A stretch of 41,789 bases of DNA from Spirochaetota bacterium (GTDB taxonomy: Bacteria; Spirochaetota; B62-G9), in the NCBI GenBank assembly GCA_003645695.1, contig QNBN01000002.1, positions 1 to 41,789 of the forward strand, written 5' to 3'. Every line of letters begins with the position of its first letter. Positions within the stretch are counted from its first letter, which is position 1. This document shows positions 1 through 41,789 of this stretch, piece after piece. The notes beneath the pieces were generated by a model. The model was given only the letters and a program-made list of their open reading frames with translations, searched no databases and was not told where the DNA came from. A program made the translations under genes and the position numbers.

Positions 1-648
1 CCCATGGAAATGATAACGAAGGATAATAAAATAACAGGCTTTGATATTGATTTAATTAAATTCATATCTGAGAAATCTAATTTTGACATCAATATAATTC
101 CTGTAATTAAAGAGAATTTGATTTACGGATTGATTGATGGAACTTACAACATTGTTATATCAGGAATAACATTTTCAACAGAACTCAAAACAAAGTATCC
201 TGATGTATTATTCAGTAAACCATACCTCAAAATAGGTGACGTTATAGTAATATCTGAAGATTTCTATAATTTTAAAGGGATCTCTAATTAAACGGGGAAA
301 ACTGTAGGAATTAAAAATAACTCGACTGCTGAAGAAGTATTGAAAAAATATCCAAAAATTAAGATTACAAAGTATAAAAGAATATCAAATGCCTTTACAG
401 ATTTAGCTAGAAATAAGATTAGTGCTGTTGTTACAGATCTACCAATTGCAGCCCAGTTTGTATATTACAATGATGAGTACAAAGGTATATTTAAAATAGT
501 CAATATCCCATTAACAAAAAAAGAGTATGTAATAGCTGTTAATAAATCGAACCAGGAACTTCTAAAAAAGATCAATTCTTCAATCAATCTGCTTGAAAAA
601 AGTGGTGAACTCAACAACTTGATCATAAAATGGTTTTTTAAAAAATGA
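1..648 (+). pseudogene. Periplasmic amino-acid/solute-binding protein (SBP family 3). 5' end lies outside the window, and the frame is interrupted by an in-frame TAA at 289-291.
   Basis: ORFs 4-291 and 340-648 share one frame. Reading through the TAA gives a continuous SBP_bac_3-like sequence (GFDIDL..., ISGITFS..., FSKPYL..., N*TGKTVGIKNNS, VVTDLPIA, KWF). The frame is already open from base 1. TAA is one substitution from TTA (Leu). Confidence 0.6.
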
Positions 649-1661
649 CAAATCCTACTTGCTTAAAAAATTTAAAATGGAAATTAATACTAATAACTAT
701 TCTATTTTTTATTGTTCTTTTTTTTTCATCGTGCAAATCAAAAAAGATAGAGATAACCAGAACAACCCTCTCAATGGGGACATTTGTTCAGATTGATATT
801 GTAACTAATATTAAATATGAGGAAAAGGCCAATTCGGTAATTGATGAATCTTTTAAACAAATTAAAAAATATGATGCTGAGTTTGATTACAGAAAAAAGG
901 GTGATTTAAATCGATTTAATAGAGATAGCATAATTGAAAAAGAAAAGTCTCCACAACTTTTCAATCTTATTCAAAAATCTATAATTATTGCAAAATTAAC
1001 CAATGGTGCATTTGATCCTACAATTTATCCACTTGTCAAACTGTGGGGTTTTGATGATGGGCATCCGGTATTACCATCAGTCGATGAAATAAAAAGGGCA
1101 TTAAAGAATGTGAATTATAGGAAAGTAAAGATAGTAAATTATAAAATTACAAAACCATCCAGTATAAAACTGGATTTAAGCGCAATTGCAAAAGGTTACA
1201 TTGTAGATTTGACAAGTAGATATATTAAATCCAAAGGGTTTACAAATTTTTTAATTAATGCTGGTGGTGATATTTTTGTTAGCGGCTTTAACAAAAAGGG
1301 AGAAAAATGGAAAATTGCTATTCAAGATCCATTTAACCCAGATAAATATTCAGGCATATTAAATATAACGAACTCTTCTGTTGTAACATCCGGAGATTAT
1401 GAAAACTTCTTTATTAAGGACGATAAAAAATATTGTCATATTCTTAATCCAAAAACTGGTTATCCTCCCTTTAATATGCATAGTGTTACAATAATATCTG
1501 AGGAGACCTCCTTTTCCGATGCAGTGGCTACAGCCGTCTTTGTAATGGGTCCGGATAAGGGTTTTAATTTTCTAAAGAATAACAACATTAGAGGCCTATT
1601 AATCTTTACAGACCAAAATAAAAAAGTAATTTATAAGGCAACAAATAATTTCTGGGAATAA
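645..1661 (+). CDS. apbE: ApbE-family FAD:protein FMN transferase, predicted lipoprotein
   Basis: ApbE-like motifs (TLSMGT, FDPTIYPLVKLWGF, AKGYIVD, INAGGDI, TSGDYENFF, HILNPKTGYP). N-terminal signal peptide with lipobox-like FFSSC. ATGA start/stop overlap with the upstream ORF. Confidence 0.8.
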   Translation: MTNPTCLKNLKWKLILITILFFIVLFFSSCKSKKIEITRTTLSMGTFVQIDIVTNIKYEEKANSVIDESFKQIKKYDAEFDYRKKGDLNRFNRDSIIEKEKSPQLFNLIQKSIIIAKLTNGAFDPTIYPLVKLWGFDDGHPVLPSVDEIKRALKNVNYRKVKIVNYKITKPSSIKLDLSAIAKGYIVDLTSRYIKSKGFTNFLINAGGDIFVSGFNKKGEKWKIAIQDPFNPDKYSGILNITNSSVVTSGDYENFFIKDDKKYCHILNPKTGYPPFNMHSVTIISEETSFSDAVATAVFVMGPDKGFNFLKNNNIRGLLIFTDQNKKVIYKATNNFWE

Positions 1662-1696
1662 AGATAATTATATTATTCAATATATTGAAGGTAACC

Positions 1697-2230
1697 TCAA
1701 ATAATAAATAATTTTGCGGAGCTAAATATTAATGGGGAAATTACTACAATAAATTGTAATGTTATAATAAGCATATCATATCGATGTAAATTAACTTTTG
1801 GCATATTGATATCTCTGATCCTATTTATTTCTTTCTGAGATTCTTTCAATGAATTTACAAGAAACCTTACAATTCTTCTCTTAAGTTTCTCTTGATAATT
1901 GGATTTTCTTCCTTTAAAAAAGATTTTCATATTAGCATATGATATTTTAAACAGTTTAAACACATAAAAAATTAGAAGGATAAAATCTATTTTTTCTTTC
2001 TTGCCAAATAAATCTTTTCTCCAAAACTTTAAACTCTTCAGTGCAGAGATTATCTGTTTTTCATCAAAACCTTCTGTTAGTAAAAAACTCATAATGTATA
2101 ATTCAATAACAATGCCTGAGTAATATACACCTCTCTTTAGTCCCTGCATAATAAAATAGAAGGGTCCAATATTAAAAAGGATCTTGCCGCTTCCATGCAT
2201 GAAATTTATTACCATAATAAACAATATCAA
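1697..2230 (-). CDS. Polytopic membrane protein, tentatively CbiQ/EcfT-like. True 5' end uncertain, since the frame stays open up to 2434.
   Basis: Hydrophobic helices followed by a basic amphipathic segment. Sits directly downstream of rplQ, where ecf genes lie in many bacteria. The canonical A-x-x-x-R-G motifs are not clear. The track start is a TTG that would remove about 65 hydrophobic in-frame codons. Confidence 0.4.
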   Translation of the reverse strand: MILFIMVINFMHGSGKILFNIGPFYFIMQGLKRGVYYSGIVIELYIMSFLLTEGFDEKQIISALKSLKFWRKDLFGKKEKIDFILLIFYVFKLFKISYANMKIFFKGRKSNYQEKLKRRIVRFLVNSLKESQKEINRIRDINMPKVNLHRYDMLIITLQFIVVISPLIFSSAKLFII

Positions 2231-2421
2231 AGGTATTATTGCTATTAATCTTTTAAATAGACCTCTGCACGTAACTTTTTTTATAAATAGAAAAGAGCAA
2301 AAAATTACTACAGGTTCTAGTAAAATGATCAGGATATTTTTAATAATTAGCGAGGATAATGCGAATATAATAGTATTAATGATAATAGATAATGGAGTGA
2401 TAATTTTTTTATTATTATTTT

Positions 2422-2790
2422 CTATTTTTTCTCCTCAACTTCAACCAGCTCTATAATAGACATTTCAGCTCCATCCCCAAGTCTATTTCCCATTTTAATA
2501 ATTCTTGTATAACCCCCATTTATATTCTTATATCTGGGAGCAATTTCGTCGAATAGTTTTGCTACAATATCCCTATCCTTAATTTTTTTCATAACGATTC
2601 TTTTGTTATGAAGAGTATTCTCCTTTGCCCTTGTAATTATTTTTTCACAATACCTTCTGAGCTCTTTTGCTTTAGGAGTAGTTGTTTTAATTCTTTCATG
2701 TCTTAAAAGCGAGGTTACCATATTAGAAAACATTGCTTTTCTATGCTCTTTATCACGGTTAAGTTTTCTTCCCTTTTTTAGATGTCTCAT
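2422..2790 (-). CDS. rplQ: 50S ribosomal protein L17
   Basis: [24 protein letters not shown]... is a typical L17 N-terminus. Located just after rpoA. Confidence 0.95.
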
Positions 2791-2792
2791 TT

Positions 2793-3830
2793 TTATGACT
2801 CCACTTCATTTTTAGACAATTTTTTTTCTAAGTACTCTTTCATCCCAAGGCTTAAACCAAACTCTGCAAGCTTTTCTTTGATTTCCTGTAATGATTTTTT
2901 TCCGAAATTTTTAGTTTTTGAAATCTCTTCCTCAGTCAACATCGCAAGGTCACCTATCGTTTTTACATTGATGTTTCTCAAACAGTTCGAGGATCTCACA
3001 GAAAGCTCAAGTTCTTCAACAGGAGTATTTAATATTGTCTTAAGTTTTTCGAGCTCTTCATCAACACTTTCTTCCTCATCCTCGAACTCTTCATTAAAGT
3101 TTATAAAATGCATAAGATAATCTTTTAAGATCTTTGCAGCATCGGCAACAGCATCTTCCGGCATAATACTACCATCTGTCCATACTTCAAGGATAAGCTT
3201 ATCATAGTCGCCACGCTGTCCCACCATCGCATTCTCTATCCTGAAGTTGCATTTTTTAATTGGTGTAAAAATTGCGTCAATAGGTATTGTTCCTATGGTT
3301 TCGATATTTTCCATATTTTTCTCAGCAGGAACATACCCTCTCCCTCGATTTATCTGTAATTCAATATGGACTTTACTGTCTTCTGCAAAACTTGCGAGAT
3401 GAAGATCAGGGTTAAGCACAGTTACATTGTTATCAACTTGAAGATCTGCTGCTTTTAACTCATTTTTCCCTTCTCTATCTATAGATATTACCTTGGTATC
3501 CGATTCATCGTTTAGCTTCAATCTTACATTTTTTAGATTAAGTATAAAATCTATCGTATCCTCGATCATTCCTGGAATATTATCAAACTCATTCGTTATC
3601 ATCTTCATGCTGTCTGTTTCAGGATCATAAGCTTCGACTCTTATCGCAACTATTGCGTAACCCTGCAATGCAGAAAGTAGAACTCTTCTCAATGAATTAC
3701 CCAATGTTGTACCATAACCTCTTTCCAATGGGCTGGCTATTATTCTTCCATATTCATTATTCTTTTCTTCATGCTCTATTATAAGTGAACGAGGCCTTTT
3801 CATCCCTTTTAAGAGATTTCTATGCGGCAT
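2793..3830 (-). CDS. rpoA: DNA-directed RNA polymerase subunit alpha
   Basis: 345 aa with alpha NTD and CTD signatures ([14 protein letters not shown]; [14 protein letters not shown]). AAGGAG RBS upstream. Confidence 0.97.
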
Positions 3831-3850
3831 TTTTTACTAGCTCCTTAAGC

Positions 3851-4160
3851 ATTTATGGTTTTATTCATTAAAATTATGTCAAATTCCAGCACTTTAAATT
3901 AAGTAAGCGTTCAATAATCCAAAGCGTTAAATGGTATAATGTTCATTTTAATCATAAAATTCAACAATAATCAAAACTCTTTACAATATATAATCCTAAA
4001 TGTTTTCAAATTCCAAATATTAAATCTAAACTACTGTTCTTTTTTTTCTTTAGCATCTTTTTTAAAAGTGCTAATCCACCTTTTACCTTTTAATACCAAT
4101 ATTTTTGGTTATTTAGAATACTAATATCCAATAATATTTAAATCTAATTTCTTATATAGA
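3851..4160 (+). repeat. Intergenic repeat family, copy E (plus orientation, with a unique insert of about 190 nt), filling the rpsD-rpoA spacer
   Basis: 3851-3874 is an exact 24-mer reverse-complement match to 21664-21687. AATATTTAAATCTAATTT (in 4132-4150) is an exact 18-mer match to copy A. Confidence 0.6.
3873..3881 (-). promoter_or_regulatory. Candidate extended -10 box (TGACATAAT) for rpoA, inside the left end of repeat copy E
   Basis: Minus-strand TGACATAAT about 40 nt upstream of the rpoA ATG. It is positionally homologous to the TGTTATAAT upstream of rpsT in repeat copy C. Confidence 0.35.
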
Positions 4161-4787
4161 TTACTTAGAATACAATTCAACTATAAGCTGTTCGTTTACC
4201 GGCAGATCTATTTCTTCTCGTTTTGGTACGTATAAAAAGCGACCCTTTAAATTGTCGGCATCCACCTCTATCCAGGGAACAGTACCAATTCGCGATACAT
4301 TCTTTAAGCTTTCAAGAATCGCTATCATTTTTTTACTTTTATCTTTAACTTCTATTTCATCATTTTCTCTGACAAGGTATGATGGGATATCAACCTTTTT
4401 TCCATTCACCAGTATATGCCCATGCCTAATTATCTGTCTTGCCATTTTACGGGATTGTGCAAAATGCATCCTATAAACAACATTGTCCAACCTTTGTTCC
4501 AAAAGCATCAACAGAATTTCACCAGTAACACCCTTTTTTCTCGAAGCAATCTCAAAGTACCTTTTAAACTGCTTCTCAAGAAGACCATAATATCTCTTTA
4601 CCTTCTGTTTTTCTCTCAATTGTAATCCATACTCCGAAAGCTTACTTCTCCTCCTTGGTAATTGTCCTGGTGGTGTTCTTCTTTTCACCATTGGGCATTT
4701 ATTTGAAATACATCTCTCACCCTTCAACATTAATTTAATACCCTCTCTTCTACAAAGCCTGCAGGAAGGTCCTAAATATCTTCCCAT
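4161..4787 (-). CDS. rpsD: 30S ribosomal protein S4
   Basis: [16 protein letters not shown]... with an S4 zinc-ribbon-like N-terminus. Start moved to the ATG at 4787, 9 nt after a GGAGG. The track's TTG lies inside the RBS. Confidence 0.95.
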
Positions 4788-4878
4788 ATATAATTCCTCC
4801 AAATTGTTTTGAATATCCTACATCCATATCTTATTTATATCAAATTAATAATGATTAAGATATATATATTGAAGATTT

Positions 4879-5271
4879 TTATACTCTTCTTCTTTTTCTT
4901 GGTCTGCAACCATTATGTGGGATCGGAGTTACATCCTTAATTAGATTAATTTTTAATCCGACTGCCTGTAATGTTCTTATTGCTGATTCTCGACCAGCAC
5001 CAGGCCCCTTTACATATACATCAACCTCTCTAAGGCCATGCTCCATGGCTTTTTTTGCTGCATCTTCAGCAGTAACCTGAGCAGCAAATGGTGTGCTTTT
5101 TTTGGCCCCTTTAAAGTCAAGACTCCCTGCACTTGACCATGAAATTGCATTTCCGTGTTTATCGGTTATTGTTATTATAGTATTATTAAAGGTGGACTGT
5201 ATGTGAGCAATCCCACTTGCAATATTTTTCTTTTCTTTCTTTTTAGTTCTCGTCTTTTTTGCTTTTGCCAC
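4879..5271 (-). CDS. rpsK: 30S ribosomal protein S11
   Basis: S11 signature ([18 protein letters not shown]...[13 protein letters not shown]). GTG start with GAGGAG RBS. Confidence 0.95.
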
Positions 5272-5283
5272 TTTTAAACTCCT

Positions 5284-5652
5284 CTACTTTTTCTTTCCTG
5301 CAACCGTCTTTTTCTTACCTTTTCTGGTTCTGGCATTCGTTCTTGTTCTTTGACCTCGAACTGGTAAACCTCTTCTATGCCTTAATCCCCTATAGGATCC
5401 AATATCTATCAATCGTTTTATATTCATAGATACTTCTGTTCGAAGTTCACCCTCGATTTTATAATTATTTTCTATAATATTTCTTAAAGTAGCAATCTCT
5501 TCGTCAGATAGCTCGTGAACTCTCTTGTCGGGACTTATGTTTGCCTCTTTGATAATTTTCTCAGCTATTGTCCGTCCTATTCCATAAATATAGGTCAACG
5601 CTATAACAACTCTTTTATTATTGGGTATATCAACACCAGCAATTCTTGCCAT
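5284..5652 (-). CDS. rpsM: 30S ribosomal protein S13
   Basis: [26 protein letters not shown]... is canonical S13. Confidence 0.95.
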
Positions 5653-5663
5653 ATTCCTCTCCC

Positions 5664-5777
5664 TTACTTTTGTCTCTGTTTGTGTTTAGGGTTTTCACAT
5701 ATAACCCTCACAACACCTTTTCTCTTTATTACTTTGCATTTATCACAAATTGGCTTGACGGAAGCTCTCACTTTCAT
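5664..5777 (-). CDS. rpmJ: 50S ribosomal protein L36 (not in ORF track)
   Basis: Hand translation gives [37 protein letters not shown]. Located between infA and rpsM as expected. Confidence 0.9.
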
Positions 5778-5843
5778 TTTACACTCCATTAACCTGTAGT
5801 TTTACTTTCTAAAATATACTAACAAAGCTTAAAACATTTTTTT

Positions 5844-6062
5844 CTATTTAAATCTATAAGTGATCCGACCTCTATTTAAATCATAAGGTGATAGTTCTAC
5901 ACTTACTTGATCACCAGGTAATATCCTGATATTATGCATTCTCATTTTACCAGAGATATGAGCCAATACTATATGTCCATTTTCTAACTCAACTTTGAAC
6001 ATTGCATTAGGAAGAGGTTCTTTTACTATACCTTTTACTACAATCGCCTCTTCTTTAGACAT
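5844..6062 (-). CDS. infA: Translation initiation factor IF-1
   Basis: 72 aa S1-like fold sequence ([20 protein letters not shown]...RITYRFK). Confidence 0.95.
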
Positions 6063-6223
6063 TTAGACTCCTCTGTTTATTTATTTTACCTTGCAATTAA
6101 TTTTAGTTAATTATAAAAATCTTGCTTACCAATTTAACATTCCTTGCTTGAACAGTAATTTTCTGAGCAATAAGATAATCATTTTATAAAATATTGTCAA
6201 TTACAGCAAATATATGATAACTA

Positions 6224-7546
6224 TTAAAGATTTCTACCTCTTAATTTGCCACCCTTTTTCATAAATCCGTCATAATGCCTCATTAACAAATGAGATTCGA
6301 TTTGTTTCATTGTATCAAGATCTACACCTACCATAATCAAAAGCGATGTACCTCCCATTAGATAAGCCATTGTAGAAGGTAGGTTCAACCATCTCTGAAT
6401 AATAGTTGGTATCAGGGCTATCGTAGCTAAAAAGATTGATCCCGGCAAAACAATCCTATTTAAAACTCTCTGTAAGTATGACGATGTATTAGCCCCTGGT
6501 CTAATTCCAGGTATATAGCCACCAACCTTTTTTAAGTTATCTGCTATATCTATAGGGTTTAACTGTATCTGTGTATAAAAGTATGTGAAAAATATGATTA
6601 ACAGTGCATAAAGTACTAGGTACAATGGCCTTCCAGGAGTTAGTAAAACAGCGAGTTTTTGTAATGCAGGAACTCTAGGCCCCAACGACTGAGCTATCTG
6701 AGCAGGAAATAACAGTACTGAAGAAGCAAAAATAATCGGTATAACTCCGGATGGATTGATCTTCAATGGAAGGTATGTTGATTGGGCTGAATAAACTTTT
6801 CTTCCTATTACCTTCTTAGCGTGCTGGATAGGTATTCTTCTCTGTCCCTGTTGCTCTATTATGACCAGCATAACTATAATAACAAACACCCCAAAGGATA
6901 CAATCAATGTAACCGGGTTTAGTTCACCAACCTTCATCTGATCATAAACCTGTTTGGCAGCAACCGGTATCCTAGCTACTATACCAATAAAGATAAGAAG
7001 TGATATACCGTTTCCTATACCCCTCTCTGTTATCTGCTCACCTATCCACATAAGAAAAATAGTACCTGAGGTAACAGCAACTACCGCTGTTATTGTAAAC
7101 CCGATACCTGGATTAACGACAACATCCGGTCTTGATTTCATAAAGACCGTCAATGCATATCCCTGTATTCCTGCGATTCCTACAGTTGATACTCTAGTTA
7201 TTTGCTGTATCTTTTTTCTACCAACTTCACCCTCTTTTGAAAGTCTTTCAAGTGCAGGGATAACAACGGTAAGTAATTGTAAAATAATGGAAGCAGATAT
7301 ATAGGGCATTATTCCCAGTGCAAATAGAGTGAATCTTCTTAATGCACCACCAGCAAATAGATCTAGAAATCCCAGCAATCCTCCCGTTTGGCCAAATAGC
7401 CTCTCAAGTGCTACTGCATTTATACCTGGGACCGGAATATAAGCACCGATCCTAAAAATAACTATCATCAATAAAGTAAAAAATATTCTTTTTCGTAGCT
7501 CCGGTATTCTAAATATGTTCAAAGCTATATTACTATCCAGTGCCAT
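6224..7546 (-). CDS. secY: Preprotein translocase subunit SecY
   Basis: 440 aa polytopic protein with SecY motifs (GIMPYISASII, WIGEQITERGIGNGISL). Follows rplO. Confidence 0.96.
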   Translation of the reverse strand: MALDSNIALNIFRIPELRKRIFFTLLMIVIFRIGAYIPVPGINAVALERLFGQTGGLLGFLDLFAGGALRRFTLFALGIMPYISASIILQLLTVVIPALERLSKEGEVGRKKIQQITRVSTVGIAGIQGYALTVFMKSRPDVVVNPGIGFTITAVVAVTSGTIFLMWIGEQITERGIGNGISLLIFIGIVARIPVAAKQVYDQMKVGELNPVTLIVSFGVFVIIVMLVIIEQQGQRRIPIQHAKKVIGRKVYSAQSTYLPLKINPSGVIPIIFASSVLLFPAQIAQSLGPRVPALQKLAVLLTPGRPLYLVLYALLIIFFTYFYTQIQLNPIDIADNLKKVGGYIPGIRPGANTSSYLQRVLNRIVLPGSIFLATIALIPTIIQRWLNLPSTMAYLMGGTSLLIMVGVDLDTMKQIESHLLMRHYDGFMKKGGKLRGRNL

Positions 7547-7561
7547 TTAGACCTCTTAATT

Positions 7562-8002
7562 TTATAATTTAATCTCTACCTTACCACCTGCTTTTTCTAC
7601 TAGCTCAATTGCTTTTTTAGATGCTTTTGAAACAACTATGTTTAATTTTTTTGTTATTTCACCCTTTGCAAGCAATTTTACATAAGGAGTCTTTTTCGTG
7701 ACTAATCTCTTTCTTGAAAGGGACTTGTAATCTACAACTTCACCTTCATCGTATTTATTGTTTATTTCACCAATATTTACTATCTGATACTCCTTTGAGA
7801 ACTTTTTATTATTAAATCCAATCTTCGGGATTCTTCTTGAAAGGGGCATTTGCCCACCTTCGAACCCTATTTTTTCGCTATATCCGGATCTTGATTTTTG
7901 CCCTTTATTTCCCCTCCCGGAAGTACAACCATTACCAGATCCCTGGCCTCTTCCTATTCTTCTCCTGGTCTTTACAGAACCTGCTGGTGGATGTAATATC
8001 AT
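7562..8002 (-). CDS. rplO: 50S ribosomal protein L15
   Basis: RRIGRGQGSGNGCTSGRGNKGQKSRSG is the L15 signature. Its ATG overlaps the rpmD stop. Confidence 0.95.
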   Translation of the reverse strand: MILHPPAGSVKTRRRIGRGQGSGNGCTSGRGNKGQKSRSGYSEKIGFEGGQMPLSRRIPKIGFNNKKFSKEYQIVNIGEINNKYDEGEVVDYKSLSRKRLVTKKTPYVKLLAKGEITKKLNIVVSKASKKAIELVEKAGGKVEIKL

Positions 8003-8199
8003 TTTTTATCCCTCTCTACAATAACCAAATGATTAACCTTTGTTATCATACCTCGAATAGAAGATGTATCTTTATGTATCCTGATTTTATTTAATTTTCT
8101 CAGTCCAAGCGCTCTAACTATTCTTCTCTGTTTTTCCGGTATCCCTATTAAACTTCTAACAAGTTTTACTTTAATCGTTCCTTCTTTTGTTTTTGACAT
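7999..8199 (-). CDS. rpmD: 50S ribosomal protein L30
   Basis: 66 aa with IKVKLVRSLIGIPEKQRRIVRALGLRK, typical L30. Confidence 0.92.
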   Translation of the reverse strand: MSKTKEGTIKVKLVRSLIGIPEKQRRIVRALGLRKLNKIRIHKDTSSIRGMITKVNHLVIVERDKK

Positions 8200-8204
8200 T
8201 TTCT

Positions 8205-8726
8205 TTATCCTAATAAATCTTTAAATGTTTTTCCCCTAAACTCAAGTATATTGTTTATATCCATTAGTTTATTTAATCCATTGAGCGTTGCATATACCAC
8301 ATTAATGGCATTATTTGAACCAAGCGATTTTGTTAAAATGTCCTTGATCCCCGCCAGCTCAACAACAGCCCTAACTGGACCACCAGCTATTATTCCCGTA
8401 CCTGGTGAAGCAGGTTTCATTACCACTTTACCGCTCTTAAACTCCCCAATTACTTCATGTGGTATGGTATTACCCTTTAAATTTATCTTTACAATATCTC
8501 TCTTAGCTTTTTCAACAGCCTTTCTTATAGCTTCGGATACTTCATTCGCCTTTCCATATCCAATTCCCACTCTACCATTCTTATCGCCAACAACAACAAG
8601 AGCACTAAAGCTAAACCTACGGCCACCTTTAACGACTTTTGCAACCCTGTTAAGCTTCACTAACTTTTCATTAAACTCTTCTTTTTCTTCATTAACACTA
8701 TTTAGATTTGCAACTGAATCTGCCAA
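8205..8726 (-). CDS. rpsE: 30S ribosomal protein S5
   Basis: [24 protein letters not shown] is the S5 signature. TTG start 6 nt after AAGGAG. Confidence 0.95.
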
Positions 8727-8749
8727 CTTATACTCCTTATTTAATAAAT

Positions 8750-9088
8750 TTACATTTTAATACCAGCTTTCCTTACTCCGTCAGCCAAAGCTTTTACTAG
8801 ACCGTGATAAACATATCCATTTCTATCAAACACGGCTTTTTCAATTTTTAATTCTAATAACTTCTTGCCTAAATCTTCACCAACTTTTGAGGCACCATCT
8901 ACTGTTTTCTTTTCCTTTAATTTTAAGTTTGATGATGTACACAACGTATGCCCTCTGTCATCATCTATTGCCTGAACATAGATATATCTATTACTTTTGA
9001 ATACTGTAATTCTTGGTTTCTCTGCTGTACCATATATTTTTTTCCTGATTCCCCTCTTACGTCTCAATCTTCTTTCAATCTTATTCAT
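8750..9088 (-). CDS. rplR: 50S ribosomal protein L18
   Basis: [19 protein letters not shown]...[17 protein letters not shown], typical L18. Confidence 0.95.
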
Positions 9089-9144
9089 TCCTGTAATCCT
9101 TATTAATCAGTTATATTCTCAAATGGCAATTTTTATTCAGCTTC

Positions 9145-9696
9145 TTACTTAACCCCTGCTTTACCCGCTTTTCTCCTTATTCTCTCATCCTGGTACATAA
9201 CACCTTTCCCCTTGTATGGCTCTGGGGGTTTAAATTTTCTTATATTAGCTGCAACCTGACCAACCAATCGCTTATCTATTCCACTTACAATTATTGTTGT
9301 AGGATCAGGTATTTCTATATCTATCCCTTCCGGAACTGGAAAATTAACTGGATGAGAAAATCCAAGGTTTAAAACAAGGGTTTTACCCTGTAATTGTGCC
9401 TTATATCCAACTCCAACTATTTTAAGCGCTTTAGAATACCCGGTATGCACCCCAACGATTAAATTATTTATTAATGATCGGGTTAGCCCATGAAACGCAT
9501 CTGATTTTTTATTTTCAGGATTGTGATTTATAACTTCAATTTGATGTTCTGATATTTTAATCTCTCCATCAAAGTTTTCAAAATTCAAATCCATCTGAAG
9601 TTTCCCTTTTGGTCCCTCTACAACTATCTTTGGAGGTGAATACTCTACCTTAACTCCCTCTGGTATTAAAATAGGAAGACTACCAATCCTTGACAT
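9145..9696 (-). CDS. rplF: 50S ribosomal protein L6
   Basis: MSRIGSLPILIPEGVKV...GYSKALKIVGVGYKA, typical L6. Confidence 0.95.
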   Translation of the reverse strand: MSRIGSLPILIPEGVKVEYSPPKIVVEGPKGKLQMDLNFENFDGEIKISEHQIEVINHNPENKKSDAFHGLTRSLINNLIVGVHTGYSKALKIVGVGYKAQLQGKTLVLNLGFSHPVNFPVPEGIDIEIPDPTTIIVSGIDKRLVGQVAANIRKFKPPEPYKGKGVMYQDERIRRKAGKAGVK

Positions 9697-9749
9697 TAAA
9701 TATCTCCATTATATCATTATTATTTAACAATATATTTGTATAAATTAAT

Positions 9750-10148
9750 CTACCATATATAACAAATTACTTCACCACCTACATTGCTCTCTCTAGCCTT
9801 TTTATCAGTTAACACACCCTTTGATGTAGAAATAATAGAAGTTCCATATCCATTGTAAACCCTTGGTATTTGATTTTTCTTTTTATATACCCTCAGACTT
9901 GGCCTGGAAACTCTCTTTAAATCATGTATTACAGATTCTCCGTTTGGTGTATATTTTAAGTAAATCCTAATATAGGATTTTCTACCTTCTTCAATAAGTT
10001 TAAAATTCTTTATATAGCCTTCATTTTTTAGTATTTTAATGATTTCTAATTTTAATTTACTAGAAGGTATATCAACTTTTTCTTTTTTTACTCTATTAGC
10101 ATTTCTTATTACCGTAAGCATATCGGCAATTGGATCTGATAAGCCCAC
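9750..10148 (-). CDS. rpsH: 30S ribosomal protein S8
   Basis: [13 protein letters not shown]...GGEVICYIW, typical S8. GTG start after GAGGTG. Confidence 0.95.
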
Positions 10149-10202
10149 ACTATCACCTCTTTTTTAAAAATTTGTTTTTATAAAAATAACTCAACTGGTT
10201 AA

Positions 10203-10388
10203 TTACCAGCTCGATTTTGTTACTCCTGGGATCATACCTTCACTAGCAAGTTTTCTAAAACATATTCTACACATCTCAAACTTTCTTAGGTATCCCCTTG
10301 GTCTACCACATATTTTACATCTGTTATAATAACGGCTTTTATATTTCTGAGTTTTTTGTGCCTTTGCAATTAATGATTTTTTAGCCAT
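10203..10388 (-). CDS. rpsZ: 30S ribosomal protein S14, short zinc-binding type (type Z)
   Basis: 61 aa with [22 protein letters not shown] (CxxC...CxxC) and a KSSW C-terminus. Confidence 0.93.
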
Positions 10389-10397
10389 TCTTCCCCC

Positions 10398-10949
10398 TTA
10401 TCTTTTATAAGGCATACCAAATTCTTCAAGTAATTTTCTGGCCTCTTCATCAGTTTTGGCCGATGTGCAAATTACAATATCCATCCCATGGATCTTTTCA
10501 ACCTTATCATAATCTATCTCTGGAAATATGATCTGTTCCTTAATTCCGATAGCAAAATTTCCTTTCCCATCAAAAGAATTATTAGATACTCCTCGAAAAT
10601 CTCTTACCCTTGGCAACGCTATATTTATAAATCGATCCAAAAACTCATACATCCTATCTCCCCTCAGGGTAACCTTACAACCGATTTCCATACCTTTTCT
10701 GACTTTAAAGGCCGCTACTGATTTTTTAGCCTTAGTTTTTACAGGTCTCTGACCGCTTATCATCATCATCTCTTCAAGAGCAGTTTCTAGATATTTTTTG
10801 TTTTCTATTGCATCACCAACACCCATATTCAGCACGATTTTTGTCAATTTCGGAACCTGCATAATATTCTTGTAATTAAACTCTTTAATCATTTTATCTA
10901 TGATTTCTTCTTTATACTTTTTCTGCAATCTTGGTACATACTTTTCCAT
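10398..10949 (-). CDS. rplE: 50S ribosomal protein L5
   Basis: L5 signature ([15 protein letters not shown]...[28 protein letters not shown]). Start moved to the ATG at 10949 after GAGGAA. The track's TTG sits in the RBS. Confidence 0.94.
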
Positions 10950-10975
10950 TCTATTCCTCAACTAATATCAAGATT

Positions 10976-11299
10976 TTATACTTTATCTAATATTTCACCG
11001 CATTTTCTGCACGTTCTTACCTTTTTACCATCATCAAGCATCTTCTTTTTAACCCTAATTGGCTCTCCGCATTTCGGGCATACAACCATTACATTTGATA
11101 TGTGTATTGGAGCCTCTAATTCTACAATGCCCCCCTTTTGATTCTGTTGATCAGGTCTTTTTGCCTTTTTAACGATATTTAGACCTTCTACAACCACACG
11201 CATCTTCTTTTTATCGACATGTAGTACTCTTCCAGTCCTACCCTTATCCTTCCCTGTAAGGACTTTTACTTTATCATTTTTTTTAACAGTAAATACCAT
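10976..11299 (-). CDS. rplX: 50S ribosomal protein L24 (cysteine-containing form)
   Basis: [24 protein letters not shown] motif. C-terminal CPKCG...CRKCG. Start set to the ATG at 11299. Confidence 0.93.
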
Positions 11300-11311
11300 A
11301 TTACCCACCCT

Positions 11312-11680
11312 TTAAAGAACTTCCGGAGCAAGTGAAACAATTTTCATAAAATTTTTATCTCTAAGCTCTCTTGCTACCGGCCCAAATATTCTAGTACCCC
11401 TTGGATTTAACTGATTGTCAACTACAACAGCTGCGTTTTCATCAAACTTTATATAACTACCATCAGTCCTTCTAATTTCCTTTTTTGTCCTGACAACTAC
11501 TGCCTTAACTTTATCCCCTTTTTTAATTGGTGCATTCGGCATTGCATTTTTAACAGAGCATACAATTATATCTCCAACCGAAGCATATCTTCTTCTCGAT
11601 CCACCCAATACCTTTATGCAGAGTAACTTTTTAGCTCCGCTATTATCCGCCACGTTTAGATATGTTTCCGTTTGTATCAT
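11312..11680 (-). CDS. rplN: 50S ribosomal protein L14
   Basis: [27 protein letters not shown] is canonical L14. Confidence 0.96.
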
Positions 11681-11812
11681 TTTGATTCCTCTTCATTCTA
11701 TTAGAGATACATTCTCTTATTAATTAACAAAAACAAATGATAATTTTCATATCAATCTTCACTAACAAATTTTAACTTTTTATAAAAAATATTTTTTATA
11801 TTTACAACTACA

Positions 11813-12079
11813 CTATTTGGCTTTTTCAACTATTTTAACGAACTTCCAACTTTTCTCTTTACTAATAGGTCTGGTTTCAACAAAACTTATTACATCTCCG
11901 ATATTGCATTCATTATTCTCATCGTGGACTTTATATTTCTTAGTCCTTTTAACATATTTTTTATATTTAGAGTGTTTTTTAAGTGTTTCAACTACCACCA
12001 CAACAGTTTTATCCATCCTATTACTCACAACCACCCCATAATGCATTCTTTGTTTTGTTTCGACCTTTATATCACTCAA
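11813..12079 (-). CDS. rpsQ: 30S ribosomal protein S17
   Basis: [39 protein letters not shown], typical S17. TTG start 7 nt after GGAG. Confidence 0.94.
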
Positions 12080-12148
12080 TTCAAAACTCCATCTATCAAA
12101 ATTTCTCTAAAAGCCTTAGAGTATTTAAGATTTTCCTTTTATTTTATA

Positions 12149-12355
12149 CTATTTATTTTCTTTTCTCATTCCCAATTCATACTCTCTTAAAATAGTGTTA
12201 ACCCTTGCAATTTCTCTTCGTGTTTCCCTTATTTTAAGTGTATTTTCAAGTTGACCCATTAGTTTATTAAATCTAAAGACTCTGTAATCTTTAATCAACT
12301 TCTCTCTATATTCATTTAATTCATCAACAGTCATTTCTTTTAAGTTTGCTTTCAT
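12149..12355 (-). CDS. rpmC: 50S ribosomal protein L29
   Basis: MKANLKEMTVDELNEYREKL...RREIARVNTIL, typical L29. Start set to the ATG at 12355, 7 nt after GGAG. Confidence 0.92.
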   Translation of the reverse strand: MKANLKEMTVDELNEYREKLIKDYRVFRFNKLMGQLENTLKIRETRREIARVNTILREYELGMRKENK

Positions 12356-12400
12356 ATACAAGCTCCACTATTTAATTCCAATTATGATCCATATCTATCT

Positions 12401-12814
12401 CTATATTGCCATTCGACTAACAAATTTTGTCTTTATAGGTAACTTATGTGATGCCAATCTAAACGCTTCTCTTGCAACATCCTCTCTTACACCCGCAACC
12501 TCAAACATAATTCTTCCAGGTTTTACTACTGCCACCCAGTATTCAGGCATTCCCTTGCCCTTGCCCATACGAGTTTCTGCAGGTTTTTTGGTATATGGCA
12601 TGTCAGGAAATATCCTTATCCAGACCTTTCCTCCTCTTTTAATATATCTGGTTAAAGCAACTCTAGCTGCCTCTATCTGCCTGTTAGAAATCCATGCCGG
12701 CTCAAGTGCTGATAGTCCATATTCACCAAATGCCACGGTATGTCCCCTTGTAGCAATTCCTCTCATTCTTCCTCTTTGCTTTTTTCTATACTTTACTCTG
12801 TTGGGTTGTAACAT
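12401..12814 (-). CDS. rplP: 50S ribosomal protein L16
   Basis: [19 protein letters not shown] is canonical L16. Confidence 0.96.
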
Positions 12815-12863
12815 ATCAAATCCCCTGGTTCAATTTGATAATCAATATTTTATCGATTGTAAA

Positions 12864-13547
12864 TTATACAGCAGCAGGTTTTTTCTTTCTAATTAAAACA
12901 CCCGCATCTTGTTGTTTTTCTTTTTTAAATACTTCACCTTTATATATCCATACTTTAACACCGATTGTCCCAAAGGTTGTTTTTGCCTCAGCAAATCCAT
13001 AATCAATATCAGCCCTAAAAGTATGAAGTGGAACCATACCTTCCATATAATGTTCAGTTCTTGCCATTTCAGCTCCGCCCAATCTACCAGCTACAGAAAT
13101 TTTGATTCCCCTTGCCCCAGCCTGCATAGCTGAAGATATTGCCTTTTTCATAGCCCTTCTAAAAGAAATACGACCTTCAAGCTGTCTTGCTACTCCTTGA
13201 GCAACCAACTCAGCATCAAGTTCTGGAACTTTGATTTCCTTTATCTTTATCTGTATTGCTTTATCAGTATATTTGGAAATCTCTTTACTCAGATTCTCAA
13301 CCTCTACTCCTTTTCTTCCTATCACTATACCAGGCCTTGCTGTATGTATAATGACATTCATCTTTTCAGGATACCTGATTATTTCAACATGAGATACCTC
13401 ACCATTCTTTAGCTTATTCTTTACGTGAGTTCTTATTTTAAGGTCTTCTTGCAAATTCTTCGCGTAATCTTTTTTAGAATACCATCTTGATTCCCATGAT
13501 CTTATAATGCCAAGCCTTAGACCTATTGGGTTAACTTTTTGACCCAT
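12864..13547 (-). CDS. rpsC: 30S ribosomal protein S3
   Basis: [23 protein letters not shown] is canonical S3, with KH and S3-C regions. Confidence 0.96.
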
Positions 13548-13560
13548 CTAATCCTCCACT

Positions 13561-13908
13561 TTATTTCTCTATTTCTTTACCTGAAACAACAACTTTAATA
13601 TGGCAGGTCCGTTTTCTTATACGATCTGCCCTACCCCTTGCTCTGGGGATCCATCTTTTTAGAGTTGGTCCCTCATTAACAATGATGCTTTCAATCTTTA
13701 TCGTTTCTTCATCTATATTTTTTGCTTTTTCCATAAGATTCGAAACTGCCGATTTAATAACTTTTCTAAGTGATCTAGCCCCTCTAGCTGTTATTATACC
13801 AAGAGCTGCATCTGCTTCTCTGAAAGGCATTTCTTTAATGACTTTGCTGTATTTATTTACCTTTCTTGGTGAAACACGAACATATTTTGAAATAGCCTGA
13901 GCTATCAT
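13561..13908 (-). CDS. rplV: 50S ribosomal protein L22
   Basis: AQAISKYVRVSPRKVN...RARGRADRIRKRTCHIKVVV, typical L22. Confidence 0.95.
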   Translation of the reverse strand: MIAQAISKYVRVSPRKVNKYSKVIKEMPFREADAALGIITARGARSLRKVIKSAVSNLMEKAKNIDEETIKIESIIVNEGPTLKRWIPRARGRADRIRKRTCHIKVVVSGKEIEK

Positions 13909-13919
13909 TTCAGTCCCCT

Positions 13920-14201
13920 TTATCTAACTCTCGAAGATTTTTCAGATCCCGCATGACCTTTAAATGTTCTTGTAGGAGCAAACTCTCCTAACTTATGCCC
14001 TACCATATTCTCTGTCACATAAACAGGGAAAAACTTTTTACCGTTGTAAACATTAAATGTCTGACCTACCATTTCAGGGAATATCGTTGATCTTCGCGAC
14101 CATGTTTTTATAATCTTCTTCTCATTCTTCTTGTTTAACTCAATAACTTTTTTATAAAGCTTTTTATCAATATAAGGTCCTTTTTTTATCGATCGAGACA
14201 A
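13920..14201 (-). CDS. rpsS: 30S ribosomal protein S19
   Basis: [11 protein letters not shown]...[33 protein letters not shown], typical S19. TTG start after GGAGG. Confidence 0.95.
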
Positions 14202-14211
14202 TTACTCCCTC

Positions 14212-15039
14212 CTATTTCTTTCTTCTGCTTATAATATATTTATCAGATAGTTTTTTCTTCTTTCTAGTTTTATACCCTTTAGTTGGTTTACCCCATGGTG
14301 TAACAGGATGCCTTCCACCAGAAGTTCTTCCCTCTCCACCTCCATGCGGATGATCAACGGGATTCATAGCTACGCCTCTTACCTTAGGCCTTCTGCCAAG
14401 CCATCTTGACCTACCCGCTTTACCTAATGAAACATTTAAATGATCTTGATTACCTAGCTGCCCAACTGTTGCATAACATCTTTCATTTACTATTCTTGTT
14501 TCGCCGGATGGCAACCTCAATATACAATGCTTACCTTCTTTTCCAACTATTTGAGCAAAAGCCCCAGCCGAACGTGCCATTTGCCCTCCTCTCCCAGGAT
14601 ACAGCTCAACATTGTGAACTATAGTACCCACCGGCATACTACCAAGCGGCATAGCATTACCAACTTTAACCTTGATAGATTCCCCTGCAATAATCTTATC
14701 ACCTATATTAAGACCTTCAGGGTGAAGTATATATCTTTTTTCCCCATCTAAGTAACTTACAAGTGCTATCCACGCACTTCTATTCGGATCATACTCTATG
14801 GTTACTACTTTAGCTTCTATATTCCTCTTATCTCTTTTAAAATCAATAATTCTATATAGTTTTTTTGCACCACCACCTCTTCTCCTCAGTGTGATACGAC
14901 CATAGTTATTTCTTCCGCTTATCCTTTTTTTGCCTATTGTTAAAGGTTTATATGGCTCTTCATCTGTAACCTTATCCTTTACTACTACTGAAAAAAACCT
15001 TCTTCCCGGTGTTATAGGTTTATACTTCTTTATTGACAT
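14212..15039 (-). CDS. rplB: 50S ribosomal protein L2
   Basis: 275 aa with GRNNYGRIT...[14 protein letters not shown], the L2 signature. Confidence 0.97.
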
Positions 15040-15068
15040 AGTTTAATTTCTCCACTGGTTAATATTAA

Positions 15069-15353
15069 CTAAACGCTTTCAAAAAGCTCAATTTTTTGGC
15101 CTTTTTTTATTGTCACTATTGCCTTTTTCCAAGATGATGTATAACCCAGCTTGTATCTCTCCCTCTTCTTCTTTCCTCTAACATTTATTATATTGCAGGA
15201 TACAGGATCTACATCAAAGATCTCCTTAACCTGCTGCATAATTTCTTTTTTATTCGCTCTTCTATCAACCTTGAAACAGTATTTACCGTCTTCCTGCATT
15301 GCTGTTGATTTCTCTGTAATAATAGGATGTATGATAATATCTCCCTTTTTCAT
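15069..15353 (-). CDS. rplW: 50S ribosomal protein L23
   Basis: IIHPIITEKS...KKAIVTIKKGQKIE, typical L23. Start set to the ATG at 15353 after AGGTG. Confidence 0.93.
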   Translation of the reverse strand: MKKGDIIIHPIITEKSTAMQEDGKYCFKVDRRANKKEIMQQVKEIFDVDPVSCNIINVRGKKKRERYKLGYTSSWKKAIVTIKKGQKIELFESV

Positions 15354-15376
15354 GTTTAACACCTATCTATTTTTTT

Positions 15377-16027
15377 CTATGCCTTCTTTGTAGTTACCTT
15401 AGAATATTTTTCGTTGATACGTTTCACAGCACTTTCTGTCAAAATAAGCTGAGTTGAATAGTAAAGATCTTTGCTGTTTAATGTATCTGCATTATAGTAC
15501 ATGACCCATGGTATATTTTTTGATGCTCTCTTATTTAGCTCATTTATGTTATAGTCAATGAAAATAACCCTTTTTCTATCATCTTCATTCGTAAATCTAT
15601 TTGCGATAGAATAAAAATCCCTGGTTTTACTTGAATCAACTTTAAAATCTTCAACAACCTTTATTTTATTGTCCCTAAGTTTTTGAGATAGTATGGATTT
15701 TATTGACAACCTTCTCATTTTTTTTGGTAACTTGACGGTATAATCCCTCGGTTTCGGTCCAAATACCGTACCTCCACCTATCCAAACAGGACTTCTTCTG
15801 CTTCCAGCCCTTGCCCTACCTGTACCTTTTTGTCTCCATGGTTTTGCCCCACTTCCTGATACTTCCGATCTTCCTTTTGTACTTGCCGTTCCCTGCCTTT
15901 TATTAGCATGCTCAGCTTTTAAAGCATAGTAGATAACTGATTTATTAGGTTTGATTCCAAAAACATCATCACTGAGCTCTATTTGCCCTTTCTCATTACC
16001 ATTTATATCATATAACGTTACATTCAT
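15377..16027 (-). CDS. rplD: 50S ribosomal protein L4
   Basis: SGSGAKPWRQKGTGRARAGSRRSPVWIGGG is the L4 signature. The ATG at 16027 gives MNVTLYDINGNEKG, like other L4 N-termini. No convincing SD upstream. The track's GTG at 16039 is possible. Confidence 0.92.
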   Translation of the reverse strand: MNVTLYDINGNEKGQIELSDDVFGIKPNKSVIYYALKAEHANKRQGTASTKGRSEVSGSGAKPWRQKGTGRARAGSRRSPVWIGGGTVFGPKPRDYTVKLPKKMRRLSIKSILSQKLRDNKIKVVEDFKVDSSKTRDFYSIANRFTNEDDRKRVIFIDYNINELNKRASKNIPWVMYYNADTLNSKDLYYSTQLILTESAVKRINEKYSKVTTKKA

Positions 16028-16250
16028 TTTTTTACTCACATTTAAGAGAGATTGTTTTTTTACTAAATTATATTTAATTTTATAGGTTTTATTCTCCCCT
16101 ATATAATTTATCTTGCATATAACCTTACTTTGTAGGGGAAGTGAATTATAAATTGCTCTTTTTAAATATTTTTTAAATTAGTAGGAACTTAGCAATCCTA
16201 CAAGATATCAAAAATCAAAACTCAAAATTCAGCTTATATCTTACCGAAAA

Positions 16251-16559
16251 CTACTGCTTAATTTCTACATCCACCCCTGCTGGGAGTTCAAGTTTCATCA
16301 ATGCGTTTATTGTTTCACTTGTTGGGTTTATTATATCAATAAGTCTCTTATGCGTTCTCATTTCAAACTGTTCCCTCGATTTTTTGTTTACATGCGGAGA
16401 ACGCAGAACAGTAAACTTATTTATCTTAGTAGGTAGAGGTATAGGGCCTGAGACCTTAGCCCCGGCCCTTATTACCGCATTTACTATTGATTTTGCTGAT
16501 TGATCTATTAATTCGGCATCAAAAGCCCTTAATTTGACGCGTATTTTCTGAATATCCAT
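16251..16559 (-). CDS. rpsJ: 30S ribosomal protein S10
   Basis: [21 protein letters not shown]...[22 protein letters not shown] is canonical S10. Confidence 0.96.
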
Positions 16560-16567
16560 GATTACCC

Positions 16568-17758
16568 CTACTCAATAATTTCTGTTACTGCACCAGCGCC
16601 AACGGTACGTCCACCTTCTCTGATAGCAAACCTCATACCTTTTTCAAGAGCTACTGTGTGAATAAGCTCTATTTCCATCTCAATATTATCACCAGGCATT
16701 ACCATTTCTACCCCTTCAGGGAGTTTTATAACACCTGTGACATCGGTTGTTCTAATATAAATCTGTGGTCTGTATCCACTAAAGAAAGGTGTGTGTCTTC
16801 CACCTTCTTCCTTTGTCAATACATAAACCTGTGCTTTAAACTTCTTATGCGGAGTTATGGAACCTGGCTTTGCCAGAACCTGTCCTCTTTCAACCTCTTC
16901 CCTTTTAATTCCTCTTAAGAGAACACCAATGTTATCCCCGGCCTGACCCTCATCAAGGATCTTCCTGAACATTTCAATACCGGTAGCAACAGTTTTCACA
17001 GTTGGTCTTATCCCAACAATTTCTACTTCATCATTAACATGGATGACCCCCCTTTCAACTCTACCTGTTACAACTGTACCTCTTCCAGAAATTGTAAAAA
17101 CATCCTCTATCGGCATGAGGAAAGGTTTATCAATCTCTCTCTTTGGTTCAGGGATATAAGTATCAAGAGCATCCAAAAGTTCTTGTATACTCTTTGTTGC
17201 TTCAGGATCCGTTGGGTTCTCCATCGCTTTTAATGCACTACCTTTAATAACAGGCACTTCTTCTCCAGGAAACTCATACTCTGTTAGAAGATCTCTTACT
17301 TCCATTTCAACAAGCTCAAGTAGCTCAGGATCATCTACTCTGTCAATTTTATTCAGATAAACGATCATAGCAGGGACACCAACCTGCCTTGCTAAAAGTA
17401 TATGTTCCCTTGTTTGAGCCATTGGTCCATCATCGGCAGCCACAACAAGAATAGCACCATCCATCTGCGCTGCACCGGTGATCATATTCTTTACATAATC
17501 AGCGTGACCGGGGCAGTCAACATGTGCATAATGCCTTTTATCAGTCTCATACTCTACATGCTGAGTAGCAATAGTAATACCTCTTTCTCTTTCCTCTGGA
17601 GCATTGTCAATCTCTTCAAACTTTTTAGCCTCTGATAAACCCTTATTTGCCAGATACAGGGTAATAGCAGATGTAAGTGTGGTTTTACCATGATCAACGT
17701 GTCCAATTGTACCCACATTTACATGAGGCTTTGTCCTTTGGAATTTCTCTTTTGCCAT
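16568..17758 (-). CDS. tuf: Elongation factor Tu
   Basis: 396 aa with [18 protein letters not shown] and NKID G-motifs. GAGGAGG RBS. Confidence 0.98.
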
Positions 17759-17830
17759 TTATTCCTCCTCTTCGATCTTTATTCCTTGGAATTATTTCTC
17801 TATAAAGTAAAAATGTTTTAGAGCTACAAG

Positions 17831-17859
17831 AAATTACTAAAAAATAGCAAAAATATCAA
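17831..17859 (-). promoter_or_regulatory. Candidate sigma70-type promoter for tuf (TTGATA-17-TAATTT)
   Basis: Minus strand reads AAAATATTGATA, a 17-nt spacer, then TAATTT, about 70 nt upstream of the tuf ATG. The A/T-rich upstream flank resembles the one at the rpsL promoter candidate. Confidence 0.35.
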
Positions 17860-17933
17860 TATTTTTTTTATAATCAATATTTATAGTCAGATGTTTTTTT
17901 AAAAAAACATTCAATAATTTTATTAATAAATAG

Positions 17934-17997
17934 ATAGACAATCAGATTTAATGTTTTAAAAAATTAACGTTGTCTATTCGTTTTATACCCTATAAAG
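17934..17997 (-). repeat. Partial copy (D) of the intergenic repeat: right-hand module plus hairpin, in the fusA-tuf spacer
   Basis: The 16-mer GGTATAAAACGAATAG (minus strand) is identical to copy A (plus 17974-17989 vs 21525-21540). It is followed by an ATAGACAA / TTGTCTAT 8-bp hairpin (17970-17977 with 17934-17941). Confidence 0.55.
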
Positions 17998-18015
17998 AAA
18001 CCAATTATACAATTT

Positions 18016-20106
18016 CTAATTAGTTATCTTAGACTTAATGCCAAGAATAATTCCATCTTGAACACTCTTTGGTACTTCGCTGTAATGTGAAAACTTCATT
18101 GAATAATTTGCCCTACCCTGGCTATGTGACCTTAGCTGAGTAGCATACCCAAACATCTCTTTTAATGGTGCTTCCGCAACCACCATTTTGCCGTGTTGGC
18201 GATCCTCAAATCCAAGTATCTTTCCTCTCCTTGAAGAGATGTCTTTTATTATATCACCCATGTATTCCTCCGGGGTTACAACTTCAACCAACATTATCGG
18301 CTCTAATATAATTGGTTTAGCCTTTTTCATCCCCTCTCTAAAGGCATTCATTGCTGCAATTTTAAAGGCCAGTTCAGAAGAATCAACCTCATGATAGGAT
18401 CCATCCAAAAGAATTGCTTTAAAATCTATTACAGGATAGCCTGCTAATACACCATTATCCGCGGCTTCTCTAATTCCTTCCTCTACAGCCGGGATATACT
18501 CCTTTGGTACCCTACCACCAACTACTTTATTTTCGAATACAATTCCTGCCCCAGGGTCAAGAGGCTCAAATCGAACTATAACATGACCATACTGCCCGTG
18601 GCCACCAGATTGCTTTATATGTTTACCTTCAACTTCTGATGAGGATGTTATTGTTTCTCTGTAGGCAACCTCAGGTTCTCCTACAGATGCATCTACCTTA
18701 AATTCCCTTATAAGTCTATCCACAATTATCTCTAAATGAAGCTCTCCCATCCCTGAAATAATAGTTTGCCCTGTCTCTTCATCAGTTCTAACCTTAAATG
18801 TAGGATCCTCTTCCGCCAGCTTAGATAAAGCCATAGAAAGTTTATCCTGATCACTATTAGTTTTTGGCTCAATCGCAACAGATATAACAGGTTCTGGAAA
18901 ATCCATCTCTTCTAAAACAATAGGATCCTTCAAATCACTAAGTGTATCTCCTGTGGTTACCGTTTTTAATCCAATCGCAGCAACGATATCCCCGGCAAAG
19001 ACCTCTTTTCGATCCTGCTTCTTGTTAGCATGCATCTGCACAAGACGACCAATACGCTCTTTCCTATCCTTACCAGAATTATACACTGTATCTCCGACTG
19101 AAATATATCCAGAATAAACCCTGAAAAACGCCAATTTTCCAACAAATGGATCAGTCATTATTTTAAAGACCAGTGCTGAAAAGGGTTCATCATCTGAAGC
19201 CTTTCTTATTACTGTTTCACCTGTCTTAACCGATATTCCTTCAACTGGCGGAATATCAACAGGTGATGGTAAATAATCAACTACTGCATCAAGTAGCTTT
19301 TGAACACCTTTATTTTTAAAAGCCGATCCTACAAGTACAGGAAAAAGTTGGTTTGCAATAGTTGCTTTTCTTAAAACTTGTTTAATCTTTTTATCAGATA
19401 CATCCTTACCTTCTAAAAAACTCTCCATTATCTCATCATCATAGTCACTAACAATCTCTATAAGCTTTTCTCTGTATTCCTCAGCAATATTTGCATAATC
19501 ATCGGGAATATCAACTTCCCTATATGTCTGTCCTAAATCACTATCATCCCAGATAACCGCTTTCATACTAACAAGATCAATAACCCCCTCAAACCCTTCT
19601 TCTTTCCCTAAAGGTATTTGAACAGGTACTGCCCTTGCGCCTAATCTTTTACTAATCATTGTTAATACATTTTCAAAATTAGCGCCCCTTCTGTCCATTT
19701 TATTAATAAAAATAATTCTAGGAACTTTATATTTGTTAGCCTGCATCCACACCGTTTCTGACTGTGGTTCAACCCCAGCTACAGCACAGAAAACCACAAC
19801 CGCTCCATCCAAAACCCTCAGGCTTCTCTCTACCTCAACTGTAAAATCAACATGTCCTGGGGTATCGATAATATTAACCCTATGATCCTTCCAATAAAAA
19901 GTAGTAGATGCACTTGTGATGGTTATACCTCTTTCCTTTTCCTGCTCCATCCAATCCATCTCAGCCTGGCCATCATGTACCTCACCGATTTTATGTTTCT
20001 TTCCAGTATAATAAAGCATTCTTTCGGTAAGTGTAGTTTTCCCTGCATCTATATGCGCCATTATACCAATGTTTCTATTTTTCTCTATGCTATACATTCT
20101 ACCCAT
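18016..20106 (-). CDS. fusA: Elongation factor G
   Basis: 696 aa with AHIDAGKTT and DTPGHVDF, full EF-G domain order. Confidence 0.98.
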
Positions 20107-20135
20107 TTTGTTTAAAACTGTCTCCCTTTTAACTA

Positions 20136-20606
20136 TTACCAGCGATAATGAGCAAAAGCCTTGTTAGCCTCTGCCATCTTCCTGGTATCTTCCTTTTTCT
20201 TAATTGATGCACCGGTATTATTATAAGCATCCAACAATTCATCTGCTAATTTCTCGCTCATGCTCTTACCGGTCCTTGCTCGCGCGAAACCTATTATCCA
20301 TCGAATCGCCAGAGCTACCTTCCTTTCAGGCCTTACTTCTATAGGAACCTGATATGTAGCACCACCAACCCGTCTTGACTTAACCTCTAGCTCTGGTTTC
20401 ACATTTTCTATAGCCTTATTGAAAACTTCAATCGCTGGCTTTTTAAGCCTCTCTTCAATAATTTCAAAGGCATTATATAGGAGTTTTTGAGCTACACTCT
20501 TCTTGCCATCCCACATAAGGCTATTTATAAACTTTGAAACCAGCAACGAATTGTATTTAGGATCCGGAACTAAATAATTCTTCTTTGCATAATGTCTTCT
20601 TGGCAC
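20136..20606 (-). CDS. rpsG: 30S ribosomal protein S7
   Basis: [15 protein letters not shown]...[17 protein letters not shown]...AFAHYRW, typical S7. GTG start 5 nt after GAGGTG. Confidence 0.96.
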
Positions 20607-20620
20607 TTTATCACCTCATA

Positions 20621-20652
20621 CAAAAAATTAGCCGGTTTGCGCAGAAACCGGC
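20621..20652 (-). terminator. Intrinsic-terminator-like hairpin abutting the rpsG RBS
   Basis: Minus-strand RNA is GCCGGUUU-CUGCGC-AAACCGGC followed by UAAUUUUUUG. An 8-bp GC-rich stem in otherwise AT-rich DNA. The U-tract ends 14 nt before the rpsG GTG. Confidence 0.6.
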
Positions 20653-20653
20653 C

Positions 20654-20700
20654 CCACCAAGGGACCTATCCAACCCATGTTGGTGGTTTCACCTAGGTTA
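20654..20700 (-). promoter_or_regulatory. GC-rich structured leader element upstream of rpsG (hairpin CCACCAA/UUGGUGG with a possible pseudoknot)
   Basis: Minus-strand ACCUAGGUGAAACCACCAACAUGGGUUGGAUAGGUCCCUUGGUGG. The 7-bp stem is 20654-20660 with 20680-20686. Loop UAGGU can pair with upstream ACCUA. It directly adjoins the terminator hairpin. Confidence 0.45.
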
Positions 20701-20785
20701 CTTACAGTTAATGTTATTTTTATAATACGTATTTAACTGCTATTCTATTTTAAGTTAAATATTTACTAAATGAATTACCCCCATT

Positions 20786-20814
20786 TATATACTAAATCTT
20801 TTATGAAATGGCAA
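20786..20814 (-). promoter_or_regulatory. Candidate promoter inside the rpsL-rpsG spacer (TTGCCA-17-TATATA)
   Basis: Hexamers with 17-nt spacing on the minus strand, about 85 nt upstream of the GC-rich element. AT-rich context makes false positives likely. Confidence 0.3.
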
Positions 20815-20984
20815 CAATTTAGTTTATTAATTACAATATTATTTAAAAACCTCTAATATCTTTAGGATTTAAAACTTAAAGGATTGAAGTAAGACAAATA
20901 TATAACAGAAACACTATACTTTAGACATAAATTATCTGACAATAAGATATATAAGGTTCCTAAAAAAAACAACTAAATATTTAT

Positions 20985-21359
20985 TTAAGCCTTTGGCTTT
21001 TTAACACCATATTTAGAACGAGCTTTCTTTCTATTTTCTACACCAAGGGTGTCCAATGCACCCCTAATAATATGGTATCTAACACCAGGCAAATCTTTTA
21101 CCCTCCCACCTCTTATTAACACTACTGAGTGTTCCTGTAAATTATGCCCTATACCTGGTATGTATGCAGTTACTTCAATACCATTGGTCAACCTAACTCT
21201 TGCAACTTTACGCAAGGCAGAATTTGGTTTTTTTGGAGTAAAAGTCATAACCCTTGTGCAGACTCCTCTCTTTTGTGGACAACCCTTTAAAGCAGGCGAA
21301 CTCGTCTTTTTTATAACCTGTTTTCTTCCCTTTCTGATTAGCTGATTAACTGTTGGCAT
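20985..21359 (-). CDS. rpsL: 30S ribosomal protein S12
   Basis: [12 protein letters not shown]...[16 protein letters not shown] is canonical S12. Start set to the ATG at 21359 after AAAGAGG. The track's TTG adds 6 unlikely residues. Confidence 0.96.
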
Positions 21360-21387
21360 ACATACCTCTTTCTTCAAAATTGGTTGA

Positions 21388-21416
21388 AATATAATTTATA
21401 AACTACTTATAGTCAA
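21388..21416 (-). promoter_or_regulatory. Candidate sigma70-type promoter for rpsL (TTGACT-17-TATATT)
   Basis: Minus strand reads AAAATATTGACT, ATAAGTAGTTTATAAAT, TATATT, ending about 28 nt upstream of the rpsL ATG. Same hexamers and spacing as the rplK candidate. Confidence 0.5.
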
Positions 21417-21477
21417 TATTTTAATTAAAGTTTTGTTAATCAATGTTTATTGAGCCAAAGTCCTTATTCAATGCTTA

Positions 21478-21687
21478 TAGAATAGGTAAATACACTTTCA
21501 ATCATAATAAAAGACAAGTTTTGCCTATTCGTTTTATACCTATAAAAAATTAGATTTAAATATTCTTTGATATTTCGGTATTCTAATTAATCATAAATAC
21601 TGTTATTAAAAAATAAAATATTTTGCTCCACTAGAACAGAGAATGCTGGTACCAAAAACCGTGATTTTAATGAATAAAACCATAAAT
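21478..21687 (-). repeat. Intergenic repeat family, copy A (minus orientation), starting at the rpoC stop codon
   Basis: Matches copies E, B, C and D module by module (see findings): 24-mer and 18-mer exact matches to E, ACGGTTTTTG/GTACCAG/ATTCTCTGTT shared with B, 16-mer shared with D. Confidence 0.65.
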
Positions 21688-24600
21688 TAAAATACAGCAC
21701 CACCTATCTCTTCTTTGGTAATTACTTCTGTACCTTCAACTTTTTCCTTTATCTCTTCTGGGATCTCTATATCCCCAGGTTCATTCCTGTAGAGCTGCAC
21801 ATTTCTATAGTTCTTAATTCCAGTTCCCGCTGGAATCAAATGCCCAATAATGACATTCTCCTTTAATCCTCTTAAATGATCAACCTTACCTTTTATTGCA
21901 GCATTGGTTAAAACCCTTGATGTTTCCTGAAATGAAGCAGCAGATATAAAGCTGTCAATATTCAAAGCAGCCCTTGTAATTCCTAAAAGGACAGGTTTTG
22001 CATAAGCAGGGCTTCCTCCTAACTTCATGACCCTTTCATTCTCCTGCTGGAACTTGAACTTATCTATTTGCTGACCAATGATAAAATTGGTATCACCTAC
22101 GTCCACTATTTCTACCTTTCTCAACATCTGTCTAACTATAACACCTATATGTTTATCATTAATGTTAACTCCCTGTAATCTATAGACTTCCTGTATTTCG
22201 TTTACCAGCCAGCTCTGGAGAGCTTGCTCCCCAAGTATTTCAAGAATATCATGCGGGTTATAGGAACCATCACATATAGGATCTCCAGCTTTAACTTCGT
22301 CTCCATCCCTTACAGTGAAGTGCTTACCAAGGGGAACAACATGCTTAAACTCCTGTCCAAACTCATCTTCAATTATTATTACACGTTTACCCTTTGTTAT
22401 GGGGCCAAACTTAACAGTACCGTTAACTTTAGCAAGAATTGCAGCATCTTTTGGTTTTCTAGCCTCGAATAGTTCTGCTACTCTCGGCAAACCTCCAGTA
22501 ATATCCCTCGTTTTAGCCTGTCCACGAGGTATCTTAGCAATAATATCTCCAGCTTCTACCTTTTGGTTATCATCCACTGTTAAATAAGCTCCACCAGGGA
22601 TGTTGTAATTAGCAAGCTCATTCCCATTTTTGTCGATTATTTTTATCCTCGGTTGAAGTTCCTCGTCCTGGAAATCAAGAATAATATTGTTTACAACTCC
22701 TGTCACTTCATCCACCTCCTGCTTCATAGTGGTTCCAGGGATAATTGAATGAAGTTGTACAGTACCCGAGTATTCAGTCAATATAGGTTCTGAGAAAGGA
22801 TCAAACTTTGTTAAAGGTTTTTTAGTATCTACTATTTCACCTTCTTTTACCAGAACTTCAGATCCAGTTCTCAATGTTATCTGGTAAGGATCACCTAGTA
22901 AGTAGAGAATTCCATCTTTTATTAAAACTCTGGACCTTTCATGAGCGAGGATTTTCAAATTATCCTTTTTCGAAATACCTATTTCATGACCTGGCTCTAT
23001 ATAATCACCATCCTTAACCTTAACATCAATATCCTCTATGTTGTACTGGTGGAATATCCTATTAACCGTTACCATACCCCTACGAGGAATAACCTTCTTA
23101 CCATTCTTTTTGTTAATTATGTTAGCCTCAATTTTTTGAACAATTATAGGATAGTTTAATTTAATAGCATTTTCTTCAGCCTTCCTTGCTGCAGTACCAC
23201 CAATATGGAATGTTCTCATCGTCAACTGTGTCCCAGGTTGACCGATTGATTCTGCTGCTATAATACCAACTGCCTCACCAATATCTACTGTTTTTTTAGA
23301 CGCTAAATTTCTACCGTAACATTTTTTACATACACCATGTTCTGATTCACATGTTAATACAGTTCTTACTTTTACCTTTGTTATTCCAGAATTCTCGATT
23401 TTCCTTGCTATTTCCTCAGTTATCTCCTCATTAGCTTCTATTATTATTTCCTTTGTTCTAGGGTCTCTAACCCTATCTACCGTATATCGACCTACTATTC
23501 TGTCAAATAGAGATTCAATAATATTATCCTCTTCCATCAACGCACTCATCTCAATTCCATTAATTGTACCACAGTCTTCTTCTGTAACCACAACGTCTTG
23601 AGCAATATCTACCAGCCTTCTTGTTAAATATCCGGCATCTGCTGTTTTGAGAGCTGTATCAGCTAGACCTTTTCTCGCTCCATGGGTTGAGTTAAAATAT
23701 TCCAAAACCGTAAGCCCTTCTCTGAAGTTTGATTTAATGGGGAGTTCGATAATCTCACCAGAAGGTTTAGCCATAAGGCCTCTCATACCAGCGAGTTGCC
23801 TAATCTGTGTTTTTGAACCTCTCGCACCTGAATGAGCCATCATATACACAGGATTAAAACCATTCCTGTCCTTCTTCAATTCTTCCATCATAAAATCCGC
23901 AATTTTATCATTAACGGTTGTCCAAATATCAATTACTTTATTATACCTTTCCTCATTGGTTATTAACCCACTTCTATACTGCTCATAAACTTCAGCTACT
24001 TCTTTTTCAGCTTTTTCAATAAGTTCCTTTTTTTCTTTTGGTATTTTTATATCTTCAAGCCCTATTGTGATTCCAAATCGAGTTGCATATTTAAATCCTA
24101 TCTCTTTAACTGCATCAAGCATTTTTGCTGTAACGGCAGCTCCATTTTTATCATAGGATTCCGCAACAAGGGCATTTAACTCTTTCTCACCACAGGCATA
24201 GTTTACGTATCCAATCTCCTTCGGAAGTATAGAATTAAACACTACCCTACCAACAGTAGTTTCAATTTTTTCTCCATTATGTCTTAATAAAATCTTATCA
24301 TGGTAATCGCAGCCACCATTCTCCAGCGCAATAAGAACCTCTTCTATCGAACCATAATACTTTGGTTTTTCTCCTTCTTTTTTTGGGTCATCCTTGGTGA
24401 GATAATAGATCCCAAGTACCATATCCTGAGTCGGTCCAACAATAGGCAACCCATTAGCAGGGTTTAACAGGTTCTTAGAAGAAAGCATTAAAATCCATGA
24501 TTCAATCTGCGCTTCAAGCGACAGAGGAACATGAACAGCCATCTGATCCCCATCAAAGTCTGCATTAAAGGCATGACAAACCAGAGGATGAAGTTTTATA

Positions 24601-25904
24601 GCTTTCCCTTCAACCAAAACTGGCTCAAAAGCCTGAATACCCATTCTATGCAAAGTAGGTGCCCTGTTTAGTAACACGGGGTGTTCTGAAACCACCTCCT
24701 CGAGAACACTCCACACTTCCGGAGACCTCTGTTCAACCATCGTTTTAGCACGTTTTATATTATAAACTACTCCTTTATCCACCAATTTTTTCATAATAAA
24801 AGGCTTAAATAACTCCATAGCCATAAGGCTTGGAAGCCCACATTGATGCATTTTCAACATTGGACCCGAAACAATAACGGATCTGCCAGAGTAATCCACC
24901 CTTTTTCCAAGAAGATTCTGCCTGAATCTACCCTGCTTTCCCTTAAGCATGTCAGCAAGAGACTTTAAAGGCCTGTTTCCAGGACCTCTCACCACTCTCT
25001 TTTTTCTACTGTTGTCAAACAGAGCATCAACAGCTTCTTGAAGCATTCTCTTTTCGTTTCTCACAATTATCTCTGGTGCATTAAGTGCAATAAGCCTCTT
25101 TAATCTGTTATTCCTATTGATAACTCTTCTGTAAAGGTCATTTAAGTCAGAGGTAGCAAACCTCCCCCCATCAAGTTGAACCATAGGTCTTAATTCTGGT
25201 GGAATTACAGGAATAACATCCATTATCATCCACTCGGGTTTATTCCCAGAATCTCTAAAATCTTCAACAATCTCAAGCCTCTTCAAGAGCCTTTTATCTG
25301 CTTTTGGGCCTTTCTCTATCATTTTTTCCCTAAGCTCCTGGGCAAGGGCATCTAGATCCAAACTAGATAGCAGAGTTTTAATAGCATCTGCACCAATCCC
25401 GGCTGTAAAGGTCATACCATATCTATCTCTGTACTCCATATACTCCTCTTCTGTAAGAAGCTGCATTTTCTTTAAATCTGTGTCGCCAGGATCTATTACT
25501 ATGTATTTTTCAAAATACAGTACACTCCTTAGCTCGGTCATTGAAAGATCAAGCAATAGCCCCATTCTTGAAGGAACACTTCTGTAAAACCATATGTGTG
25601 ATACAGGAGCGGCAAGCTCAATGTGCCCCATTCTCTCTCTTCTAACTTTAAAGTGGGTTACCTCAACCCCACACCTGTCACAAACCACTCCTTTATATCT
25701 TATACTTTTAAACTTGCCACAGTAGCATTCATACTCTTTTGTAGTTCCAAAGATCCTTTCACAGAAAAGACCATCCCGTTCCGGTCTAAGAGTTCTATAA
25801 TTGATAGTTTCAGGTTTTTTAACCTCACCGTAAGACCACTTTCTAATAAGGTCCGGTGAAGCTAATTTAATCTGTATCTTTGAAAATTCTTTTACGTTTT
25901 TCAT
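21687..25904 (-). CDS. rpoC: DNA-directed RNA polymerase subunit beta'
   Basis: 1405 aa with NADFDGDQM active site and zinc-binding CxCGK...CxxCGV N-terminus. The trigger-loop region carries a lineage-type insertion. Confidence 0.98.
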
Positions 25905-25977
25905 TTAACTCCCTCTTTTTTTGGATTTAATAAAAATCCACATCAGATAGCATTAGGCAAAACATGTTCCCTTTAAA

Positions 25978-28900
25978 CTACTTGTTCGGGTCAAGTTTGA
26001 CTGAGCTACTTGCAATTATCTGTTCATCCCTCTCCGTCAATGGGATCGGGTTATTATCTTCATCATAAATTGTTATATCAAGACCAAGACCTCTTAACTC
26101 CTGAACAAGCACATTGAAGGACTCAGGAATACCTGTCATTGCAACATTTTCACCTTTAACAATAGCTTCGTATATCTTAGCCCTACCTGTCATATCATCA
26201 GATTTAACAGTTAAAAGTTCTTGCAGGTTATTAGCAGCCCCATAGGCTTCCAGAGCCCATACCTCCATTTCACCAAGTCTCTGACCTCCGAATTGAGCTT
26301 TTCCACCAAGAGGTTGTTGTGTTACAAGCGAGTAAGGTCCGGTTGATCTCGCATGAATCTTATCATCAACAAGGTGTGCAAGTTTCAACATATAGATAAC
26401 TCCAACCGTTACCTCGTTTTTAAATGGCTCTCCAGTTAACCCGTCGTATAGTATAGTTTTGCTGTTCAAAGGCAGACCTGCTTTTTTCATATACTCATGG
26501 ATCTGCTCTTCAGATGCACTCTCGAATACAGGCGTACTTACATGTATATCGAGTTTATCCGCTGCCCAGCCAAGATTTAACTCAAGAATCTGTCCAAGAT
26601 TCATTCTTGACGGGACTCCAAGGGGATTCAAAACTATATCCACCGGTGTTCCATCAGGCAAAAATGGCATATCCTCTTCAGGTAGTATTCTCGCAACAAC
26701 TCCTTTATTCCCATGTCTTCCAGCAAGCTTGTCCCCTTCTTGCAGTTTTCTCTTTGTTGCGATATATACCTTTACTACTTCCTCAACCCCAGGTGGAAGT
26801 TCATCTCCATCTTCACGCCTTAACCTTTTTATATCTATAACCGTACCCTCAGATCCGTGAGGAACCCTCAGAGATGTATCTTTTACATTCTTGGCCTTTT
26901 CACCAAATATAGAGTTAAGCAATTTATACTCTGGTGTAACATCCGTTTCGCCTTTTGGTGTAACTTTACCAACCAGTATTGATCCTGGCCTTACCTTAGC
27001 ACCAATTCTAACTATACCTTCATCGTCAAGATCTTTAAACGCTTCTTCACTAACATTAGGAATATCTTTGGTTATATTTTCCATTCCCAGTTTTGTTTCC
27101 CTTACTTCAACTTCAAACTCTTCTATATGGATTGAGGTAAAAAGATCATCTTTTACAACCTTTTCACTCATGAGGATAGCATCTTCATAGTTATAGCCCA
27201 TCCATGGCACAAAAGCAACAAGAACATTTTTACCAAGAGCGAGCTCCCCCATATCCGTAGCCGGCCCGTCAGCTATAATATCACCTTTCTCCACGATTTC
27301 TCCCTCTGTTACTATGGGCTTCTGGTTGAAGCATGTATCCTGGTTTGTTCTTTTAAACTTAATTAACCTGTATATATCAAGATTGTCTGAATTCTCAGGT
27401 TTAATTCTTATTTCTGTAGAGGAAACATACACAACCTTTCCAGCCCTTTTTGCTTTTACAACAACTCCAGAATCGTTTGCAGTCCTCCATTCCATTCCAG
27501 TTCCAATTCTTGGCGCTTCGGATTTTAATAAAGGAACAGCCTGTCTCTGCATGTTTGAACCCATAAGAGCCCTGTTTGCATCATCATGTTCAAGAAATGG
27601 AATTAGCGAGGTAGAAACACTGATAATTTGCTTTGGTGATACATCAATATAGTGTATTTCCTGTGGGGTAACAGTCAAGAACTCACCCCTGTGCCTTGCG
27701 GCTATATATTTATCCTCGAATTCTCCCTTTTCATTAACCTTAGCACCAGCCTGTGCGATGTTATATTTTTCTTCATCCATTGCCGTTAGATACTCAATCT
27801 GATCGGTTACCCTACCATTAATTACCTTTCTGTAGGGGGTCTCAAGAAATCCATACTTATTTACCCGTGCATAGATGGCTAAAGAAACTATAAGCCCTAT
27901 ATTAGGGCCTTCAGGTGTTTCGATAGGGCAAACTCTACCGTAATGACTGTAATGAACATCTCTAACTTCAAACCCTGCTCGTTCCCTTGAGAGCCCTCCT
28001 GGCCCCAATGCATTTAACCTTCTCTTGTGTGTTAATTCGGAAAGAGGATTAACCTGATCCATAAATTGTGAAAGCTGGCTTGAACCAAAAAACTCTTTTA
28101 TTGCAGCTGTAATAGGTTTAATGCTTATAAGATCCTGAGGTCTTATTGTATCTGCTTCTTTTATTGCCATTCTCTCTTTTGCAATTCTTTCCATCCTCGC
28201 AAAACCGATCTTGAGTTGATTCATCAAAAGTTCACCAACGGATCGAACCCTCCGGTTTCCAAGATGGTCTATATTATCAATAACCCCCTCACCAATAAAA
28301 ACTTTAATGAGGTATTTCATTGTATTTATGATATCTTCTTTTCTTAAAACTCTATCTGTGATCTCTTCTTCATATTCAAACTTTTTATTCAGTTTATATC
28401 TTCCGACTTCACCAAGGTCATACCTTCTGGGATCAAAGAATATCGTAGATATATCATTCTGAGCATTTTCAAGAGTGGTTGGTTCCCCAGGATGGATTAC
28501 TGAATAAACCTTTATAATAGCATCCTCCCTTGAAGGTTCATCTTTAAAAGGATTATCAGGGTCTTTGGGAAAATCTTCTTTATCCAAACAATTTATAATA
28601 ACCGTTGAATTCAGGCTATCCGCAGCCTCAAAATCTATAACCTCTATCTCATTGATTCCAGCCCTCAATAAAGTATCCAATGTGGTCGGAATTAACCTTT
28701 CTCCAGCTCTTACAAGCTTTTCATCCTTCCCTTTACCATAATATGTTTTAGCAGAATACATGTTGTTGAGAGTTCCCTCAGCAATAATATCTTCAGTAAT
28801 CTTTTCCTTTTGAGTTTTATAAAAAAGAGCAATGATTTCATCTCTTGTTTCATATTCGATAGCCCTTAAGAGGGTAGTCGCTAATATTCTTCTTTTTCTA

Positions 28901-29466
28901 TCTATTCTTATGTATAGCAGTTCTTTTCTATTTTCCAATTCAAATTCAAGCCAAGATCCTCTATCAGGTATTATCCTGGCTGTGTGCATATGGTCTTTCT
29001 CTTCGTACCCAAAAACAACACCAGGCGACCTATGAATCTGGCTAACAACAACCCGTTCAGCCCCATTTATAATAAACGTCCCCCTATCAGTCATAAGAGG
29101 GATATCTCCCATATATAGTATCTTTCTTCTTATCTCTCCCGTTTCAGTAAATATTAAATCTATTGTAACTTTCAATGGAAGGGCATAAGTTAAACCCTTT
29201 TCTTTGCACTCCATCTCATTATATTTTGGTTCATCAAAGGAGTAACCACCGTATTGGAGCACCATATCTCCATTTGGAGATTCTATAGGAAAGGTTGTCC
29301 GAAAAACTGCTTCAAGCCCCTGGTCTTCAAGTGGCTCCCCATTAAATAGTTTTTCCCTCTGAAGAAAACTTTCATAGGATTTAAGCTGTATTTCAATTAA
29401 GTTCGGTATTTCAAGTAATTCTTTACTTGGTTTACCTATATGTACTCTTTTTCTCTTTAGCTTCAT
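25978..29466 (-). CDS. rpoB: DNA-directed RNA polymerase subunit beta
   Basis: 1162 aa with conserved beta segments ([31 protein letters not shown]). Confidence 0.98.
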
Positions 29467-29735
29467 AAAAACCTCTCTTATAGTACTATTTTGTTTTGTA
29501 GGAAGGTTAAAATTGGTGTTTGTCCAATCATAATTATCAAAAGAAGTGCCTTTTTACAATTTTTGCGATACACAGCAAATATTGTACCGTAAAATTTCAA
29601 ACAAACTAAAATATAATAAATTTTTTATAAAAAGGCGATTATCAAATAATGAATTTTCAAAATATTTTGTATTTTTCTACAAAATCTAACATCTATCGCC
29701 ATTTAATCATGTAATATTTCTGTGTTTCTTTAGAT

Positions 29736-29781
29736 AAAAGAATTCACACAAAAGGGATCACCCTTTTGTGTGAATTCTTTT
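29736..29781 (-). terminator. Perfect 21-bp hairpin (attenuator/terminator) between rplL and rpoB
   Basis: AAAAGAATTCACACAAAAGGG-ATCA-CCCTTTTGTGTGAATTCTTTT. Symmetric, so it folds on either strand with a U-run at the 3' side. Lies 37 nt downstream of the rplL stop. Confidence 0.7.
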
Positions 29782-29817
29782 AACATAGTATCAAACAGAT
29801 TTTTCTTAAAAAACTAT

Positions 29818-30216
29818 TTATCTTAATTCTACAGTAGCACCTGCCGCTTCAAGTTTTCCCTTTACCTCTTCAGCGGTTTTTTTATCAACATTTTCAACAA
29901 CAGGTTTTGACATACTCTCTACCAGTTCTTTTGCCTCTTTCAGTCCAAGGCTCGTTATTGCTCTAACCTCTTTTATCACCTGTATCTTCTTATCTCCGAT
30001 GGCGGTTATAAAAACTGAAAACTCAGTTTTTTCTTCTTCTCCACCACCCTCTGCCCCTGCGGCTGGAGCTACGCCAGCAGCGGCGACGACAGCCGGAGCC
30101 TGTGCACTTACCCCAAACTTTTCTTCAAGAGCCTTAACAAGCTCTGCCAGTTCCAAAACTGTCATGTTTTCAATTGCACTAATTAAATCTTCTTTTGTGA
30201 GTTTTTCATTTGCCAT
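29818..30216 (-). CDS. rplL: 50S ribosomal protein L7/L12
   Basis: Ala/Gly/Glu hinge and C-terminal domain ([24 protein letters not shown]...GATVELR). Confidence 0.96.
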
Positions 30217-30305
30217 ATTATCTTCTCCTCCCTAATTTATTACAGAAGCGGATGCAGGCAAATCTTTTGAAGACATCCTATTCTGATATTTTTTTATTAA
30301 TTCAA

Positions 30306-30821
30306 TTACTTTTGTTTCTTATCCTCTATTGCCTTTAAGGTTCTAACAAACTTGGATAAAACTCCACTCAACGTAAATACAAGGCCTGAAATCGGGGCAT
30401 TCATCAGCCCAACTGTTTGTGCAATGAGAACTTCCCTTGATGGCAATTTTGAAATGGCCAATAATTCTTCTGATGAGTATATACTTCCGTCTGAATATCC
30501 TCCTTTAACCTCAAGATTAGTTTCATCAGCCGATTTAACAATAATTTTTGCAATTTCCGTTATATCCGAGTTAAAATAAGCCAGAGCTGTTGGTTCGATA
30601 AGAAAACCATCAAGGCCTTCATAGCCAAACTCATTAAAAATTCTTTTAACAAATCTATTTTTTACAACATGGTACTGCGCATCTTTTTCCCTCAATTTAT
30701 TCCTAAGGTCTGTGATCTGCTCCACATTTAAACCTCTATAATTTGTAAATATAAAACTTCTGTATTGTTTGAGCTCATTCTTTAGCTTTTCCAATTTCTC
30801 TATCTTGTATTTATGAGGCAT
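30306..30821 (-). CDS. rplJ: 50S ribosomal protein L10
   Basis: 171 aa between rplA and rplL. L10-like (FIFTNYRGLNVEQITDLRNKLRE). Confidence 0.93.
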   Translation of the reverse strand: MPHKYKIEKLEKLKNELKQYRSFIFTNYRGLNVEQITDLRNKLREKDAQYHVVKNRFVKRIFNEFGYEGLDGFLIEPTALAYFNSDITEIAKIIVKSADETNLEVKGGYSDGSIYSSEELLAISKLPSREVLIAQTVGLMNAPISGLVFTLSGVLSKFVRTLKAIEDKKQK

Positions 30822-30870
30822 TCCTATCTCCTAAACTTAAATATCATAAATATATCGTCTATGATGATTT

Positions 30871-31551
30871 TTAAGCAATTTTTCTGTAATCCACTTTAAT
30901 TCCCGGGCTCATGGTTGAAGCAATGTAGACAGACTTAATAAACTCCCCTTTTAAATCTGCTGGTCTCTTCTGAAGAACAGTTTCATAAAGGGTGGTACAA
31001 TTTTCTATTAACGCATTGTCATCCATTGATAGTTTTCCGATTCCTAAATGAATTATCTTGGTCTTGTCCGCTCTAAATTCAACTCTACCTTTTTTTAATT
31101 CTTTTACTGTTTCTTTAATAGCATTTGTTACAGTATGTGCCTTAGGATTTGGCATCAAACCTCTTTTACCCAATAACTGTCCTATTTTACCAACTTCTTT
31201 CATCATATCCGGAGTTGCTACTGCCACATCAAAATTGAACCATCCTGATTTGATTTTCTCGATTAAATCAGTATCTCCAACATAATCTGCCCCTGCTTCC
31301 TCTGCTTCCTTTGCCTTATCAGCTTTAGCAAATACGAGAACCTTTATCTCTTTTCCAGTTCCATGAGGAAGAACAACTGTATCCCTGACTGTATGTTTTT
31401 GGAGTATATTAAGATTAATAGCAATCTCTACACTCTCATCAAAATTGACATAGTGAATTTCTTTTAATAATTTAATAGCTTCGCCCAACTCATATGCCTT
31501 TGTTCTATCTATTTTTTCTAAAGCATCCCTATACTTTTTTCCATGCTTCAC
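30871..31551 (-). CDS. rplA: 50S ribosomal protein L1
   Basis: KHGKKYRDALEKID...LPHGTGKEIKVLVFA...GPRGLMPNPK-like, typical L1. GTG start 7 nt after AAGGAG. Confidence 0.95.
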   Translation of the reverse strand: MKHGKKYRDALEKIDRTKAYELGEAIKLLKEIHYVNFDESVEIAINLNILQKHTVRDTVVLPHGTGKEIKVLVFAKADKAKEAEEAGADYVGDTDLIEKIKSGWFNFDVAVATPDMMKEVGKIGQLLGKRGLMPNPKAHTVTNAIKETVKELKKGRVEFRADKTKIIHLGIGKLSMDDNALIENCTTLYETVLQKRPADLKGEFIKSVYIASTMSPGIKVDYRKIA

Positions 31552-31583
31552 TTCGATACTCCTTATATATGCCTGATTATTGG

Positions 31584-32015
31584 TTAAGCAACTTCAATCT
31601 CAACGCCCATACTTTGGGCAGTTCCAGCTATGATTTTTTTGGCAGCTTCAATATCATTTGCATTAAGATCCGGCATTTTAGTCTTTGCTATCTCCTCAAG
31701 CTGGTCCTGCTTCAATATACCTACTTTATTTTTATTAGGTTCTCCTGATCCTTTTTCAATAGTTAAAGCCTTTTTTATCAACACTGCCGCCGGTGGCGTT
31801 TTTGTGATAAAGGTAAAAGAATTATCCTCGTAAACCGTTATGACAACTGGTATTATTGTACCCTTTTGCGATTCTGTCTTAGAATTAAATGCCTTACAAA
31901 ACTCCATTATATTGACGCTATGCTGTCCAAGAGCAGGACCAACAGGAGGAGCAGGATTTGCTTCCCCTGCAGGAATTTGGAGTTTTATTATAGCTTTTAC
32001 CTTTTTTTTAGCCAT
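31584..32015 (-). CDS. rplK: 50S ribosomal protein L11
   Basis: [35 protein letters not shown] is canonical L11. Confidence 0.96.
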
Positions 32016-32068
32016 TTTTGTTTCCTAATTTGTATGTTAATTAATTTCAATCCGCATATTGGGAGCTT

Positions 32069-32097
32069 AATATAATTATATAAAACTGTACAGTCAA
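32069..32097 (-). promoter_or_regulatory. Candidate sigma70-type promoter for rplK (TTGACT-17-TATATT)
   Basis: Hexamers at 32092-32097 and 32069-32074 (reverse complement) with a 17-nt spacer, about 55 nt upstream of the rplK ATG. Confidence 0.45.
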
Positions 32098-32336
32098 ATT
32101 ATTTATAACAAATAGAGATAATTTCTACTTTTTAATAATTTTCAAAATTACTTAAAAGTCTTTGTATACCAAGATAAAAAAATACTATCTATCGAAATTG
32201 GTCAGTAGAGCTCTGCTTTTAAAGTTTAAATTTACTATAAGATAGCTAAACCTAATAATTCAACATTCAAATTAATATAAGTTTTCCTTTTAGATTGATA
32301 TTGGTTAACTGGATTTATTTAAGCAGACATTCAATT

Positions 32337-32900
32337 TTAAAGCTTTTCCACTTCAACAAAATCAAGTTCTACTGGTGTAGACCTTCCAAATATCTCAACT
32401 CTAACCTTTAATTTCTGTTTTTCATTATTTATTTCCTCTACCGTACCAGTAAAGGACTTGAAAGGACCTTCAATTACTCTTACAGTCTCTCCAACACTGT
32501 AGAGATACCTTGGTGAAACCAGCTTATCACCTTTAAGCTCGCCCATCCTCTGTAAAATCTGTTTAACCTCATCGCCTGTAAGCGGAACAGGCCTTTTGTT
32601 AATTCCTGAACCTACAAACCCTGTTACACCTGGAATTCTTTTAATCAGGTAGAGTATTCTCTTCCATTCGTACTCAGGTTGATCCGGGATATTCATTTCC
32701 AAAAGAATATACCCAGGAAAATATTTTTTACGTGAGACCCTCTTTTTGCCTTCTCTGATTTCAGCTACATCTTCGGATGGTACCTTAACCTGGAAAACTG
32801 TATCTTTGAGTTCTCCACTTTCAATAAGATTTTTAAGTGCTTTCTCTACCTTGTTTTCATATCCCGAATAAGTATGTAGTACGTACCAGTTTTTTGCCAT
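32337..32900 (-). CDS. nusG: Transcription termination/antitermination factor NusG
   Basis: MAKNWYVLHTYSGYENKV... NGN domain, C-terminal KOW (GETVRVIEGPFKSFTGTV). The ATG at 32900 lies 2 nt after the secE TGA. Confidence 0.95.
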   Translation of the reverse strand: MAKNWYVLHTYSGYENKVEKALKNLIESGELKDTVFQVKVPSEDVAEIREGKKRVSRKKYFPGYILLEMNIPDQPEYEWKRILYLIKRIPGVTGFVGSGINKRPVPLTGDEVKQILQRMGELKGDKLVSPRYLYSVGETVRVIEGPFKSFTGTVEEINNEKQKLKVRVEIFGRSTPVELDFVEVEKL

Positions 32901-32902
32901 TA

Positions 32903-33088
32903 TCAACCACCAAGTATTGCAAAAACTACTGTTTTAATTACATAATCTATCAAAGCTAAAACTGCAGCAATAGCAAGTATTGATATGATCACAACTCTTG
33001 TGGAAGTAAAGACCTCTTCTTTAGAAGGCCAGTTAACCTTCTTCAATTCTGATTTTGACTCTCTTAAAAACGCTATAATCTTCTTCAA
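32903..33088 (-). CDS. secE: Preprotein translocase subunit SecE
   Basis: 61 aa single-TM protein (FLRESKSELKKVNWPSKEEV + TM) directly upstream of nusG. TTG start 5 nt after GGGGGA. Confidence 0.85.
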   Translation of the reverse strand: MKKIIAFLRESKSELKKVNWPSKEEVFTSTRVVIISILAIAAVLALIDYVIKTVVFAILGG

Positions 33089-33111
33089 GAGATCCCCCTG
33101 ATAAAAAAATT

Positions 33112-33185
33112 CAGGCCAGGCAGGATTCGAACCCGCAACATCCGGTTTTGGAGACCGGCGCTCTACCAGTTAGAGCTACTGGCCT
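33112..33185 (-). tRNA. trnW: tRNA-Trp (anticodon CCA), no encoded CCA tail
   Basis: Hand-folded cloverleaf: acceptor AGGCCAG/CTGGCCT, D arm GCTC/GAGC, anticodon arm CCGGT-CTCCAAA-ACCGG, T arm GCGGG-TTCGAAT-CCTGC. Confidence 0.92.
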
Positions 33186-33320
33186 ATCTAAAAATTATAA
33201 ATAAAAGTTTTTAAATTGGCTTATTAACGCTGATATATAATATAATAAACAGCGAAATTTAAATCAATTTTTAAAATCTTCTAAACCCAGACTATGGACA
33301 GGTAAACTCCACCTACAGAG

Positions 33321-33476
33321 CTACTTTATACTGGTCTCTTTATGAATCGTATGTTTGTTACAATAAGGACAGTATTTTTTAAACTGGAGTTTCGATGGTG
33401 TATTTTTTTTATTTTTCGTTGTTGTATAATTTTTACGCTTACATACCTCGCATGCAAGGGCTATCAGTTCTCTCAT
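33321..33476 (-). CDS. rpmG: 50S ribosomal protein L33 (not in ORF track)
   Basis: Hand translation gives [51 protein letters not shown], with CxxC...CxxC. AGGAG RBS upstream. Confidence 0.9.
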
Positions 33477-33554
33477 TTATTTTGCTCCTGTTTAAACCCG
33501 TTAATATAGTTCTTTTAATTTTTATTATTTTTTGAACCAGATTCTAAAAAAATA

Positions 33555-33627
33555 AGCCCACAACCGGAATTGAACCGGTGACCTCGTCATTACCAATGAC
33601 GTGCTCTACCGACTGAGCTATGTGGGC
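33555..33627 (-). tRNA. trnT: tRNA-Thr (anticodon GGT)
   Basis: Hand-folded cloverleaf: acceptor GCCCACA/TGTGGGC, D arm GCTC/GAGC, anticodon arm CGTCA-TTGGTAA-TGACG, T arm ACCGG-TTCAATT-CCGGT. Confidence 0.92.
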
Positions 33628-33654
33628 ACCAAAATTCAAATAGAATTCAGAAAG

Positions 33655-33684
33655 CTAATTTATAAAATATTATACAAAAGTCAA
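33655..33684 (-). promoter_or_regulatory. Candidate promoter for the tRNA-Thr/rpmG/tRNA-Trp/secE/nusG unit
   Basis: Minus strand reads TTGACT, a 16-nt spacer, then TAAATT, about 30-50 nt upstream of tRNA-Thr. An overlapping TGTATAAT gives an alternative -10. Confidence 0.4.
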
Positions 33685-33747
33685 GGGATTTATATCTTGT
33701 AGAGCAGCATGAGCTGTACCGCAGCCTACCATTGTTAATTATAACTC

Positions 33748-34173
33748 TCAAACAACACCAATACTATTCGATGAAGTTGATAGAATTCCACTTCTATCTA
33801 CCTGTTTATCCATATCAGGCCTTATCATTTCACATTTTCCTTCAAAAATCACTCCATCGGCCATTTTTAATTTTTTAGTCTTTATATTACCGTATAGTTT
33901 TCCAGTAGATAATAGTTCAAGTCTCTCTCTTGCTTCAACATTCCCTTTAACTTCTCCGGCTATTACTACTGAATCGGCCTTTATATTTGCTTTTACAGTT
34001 GCCCTCTCTCCTACAATAAGAAATCCTTCTGAGATAATCTCTCCATTGAACTTTCCATTTATCTTCAACGAAGTTTTAAACTTCATAATACCATTAAATG
34101 AGGTAGTATCACTTAGAACAGTATTTACCTTTTCAGCTTCTTTGATATCCCCATATTCATTCTTTCTAGCCAT
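33748..34173 (-). CDS. Bactofilin-family cytoskeletal protein
   Basis: 141 aa with the repetitive beta-helix pattern of bactofilin/DUF583 (INGKFNGEI...GERATVKANIKADSVVIAGEVKGNVEA...ELLSTGKLYGNIKTKKLKMADGVIFEGKCEM). Confidence 0.8.
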   Translation of the reverse strand: MARKNEYGDIKEAEKVNTVLSDTTSFNGIMKFKTSLKINGKFNGEIISEGFLIVGERATVKANIKADSVVIAGEVKGNVEARERLELLSTGKLYGNIKTKKLKMADGVIFEGKCEMIRPDMDKQVDRSGILSTSSNSIGVV

Positions 34174-34186
34174 TTCAACACCTCAT

Positions 34187-34408
34187 CTATTTTGTAGTCA
34201 TAGTAAAAACCCCGTCCCAGTCTGGTGGAGGAGGATTTTTACTTAATTCTATACACCTTGCAATATAGAGTCGGGTAGGGCCATCCGATGGTTCGTATTC
34301 TAGAGCCTTCCGAAACTGCTTTAAAGCTTCCTTAAACTTCATTTCTTTATACAACTTAAGCCCCTTCTCGTAATACTCAAGCATTTTTAATTTATTCTTC
34401 GTTAACAT
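34187..34408 (-). CDS. Small TPR-like protein with C-terminal PPPPDWDGVFTMTTK motif
   Basis: One TPR-like repeat (YYEKGLKLYKEMKFKEALKQFRKALEYEPSD). Start set to the ATG at 34408, 6 nt after GGAG (the track's TTG at 34429 is possible). Ends 13 nt upstream of the bactofilin gene. Confidence 0.6.
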   Translation of the reverse strand: MLTKNKLKMLEYYEKGLKLYKEMKFKEALKQFRKALEYEPSDGPTRLYIARCIELSKNPPPPDWDGVFTMTTK

Positions 34409-34472
34409 TTCATTCTCCACTAAACTCAAACTTTAAAAATAAAATAAAATTGCACTCTAAATAAAATATATA

Positions 34473-34481
34473 ATTATATCA
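34473..34481 (-). promoter_or_regulatory. Extended -10 box (TGATATAAT) upstream of the TPR/bactofilin pair
   Basis: Perfect TGnTATAAT on the minus strand, about 65 nt upstream of the TPR ATG. Confidence 0.4.
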
Positions 34482-34611
34482 CTTTAATATTGATAAATCT
34501 ATTTGAGGTTTCTAAAATCTCCCCTAGATTCCAGCTCTTCGACCGAAACGATAATCGCTAAAAACAATTATTCAATCTAAAGATTTTATTATTTAAGGTT
34601 TACCCACCTAT

Positions 34612-35241
34612 TTAATATATCTCTATTTCTTCATTTACATTTTTATATAAAACATTTAACTCATTTTTGATCTTCTCTAGCCTTTTAATAAGTTTTTCTA
34701 AAACCACAGAGTACTCAGATTTTATTAAATTTTGTTTTATACTCGAACTGTACTCTGCTAGAGCATTATTAAAATTATCTATCAACTTACCGGATTCTTT
34801 AAAATAGTTCTTAAGGGTCTCAATCTTTTTTTCATTAGTGGTTGCTAACTGTTTAAATCTCTTAGTTTTTAAAATACTCCTTATTCTGGCCAAAATTTCT
34901 ATAAAATTGAATGGCTTTGTTATATAATCTTCAACTCCTATCTCGAAAAGATCAACCTTTTCCTTGATATCATCTATAGCTGTAAGAATGATTATAGGTA
35001 TGCTATCCGTTTCAGGATTGGATTTTAGTAGTTTTGTAACTTCAATCCCACTCATCTTGGGCATCAACAGATCAAGCAATATTATATCCGGGTAAAAGTG
35101 TTCAACCTTTTTAATTACCTCTTCGCCATTATATGCTACCTCTACTTCAAATCCAAGCCTCTCCAGCATAATCTGAAAAAACTCAACATTTATCTTTTCA
35201 TCATCTGCAACTAATATCTTTCCATTAAACTCGATATCCAT
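34612..35241 (-). CDS. Response-regulator receiver-domain protein with a coiled-coil C-terminus and no recognizable output domain
   Basis: CheY-like receiver (ILVADDE...DIILLDLLMPKMSG...ILTA...ITKPF) followed by about 85 aa of K/E/L-rich, probably helical sequence. Confidence 0.85.
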   Translation of the reverse strand: MDIEFNGKILVADDEKINVEFFQIMLERLGFEVEVAYNGEEVIKKVEHFYPDIILLDLLMPKMSGIEVTKLLKSNPETDSIPIIILTAIDDIKEKVDLFEIGVEDYITKPFNFIEILARIRSILKTKRFKQLATTNEKKIETLKNYFKESGKLIDNFNNALAEYSSSIKQNLIKSEYSVVLEKLIKRLEKIKNELNVLYKNVNEEIEIY

Positions 35242-35243
35242 AT

Positions 35244-36851
35244 TTACATATTATTTCTATTTAGAATTATGTCAACAATTTTTATAAACAATTCCACCAA
35301 TAGAACAAAAATTACCAGTGCAATCATTGAAAAGGGTAGAAAATCGCCATGTTTTGTATAAAATGTTAGACTTTTCATAGATACAGTTGGTTTATACTTT
35401 ACATTACACACAAGATAATCAGACTTAAATAGGGGAAGTCTCTCAACAATTCTTCCGTATGGATCTAAATATACCGTTACACCTCCGTTTGCTACCCTAA
35501 CAAGTGGAACCCTGTTCTCAATCGCCCTGAATACAGAAATGCTAAAATGCTGAACTTCAGCCTTCTCGCTTCCACTCCATGCATCATTTGTGATATTAAT
35601 CATTAATCGACTACCATTTTGAACAAACTTACGTGCTAGATTTCCAAATACATCCTCAAAACATATTAGAACATTAAACGCCAGATCTTCATATTTAAAT
35701 ACCTTAAAACTTGTGCCCGGACTAAAATCACCTGCTCCTGCCTTTTCAAGAATTCTGGCAGCAAAAGGAAACAATTTTTTATAGGGAAACCATTCCCCAA
35801 AAGGCACCAGATGCACTTTTCTGTAATAATCATATCCTTTACCAGGTTCATAGTAGTAGGCAACATTGTAAAACTTACCCCTAAATCTCCCTTTTTTGTA
35901 AATCCCCTGAAAGCTGAGGCTTCCGATAATAAAGGGCCTTTTCATTCTTTTTATAAAAGAATCAATCTTGAGAGCATATACATTTTTTTTTGCAAGGTAA
36001 TAATCAAAAGGAAAAGGGACAGAAGACTCACTCCAAATTATCATATCCGGATTATATTTTAAAGATTTCATTGTCAGCGAAACTTCTTTTTCAAGGCTTT
36101 TATTTAAATTTGGACTCCATGGATCAAAATTAGGCTGAATCAAAGAGAGTTTTATAGACTTTTCTCCTGAGTATCTATCATCCTTTAGTACAAATAAACC
36201 ATATACAACAGAAAGAATGATTAATAAGATGGAAATAACGAGGTTGAGCGTTTCAGAGCTCTTCCAGTTAGAAAAATCCGTTCCTTCATCTCTGATTTTG
36301 ATTATAAACATTGCAAGGGAAGAATTGAAAAGTACTATTATTAGATCAATTCCCCAAACACCGAAAATACTGGAGGTTTGAATCAGCAAAGTATTTCTAT
36401 ACTGAGTATAACCAATTATTCCCCAGGGAAAAGCCAAAAATCCAATGGTTTTTAAATAATCAAAGAATATCCAGACTGAAGCCAACATCAGAGTTTTTAA
36501 ATAACGTGGAGTAATATGATAAATTACCCATGAAAAAATTACCTGTGGCATTAGATAGATCAATTCAGCCACAAGGGAAAGGGGAAATGAAAGAGGTTGT
36601 TTGTATTCTTTCAGCCATATTAAATAAAAAAAATTAAAGGTAAAATTCACTATAATTGTTGAAAAAATTACTCTTGATAAGTTTTCCCTAGTTATAACGA
36701 TGAAGAATGGGACAAGAGCGATCCACGCAATAATCGAAATTCCCGGGATTGGGAAAGAAAGAACTAATAAAAATGATGATAAAAGACTCAGGATAGGCCA
36801 GCTGAAAAGAGTACGCGCCAGATAACTTTTTTTAAAATCGGATTTAATCAT
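35244..36851 (-). CDS. lnt: Apolipoprotein N-acyltransferase
   Basis: 535 aa with an N-terminal multi-TM region plus a CN-hydrolase domain (IIWSES, KVHLVPFGEW, NVLICFED). Confidence 0.88.
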   Translation of the reverse strand: MIKSDFKKSYLARTLFSWPILSLLSSFLLVLSFPIPGISIIAWIALVPFFIVITRENLSRVIFSTIIVNFTFNFFYLIWLKEYKQPLSFPLSLVAELIYLMPQVIFSWVIYHITPRYLKTLMLASVWIFFDYLKTIGFLAFPWGIIGYTQYRNTLLIQTSSIFGVWGIDLIIVLFNSSLAMFIIKIRDEGTDFSNWKSSETLNLVISILLIILSVVYGLFVLKDDRYSGEKSIKLSLIQPNFDPWSPNLNKSLEKEVSLTMKSLKYNPDMIIWSESSVPFPFDYYLAKKNVYALKIDSFIKRMKRPFIIGSLSFQGIYKKGRFRGKFYNVAYYYEPGKGYDYYRKVHLVPFGEWFPYKKLFPFAARILEKAGAGDFSPGTSFKVFKYEDLAFNVLICFEDVFGNLARKFVQNGSRLMINITNDAWSGSEKAEVQHFSISVFRAIENRVPLVRVANGGVTVYLDPYGRIVERLPLFKSDYLVCNVKYKPTVSMKSLTFYTKHGDFLPFSMIALVIFVLLVELFIKIVDIILNRNNM

Positions 36852-36887
36852 GAAAAGTCATTTTAACTTTGATTTAGAATTAACCGA

Positions 36888-37172
36888 TTATTTAACTCTA
36901 TTTTTGGATATTGCTTTAAGGTCCTTACCCGGTCTGAAATACGGAACGTTTCTCTTTGGTACCACAACAGATTCACCTGTTTTAGGATTTCTTGCACTTC
37001 TCTCTTCTCTCGTTCTTACTTCGAAAGTACCAAAACCTCTCAGTTCAATATGTTCTCCCCTTTTAAGGCCTTCTTTTACTATTTCAAAAAATAGATCAAT
37101 CACTCTTGCAATATCCTTCTTGGTCAATCCCAGCTTATCGTAGATTTCTTCAACAATTTCAGCCTTCGTCAA
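36888..37172 (-). CDS. HU/IHF-family DNA-binding protein
   Basis: LTKAEIVEEIYDKLGLTKKDIARVID...GFGTFEVRTREERSARNPKTGE...VPYFRPGK. Start set to the TTG at 37172 after AAGGAGGAGG. The track's TTG at 37193 would read through the RBS. Confidence 0.88.
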   Translation of the reverse strand: MTKAEIVEEIYDKLGLTKKDIARVIDLFFEIVKEGLKRGEHIELRGFGTFEVRTREERSARNPKTGESVVVPKRNVPYFRPGKDLKAISKNRVK

Positions 37173-37275
37173 ACCCTCCTCCTTTAATCCCAAAAGTGAT
37201 CTGGATTATAATTATGTTACCCCGCTATTGTCGATGTACATATACGGATAAATTAATATGTTTCACTAGTCGATA

Positions 37276-37303
37276 ATTATATCTTATTCAAAATAAATAT
37301 CAA
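37276..37303 (-). promoter_or_regulatory. Candidate sigma70-type promoter for the HU-like gene (TTGATA-16-TATAAT)
   Basis: Near-consensus hexamers on the minus strand about 100 nt upstream of the start. Confidence 0.5.
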
Positions 37304-37414
37304 TACAAAATTTTATAATTTTATTATAAACTGAAAAAAATCAAAATTACACCAACTTATAAAACATAATTTTCGGTAAGAATGTTGGGTGAAAGCATTA
37401 GTACTATATTATTG

Positions 37415-37681
37415 TTACTTAGCGGATGTTCTAATCCTATTGATCATCTTCTTCTTTTTTCTGGAGGCTGTGTTTTTATGGATTACGCCTCTCAGTGCAG
37501 CTTTATCTATTACAGATTTATATTCTCTCATAAATTGATCAATCAGCTCAGCATTTTGCTCCTGTATTGCTTTTTCCAATTTGTTTTTATAAGTTTTGAT
37601 CCTTGATTTCCACATTCTATTCCGCAGATTTCTTTTTTGATTCTGCCTCGCCCGTTTTATTGCTGATTTATGTGTTGCCAA
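37415..37681 (-). CDS. rpsT: 30S ribosomal protein S20
   Basis: ATHKSAIKRARQNQKRNLRNR... is canonical S20. TTG start after AAGGAGGTG. Confidence 0.93.
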   Translation of the reverse strand: MATHKSAIKRARQNQKRNLRNRMWKSRIKTYKNKLEKAIQEQNAELIDQFMREYKSVIDKAALRGVIHKNTASRKKKKMINRIRTSAK

Positions 37682-37715
37682 AAATACACCTCCTTAAAAG
37701 GTTTTTCTTAATCAG

Positions 37716-37925
37716 ACTTATGATTTAATTTATTAAAATTATAACATTTTGTACCAGCACTTTCTGGACTAGAGAAGTAATATCTTTTGTTTTTTTTACC
37801 AGATTTTATATATATTAAAGATAATATAAAGGATCAACCTTTAATTTCTATATTTCTTACAGGTATAAAACAAATAGGTACGCTAATACTATGAATTTTT
37901 CTTGAAAGTTTGTTTGCCTATTAAC
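37716..37925 (+). repeat. Intergenic repeat family, copy C (plus orientation), filling the divergent rpsT/uvrC spacer
   Basis: Shares with copy A, in the same order: TTATG.TTT.ATT.ATTAAAAT, TTTTGTACCAGCA.T.TCTG, AGGTATAAAAC(A/G)AATAGG, and TTGAAAGT.T.TTT.CCTATT. Confidence 0.6.
37738..37746 (-). promoter_or_regulatory. Extended -10 box (TGTTATAAT) for rpsT, inside the left end of repeat copy C
   Basis: Perfect TGnTATAAT on the minus strand about 55 nt upstream of the rpsT start. Positionally homologous to TGACATAAT upstream of rpoA. Confidence 0.5.
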
Positions 37926-37983
37926 TTACATTTAATTTAAGTTTAATTAAATTATAAATATTAATCCAACAAGTCAAGTTTAT

Positions 37984-39783
37984 ATGATTGAATACAATGC
38001 TGAATTATTAGAAAAAGTTAAAAGATTACCATCTAAACCAGGAGTTTACTTGATGAAGGGGAAAGATGGTAAAATTATATATATCGGAAAAGCTAAAAAT
38101 TTGAAAAATAGGGTTTCGTCATACTTCCAAACAGCAAATCAATATAATGAAAAAGTTAGAGCTCTTATTTCAAAGATAGAAACTTTCGATATAGTGTTAA
38201 CGGATAATGAAATAGAAGCATTAATGCTTGAGAATAATCTTATAAAAAAACATAGACCTTACTATAATATTGAATTAAAAGACAATGAAAGATACCCGTA
38301 TATAAAAATAACCAATGAGAGATTTCCAAGAATAATCAAAACAAGAATTAAAAAGGATGATAAATCATACTACTTTGGACCTTTCCCAAGTGTAAAATCC
38401 ATAAACAATACAATTAGAACTATAACCGATATATTTCCCCTCAGAAGATGCAATAGGAAAATCGATAGGCAAGATTATTCACCTTGCCTTAACTACTACC
38501 TTGGCAAGTGTAAATCACCATGTTCTGGTAAAATAAATGAACAGGATTACAATAAAATGGTTAAACAGGTACTCTTATTCCTGAGGGGAAAGGGTAAAAA
38601 ATTGATTGATATTGTAGAAAAAGAGATGCAGGAAGCTGCAAAAAATTATAACTATGAGCATGCAATTGAGCTAAGAGAAAGATTAAAGGCAATTAACTCT
38701 ATCATGGAGGAGCAAAAGATAACATCAACCAGCAATGCAAATGAAGATATTATAGCAATATATGATGATGGCGATACCACACATGTTTCGATTCTGGTTA
38801 AAAGAAAGGGAAAAATAGTTGGCCTCAAGGATTTTGAATATACAGCAAAAATGGATAAAAAAGATAGTTTTGAACAGTTTCTAGGACTTTATTATTCAGA
38901 TAACTATGATATTCCTGATAGAATTATTATACCTTTTGATATTACCAATAGATACACTCTATCAAAATTTCTATCCGAAAAAAGCGAAAAGGTGGTAAAA
39001 ATAGATCTATCGTATTACAGCAATGAAAAGAAATTGATTGAAATGGCAAAAAAGAATGCCCTATACAAGATAAGAGAACGAACTTTCAAGTATAATCCAG
39101 AAAATGGACTTTTTTTATTAGGAAAAATTCTTAATCTAACATCTACTCCAAAAACTATCGAAGGATTTGATATTGCAACATTATTGGGGAACTTTTCTGT
39201 TGCTTCTATGGTTAAGTTTATAGATGGGATTCCCTCAAAGAAGAATTACAGAAGATATAAAATCAGGTATAGTAATGGTCAAAATGATGTTGAAATGATG
39301 AAGGAAGCTGTCGCCAGGAGATATCAGAGATTATTAAATGAAAAATCCAAACTTCCAGATATAATTCTTATAGATGGAGGGTTACCCCAGATAAATGCTG
39401 TTAAAGAAGTATTGGATAAATTAGGAATTGATAAACCAGTAATCCTTGGTCTTGCAAAAAAGAAGGAACACATATTTAGACCTGGTAAAAGTAAACCAAT
39501 AATTTTAAATAAAACAAACGATTCCTTAAAACTCTTAATAGCAGTGCGCGATGAGGCTCATAGATTCGCGAATAGCTATCATTTAAAGTTAAGAGACAAA
39601 GAGTCACTACGTTCAAAACTTGAAACTATCAAAGGTCTTGGAGAAAAGAGAATTTTCAGTATACTGAGAGCTATTGATAATATTGAATCTGATATTGATT
39701 TAACTAAATTGGAAAGTATCCCGGGGATAGGTAAAAGATACAGTCAAAAAATATATAAAGCTCTAAAAAATGGATTAAAATAG
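37984..39783 (+). CDS. uvrC: Excinuclease ABC subunit C
   Basis: 599 aa with an N-terminal GIY-YIG (PGVYLMKGKDGKIIYIGKAKNLKNRVSSYF), a UVR domain, an endonuclease V-like domain and a C-terminal HhH. No obvious SD upstream. Confidence 0.95.
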   Translation: MIEYNAELLEKVKRLPSKPGVYLMKGKDGKIIYIGKAKNLKNRVSSYFQTANQYNEKVRALISKIETFDIVLTDNEIEALMLENNLIKKHRPYYNIELKDNERYPYIKITNERFPRIIKTRIKKDDKSYYFGPFPSVKSINNTIRTITDIFPLRRCNRKIDRQDYSPCLNYYLGKCKSPCSGKINEQDYNKMVKQVLLFLRGKGKKLIDIVEKEMQEAAKNYNYEHAIELRERLKAINSIMEEQKITSTSNANEDIIAIYDDGDTTHVSILVKRKGKIVGLKDFEYTAKMDKKDSFEQFLGLYYSDNYDIPDRIIIPFDITNRYTLSKFLSEKSEKVVKIDLSYYSNEKKLIEMAKKNALYKIRERTFKYNPENGLFLLGKILNLTSTPKTIEGFDIATLLGNFSVASMVKFIDGIPSKKNYRRYKIRYSNGQNDVEMMKEAVARRYQRLLNEKSKLPDIILIDGGLPQINAVKEVLDKLGIDKPVILGLAKKKEHIFRPGKSKPIILNKTNDSLKLLIAVRDEAHRFANSYHLKLRDKESLRSKLETIKGLGEKRIFSILRAIDNIESDIDLTKLESIPGIGKRYSQKIYKALKNGLK

Positions 39784-40076
39784 ATAAGGCATATAGATCT
39801 AGTTTTTCCAAAGTATTAAAAAATAGTTAATATAAACTTTTCTCTAAGATTTAATACAGTAAATAAGAACATTTTTCACCAAAATTCGTAAATCCCGGTT
39901 TTATAACCGGAATAACATTTTGGGTAAAATCCGGATTGTCAAGCATGCAAATTATGGTTAACATTTTTTCACAAAGTCTATCTAATTATTTTTTATCTAA
40001 TTCACAGGTTCGAGGATTAAGTACAACTGCAACTAAAAAATAGATTTTGCTATCATATAATTAAAGTACTTATTAG

Positions 40077-40400
40077 TTATATTATTCCTAATTCTTTTAA
40101 TCCATAGTAAGCTTGATTTATTGTTTTCATTTTCTCTTCGGCTACTCTTTGCATTTCTTCTCCCATTATTGCAAATTTATCAGGATGATGCTGAGCAGCA
40201 AGCTCTCGATATCTTGCTTTAATTTCTTCTTTATTCACGAATAATGATTCTAATTCAGCGTCCCTTTTAACTTTTTTCAAAGTGTCTTTAGGTTCAGTTA
40301 TTTTGTATAAAGAACTACCCACTACTTTTACTATAAATCTGATTATAAATAATATTACAAATGAAGCTATAACAACAAAAATGAATATTATTGTATCCAT
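40077..40400 (-). CDS. Membrane-anchored J-domain (DnaJ-like) protein
   Basis: N-terminal TM helix (IIFIFVVIASFVILFIIRFIV) and a C-terminal J-domain with the HPD motif (YRELAAQHHPDKF...INQAYYGL). Confidence 0.75.
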   Translation of the reverse strand: MDTIIFIFVVIASFVILFIIRFIVKVVGSSLYKITEPKDTLKKVKRDAELESLFVNKEEIKARYRELAAQHHPDKFAIMGEEMQRVAEEKMKTINQAYYGLKELGII

Positions 40401-40742
40401 ATTATATTATCCAAAATTAAATACAACAAACAGAATGCATAATTAGGCTTAAATTAGGCTTTATATTTTATTTAATAACAAACTATCTACATGATTCTAA
40501 TGCAACACATAGCTTATAAAACTGTAAAAACAATACCTCAATAACCCAATAAAAATCCTCGCTAAATAAAATATGCTAAACCATATCTATCCTTTAACAT
40601 ATCCTATATTGCCTCTATATCTAATTTCTTATTCATAAGTTATATTGTTCTATTATTAATAATTTTCTCGTATTTTTCTTTGGATTTTTCCTAGAAATTA
40701 TATACAAAACAACTTGTATCTTTAAAAAAATTTCATTTACTC

Positions 40743-40895
40743 TCACTTTATTAAAAATACATCAACATCCAAAAATTCCACTATTATCTTTATCAACCCC
40801 ATTTTCCCATTTCTTACCTGAAAATATCTCAATCCCTCTCTCAAATAGATGTTTGTCCCCCTGATAGAACATATTAAAATGTATGCCATATTCAT
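40743..40895 (-). CDS. Hypothetical 50-aa ORF in the long dnaJ-like/tatA spacer, with weak GIY-YIG-like resemblance. Coding status doubtful.
   Basis: Hand translation gives MNMAYILICSIRGTNIYLREGLRYFQVRNGKMGLIKIIVEFLDVDVFLIK*. AAGGGA sits 6 nt upstream. Below the track's length cutoff, and no other support. Confidence 0.2.
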   Translation of the reverse strand: MNMAYILICSIRGTNIYLREGLRYFQVRNGKMGLIKIIVEFLDVDVFLIK

Positions 40896-41070
40896 CACAA
40901 ATCCCTTAAATAGGTACTTTGTTTTTTAAATGGATCCATAATAACTAAACTTTTTTTCAGGAGGATATTCTTTCCTACTAGATATTCATAATTAAACTCT
41001 CTCTATTTTCAACATTATTACACATCTGAAGCAGAACAAAAATTATTCATATTCCTTTAACATTATTTTA

Positions 41071-41556
41071 CTATACCCCAGGTTTTGGAGGTTGTCCCTG
41101 CTGACCCTGATCAAACTCACTCCCCTGCTGCTGTTGAGCCTGACTGGACTGATTACCATAAGGGGATTGTGATTGCACAGCTTCTGCCTGGGACTTATTA
41201 GAGTTGTACGGTTGCTGTGAAGCCTGATACGGATTTGTTCCTCCTGCTGGTGGTTGTTGTTGAGGATTCTGGTACATATTTGGTCCCTGTGAAGCCTGTT
41301 GAGTACCCTGCCATTGATTGTACTGCTGGTTATACTGTTCCTGCTGTGGAGGGTTATTCTGATTGGATCCTTGAGAATAATTTACCTTTGGTGTTTCTTC
41401 ACTATCATCTTCCTCTATACCTTTTACCGTTTTCTTAAACTCTTTAATACCAAGTCCCAATGATCTTGCAATTTTTGGAAGTCTTGACGCACCAAAAACT
41501 AGCAATCCGACGACTAAAATAACTAATATCTCCTGAACACCTATTCCTCCAAGCAT
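41071..41556 (-). CDS. tatA: Twin-arginine translocase TatA/E-family protein with a Q/N-rich C-terminal extension of about 110 aa
   Basis: N-terminus GIGVQEILVILVVGLLVFGASRLPKIARSLGLGIKEFKK is canonical TatA (TM plus amphipathic helix). The rest is Q/N/P/S/Y/G-rich low complexity. GGAGG RBS. Confidence 0.85.
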   Translation of the reverse strand: MLGGIGVQEILVILVVGLLVFGASRLPKIARSLGLGIKEFKKTVKGIEEDDSEETPKVNYSQGSNQNNPPQQEQYNQQYNQWQGTQQASQGPNMYQNPQQQPPAGGTNPYQASQQPYNSNKSQAEAVQSQSPYGNQSSQAQQQQGSEFDQGQQGQPPKPGV

Positions 41557-41677
41557 GTTAGTCCTCCAATGTTTTATATATCTTAATAATACCTTTATAC
41601 AATAAATATTGCAAGATAAAAAATTATTAATTTTAGAATCACTTTAATTTGTAAACCCTCTGTAACTAATCTTTACA

Positions 41678-41789
41678 TAAGGTTTTATTCATTTAATTAA
41701 CGGTTTTTGTACCAGAATTCTCTGTTGTCTTTAATAATAGTATTTAAGTTCTAATTAGTAATGTTAAAATATTCAAGGTTACTTAAAAG
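41678..41789 (+). repeat. Intergenic repeat family, copy B (plus orientation), truncated by the window end, upstream of tatA
   Basis: AAGGTTTTATTCATTTAATTAACGGTTTTTGTACCAGAATTCTCTGTTG...TTAATAATAGTATTTAAGTTCTAATTAG aligns with copy A across the left and middle modules. Confidence 0.6.

Follow-up and report, generated by a model that had tools for sequence, protein, structure and literature searches.

The window, i.e., the whole stretch of 41,789 nt analyzed here, carries a ribosomal supercluster on its minus strand. The upstream part of the cluster runs nusG-rplK-rplA-rplJ-rplL-rpoB-rpoC-rpsL-rpsG-fusA-tuf-rpsJ, and after rpsJ it continues with rplD-rplW-rplB-rpsS-rplV-rpsC-rplP-rpmC-rpsQ, followed by the spc and alpha genes to rplQ. 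Within this series, rpsJ is separated from tuf by a gap of 8 nt and is thereby tied to the upstream str-operon genes, while rplD is followed by the L23 and L2 genes on the same strand. The features at and around the rpsJ–rplD junction are:

16568-17758, minus strand: tuf (EF-Tu), an ORF with the Pfam domains GTP_EFTU, D2 and D3
16251-16559, minus strand: rpsJ (S10), 102 aa, Pfam Ribosomal_S10 (E = 3e-38), gene 1 of the S10 operon
16028-16250, minus strand: non-coding rpsJ–rplD spacer at the usual rplC site, 223 nt
15377-16027, minus strand: rplD (L4) from its ATG, 216 aa, Pfam Ribosomal_L4 (E = 4e-67)
15377-16039, minus strand: rplD from an alternative GTG start
11813-15362, minus strand: rplW-rplB-rpsS-rplV-rpsC-rplP-rpmC-rpsQ in canonical order, from ORFs and the Pfam labels on identical contigs

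The arrangement resembles the canonical E. coli-type S10 operon in that rpsJ stands first and the nine genes normally found after rplC, rplD to rpsQ, retain their order and orientation on one strand. Its placement within the canonical supercluster secE-nusG-rplKAJL-rpoBC-str-S10-spc-alpha is likewise the same. It differs in that the second gene, rplC, is gone and is replaced by a non-coding spacer of 56–225 nt, both in the window and in six related lineages.

The initial annotation had stated that rplC is missing between rpsJ and rplD and that the 41.8-kb window contains no L3-like ORF, and both statements were borne out. A tblastn comparison of the E. coli and B. subtilis L3 proteins with the window gave a best E-value of 0.7, and when all six-frame segments of the window were searched with a spirochaete L3 profile and with a broad one (hmmsearch --max), the best E-value was about 0.9, at less than 5 bits. 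In positive controls, the broad profile scored 305–332 bits on five L3-carrying loci; on about 175 kb (redundant) of loci from the organism and its relatives, it gave no hit. Sequence to the left of the window, reached on an ENA contig, contained no L3 either. No spacer segment was among the best L3-HMM matches listed, which themselves reached only E of about 0.9, and a pseudogene remnant of rplC was rejected since the spacer holds no L3-like similarity and the spacers of relatives are as short as 56 nt. The absence of rplC from the rpsJ–rplD junction and from the whole window is real.

Conspecific contigs were recovered by exact-protein look-up. Independent assemblies contributed at least nine contigs that encode the identical rpsJ protein, and the exact 216-aa rplD product is on five contigs. 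The junction of rpsJ and rplD across 223 or 224 nt is present in ERZ27227322, ERZ2433807, ERZ23491052, ERZ23491060, GCA_053938965.1, SRR32938009, JGI 3300014913 and ERZ27227317; the tally of at least nine independent same-species assemblies includes SRR6301444, which covers the rplD side only. Three SNPs and one length variant of the A-run distinguish the same-species spacers, which therefore come from distinct strains rather than from one propagated error. To the left of window position 1, positions 1-7500 of the ERZ27227322 contig k141_1348197 carry archaeal genes beyond a DDE transposase (exosome Rrp4, SBDS, proteasome alpha, RNase P Rpp14 and p30), and the contig is probably a metagenomic chimera with a repeat or transposase as its joining point.

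To extend the comparison beyond the species, L4 homologs were searched, which returned 117 clusters at 57–93% identity before a drop to 53–54%. Some of these clusters carry the NCBI labels ‘Spirochaetes bacterium DG_61’ or ‘Spirochaetota bacterium’. Genomic context was checked in 7 of the approximately 117 clusters, spread over the identity range, and in addition to the window the following relatives proved to be rplC-less:

L114-116: L4 identity 93%, rpsJ–rplD gap 225 nt
L015/016: L4 identity 78%, gap 56 nt
L017/018: L4 identity 66%, gap 110 nt
L031: L4 identity 64%, gap 132 nt
L032: L4 identity 64%, gap 126 nt
L117/118 (23 contigs): L4 identity 57%, gap 103 nt

For each of the 117 clusters (at least 57% identity), the identity to a verified rplC-less L4 exceeds that to every canonical L4. 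The L4 of L017/018 is identical, over the aligned length, to the Guaymas MAG protein RKY01326.1, and the rplC-less lineage as a whole includes ‘Spirochaetes bacterium DG_61’ and MAGs from hydrothermal and marine sediments. The junction had initially been described as a feature of one genome; with six further lineages sharing it, it is instead an old, clade-wide trait of a deep, uncultured lineage of Spirochaetota.

The outgroups of the comparison with related genomes, which the initial annotation had proposed, retain the canonical order. The next lineage, L019 (54% L4 identity), has rpsJ-rplC-rplD and groups with mainstream spirochaetes at 69–74% L4 identity; the canonical order was also found in the spirochaete loci L020, L026, L111 and L033, rplC occupies its canonical place in Leptospira, and in locus L013 L3 lies immediately 5' of L4. 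A metagenome scan based on the clade L4 alignment and universal motifs returned at least 2 clade loci and at least about 78 unrelated ones, the latter serving as canonical controls, whereas a scan of genome contigs with the L4 of the window, using over-specific peptide patterns, returned two distant loci only. In about 70 unrelated metagenome loci, L3 stands immediately before L4 wherever the upstream sequence suffices. Altogether, L3 is kept upstream of L4 in about 75 of about 75 non-clade loci, directly adjacent in all except L105. In that metagenome locus (positions 8007-10001) rplC is kept and about 2 kb separate it from rplD. The Saccharimonadales MAG locus L014 (7604-9306) is like the clade in that the block is broken, but it too keeps rplC, behind an insertion of about 1.7 kb between rpsJ and rplC that carries small membrane-like ORFs. 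The breaks in L014 and L105 are insertions, in contrast to the deletion in the clade. Given rplC-less junctions throughout the clade and the canonical order in the next lineage and the outgroups, one ancestral deletion is the economical reading.

The spacer itself measures 223 nt when counted from the rplD ATG and 211 nt from the GTG, and its GC content is 23.3% compared with 34.3% for the whole window. It contains no ORF of 20 aa or more. The initial description of 211–223 nt of AT-rich non-coding DNA is therefore in agreement with the gene calls, the GC content and the absence of an ORF. Rfam gave no match in the window at the gathering threshold, and at E-values up to 10 within 15900-16400 only chance matches to snoRNAs and sRNAs. 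The predicted RNA fold has a z-score of +0.17, no better than that of shuffled sequences, and neither Rfam nor this z-score points to an E. coli-type S10 leader recognized by L4. With the ORF, fold and Rfam tests all negative, a small ORF, a structured RNA and an Rfam family in the spacer were rejected. The spacer is 91.1% identical to that of the relative with 93% L4 identity, compared with about 90% at third codon positions of the flanking genes. Across the clade, spacers range from 56 to 225 nt and are unalignable between lineages. The two inverted repeats described in the initial annotation were found at the positions given there:

16181-16201, minus strand: inverted repeat GTAGGA-N9-TCCTAC, with no U-run after it and missing in other lineages
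16095-16139, minus strand: inverted repeat TCCCCTA-N31-TAGGGGA, part of the MFE structure, which the fold z-score does not support

Shuffled sequences reached the observed counts of inverted repeats in 25% of cases for 6-bp stems and 4.7% for 7-bp stems. Comparison of the window species with the 93% relative shows both stems invariant and the loops variable. The chance that all 26 stem positions remain unchanged at that divergence is about 9% (0.911^26), so the invariance of the stems is weak evidence. Neither hairpin clearly exceeds chance expectation, and their conservation stops at the genus. Judged by its sequence, the spacer looks like unconstrained leftover DNA.

All rplD homologs begin at the ATG at 16027. 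The A-run preceding this codon (16028-16033, minus strand) has six A in the window and seven in the same-species contig L010 and in L114, and this polymorphic A6/A7 tract is all that separates the weak Shine-Dalgarno from the start codon. Since the run is one base longer in L010 and L114, the GTG at 16039 is out of frame there. Both observations indicate that the ATG at 16027, and not the GTG at 16039, is the true start of rplD. The initiation region contains one candidate signal:

16034-16039, minus strand: weak Shine-Dalgarno-like GUGAGU followed by the A6 tract, just 5' of the rplD ATG

Nearly all neighboring genes of the cluster have a Shine-Dalgarno of the GGAG/GAGG type; rplD has only GUGAG and the A-tract. 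The GTGAGT is shared by L114 and L015, L117 and L031 have TGAG, and a (G/A)UGAG motif lies at a similar distance, 7–12 nt before the start, in five of the seven lineages. The earlier remark that rplD has no convincing Shine-Dalgarno stands relative to the GGAG/GAGG of its neighbors; a weak GUGAG/UGAG does recur in several members of the clade. In the outgroups, the rplC stop is at most 9 nt away from the rplD start, and the two genes overlap by as much as 4 nt; with rplC missing and a spacer in its place, rplD is left without such a tight junction. These features suggest a weak, uncoupled initiation of L4. The coding strand of the spacer showed neither a terminator-like hairpin followed by a U-run nor a sigma-70-like −35/−10 pair, and neither signal recurs across the seven spacers, where the promoter scan applied a consensus to AT-rich DNA and spirochaete promoters may differ from that consensus. 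Given the lack of such terminator and promoter signals and the spacer of only 56 nt in one relative, rplD and the genes downstream are most likely transcribed by read-through from tuf-rpsJ.

L3 is an early 50S assembly protein located near the peptidyl-transferase center and is required for 50S assembly. As a protein, uL3 is common to the three domains without exception, and we know of no free-living organism that does without it. On this ground, and in line with the initial annotation, the clade would have to encode L3 at another chromosomal site. We propose that a single excision removed rplC from the S10 operon in the ancestor of this deep Spirochaetota lineage, which would have left rpsJ beside rplD with only a short unconstrained sequence between them. 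L3 would be encoded elsewhere, either because the native gene moved or because a second copy existed before the operon copy was lost. Under this scenario, rplD and the downstream genes would be read through from the tuf-rpsJ unit, and L4 translation would initiate alone, from the weak GAG-type Shine-Dalgarno and A-rich leader rather than through coupling to rplC. We assign the combined reading (ancestral excision, L3 elsewhere, co-transcription with tuf-rpsJ and an uncoupled L4 start) a probability of about 0.8.

The L3 gene of the clade was sought in two database searches, each considering the best 120 of about 8000 matches (240 listed) and guided by a search in which the spirochaete L3 profile was run on cluster representatives at 50% identity. 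Among the best 120 of about 8000 matches to the L3 of L019, which were 63–95% identical, no clade L3 was present; these best 120 relatives of a mainstream spirochaete L3 form many small groups, with no large block the size of the clade. The listed relatives of L3 cluster P0259 contained no clade L3 either. The clade L4 is 50–60% identical to mainstream spirochaete L4, so the clade L3 probably ranks below the 120 matches listed and the outcome of the hunt says little. Four candidates were rejected. P0145 and P0125, chosen by AT-rich composition or NCBI label, belong to the canonical S10-L3-L4 of other spirochaetes, P0456, a compositional match, also lies in a canonical context, and the P0259 group is tiny and does not correspond to the 117-cluster clade. 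Pairing of the L3 and L4 hit lists by longest contig and accession range returned only an outgroup pair (144829 bp) and the pair of L4 cluster P0065 and L3 cluster P0131, in both of which the longest contig is 1504 bp. The latter match is probably a coincidence, since one such is expected among many short contigs, although it could represent a clade member with L3 adjoining L4. A separate feature was observed in P0259 (269 aa), P0415 (272 aa) and P0266/P0408 (307 aa), spirochaete-like L3 proteins that share an insertion of 60–100 aa at the same position, after about residue 68; they are AT-rich and occur on few contigs, and P0259 and P0266 came to light in the profile search of the cluster representatives.

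Several other explanations were weighed against the proposed excision. The initial annotation had offered an assembly or deletion artefact as the alternative, i.e., that rplC is truly present and was collapsed or deleted during assembly or binning. The window is indeed metagenomic material, and one conspecific ENA contig is visibly chimeric further left, with archaeal genes after a transposase. However, MEGAHIT (k141), SPAdes (NODE), JGI, Logan and an NCBI MAG all gave the same junction, the spacer showing SNPs between strains, and the same architecture recurs in the six other lineages, whose L4 identity is as low as 57%. An artefact is thereby refuted, its remaining probability being close to nil, which leaves the biological one of the two initial alternatives, a rare rearrangement. 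We also consider it improbable that the spacer is a functional element, such as a leader or attenuator that responds to L4, a small RNA replacing rplC or a newly arisen promoter, with the hairpins as its working parts. The unchanged stems beside variable loops, the marginally high count of 7-bp inverted repeats and a perfect TATAAT some 30 nt before the rplD ATG would all fit such an element, yet the spacer folds no better than chance, belongs to no Rfam family, diverges at the rate of synonymous sites and has no compensatory changes in the compared sequences. It is also reduced to 56 nt in one clade member, shares neither sequence nor hairpin with the more distant members, and lacks a −35/−10 pair on the coding strand. 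Moreover, E. coli-type ribosomal-protein leaders are, according to Fu et al. 2013 (PMC3616713), mostly restricted to Gammaproteobacteria.

The two remaining explanations concern the fate of L3 itself. As a variant of the preferred excision with L3 elsewhere, a foreign or duplicate rplC may have been gained at another site before the native operon copy was lost, in which case the L3 of the clade would fall outside the spirochaete L3 proteins. This xenologous displacement would account for the absence of a clade L3 from both the best 120 relatives of mainstream spirochaete L3, all at least 63% identical, and the listed P0259 relatives. The same absence is, however, equally expected if the L3 is merely 50–60% identical, as L4 is, because the best 120 of about 8000 matches would miss a vertically inherited L3 at that level; we regard displacement as a rather unlikely, if plausible, version of events. 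A genuine loss of L3, or its divergence beyond recognition, leaving ribosomes without canonical uL3, would likewise agree with the lack of L3 in about 175 kb (redundant) of clade loci and with the targeted searches, including the 240 listed homologs, which yielded no clade L3. Yet the region covered is the ribosomal supercluster, a few percent of the genome, the searches extended to the best-ranked matches only, and the universality of uL3 as an early assembly protein with no known free-living exception makes such a loss very improbable.

Known systems offer partial parallels. In cyanobacteria, plastids and archaea, rps10 is part of the str/tuf unit and L3 heads an operon of its own. The clade is similar in that rpsJ directly follows tuf (8 nt) and the cluster breaks right after rpsJ, but the separate operon of those organisms keeps L3 at the head of L3-L4-L23-L2, whereas here L4 heads the block and no L3 is present. 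Brown et al. are said to have reported in 2015 that L30, L9 or L1 is absent in groups of the Candidate Phyla Radiation; the L30 gene is encoded within the window. The likeness lies in a ribosomal gene missing from its expected site throughout a lineage and recognized from metagenome assemblies. The difference is that those are dispensable peripheral proteins that were truly lost, while L3 is a core assembly protein, for which relocation is far more likely than loss. No relocation of rplC, no rplC-less S10 operon and no account of the ribosomal cluster of this lineage was found described in the literature.

Together, these results establish the rplC-less junction as a real, old and lineage-wide variant of a very conserved operon, and a modestly surprising one to the specialist. 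Few gene orders in bacteria are as stable as the adjacency rpsJ-rplC-rplD, and the clade shows that even this one can be broken and kept broken. The removal of rplC provides a simple synapomorphy for an uncultured spirochaete lineage and a natural experiment in which L3 expression is uncoupled from that of L4, and it calls for caution in marker-gene and synteny pipelines that assume L3 in the cluster. The finding would be considerably more important if L3 proved foreign or absent; in the case of true absence, the peptidyl-transferase region would assemble without canonical L3.

Intergenic repeats were observed elsewhere in the window. The initial annotation had noted a spacer stretch resembling the window's repeat family, which was not upheld. 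The 18-mer in question, TATAGGGGAGAATAAAAC at 16086-16103, occurs only once in the window when up to 3 mismatches are allowed, and the best non-self match of the spacer to the window by blastn-short has an E-value of 0.11 and consists of low-complexity A/T. As the spacer does not significantly match the actual intergenic repeat family, it was rejected as a copy of that family. That family came to light through about 200 nt directly after the rpoC stop, which are present in the window and missing from L114, the relative with 93% L4 identity. This insert matches other intergenic sites of the window with blastn-short E-values down to 3e-8. The sites are:

about 21472-21686, minus strand: insert after the rpoC stop
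3852-3874 and 4088-4156: repeat family site
37718-37739 and 37852-37878: repeat family site
41681-41746: repeat family site
17974-17989: repeat family site

By its sequence features, the family looks like a small MITE-like intergenic repeat, and it is probably the repeat family that the initial annotation had in mind.

Another spacer of the supercluster, between rpsL and rpsG (20607-20984, minus strand, 378 nt), is 95.8% identical to that of the 93% relative and so better conserved than third codon positions (about 90%). At its end lie a GC-rich hairpin, GCCGGTTT...AAACCGGC (about 20631-20652), and a T-run, just before the rpsG Shine-Dalgarno. The spacer has no Rfam match and a fold z-score of only −1.5; it could be an attenuator or a regulatory leader.

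Follow-up and report, generated by a model that had tools for sequence, protein, structure and literature searches.

A conserved RNA element in the rpsL-rpsG spacer of an uncultured Spirochaetota lineage: a candidate transcription attenuator with ribosomal protein S7 as its proposed effector

The 3' end of the rpsL-rpsG spacer in the window (the whole 41,789-nt stretch of Spirochaetota DNA that was analysed) carries a conserved RNA element of about 80 nt, which is a lineage-specific candidate cis-regulatory RNA of the ribosomal protein leader/attenuator kind, with a structure that makes it a new and undescribed variant. The element is predicted to adopt either a long irregular hairpin followed by a terminator-like hairpin or a three-way junction that takes up the 5' strand of the terminator, and there is good reason to regard it as a regulated transcription attenuator in the rpsL-rpsG mRNA. 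The fuller statement, a transcription attenuator between rpsL and rpsG with S7 as the proposed effector, is put at an even chance. In functional terms, the element is probably an undescribed feedback switch for the synthesis of S7, EF-G, and EF-Tu.

Gene order and the rpsL-rpsG spacer

The minus strand of the window carries rpoC, rpsL, the spacer, rpsG, fusA, and tuf in that order. The genes downstream of the element are solely rpsG-fusA-tuf, and S7 is the sole RNA-binding ribosomal protein encoded directly downstream of it. The gene coordinates (Table 1) confirm the 378-nt minus-strand spacer given in the preliminary description, and its account of AT-rich DNA interrupted by a GC-rich island of about 80 nt holds as well, with a GC content of 19 to 24% in the spacer versus about 51% at positions 20620 to 20699. 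Its premise that rpsL and rpsG normally lie tens of nucleotides apart proved inaccurate. Across 150 unrelated loci, the length of this spacer is bimodal (3 to 42 nt or 115 to 280 nt, with a median of 163 nt), and extended S12-S7 spacers have been reported for about one-third of bacterial genomes (Fu et al. 2013, PMC3616713); given this bimodality and the extended spacers in the literature, 378 nt is at the long end of the range but is not anomalous per se. Other AT-rich gaps of about 260 to 330 nt are present in the same gene cluster of the window. Conservation within the 5' part of the spacer (about 285 nt) is confined to the closest relatives. Small open reading frames in the spacer were considered as coding sequences and rejected, as they are not conserved and loop indels break their reading frames.

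Table 1. Coordinates of the features discussed in the text (window positions)
Feature	Positions	Strand	Remarks
rpsL (S12), 124 aa plus stop	20985..21359	(-)	ATG at 21359; upstream neighbour; rpsL of the relatives also called as 124 aa
rpsL-rpsG spacer, 378 nt	20607..20984	(-)	AT-rich except for the 3' element
Promoter-like block AACTAAATTGTTGCCATTTCATAAAAGATTTAGTATATAAAT, containing TTGCCA-17-TATATA	20783..20824	(-)	Resemblance to consensus only
Conserved RNA element, about 80 nt	20621..20699	(-)	Match to covariance model R1, 99 bits, E=4e-27
Long irregular hairpin (proposed anti-antiterminator/sensor), about 43 nt	20656..20698	(-)	P0, inner pairs, and P2
P0	CUAGG 20696-20692 with CCUUG 20662-20658	(-)	Plus 2 outer pairs
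Inner pairs	G20690-C20663, A20689-U20664, C20686-G20665, C20685-G20666	(-)	
GAAACC, P1 5' strand	20685..20690	(-)	Alternative partner GGUUUC (20649-20644); invariant except for one base in L183
P2 hairpin CCAAC-AUGG-GUUGG	20670..20683	(-)	Compensatory double changes at 4 of 5 pairs
P3ext hairpin GGUCCC-UUGGU-GGGGCC, predicted antiterminator arm	20650..20666	(-)	Consumes GCC of the terminator 5' strand
Terminator-like hairpin GGCCGGUUU-CUGCGC-AAACCGGCU	20630..20653	(-)	About -12 kcal/mol; 9 pairs
U-tract UUUUUU	20622..20627	(-)	Preceded by invariant UAA
Shine-Dalgarno GAGGUG (20617-20612) and rpsG (S7)	20136..20617	(-)	GTG at 20606

Conservation and distribution of the element

Relatives were found by protein search with S7, which gave a graded series labelled as Spirochaetota or Spirochaetes MAGs with contig DNA for twelve. 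The element was compared in 12 sequences from uncultured hosts, several of them closely related. A covariance model built from ten sequences matches 12 distinct syntenic spacers at 67 to 101 bits (E values of 1e-18 to 1e-28). In all 12 homologues, whose S7 proteins are 72 to 96% identical to that of the window, the element precedes rpsG-fusA, and only the last 80 to 95 nt or so of the spacers align, the remainder being unalignable. The conservation of the island is far beyond chance. Alignment of relatives' spacers with a check for covariation, the course suggested in the preliminary description, bore out the element in 12 spacers, with covariation in helices P2 and P0.

Every relative with an S7 identity of at least 72% has a long spacer (131 to 494 nt) except L175 (78%), the contig of which starts at rpsG and so carries no spacer. 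The relative at 71% identity (L181/L182) has an rpsL-rpsG spacer of 20 nt that lacks the element and marks the edge of its distribution; in L182, tuf and rpsJ come directly after rpsG, without fusA. Among the matches listed in S7 scans of genome and metagenome collections, no relative exceeds 68% identity, and all lack the element. Beyond the 12 spacers, the covariance model had no match in about 700 kb of other str-operon loci, among them those of Spirochaetia and Clostridia, and the element is not repeated elsewhere in the window. Two exact-pattern matches in viral contigs were set aside as unrelated chance hairpins. In the GC-rich relative L180, a mazE/pemK toxin-antitoxin pair (365-942) lies directly upstream of rpsL, a position occupied by rpoC in the other relatives.

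A terminator-like hairpin adjoining the rpsG ribosome binding site

The nine-pair stem near the 3' end of the element (20653-20630), which is followed by UAAUUUUUU ending at 20622, is the strongest terminator-like site in the whole window of about 40 kb, in which other such sites occur at roughly chance frequency. This agrees with the GC-rich hairpin and U-tract abutting the rpsG ribosome binding site that had been described from the window; the interval between the U-run and the rpsG GTG does contain the Shine-Dalgarno sequence, as stated, but measures 15 nt and not 14 nt. The claim that no promoter could fit behind the terminator also holds more widely. In 10 of the 12 homologues, 13 to 15 nt lie between the end of the element and the start codon, GUAUGAGGUG is conserved downstream, and the gap from the U-tract to the Shine-Dalgarno sequence is too short for a promoter, so that the essential downstream genes depend on read-through. 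The element is 75 nt from the start codon in L173 and 38 nt in L176, with the stem and U-tract unchanged, and retention of the U-tract at these distances favours an action on transcription rather than one close to the ribosome binding site.

Apart from one U-G pair in L180, all 12 homologues have the same stem sequence, and the loop is variable; because the stem is invariant, it has no covariation support of its own. The U-run is interrupted (UUUAUU) in two of the 12 homologues, and this interruption, together with the UAA between the stem and the U-run, makes the efficiency of the terminator uncertain.

The hairpin-plus-terminator fold

Covariation across the homologues favours a long irregular hairpin with the terminator downstream of it. 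This hairpin is the minimum free energy (MFE) fold in nearly all homologues, and the MFE structure of the full-length RNA consists of this hairpin and the terminator. In addition to the compensatory changes in P2 (Table 1), changes in P0 (CAAGG/CCUUG) are compensated in L169, L180, and L183, and the first outward pair extending P0 is C-G, G-U, U-A, or A-U among the homologues. Four invariant inner pairs (G-C, A-U, C-G, and C-G) connect P0 to P2, and the terminator starts 3 to 9 nt after the long hairpin. Taken over the alignment, the hairpin-plus-terminator fold forms pairs in 96% of cells and has seven pairs changed on both sides, values matched by none of 500 shuffles, and slid controls collapse. 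The preliminary description had instead proposed a 7-bp hairpin (CCACCAA/UUGGUGG) with an H-type pseudoknot between ACCUA and UAGGU. That arrangement is restricted to the window and its closest relative and pairs in 68% of cells, which is no better than shuffled sequences, and it was rejected on these comparative counts.

An alternative three-way junction

The segment GAAACC is a direct repeat of the 3' strand of the terminator, and the strand GGGGCCGGUUUC is complementary to both arms of the hairpin base, GGUCCC and GAAACC. In GGGGCC-GGUUUC (20655-20644), GGGGCC can pair with GGUCCC to form P3ext and GGUUUC can pair with GAAACC to form P1. Helices P1, P2, and P3ext together make up a three-way junction with joints of 1, 3, and 0 nt, in which all eight bases of the terminator 5' strand are consumed. 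The competition of GAAACC for GGUUUC, initially judged to be only weak, is one arm of this complete junction, which with GGUCCC/GGGGCC included is nearly isoenergetic with the terminator fold.

In most homologues, forced-constraint folding placed the junction within about 2 to 4 kcal/mol of the hairpin-plus-terminator fold. For the full-length RNA, the hairpin and terminator are preferred by a few kilocalories per mole; when the RNA ends just before the 3' strand of the terminator, the junction is the MFE structure in 11 of the 12 homologues, and it is not favoured in L180. By these calculations, the two folds exclude each other and are close to equal in energy. All eight nucleotides of the terminator 5' strand are captured by upstream sequence in the window, as they are in 7.6% of dinucleotide shuffles of the upstream part, and the energy gained by capture is -8.7 kcal/mol, compared with -3.3 +/- 2.4 kcal/mol for the shuffles. 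The junction is predicted, on the basis of folding, to be a mutually exclusive antiterminator that sequesters the 5' strand of the terminator, as is expected of an attenuator.

The pattern of conservation can be read in the light of both folds. GAAACC, GGUCCC, GGGGCC, and both strands of the terminator are invariant, and P2, the loops, and the junction bases vary. Since each invariant segment has two alternative partners, its invariance is explained and no ligand pocket need be assumed. Variation in the terminator, P1, and P3ext helices is so slight that they have essentially no covariation support of their own. In L180 the middle C of GGUCCC is a U, and the partner G is an A in both P0 and P3ext; this single case, in which the change is compensated in both helices, is a hint that each of the two pairings is important. 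In L183, one mismatch in P1 is left uncompensated. Among the conserved bases, just two sets are accounted for by neither fold: the invariant CUAA (20628-20631) between the terminator stem and the U-run and a near-invariant unpaired A (A3 column 16, window position 20684) between GAAACC and P2. The attenuator layout first suggested from the window, in this case of a conserved rpsG-linked cis element, is supported by the anatomy of the terminator and by the conserved fold that sequesters it.

Transcription context and promoter-like blocks

No conserved promoter was found at a fixed distance upstream of the element in the homologues' spacers, and an independent small RNA (sRNA) or promoter just upstream of the element was rejected on this ground. 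In L171, L183, and L180, only about 50 to 85 nt separate the rpsL stop codon from the element, and this interval is GC-rich in L180; because so little room is left for a promoter in these three, the element is probably intercistronic in the rpsL-rpsG transcript. The promoter-like block AACTAAATTGTTGCCATTTCATAAAAGATTTAGTATATAAAT, which recurs in L161 and in part in L164, is located some 85 nt upstream of the element and could serve as an internal start for rpsG-fusA, in which case the element would be in the leader. Right after the rpsL stop codon (about 20935-20966, minus strand), a T-rich stretch, TTGTTGTTTTTT...TATATATCTTAT, is conserved in L161, L164, L167, and partly in L169 and could be a promoter (TTGTTG-16/17-TATATA) or a signal at the 3' end of rpsL; as a promoter, it too would place the element in the leader of an internally started transcript. 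The fusA-tuf spacer contains AAAATATTGATATTTTTGCTATTTTTTAGTAATTTC (17830-17865, minus strand), an A-tract with a TTGATA-17-TAATTT promoter-like block, which is nearly invariant in the otherwise unalignable fusA-tuf spacers of eight relatives and is probably a strong dedicated tuf promoter.

Proposed mechanism

The attenuator would set how much transcription proceeds into rpsG-fusA (and tuf). During transcription, the long irregular hairpin (P0, inner pairs, and P2) would form first, and the next 13 nt, GGGGCCGGUUUC, could then insert between its arms (GGUCCC and GAAACC) to give the junction of P1, P2, and P3ext. The junction would hold the entire 5' half of the terminator, and RNA polymerase would read through. 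If the long hairpin were held closed, GCCGGUUU would be free to pair with AAACCGGC, and transcription would stop at the U-tract. The long hairpin would thus serve as anti-antiterminator, the junction as antiterminator, and the last hairpin with its U-run as terminator. Free S7 is proposed to hold the long hairpin closed, which would provide negative feedback as with other ribosomal protein leaders. A protein may not be needed for the terminator fold, because the full-length RNA favours this fold without any factor. Termination itself, and the regulation of the switch, are what we infer from this architecture.

In its most specific form, the proposal is that this is the first S7-responsive attenuator and a new class of ribosomal protein leader, in which S7 clamps the hairpin of about 43 nt and blocks the 13-nt strand-insertion route to the junction; this version is advanced tentatively, with the balance somewhat against it. 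If the S7 clamp were true, autoregulation at the S12-S7 junction would have been reinvented outside the Gammaproteobacteria with a different mechanism; feedback would have been invented independently at the same operon junction, through termination instead of translational coupling. The element is a concrete, compact (about 80 nt), and testable two-state candidate in a deep uncultured lineage.

Identity of the effector

If the element is an attenuator, the odds that S7 is the effector are even or slightly better. S7 is the most likely candidate in view of the position of the element and the E. coli precedent, where S7 is a known repressor acting in the rpsL-rpsG spacer (PMC10931766, PMC3616713). 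Sequence mimicry of 16S rRNA, as a mode of S7 recognition, was not detected. Local alignments of the homologues to E. coli rrsH scored no higher than shuffled sequences in 11 of 12 cases, and the alignment score of L161 was reached by 3.5% of shuffles. None of the best rrsH matches of the homologues fell at the S7 site, which we take to be h28/h29/h43 at about nt 1340 to 1392. A likeness noted by eye between GGUGAA, AUA-GGUCCC, and CCUUG and 16S nt 1370 to 1392 was dropped because the alignment is at the level of shuffles and the columns vary among homologues. The motifs of the E. coli S7 site (AGUAA/UGAAN and CCA/UUGGR) are likewise not conserved among the 12 homologues: at the U of GUGAA (A3 column 9), U, C, and A all occur, and UUGGA is present in only three.

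As the preliminary description had supposed, the element matches no described Rfam family. Rfam 15 gave no match at an E value of up to 10 on the element strand of the window, none at up to 0.1 in 10 homologous loci, and no relevant match in seven comparison loci from Clostridia and Spirochaetia. The E. coli K-12 S7 operator (L185, NC_000913.3 3473900-3474750) likewise had no match, even at E values of up to 1; Rfam holds no model of that site, and the negative scans are therefore uninformative about membership in the family of the E. coli operator. In the full-text literature, no S7 leader was found beyond that of E. coli and an old cyanobacterial proposal (PMC10931766).

Alternative explanations

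The alternatives that remain, from most to least probable, are an effector-free kinetic switch, a constitutive leaky terminator or processing site, a translational operator as in E. coli, and a DNA operator. The first is an attenuator that answers to something other than S7, namely, another protein, a small molecule, or, with no ligand at all, the speed or pausing of RNA polymerase (through NTP or ppGpp levels or temperature), which would decide between junction and terminator. This is unlikely, but a ligand-free kinetic sensor is feasible because the two folds differ little in energy and transcription fixes the order in which they form; the failure to detect rRNA mimicry also speaks for it, and with EF-G and EF-Tu encoded downstream, sensing of growth rate or nucleotides would make physiological sense. 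For a small molecule the case is poorer, and the earlier suggestion of a riboswitch-like leader is unlikely to be correct in this sense, because there is essentially no invariant unpaired pocket, the invariant bases lying in the alternative helices and the junction and loop bases (A3 columns 9 and 31 to 33 and the loops) being variable, and because the gene context is exclusively rpsG. All 12 copies stand before rpsG-fusA and never before the metabolic or transporter genes with which riboswitches are associated. No known riboswitch model matches the element, and the precedent among ribosomal protein leaders is for the encoded RNA-binding ribosomal protein to be the ligand (PMC7247131).

It is somewhat less likely again that the structure is constitutive, either as a leaky rpsL terminator that fixes the ratio of upstream to downstream expression or, for example as an RNase III target or protective hairpin, in the processing or stability of rpsG-fusA mRNA. 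The full-length MFE structure is simply two hairpins, the terminator stem does not covary, spacers contain promoter-like blocks, and L173 has 75 nt including promoter-like sequence after the terminator, all of which would suit such a role. A plain terminator, however, would be free to covary, yet GAAACC, GGUCCC, and GGGGCC do not vary and show exact complementarity to the 5' half of the terminator. The lack of promoter room in 10 of the 12 homologues, which leaves essential genes in need of read-through, also counts against a constitutive structure. Moreover, S12 and S7 are needed in a 1:1 ratio, and a fixed drop from S12 to S7 is hard to rationalise on that account.

A translational operator like that of the E. 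coli str operon, with S7 bound to the two-hairpin structure to block initiation at rpsG and the U-run incidental, is improbable. The intergenic position is the same as that of the E. coli S7 operator (PMC3616713), and the proximity of the element to the start codon in 10 of the 12 homologues, along with the conserved GUAUGAGGUG, would fit. Against it stand L173 and L176, in which stem and U-tract are unchanged at a distance from the start codon. No conserved pairing with the Shine-Dalgarno sequence was found, the E. coli spacer has no terminator, and E. coli-style coupling of S12 and S7 translation is impossible across spacers of such lengths that are full of stop codons.

That the element is not a cis-acting RNA, with the palindrome GCCGGTTT-N6-AAACCGGC serving as the DNA operator of a transcription factor or with an sRNA gene ending at the terminator, is highly improbable: both palindrome arms are invariant without covariation, as in protein operators, and the invariant TAATTT that follows the stem is identical to the -10-like hexamer in the conserved tuf promoter block, but P2 and P0 show the covariation of RNA helices, the element keeps a fixed orientation and position with respect to rpsG, the sRNA lacks both a conserved promoter and, in L171, L183, and L180, much space for one, and a promoter based on TAATTT was rejected because no -35-like hexamer lies 16 to 18 bp from it.

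Comparison with known systems

Autoregulation by S7 in E. coli is textbook knowledge, and the translational operator of S7 (uS7) in the S12-S7 intercistronic region of the str mRNA was reportedly the subject of work by Saito and Nomura in 1994. Like that operator, the element is a structured RNA between rpsL and rpsG (the E. coli downstream genes being rpsG-fusA-tufA), and both would presumably match the synthesis of S7 and EF-G to demand. The E. coli operator is characterised by 5'-AGUAA/5'-UGAAN and 5'-CCA/5'-UUGGR motifs around a three-stem junction (alignment of Fu et al. 2013, PMC3616713), and the window contains GUGAA and CCA...UUGGA, an echo of these motifs that is not conserved across the homologues. 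In contrast to the E. coli spacer, which is 96 nt long, folds into a three-stem junction without a terminator, and acts via translational coupling, the spacers that carry the element are 131 to 494 nt long and have a terminator-like hairpin and a different helix layout. Homology between the two was judged by eye, as Rfam 15 has no model of the E. coli site.

The predicted logic is the same as that of the attenuating ribosomal protein leaders of Firmicutes (L20/infC, L10, L13, L19, and L21), namely, a protein-binding helix, a competing antiterminator, and an intrinsic terminator placed before the gene of the presumed ligand. The element differs from these leaders in that it has no sequence or structural homology to them and no Rfam match, in the ligand gene (S7) and the lineage, and in its antiterminator, a three-way junction predicted to form by strand insertion between the arms of the sensor hairpin. 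Attenuators have also been described in rpsL leaders and, in streptococci, for an rpsG-fusA element (Naville and Gautheret 2010, PMC2965389; Rfam rpsL_psuedo and rpsL_ricks). These are likewise terminator-based, located in the str operon, lineage-specific, and structurally diverse; unlike the element, they lie upstream of rpsL or between rpsG and fusA and not between rpsL and rpsG, and none matches it.

For cyanobacteria, a structure in the S12-S7 spacer was proposed by Meng et al. in 1989, as cited in PMC3616713 and PMC10931766. As described there, it resembles the present case in its long rpsL-rpsG spacer and in placing an S7-related structure outside the Gammaproteobacteria; compared at the level of that description, it differs in that the proposal rests on similarity to 16S rRNA, none of which is detectable in the element. 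According to reviews, S7 autoregulation is unstudied beyond E. coli, and the long S12-S7 spacers of many bacteria are without known structure (PMC10931766, PMC3616713).

A different motif was observed in Clostridia. In eight loci (L006, L010, L014, L031, L042, L064, L067, and L070) with rpsL-rpsG spacers of 150 to 230 nt, the last 60 nt or so before rpsG share GAGUACCGAUGAAUUAAU...UUAAGGAGGGAAG, which directly precedes the gene and had no Rfam match in the five loci scanned (L014, L031, L042, L067, and L070). It may be another undescribed S7-associated element, and because Clostridia carry a different conserved motif at the same place, the rpsL-rpsG junction may be a recurrent site of RNA regulation.

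Follow-up and report, generated by a model that had tools for sequence, protein, structure and literature searches.

In an uncultured member of the Spirochaetota, from sediment of marine or hydrothermal origin, the rpoC-rpsL spacer holds, on the minus strand and starting 7 nt past the rpoC stop codon, an inserted segment of 200 nt (21482-21681), whose relatives occupy other spacers of the window, as we call the whole stretch of 41,789 nucleotides that was analysed. The RpoB encoded in the window shares 83% identity with proteins deposited as "MAG: Spirochaetota bacterium" and 68% with Spirochaeta thermophila RpoB. RLD40963.1, a protein at least 90% identical to the host Lnt, was deposited as "Bacteroidetes bacterium", which is apparently a mislabel given that RpoB similarity points to Spirochaetota.

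The earlier note on this DNA had described a dispersed intergenic repeat made of three ordered modules, and the module order found in the rpoC-rpsL spacer on the minus strand agrees with that account. In profile searches, three full copies (A, C and D) and two partial ones (B and E) stand above shuffled sequence, which bears out a repeat family in the window. The features are as follows, a slash marking a junction and bit scores referring to a profile of 28 family members.

21481-21685, minus strand: copy A, a full long form (TTATGG…ACCTATT) in the rpoC-rpsL spacer; 96.5 + 25.2 bits.
21682-21685, minus strand: putative TTAT target motif, the left flank of copy A; native rpoC-downstream DNA, with the same letters in the empty site.
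37718-37922, plus strand: copy C, a full long form between rpsT (minus) and uvrC (plus); 63.4 bits.
41678-41789, plus strand: copy D (D1), clipped by the window end, between tatA (minus) and a 582-aa ADH-like gene (plus); 68.8 bits on extended sequence.
3853-4156, plus strand: copy B, partial, in the rpsD-rpoA spacer and antisense to the operon; 18.3 + 11.7 bits in two colinear pieces.
17934-17997, minus strand: copy E, a right module standing alone in the fusA-tuf spacer (TTTAT/AGGGTATAAAACGAATAGAC…GTCTAT); 13.5 bits, and a probe match with 2 mismatches.

Copy D1 is 192 nt when complete, about 80 nt of it lying past the window end. Copy B consists of a left end (3853-3878), a 168-nt insert (3879-4046) and the remaining left and middle parts (4047-4156); aligned to its sister-lineage counterpart and to copies A and C, its homology ends at an internal TTAT/A junction, so that what it lacks is precisely the right module. 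The insert, present in a single copy, is unrelated to the repeat family. It is 84% conserved in the sister lineage, and the 10-mer TCAAATTCCA at its start occurs a second time ~135 nt downstream, near the insert end.

Two nhmmer profiles, the first built from copies A, C and D and the later one from 28 family members, recover the same set in the window; with the latter, the best of 30 shuffles reaches 8.6 bits, below all five copies. The exact 24-mer common to 3851-3874 (plus) and 21664-21687 (minus) and the exact 18-mer common to 4133-4150 and 21547-21564, both pointed out previously, are present. Five weaker echoes that had been listed as well (at 33520, 20730, 16085, 40455 and 32077) are detected by neither profile, and the proposed unit length of ~210 nt gives way to a typical unit of ~160 nt in an alignment of 29 copies, in which A, C and D are long variants. 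One alternative is that the similarity merely reflects chance among AT-rich spacers, or an assembly artefact. The sequence is indeed AT-rich, and of four module probes one, the 18-mer AATATTTAAATCTAATTT, is not significant by itself, dinucleotide shuffles averaging 1.23 matches and 14 of 100 reaching 3. The suggested comparison with such shuffles nevertheless came out for a real family: at up to 3 mismatches, each of the other three probes has 3 matches against 0.01-0.09 in the shuffles. Both profiles are far above shuffles as well, 38 of 39 loci returned by a highly specific pattern scan hold true family members, and the same copies are present in independent ENA, JGI, NCBI (GCA_053938965.1, GCA_003645685.1) and Logan assemblies. 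The shuffle controls and independent assemblies already refute this reading, and its probability is negligible.

Several other irregularities were seen besides the family. In the rpsL-rpsG spacer, 117 nt (20839-20955) are absent from the otherwise 99.8%-identical strain contig L096; the segment is single copy and present in the sister lineage, which indicates a strain-specific deletion and not a family member. The same spacer, 378 nt long here and 420 nt in the relative L100, closes just before rpsG with a G+C-rich hairpin and a T run (GGCCGGTTTCTGCGCAAACCGGCTAATTTTTT; ~20615-20700, minus strand), which looks like a terminator or an attenuator-type leader. In the rplL-rpoB spacer, a perfect inverted repeat of 22 nt around a 4-nt loop (29735-29782) is probably a usual attenuator or terminator. 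The region 39860-41063, holding a 107-aa DnaJ-domain ORF (40077-40400), is absent in the sister lineage, where the uvrC-tatA gap measures 198 nt. Between the dnaJ-like gene and uvrC, one strain (L003:3220-3490) has an insertion of ~240 nt, at a place where the scaffold contains Ns; it is built of GTCATTCCC…GGGAATGAC palindromic units and represents a different repeat family. The insert of copy B, the 117-nt indel and the dnaJ-like region were considered as family members and set aside, each being single copy in the sampled DNA.

The wider scan that the earlier note had called for yielded dozens of further copies on JGI metagenome contigs, in support of a real family. A very specific right-module pattern returned 39 loci; one of these (L157) was discarded as a chance match inside a gene of another organism, and the remaining 38, with G+C contents of 0.27-0.37, all carry family members and belong to the same organism group. 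These loci add up to 273 kb and, by profile, hold 61 copies; full-length copies number 31, at ~29 distinct loci. After the copies selected by the pattern are dropped, ~23 are left in ~270 kb, i.e., about one per 12 kb, which resembles the density in the window plus its extensions, the window alone having about one per 8 kb. Several contigs terminate inside a copy, as expected of a repeat that breaks assemblies. The 29-copy alignment has sharp ends, with conservation running from TTATGG to GCCTATT and unrelated sequence outside. The basic unit of ~160 nt reads 5'-(TTAT)GGTTTTATTCAT… to …TTGAAAGTGTACTTGCCTAT(T)-3', its bounds being TTAT/GGTTTTATTCAT… and …TTGCCTAT/T, and the long forms of 205-215 nt (the A, C, D type) contain extra internal blocks at two alternative positions. 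There are two main subfamilies, and pairwise identity averages 80%, with a maximum of 99.4% between different loci.

Searches of other collections gave no relatives. The pattern TTKGTACCAGMAYTYTCTG, which fits long-form copies only, was run against GTDB representative genomes, a collection from which the source species is evidently absent; it had 70 single matches in unrelated taxa, a chance number, none of them homologous by profile, and this outcome tells little about how widely the family is spread. The consensus has no homology in phage and plasmid collections (72,556 plasmids) and no similarity there to known IS ends. Two specific patterns had no matches in the viral contigs of IMG/VR, and a left-end pattern, with 41 single raw matches on viral contigs, was judged too unspecific for the metagenome scan.

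The ends of the element are informative about how it may have been placed. Across 26 copies, the four left-flank positions before GG (-4 to -1) are T in 21, T in 24, A in 24 and T in 19; the last of these is A in seven copies, with variants TTAA and ATAA, so that the consensus is TTAW. The right end CCTAT and the T that follows it are invariant (26/26), and flanks further out are unconserved. As had been noted before, terminal inverted repeats are lacking: by eye, reverse-complementing the right end of the consensus brings about 7 of 18 positions into agreement with the left end, and no inverted-repeat pair links both ends of any window copy. Any target duplication is at most 3 nt, in that TAT lies on each side of the insert and once in the empty site, and TAT also ends the element. 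The left motif being variable and the right one constant, a target motif (TTAW) combined with an element-borne motif (CCTAT) fits better than a duplication.

These observations bear on whether the family could be a classical MITE mobilised by a DDE transposase, with a 2-3 bp target (TA or TAT) duplicated in an AT-rich TTATT site. Derivatives of IS630/Tc1-mariner and IS5/Harbinger elements duplicate TA/TAT-type targets of 2-3 bp; the paired TAT at the filled sites and the single TAT in both empty sites would suit this, and size, intergenic placement, subfamilies and copy number are MITE-like. Nevertheless, we regard it as unlikely, since the two ends do not form inverted repeats (the count above, with GGTTTTATTCATTAAAAT as the left end), and a left trinucleotide of TAA in 7/26 copies against a right TAT in 26/26 would hardly arise from mutation of true duplications. 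In addition, the sampled DNA, part of the genome, yielded no DDE transposase in a motif scan or in Pfam searches of 10 proteins.

The last ~60-62 nt, the right module, can form a 9-bp stem, AATAGGCAA-N31-TTGCCTATT. At six or more loci it occurs as a solo unit of ~62 nt which begins directly past a TTTAT-like motif and has unrelated DNA upstream; the bare hairpin stands alone at ~6 further loci, and tandem extra right modules trail several full copies. These arrangements suggest that the right module is separable and perhaps a minimal mobile unit. A more radical version holds that the ~62-nt module (AGGTATAAAAC…GCCTAT) is self-contained in its mobility, using TTTAT and a single-strand enzyme supplied in trans, and that the 160-215-nt forms have captured upstream DNA; or else that a read-through right end makes a guide-like RNA, an analogue of omega-RNA, for a TnpB/IscB-type nuclease that reinstalls copies. 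We consider this a long shot. If it were true, this so far unstudied Spirochaetota lineage would offer a natural mobile module of very small size, programmable or target-specific, and perhaps a novel type of partner enzyme.

The same arrangements may be read in the manner of REPs and REPINs: a domesticated HUH transposase of RAYT type would have spread the ~50-nt hairpin, the primary unit, around which the 160-nt element was assembled as a composite. Hairpins and right modules standing alone at a dozen loci, the tandem modules, and copy B without exactly the right module would all accord with it. The palindrome, however, has no GTAG or CGTC tag on its 5' side, REPs are shorter than this unit and much less AT-rich, most of the family is made up of full elements rather than hairpins, and a motif scan of the ~400 kb sampled, a partial genome, revealed no RAYT-like ORF. 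On this balance a REP-like origin appears very unlikely.

Movement is most directly visible at copy A. The copy is present in all contigs of the window lineage, at least seven in number, where the rpoC-rpsL spacer is 327 nt, and is missing from four independent contigs of a sister lineage, where the spacer is 127 nt, as well as from one outgroup; three distant relatives have spacers of 72, 79 and 191 nt. The sister lineage (~95% nucleotide identity) comprises L076-L079, L087-L090, L092, L095, L097 and L099, and the distant relatives are L100, L181 and L184, L100 having ~77-83% nucleotide identity. A second filled and empty pair was found on L175 and L177, with the same junction as at copy A:

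Copy A, empty site, sister lineage: …GCTGTATTTTAATTTAT/TCTATAAGC…, also read TAATTTAT/TCTATAAG.
Copy A, filled site, window lineage: …TAATTTAT/GGTTTTATTC…GTATTTACCTAT/TCTATAAGC….
Second site, filled, L175: …TTAATATAT/GGTTTT…GCCTAT/TCATTTG.
Second site, empty, L177: …TTAATATAT/TTATTTG.

In both pairs the insertion is clean, after TTAT or ATAT and before T. It is formally possible that the polymorphism at copy A arose by precise deletion in the sister lineage instead of by insertion, the outgroup spacer being too diverged to align across the insertion site. The tatA-ADH spacer differs between the lineages in another way: in the window D1 is whole and a second copy, D2, is reduced to 36 nt, while in the sister D1 is internally deleted between two TAAGGTTTT 9-mers and the adjacent D2 is whole. 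Three relatives with ~83% RpoB identity have no family copies in the syntenic 24 kb, and their spacers are shorter. Because B, C, D and E are found in both lineages, A in one, and none in the distant relatives, the first four would have been inserted before the split of the lineages and A after it, and copies with 98-99% identity indicate activity that is more recent still: copies at distinct loci are up to 99.4% identical, in contrast to a difference of 13.1% between the lineages at 4-fold sites. The evidence thus points to a family that is mobile and has recently been active. At two loci (L151:1389-1568 and L173:1627-1786) the left flank holds a 7-10 nt remnant of another left end (TTTATGG or TTTATGGTTTA), which suggests insertion beside, or into, the retained TTAT of an older copy.

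All 65 copies examined lie between ORFs, in keeping with the intergenic restriction that the earlier note had asked about. Its emphasis on the ribosomal gene cluster, however, does not hold: density is ~1 per 8 kb in the window against ~1 per 12 kb in unrelated loci, the neighbours tested outside the window (Pfam, 10 proteins) are ordinary housekeeping and metabolic genes, and the family has no specificity for the cluster. Copies A, C, D and E all face the downstream gene, yet among 62 copies 33 share the strand of the downstream gene and 29 are opposed to it, and relative to the dominant gene strand of the locus, a proxy for replication direction on an incomplete chromosome, 8 copies have the same and 9 the opposite orientation. 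Given these splits, the sense orientation in the window is a small-number coincidence.

Another view would have selection maintain the repeat upstream of rpsL, tuf, uvrC and other genes as a functional module, for example a promoter, leader or terminator in portable form or a small RNA gene in many copies. In its favour are the shared orientation of A, C, D and E, a weak TTGTAC-N17-TAGAAT seen by eye inside the consensus, and the fold of the consensus sense strand, which surpasses shuffles at z = -2.5 compared with z = -1.25 for the antisense strand. Single copies, though, fold no better than shuffles (A, z = -1.3; C, z = -1.0), RNAalifold on 28 copies gives ~0 kcal/mol and essentially no consensus structure, and none of 53 predicted pairs has a compensatory change, with subfamily substitutions breaking helices 3 and 4. 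On these three grounds a structured RNA was rejected. Rfam searches over the window bring only two tRNAs to the gathering threshold, and permissive scans of two copies give nothing better than E = 3, which agrees with the previous opinion that this is no r-protein leader. Promoter and terminator scans are at chance level, for which reason such a cassette was rejected too. The even orientation counts, and the fact that copy A is simply missing from the same operon junction in the sister lineage, also weigh against selection, as does divergence: between window and sister it is 9.3% for element C, 13.8% for B and 20% for E, compared with 13.1% at 4-fold sites and 5.3% in other intergenic DNA. Element divergence near the 4-fold rate implies that inserted copies drift about neutrally. 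All in all, a functional module is highly improbable.

The family likewise appears to have no coding role. A tiny hydrophobic ORF (MVLFIKITVFCTRI…) opens with the ATG contained in TTATGG in 19 of 28 copies (in copy A, from 21683 downward on the minus strand), but as a small protein it was rejected, for the ATG is missing in the other nine, the length varies from 2 to 52 aa and the ribosome-binding site is not fixed. Since this left-end ORF is not maintained among the 28 copies, the earlier statement that the family has no conserved ORF stands.

Taken together, the rpoC-rpsL spacer copy probably belongs to a family of mobile elements, small, non-coding and non-autonomous, that is specific to this uncultured Spirochaetota lineage. 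Such an element would encode nothing and be moved in trans, its copies would drift neutrally once inserted, and those inside the ribosomal superoperon would reflect tolerance and not function. Of the candidate movers, an IS200/IS605-type transposase acting on single strands (HUH/Y1) is the most likely; the element would then be PATE-like, with TTAT as target motif in the flank and CCTAT as a 3' cleavage motif of its own. We put this mechanism forward tentatively, as plausible but rather less than even in likelihood. IS200/IS605 elements usually have a replication-linked orientation bias, and in IS608 the cleavage sites lie outside the hairpins. Here, no orientation bias is seen against the dominant gene strand (the 8 and 9 above). 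Hairpins are predicted at positions 4-24 and in the last 50 nt; the 3' motif CCTAT falls inside the terminal 9-bp stem, and the left stem, which relies on G-T pairs, starts 1 nt from the boundary. The invariant T past the right end would be target-derived, which the simple model does not predict, and in 225 tests none of the internal positions was found to co-vary with the left-flank variant (best p = 0.058). An alternative mover would be a site-specific process such as that proposed for bcr1 of Bacillus cereus.

The search for a partner was confined to ~400 kb, perhaps 10-15% of the genome by our estimate, and within that sample a crude scan for Y1/HUH and TnpB-like ORF motifs came back empty, which speaks against the IS200/IS605 mechanism to the extent that the sample allows. 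An all-against-all BLAST of 223 ORFs gave no multi-copy protein, and Pfam on 10 neighbouring proteins gave housekeeping domains only. The copies themselves contain no transposase either, as had been claimed, and none appears as a partner in the sampled DNA.

Small non-autonomous repeats are common in bacteria, and the find is unsurprising in kind. It does account for the unusually long spacers of the ribosomal superoperon in this host (327 nt between rpoC and rpsL compared with 72-191 nt in relatives) and for breaks in its assemblies, where many contigs end inside copies, and it illustrates that superoperon junctions tolerate insertions of 200 nt. With two empty sites, it is also a clean natural case of a TTAT-targeting element without inverted termini, for which the question of the mover is the same as for bcr1. 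If the partner enzyme were found, it could inform how minimal single-strand transposon ends are recognised.

Among systems already described, the defining marks of classical MITEs are terminal inverted repeats and target-site duplications of fixed length (PMC3184786). The family resembles MITEs such as Correia/NEMIS, ERIC, RUP and Nezha in size, copy number, intergenic location, subfamilies, site polymorphism and non-coding character, and differs in having no inverted termini. REPs are G+C-rich units of 20-40 nt whose GTAG or CGTC tag defines two superfamilies (PMC3733652). With REP/REPIN-RAYT systems the family shares a hairpin unit that occurs alone or in tandem and, probably, HUH-type chemistry, but its hairpin unit is ~50 nt long, AT-rich, starts with AATAGG and has neither tag.

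ISGst2, an IS605-family element with relatives in Geobacillus stearothermophilus, has a TTTAT target motif and gene-less PATE derivatives (PMC10055086). Like PATEs, the present elements lack terminal inverted repeats, and a target duplication, of 3 nt at most, is not evident; they are inserted directly 3' of a short flank motif (TTAT or TTTAT here, TTTAT for ISGst2; PMC10055086), have a related but different fixed motif at their own 3' end (CCTAT), ends predicted to form hairpins on one strand and clean empty sites, and are numerous non-autonomous copies that would depend on a transposase supplied in trans. They differ in that no Y1 transposase or TnpB was found in the ~400 kb sampled and no strand bias is seen, in that the 3' motif is inside the right-end stem, with an invariant T past the element and no guide-to-target co-variation, and in that they have no similarity to known IS ends in the phage and plasmid collections.

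The second close parallel, bcr1, is an intergenic repeat of ~155 bp flanked by TTTAT, with no known mover, for which a site-specific mechanism has been proposed (PMC3184786, PMC6542083, PMC6199540). It was compared by description, and no homologue of our element was found in the 72,556 plasmids, which include B. cereus group plasmids reported to carry bcr1; the match is one of behaviour only. Both are non-coding, intergenic and AT-rich, and of a size near 155 bp; bcr1 has dozens to >100 copies per genome, and the distribution varies between close strains; both have a TTTAT-type motif at the insertion site, here TTAT or TTTAT on the left and CCTAT, a partial repeat, on the right. On the other hand, a direct repeat of the full 5-bp TTTAT is reported to flank bcr1, whereas only TAT is common to both sides here; bcr1 is also reported to be transcribed and to have compensatory changes, of which we count 0; and its host phylum is Bacillota, not Spirochaetota. 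The opinion of the earlier note that the repeat looks unlike a classical IS or MITE can therefore be kept as regards the missing inverted termini but not as regards its kind, for the family fits a known one, with MITE-like behaviour as in PATEs and bcr1. Judged by these comparisons, it is a new family of genomic parasites whose kind is already known, and it behaves most like PATEs and bcr1.
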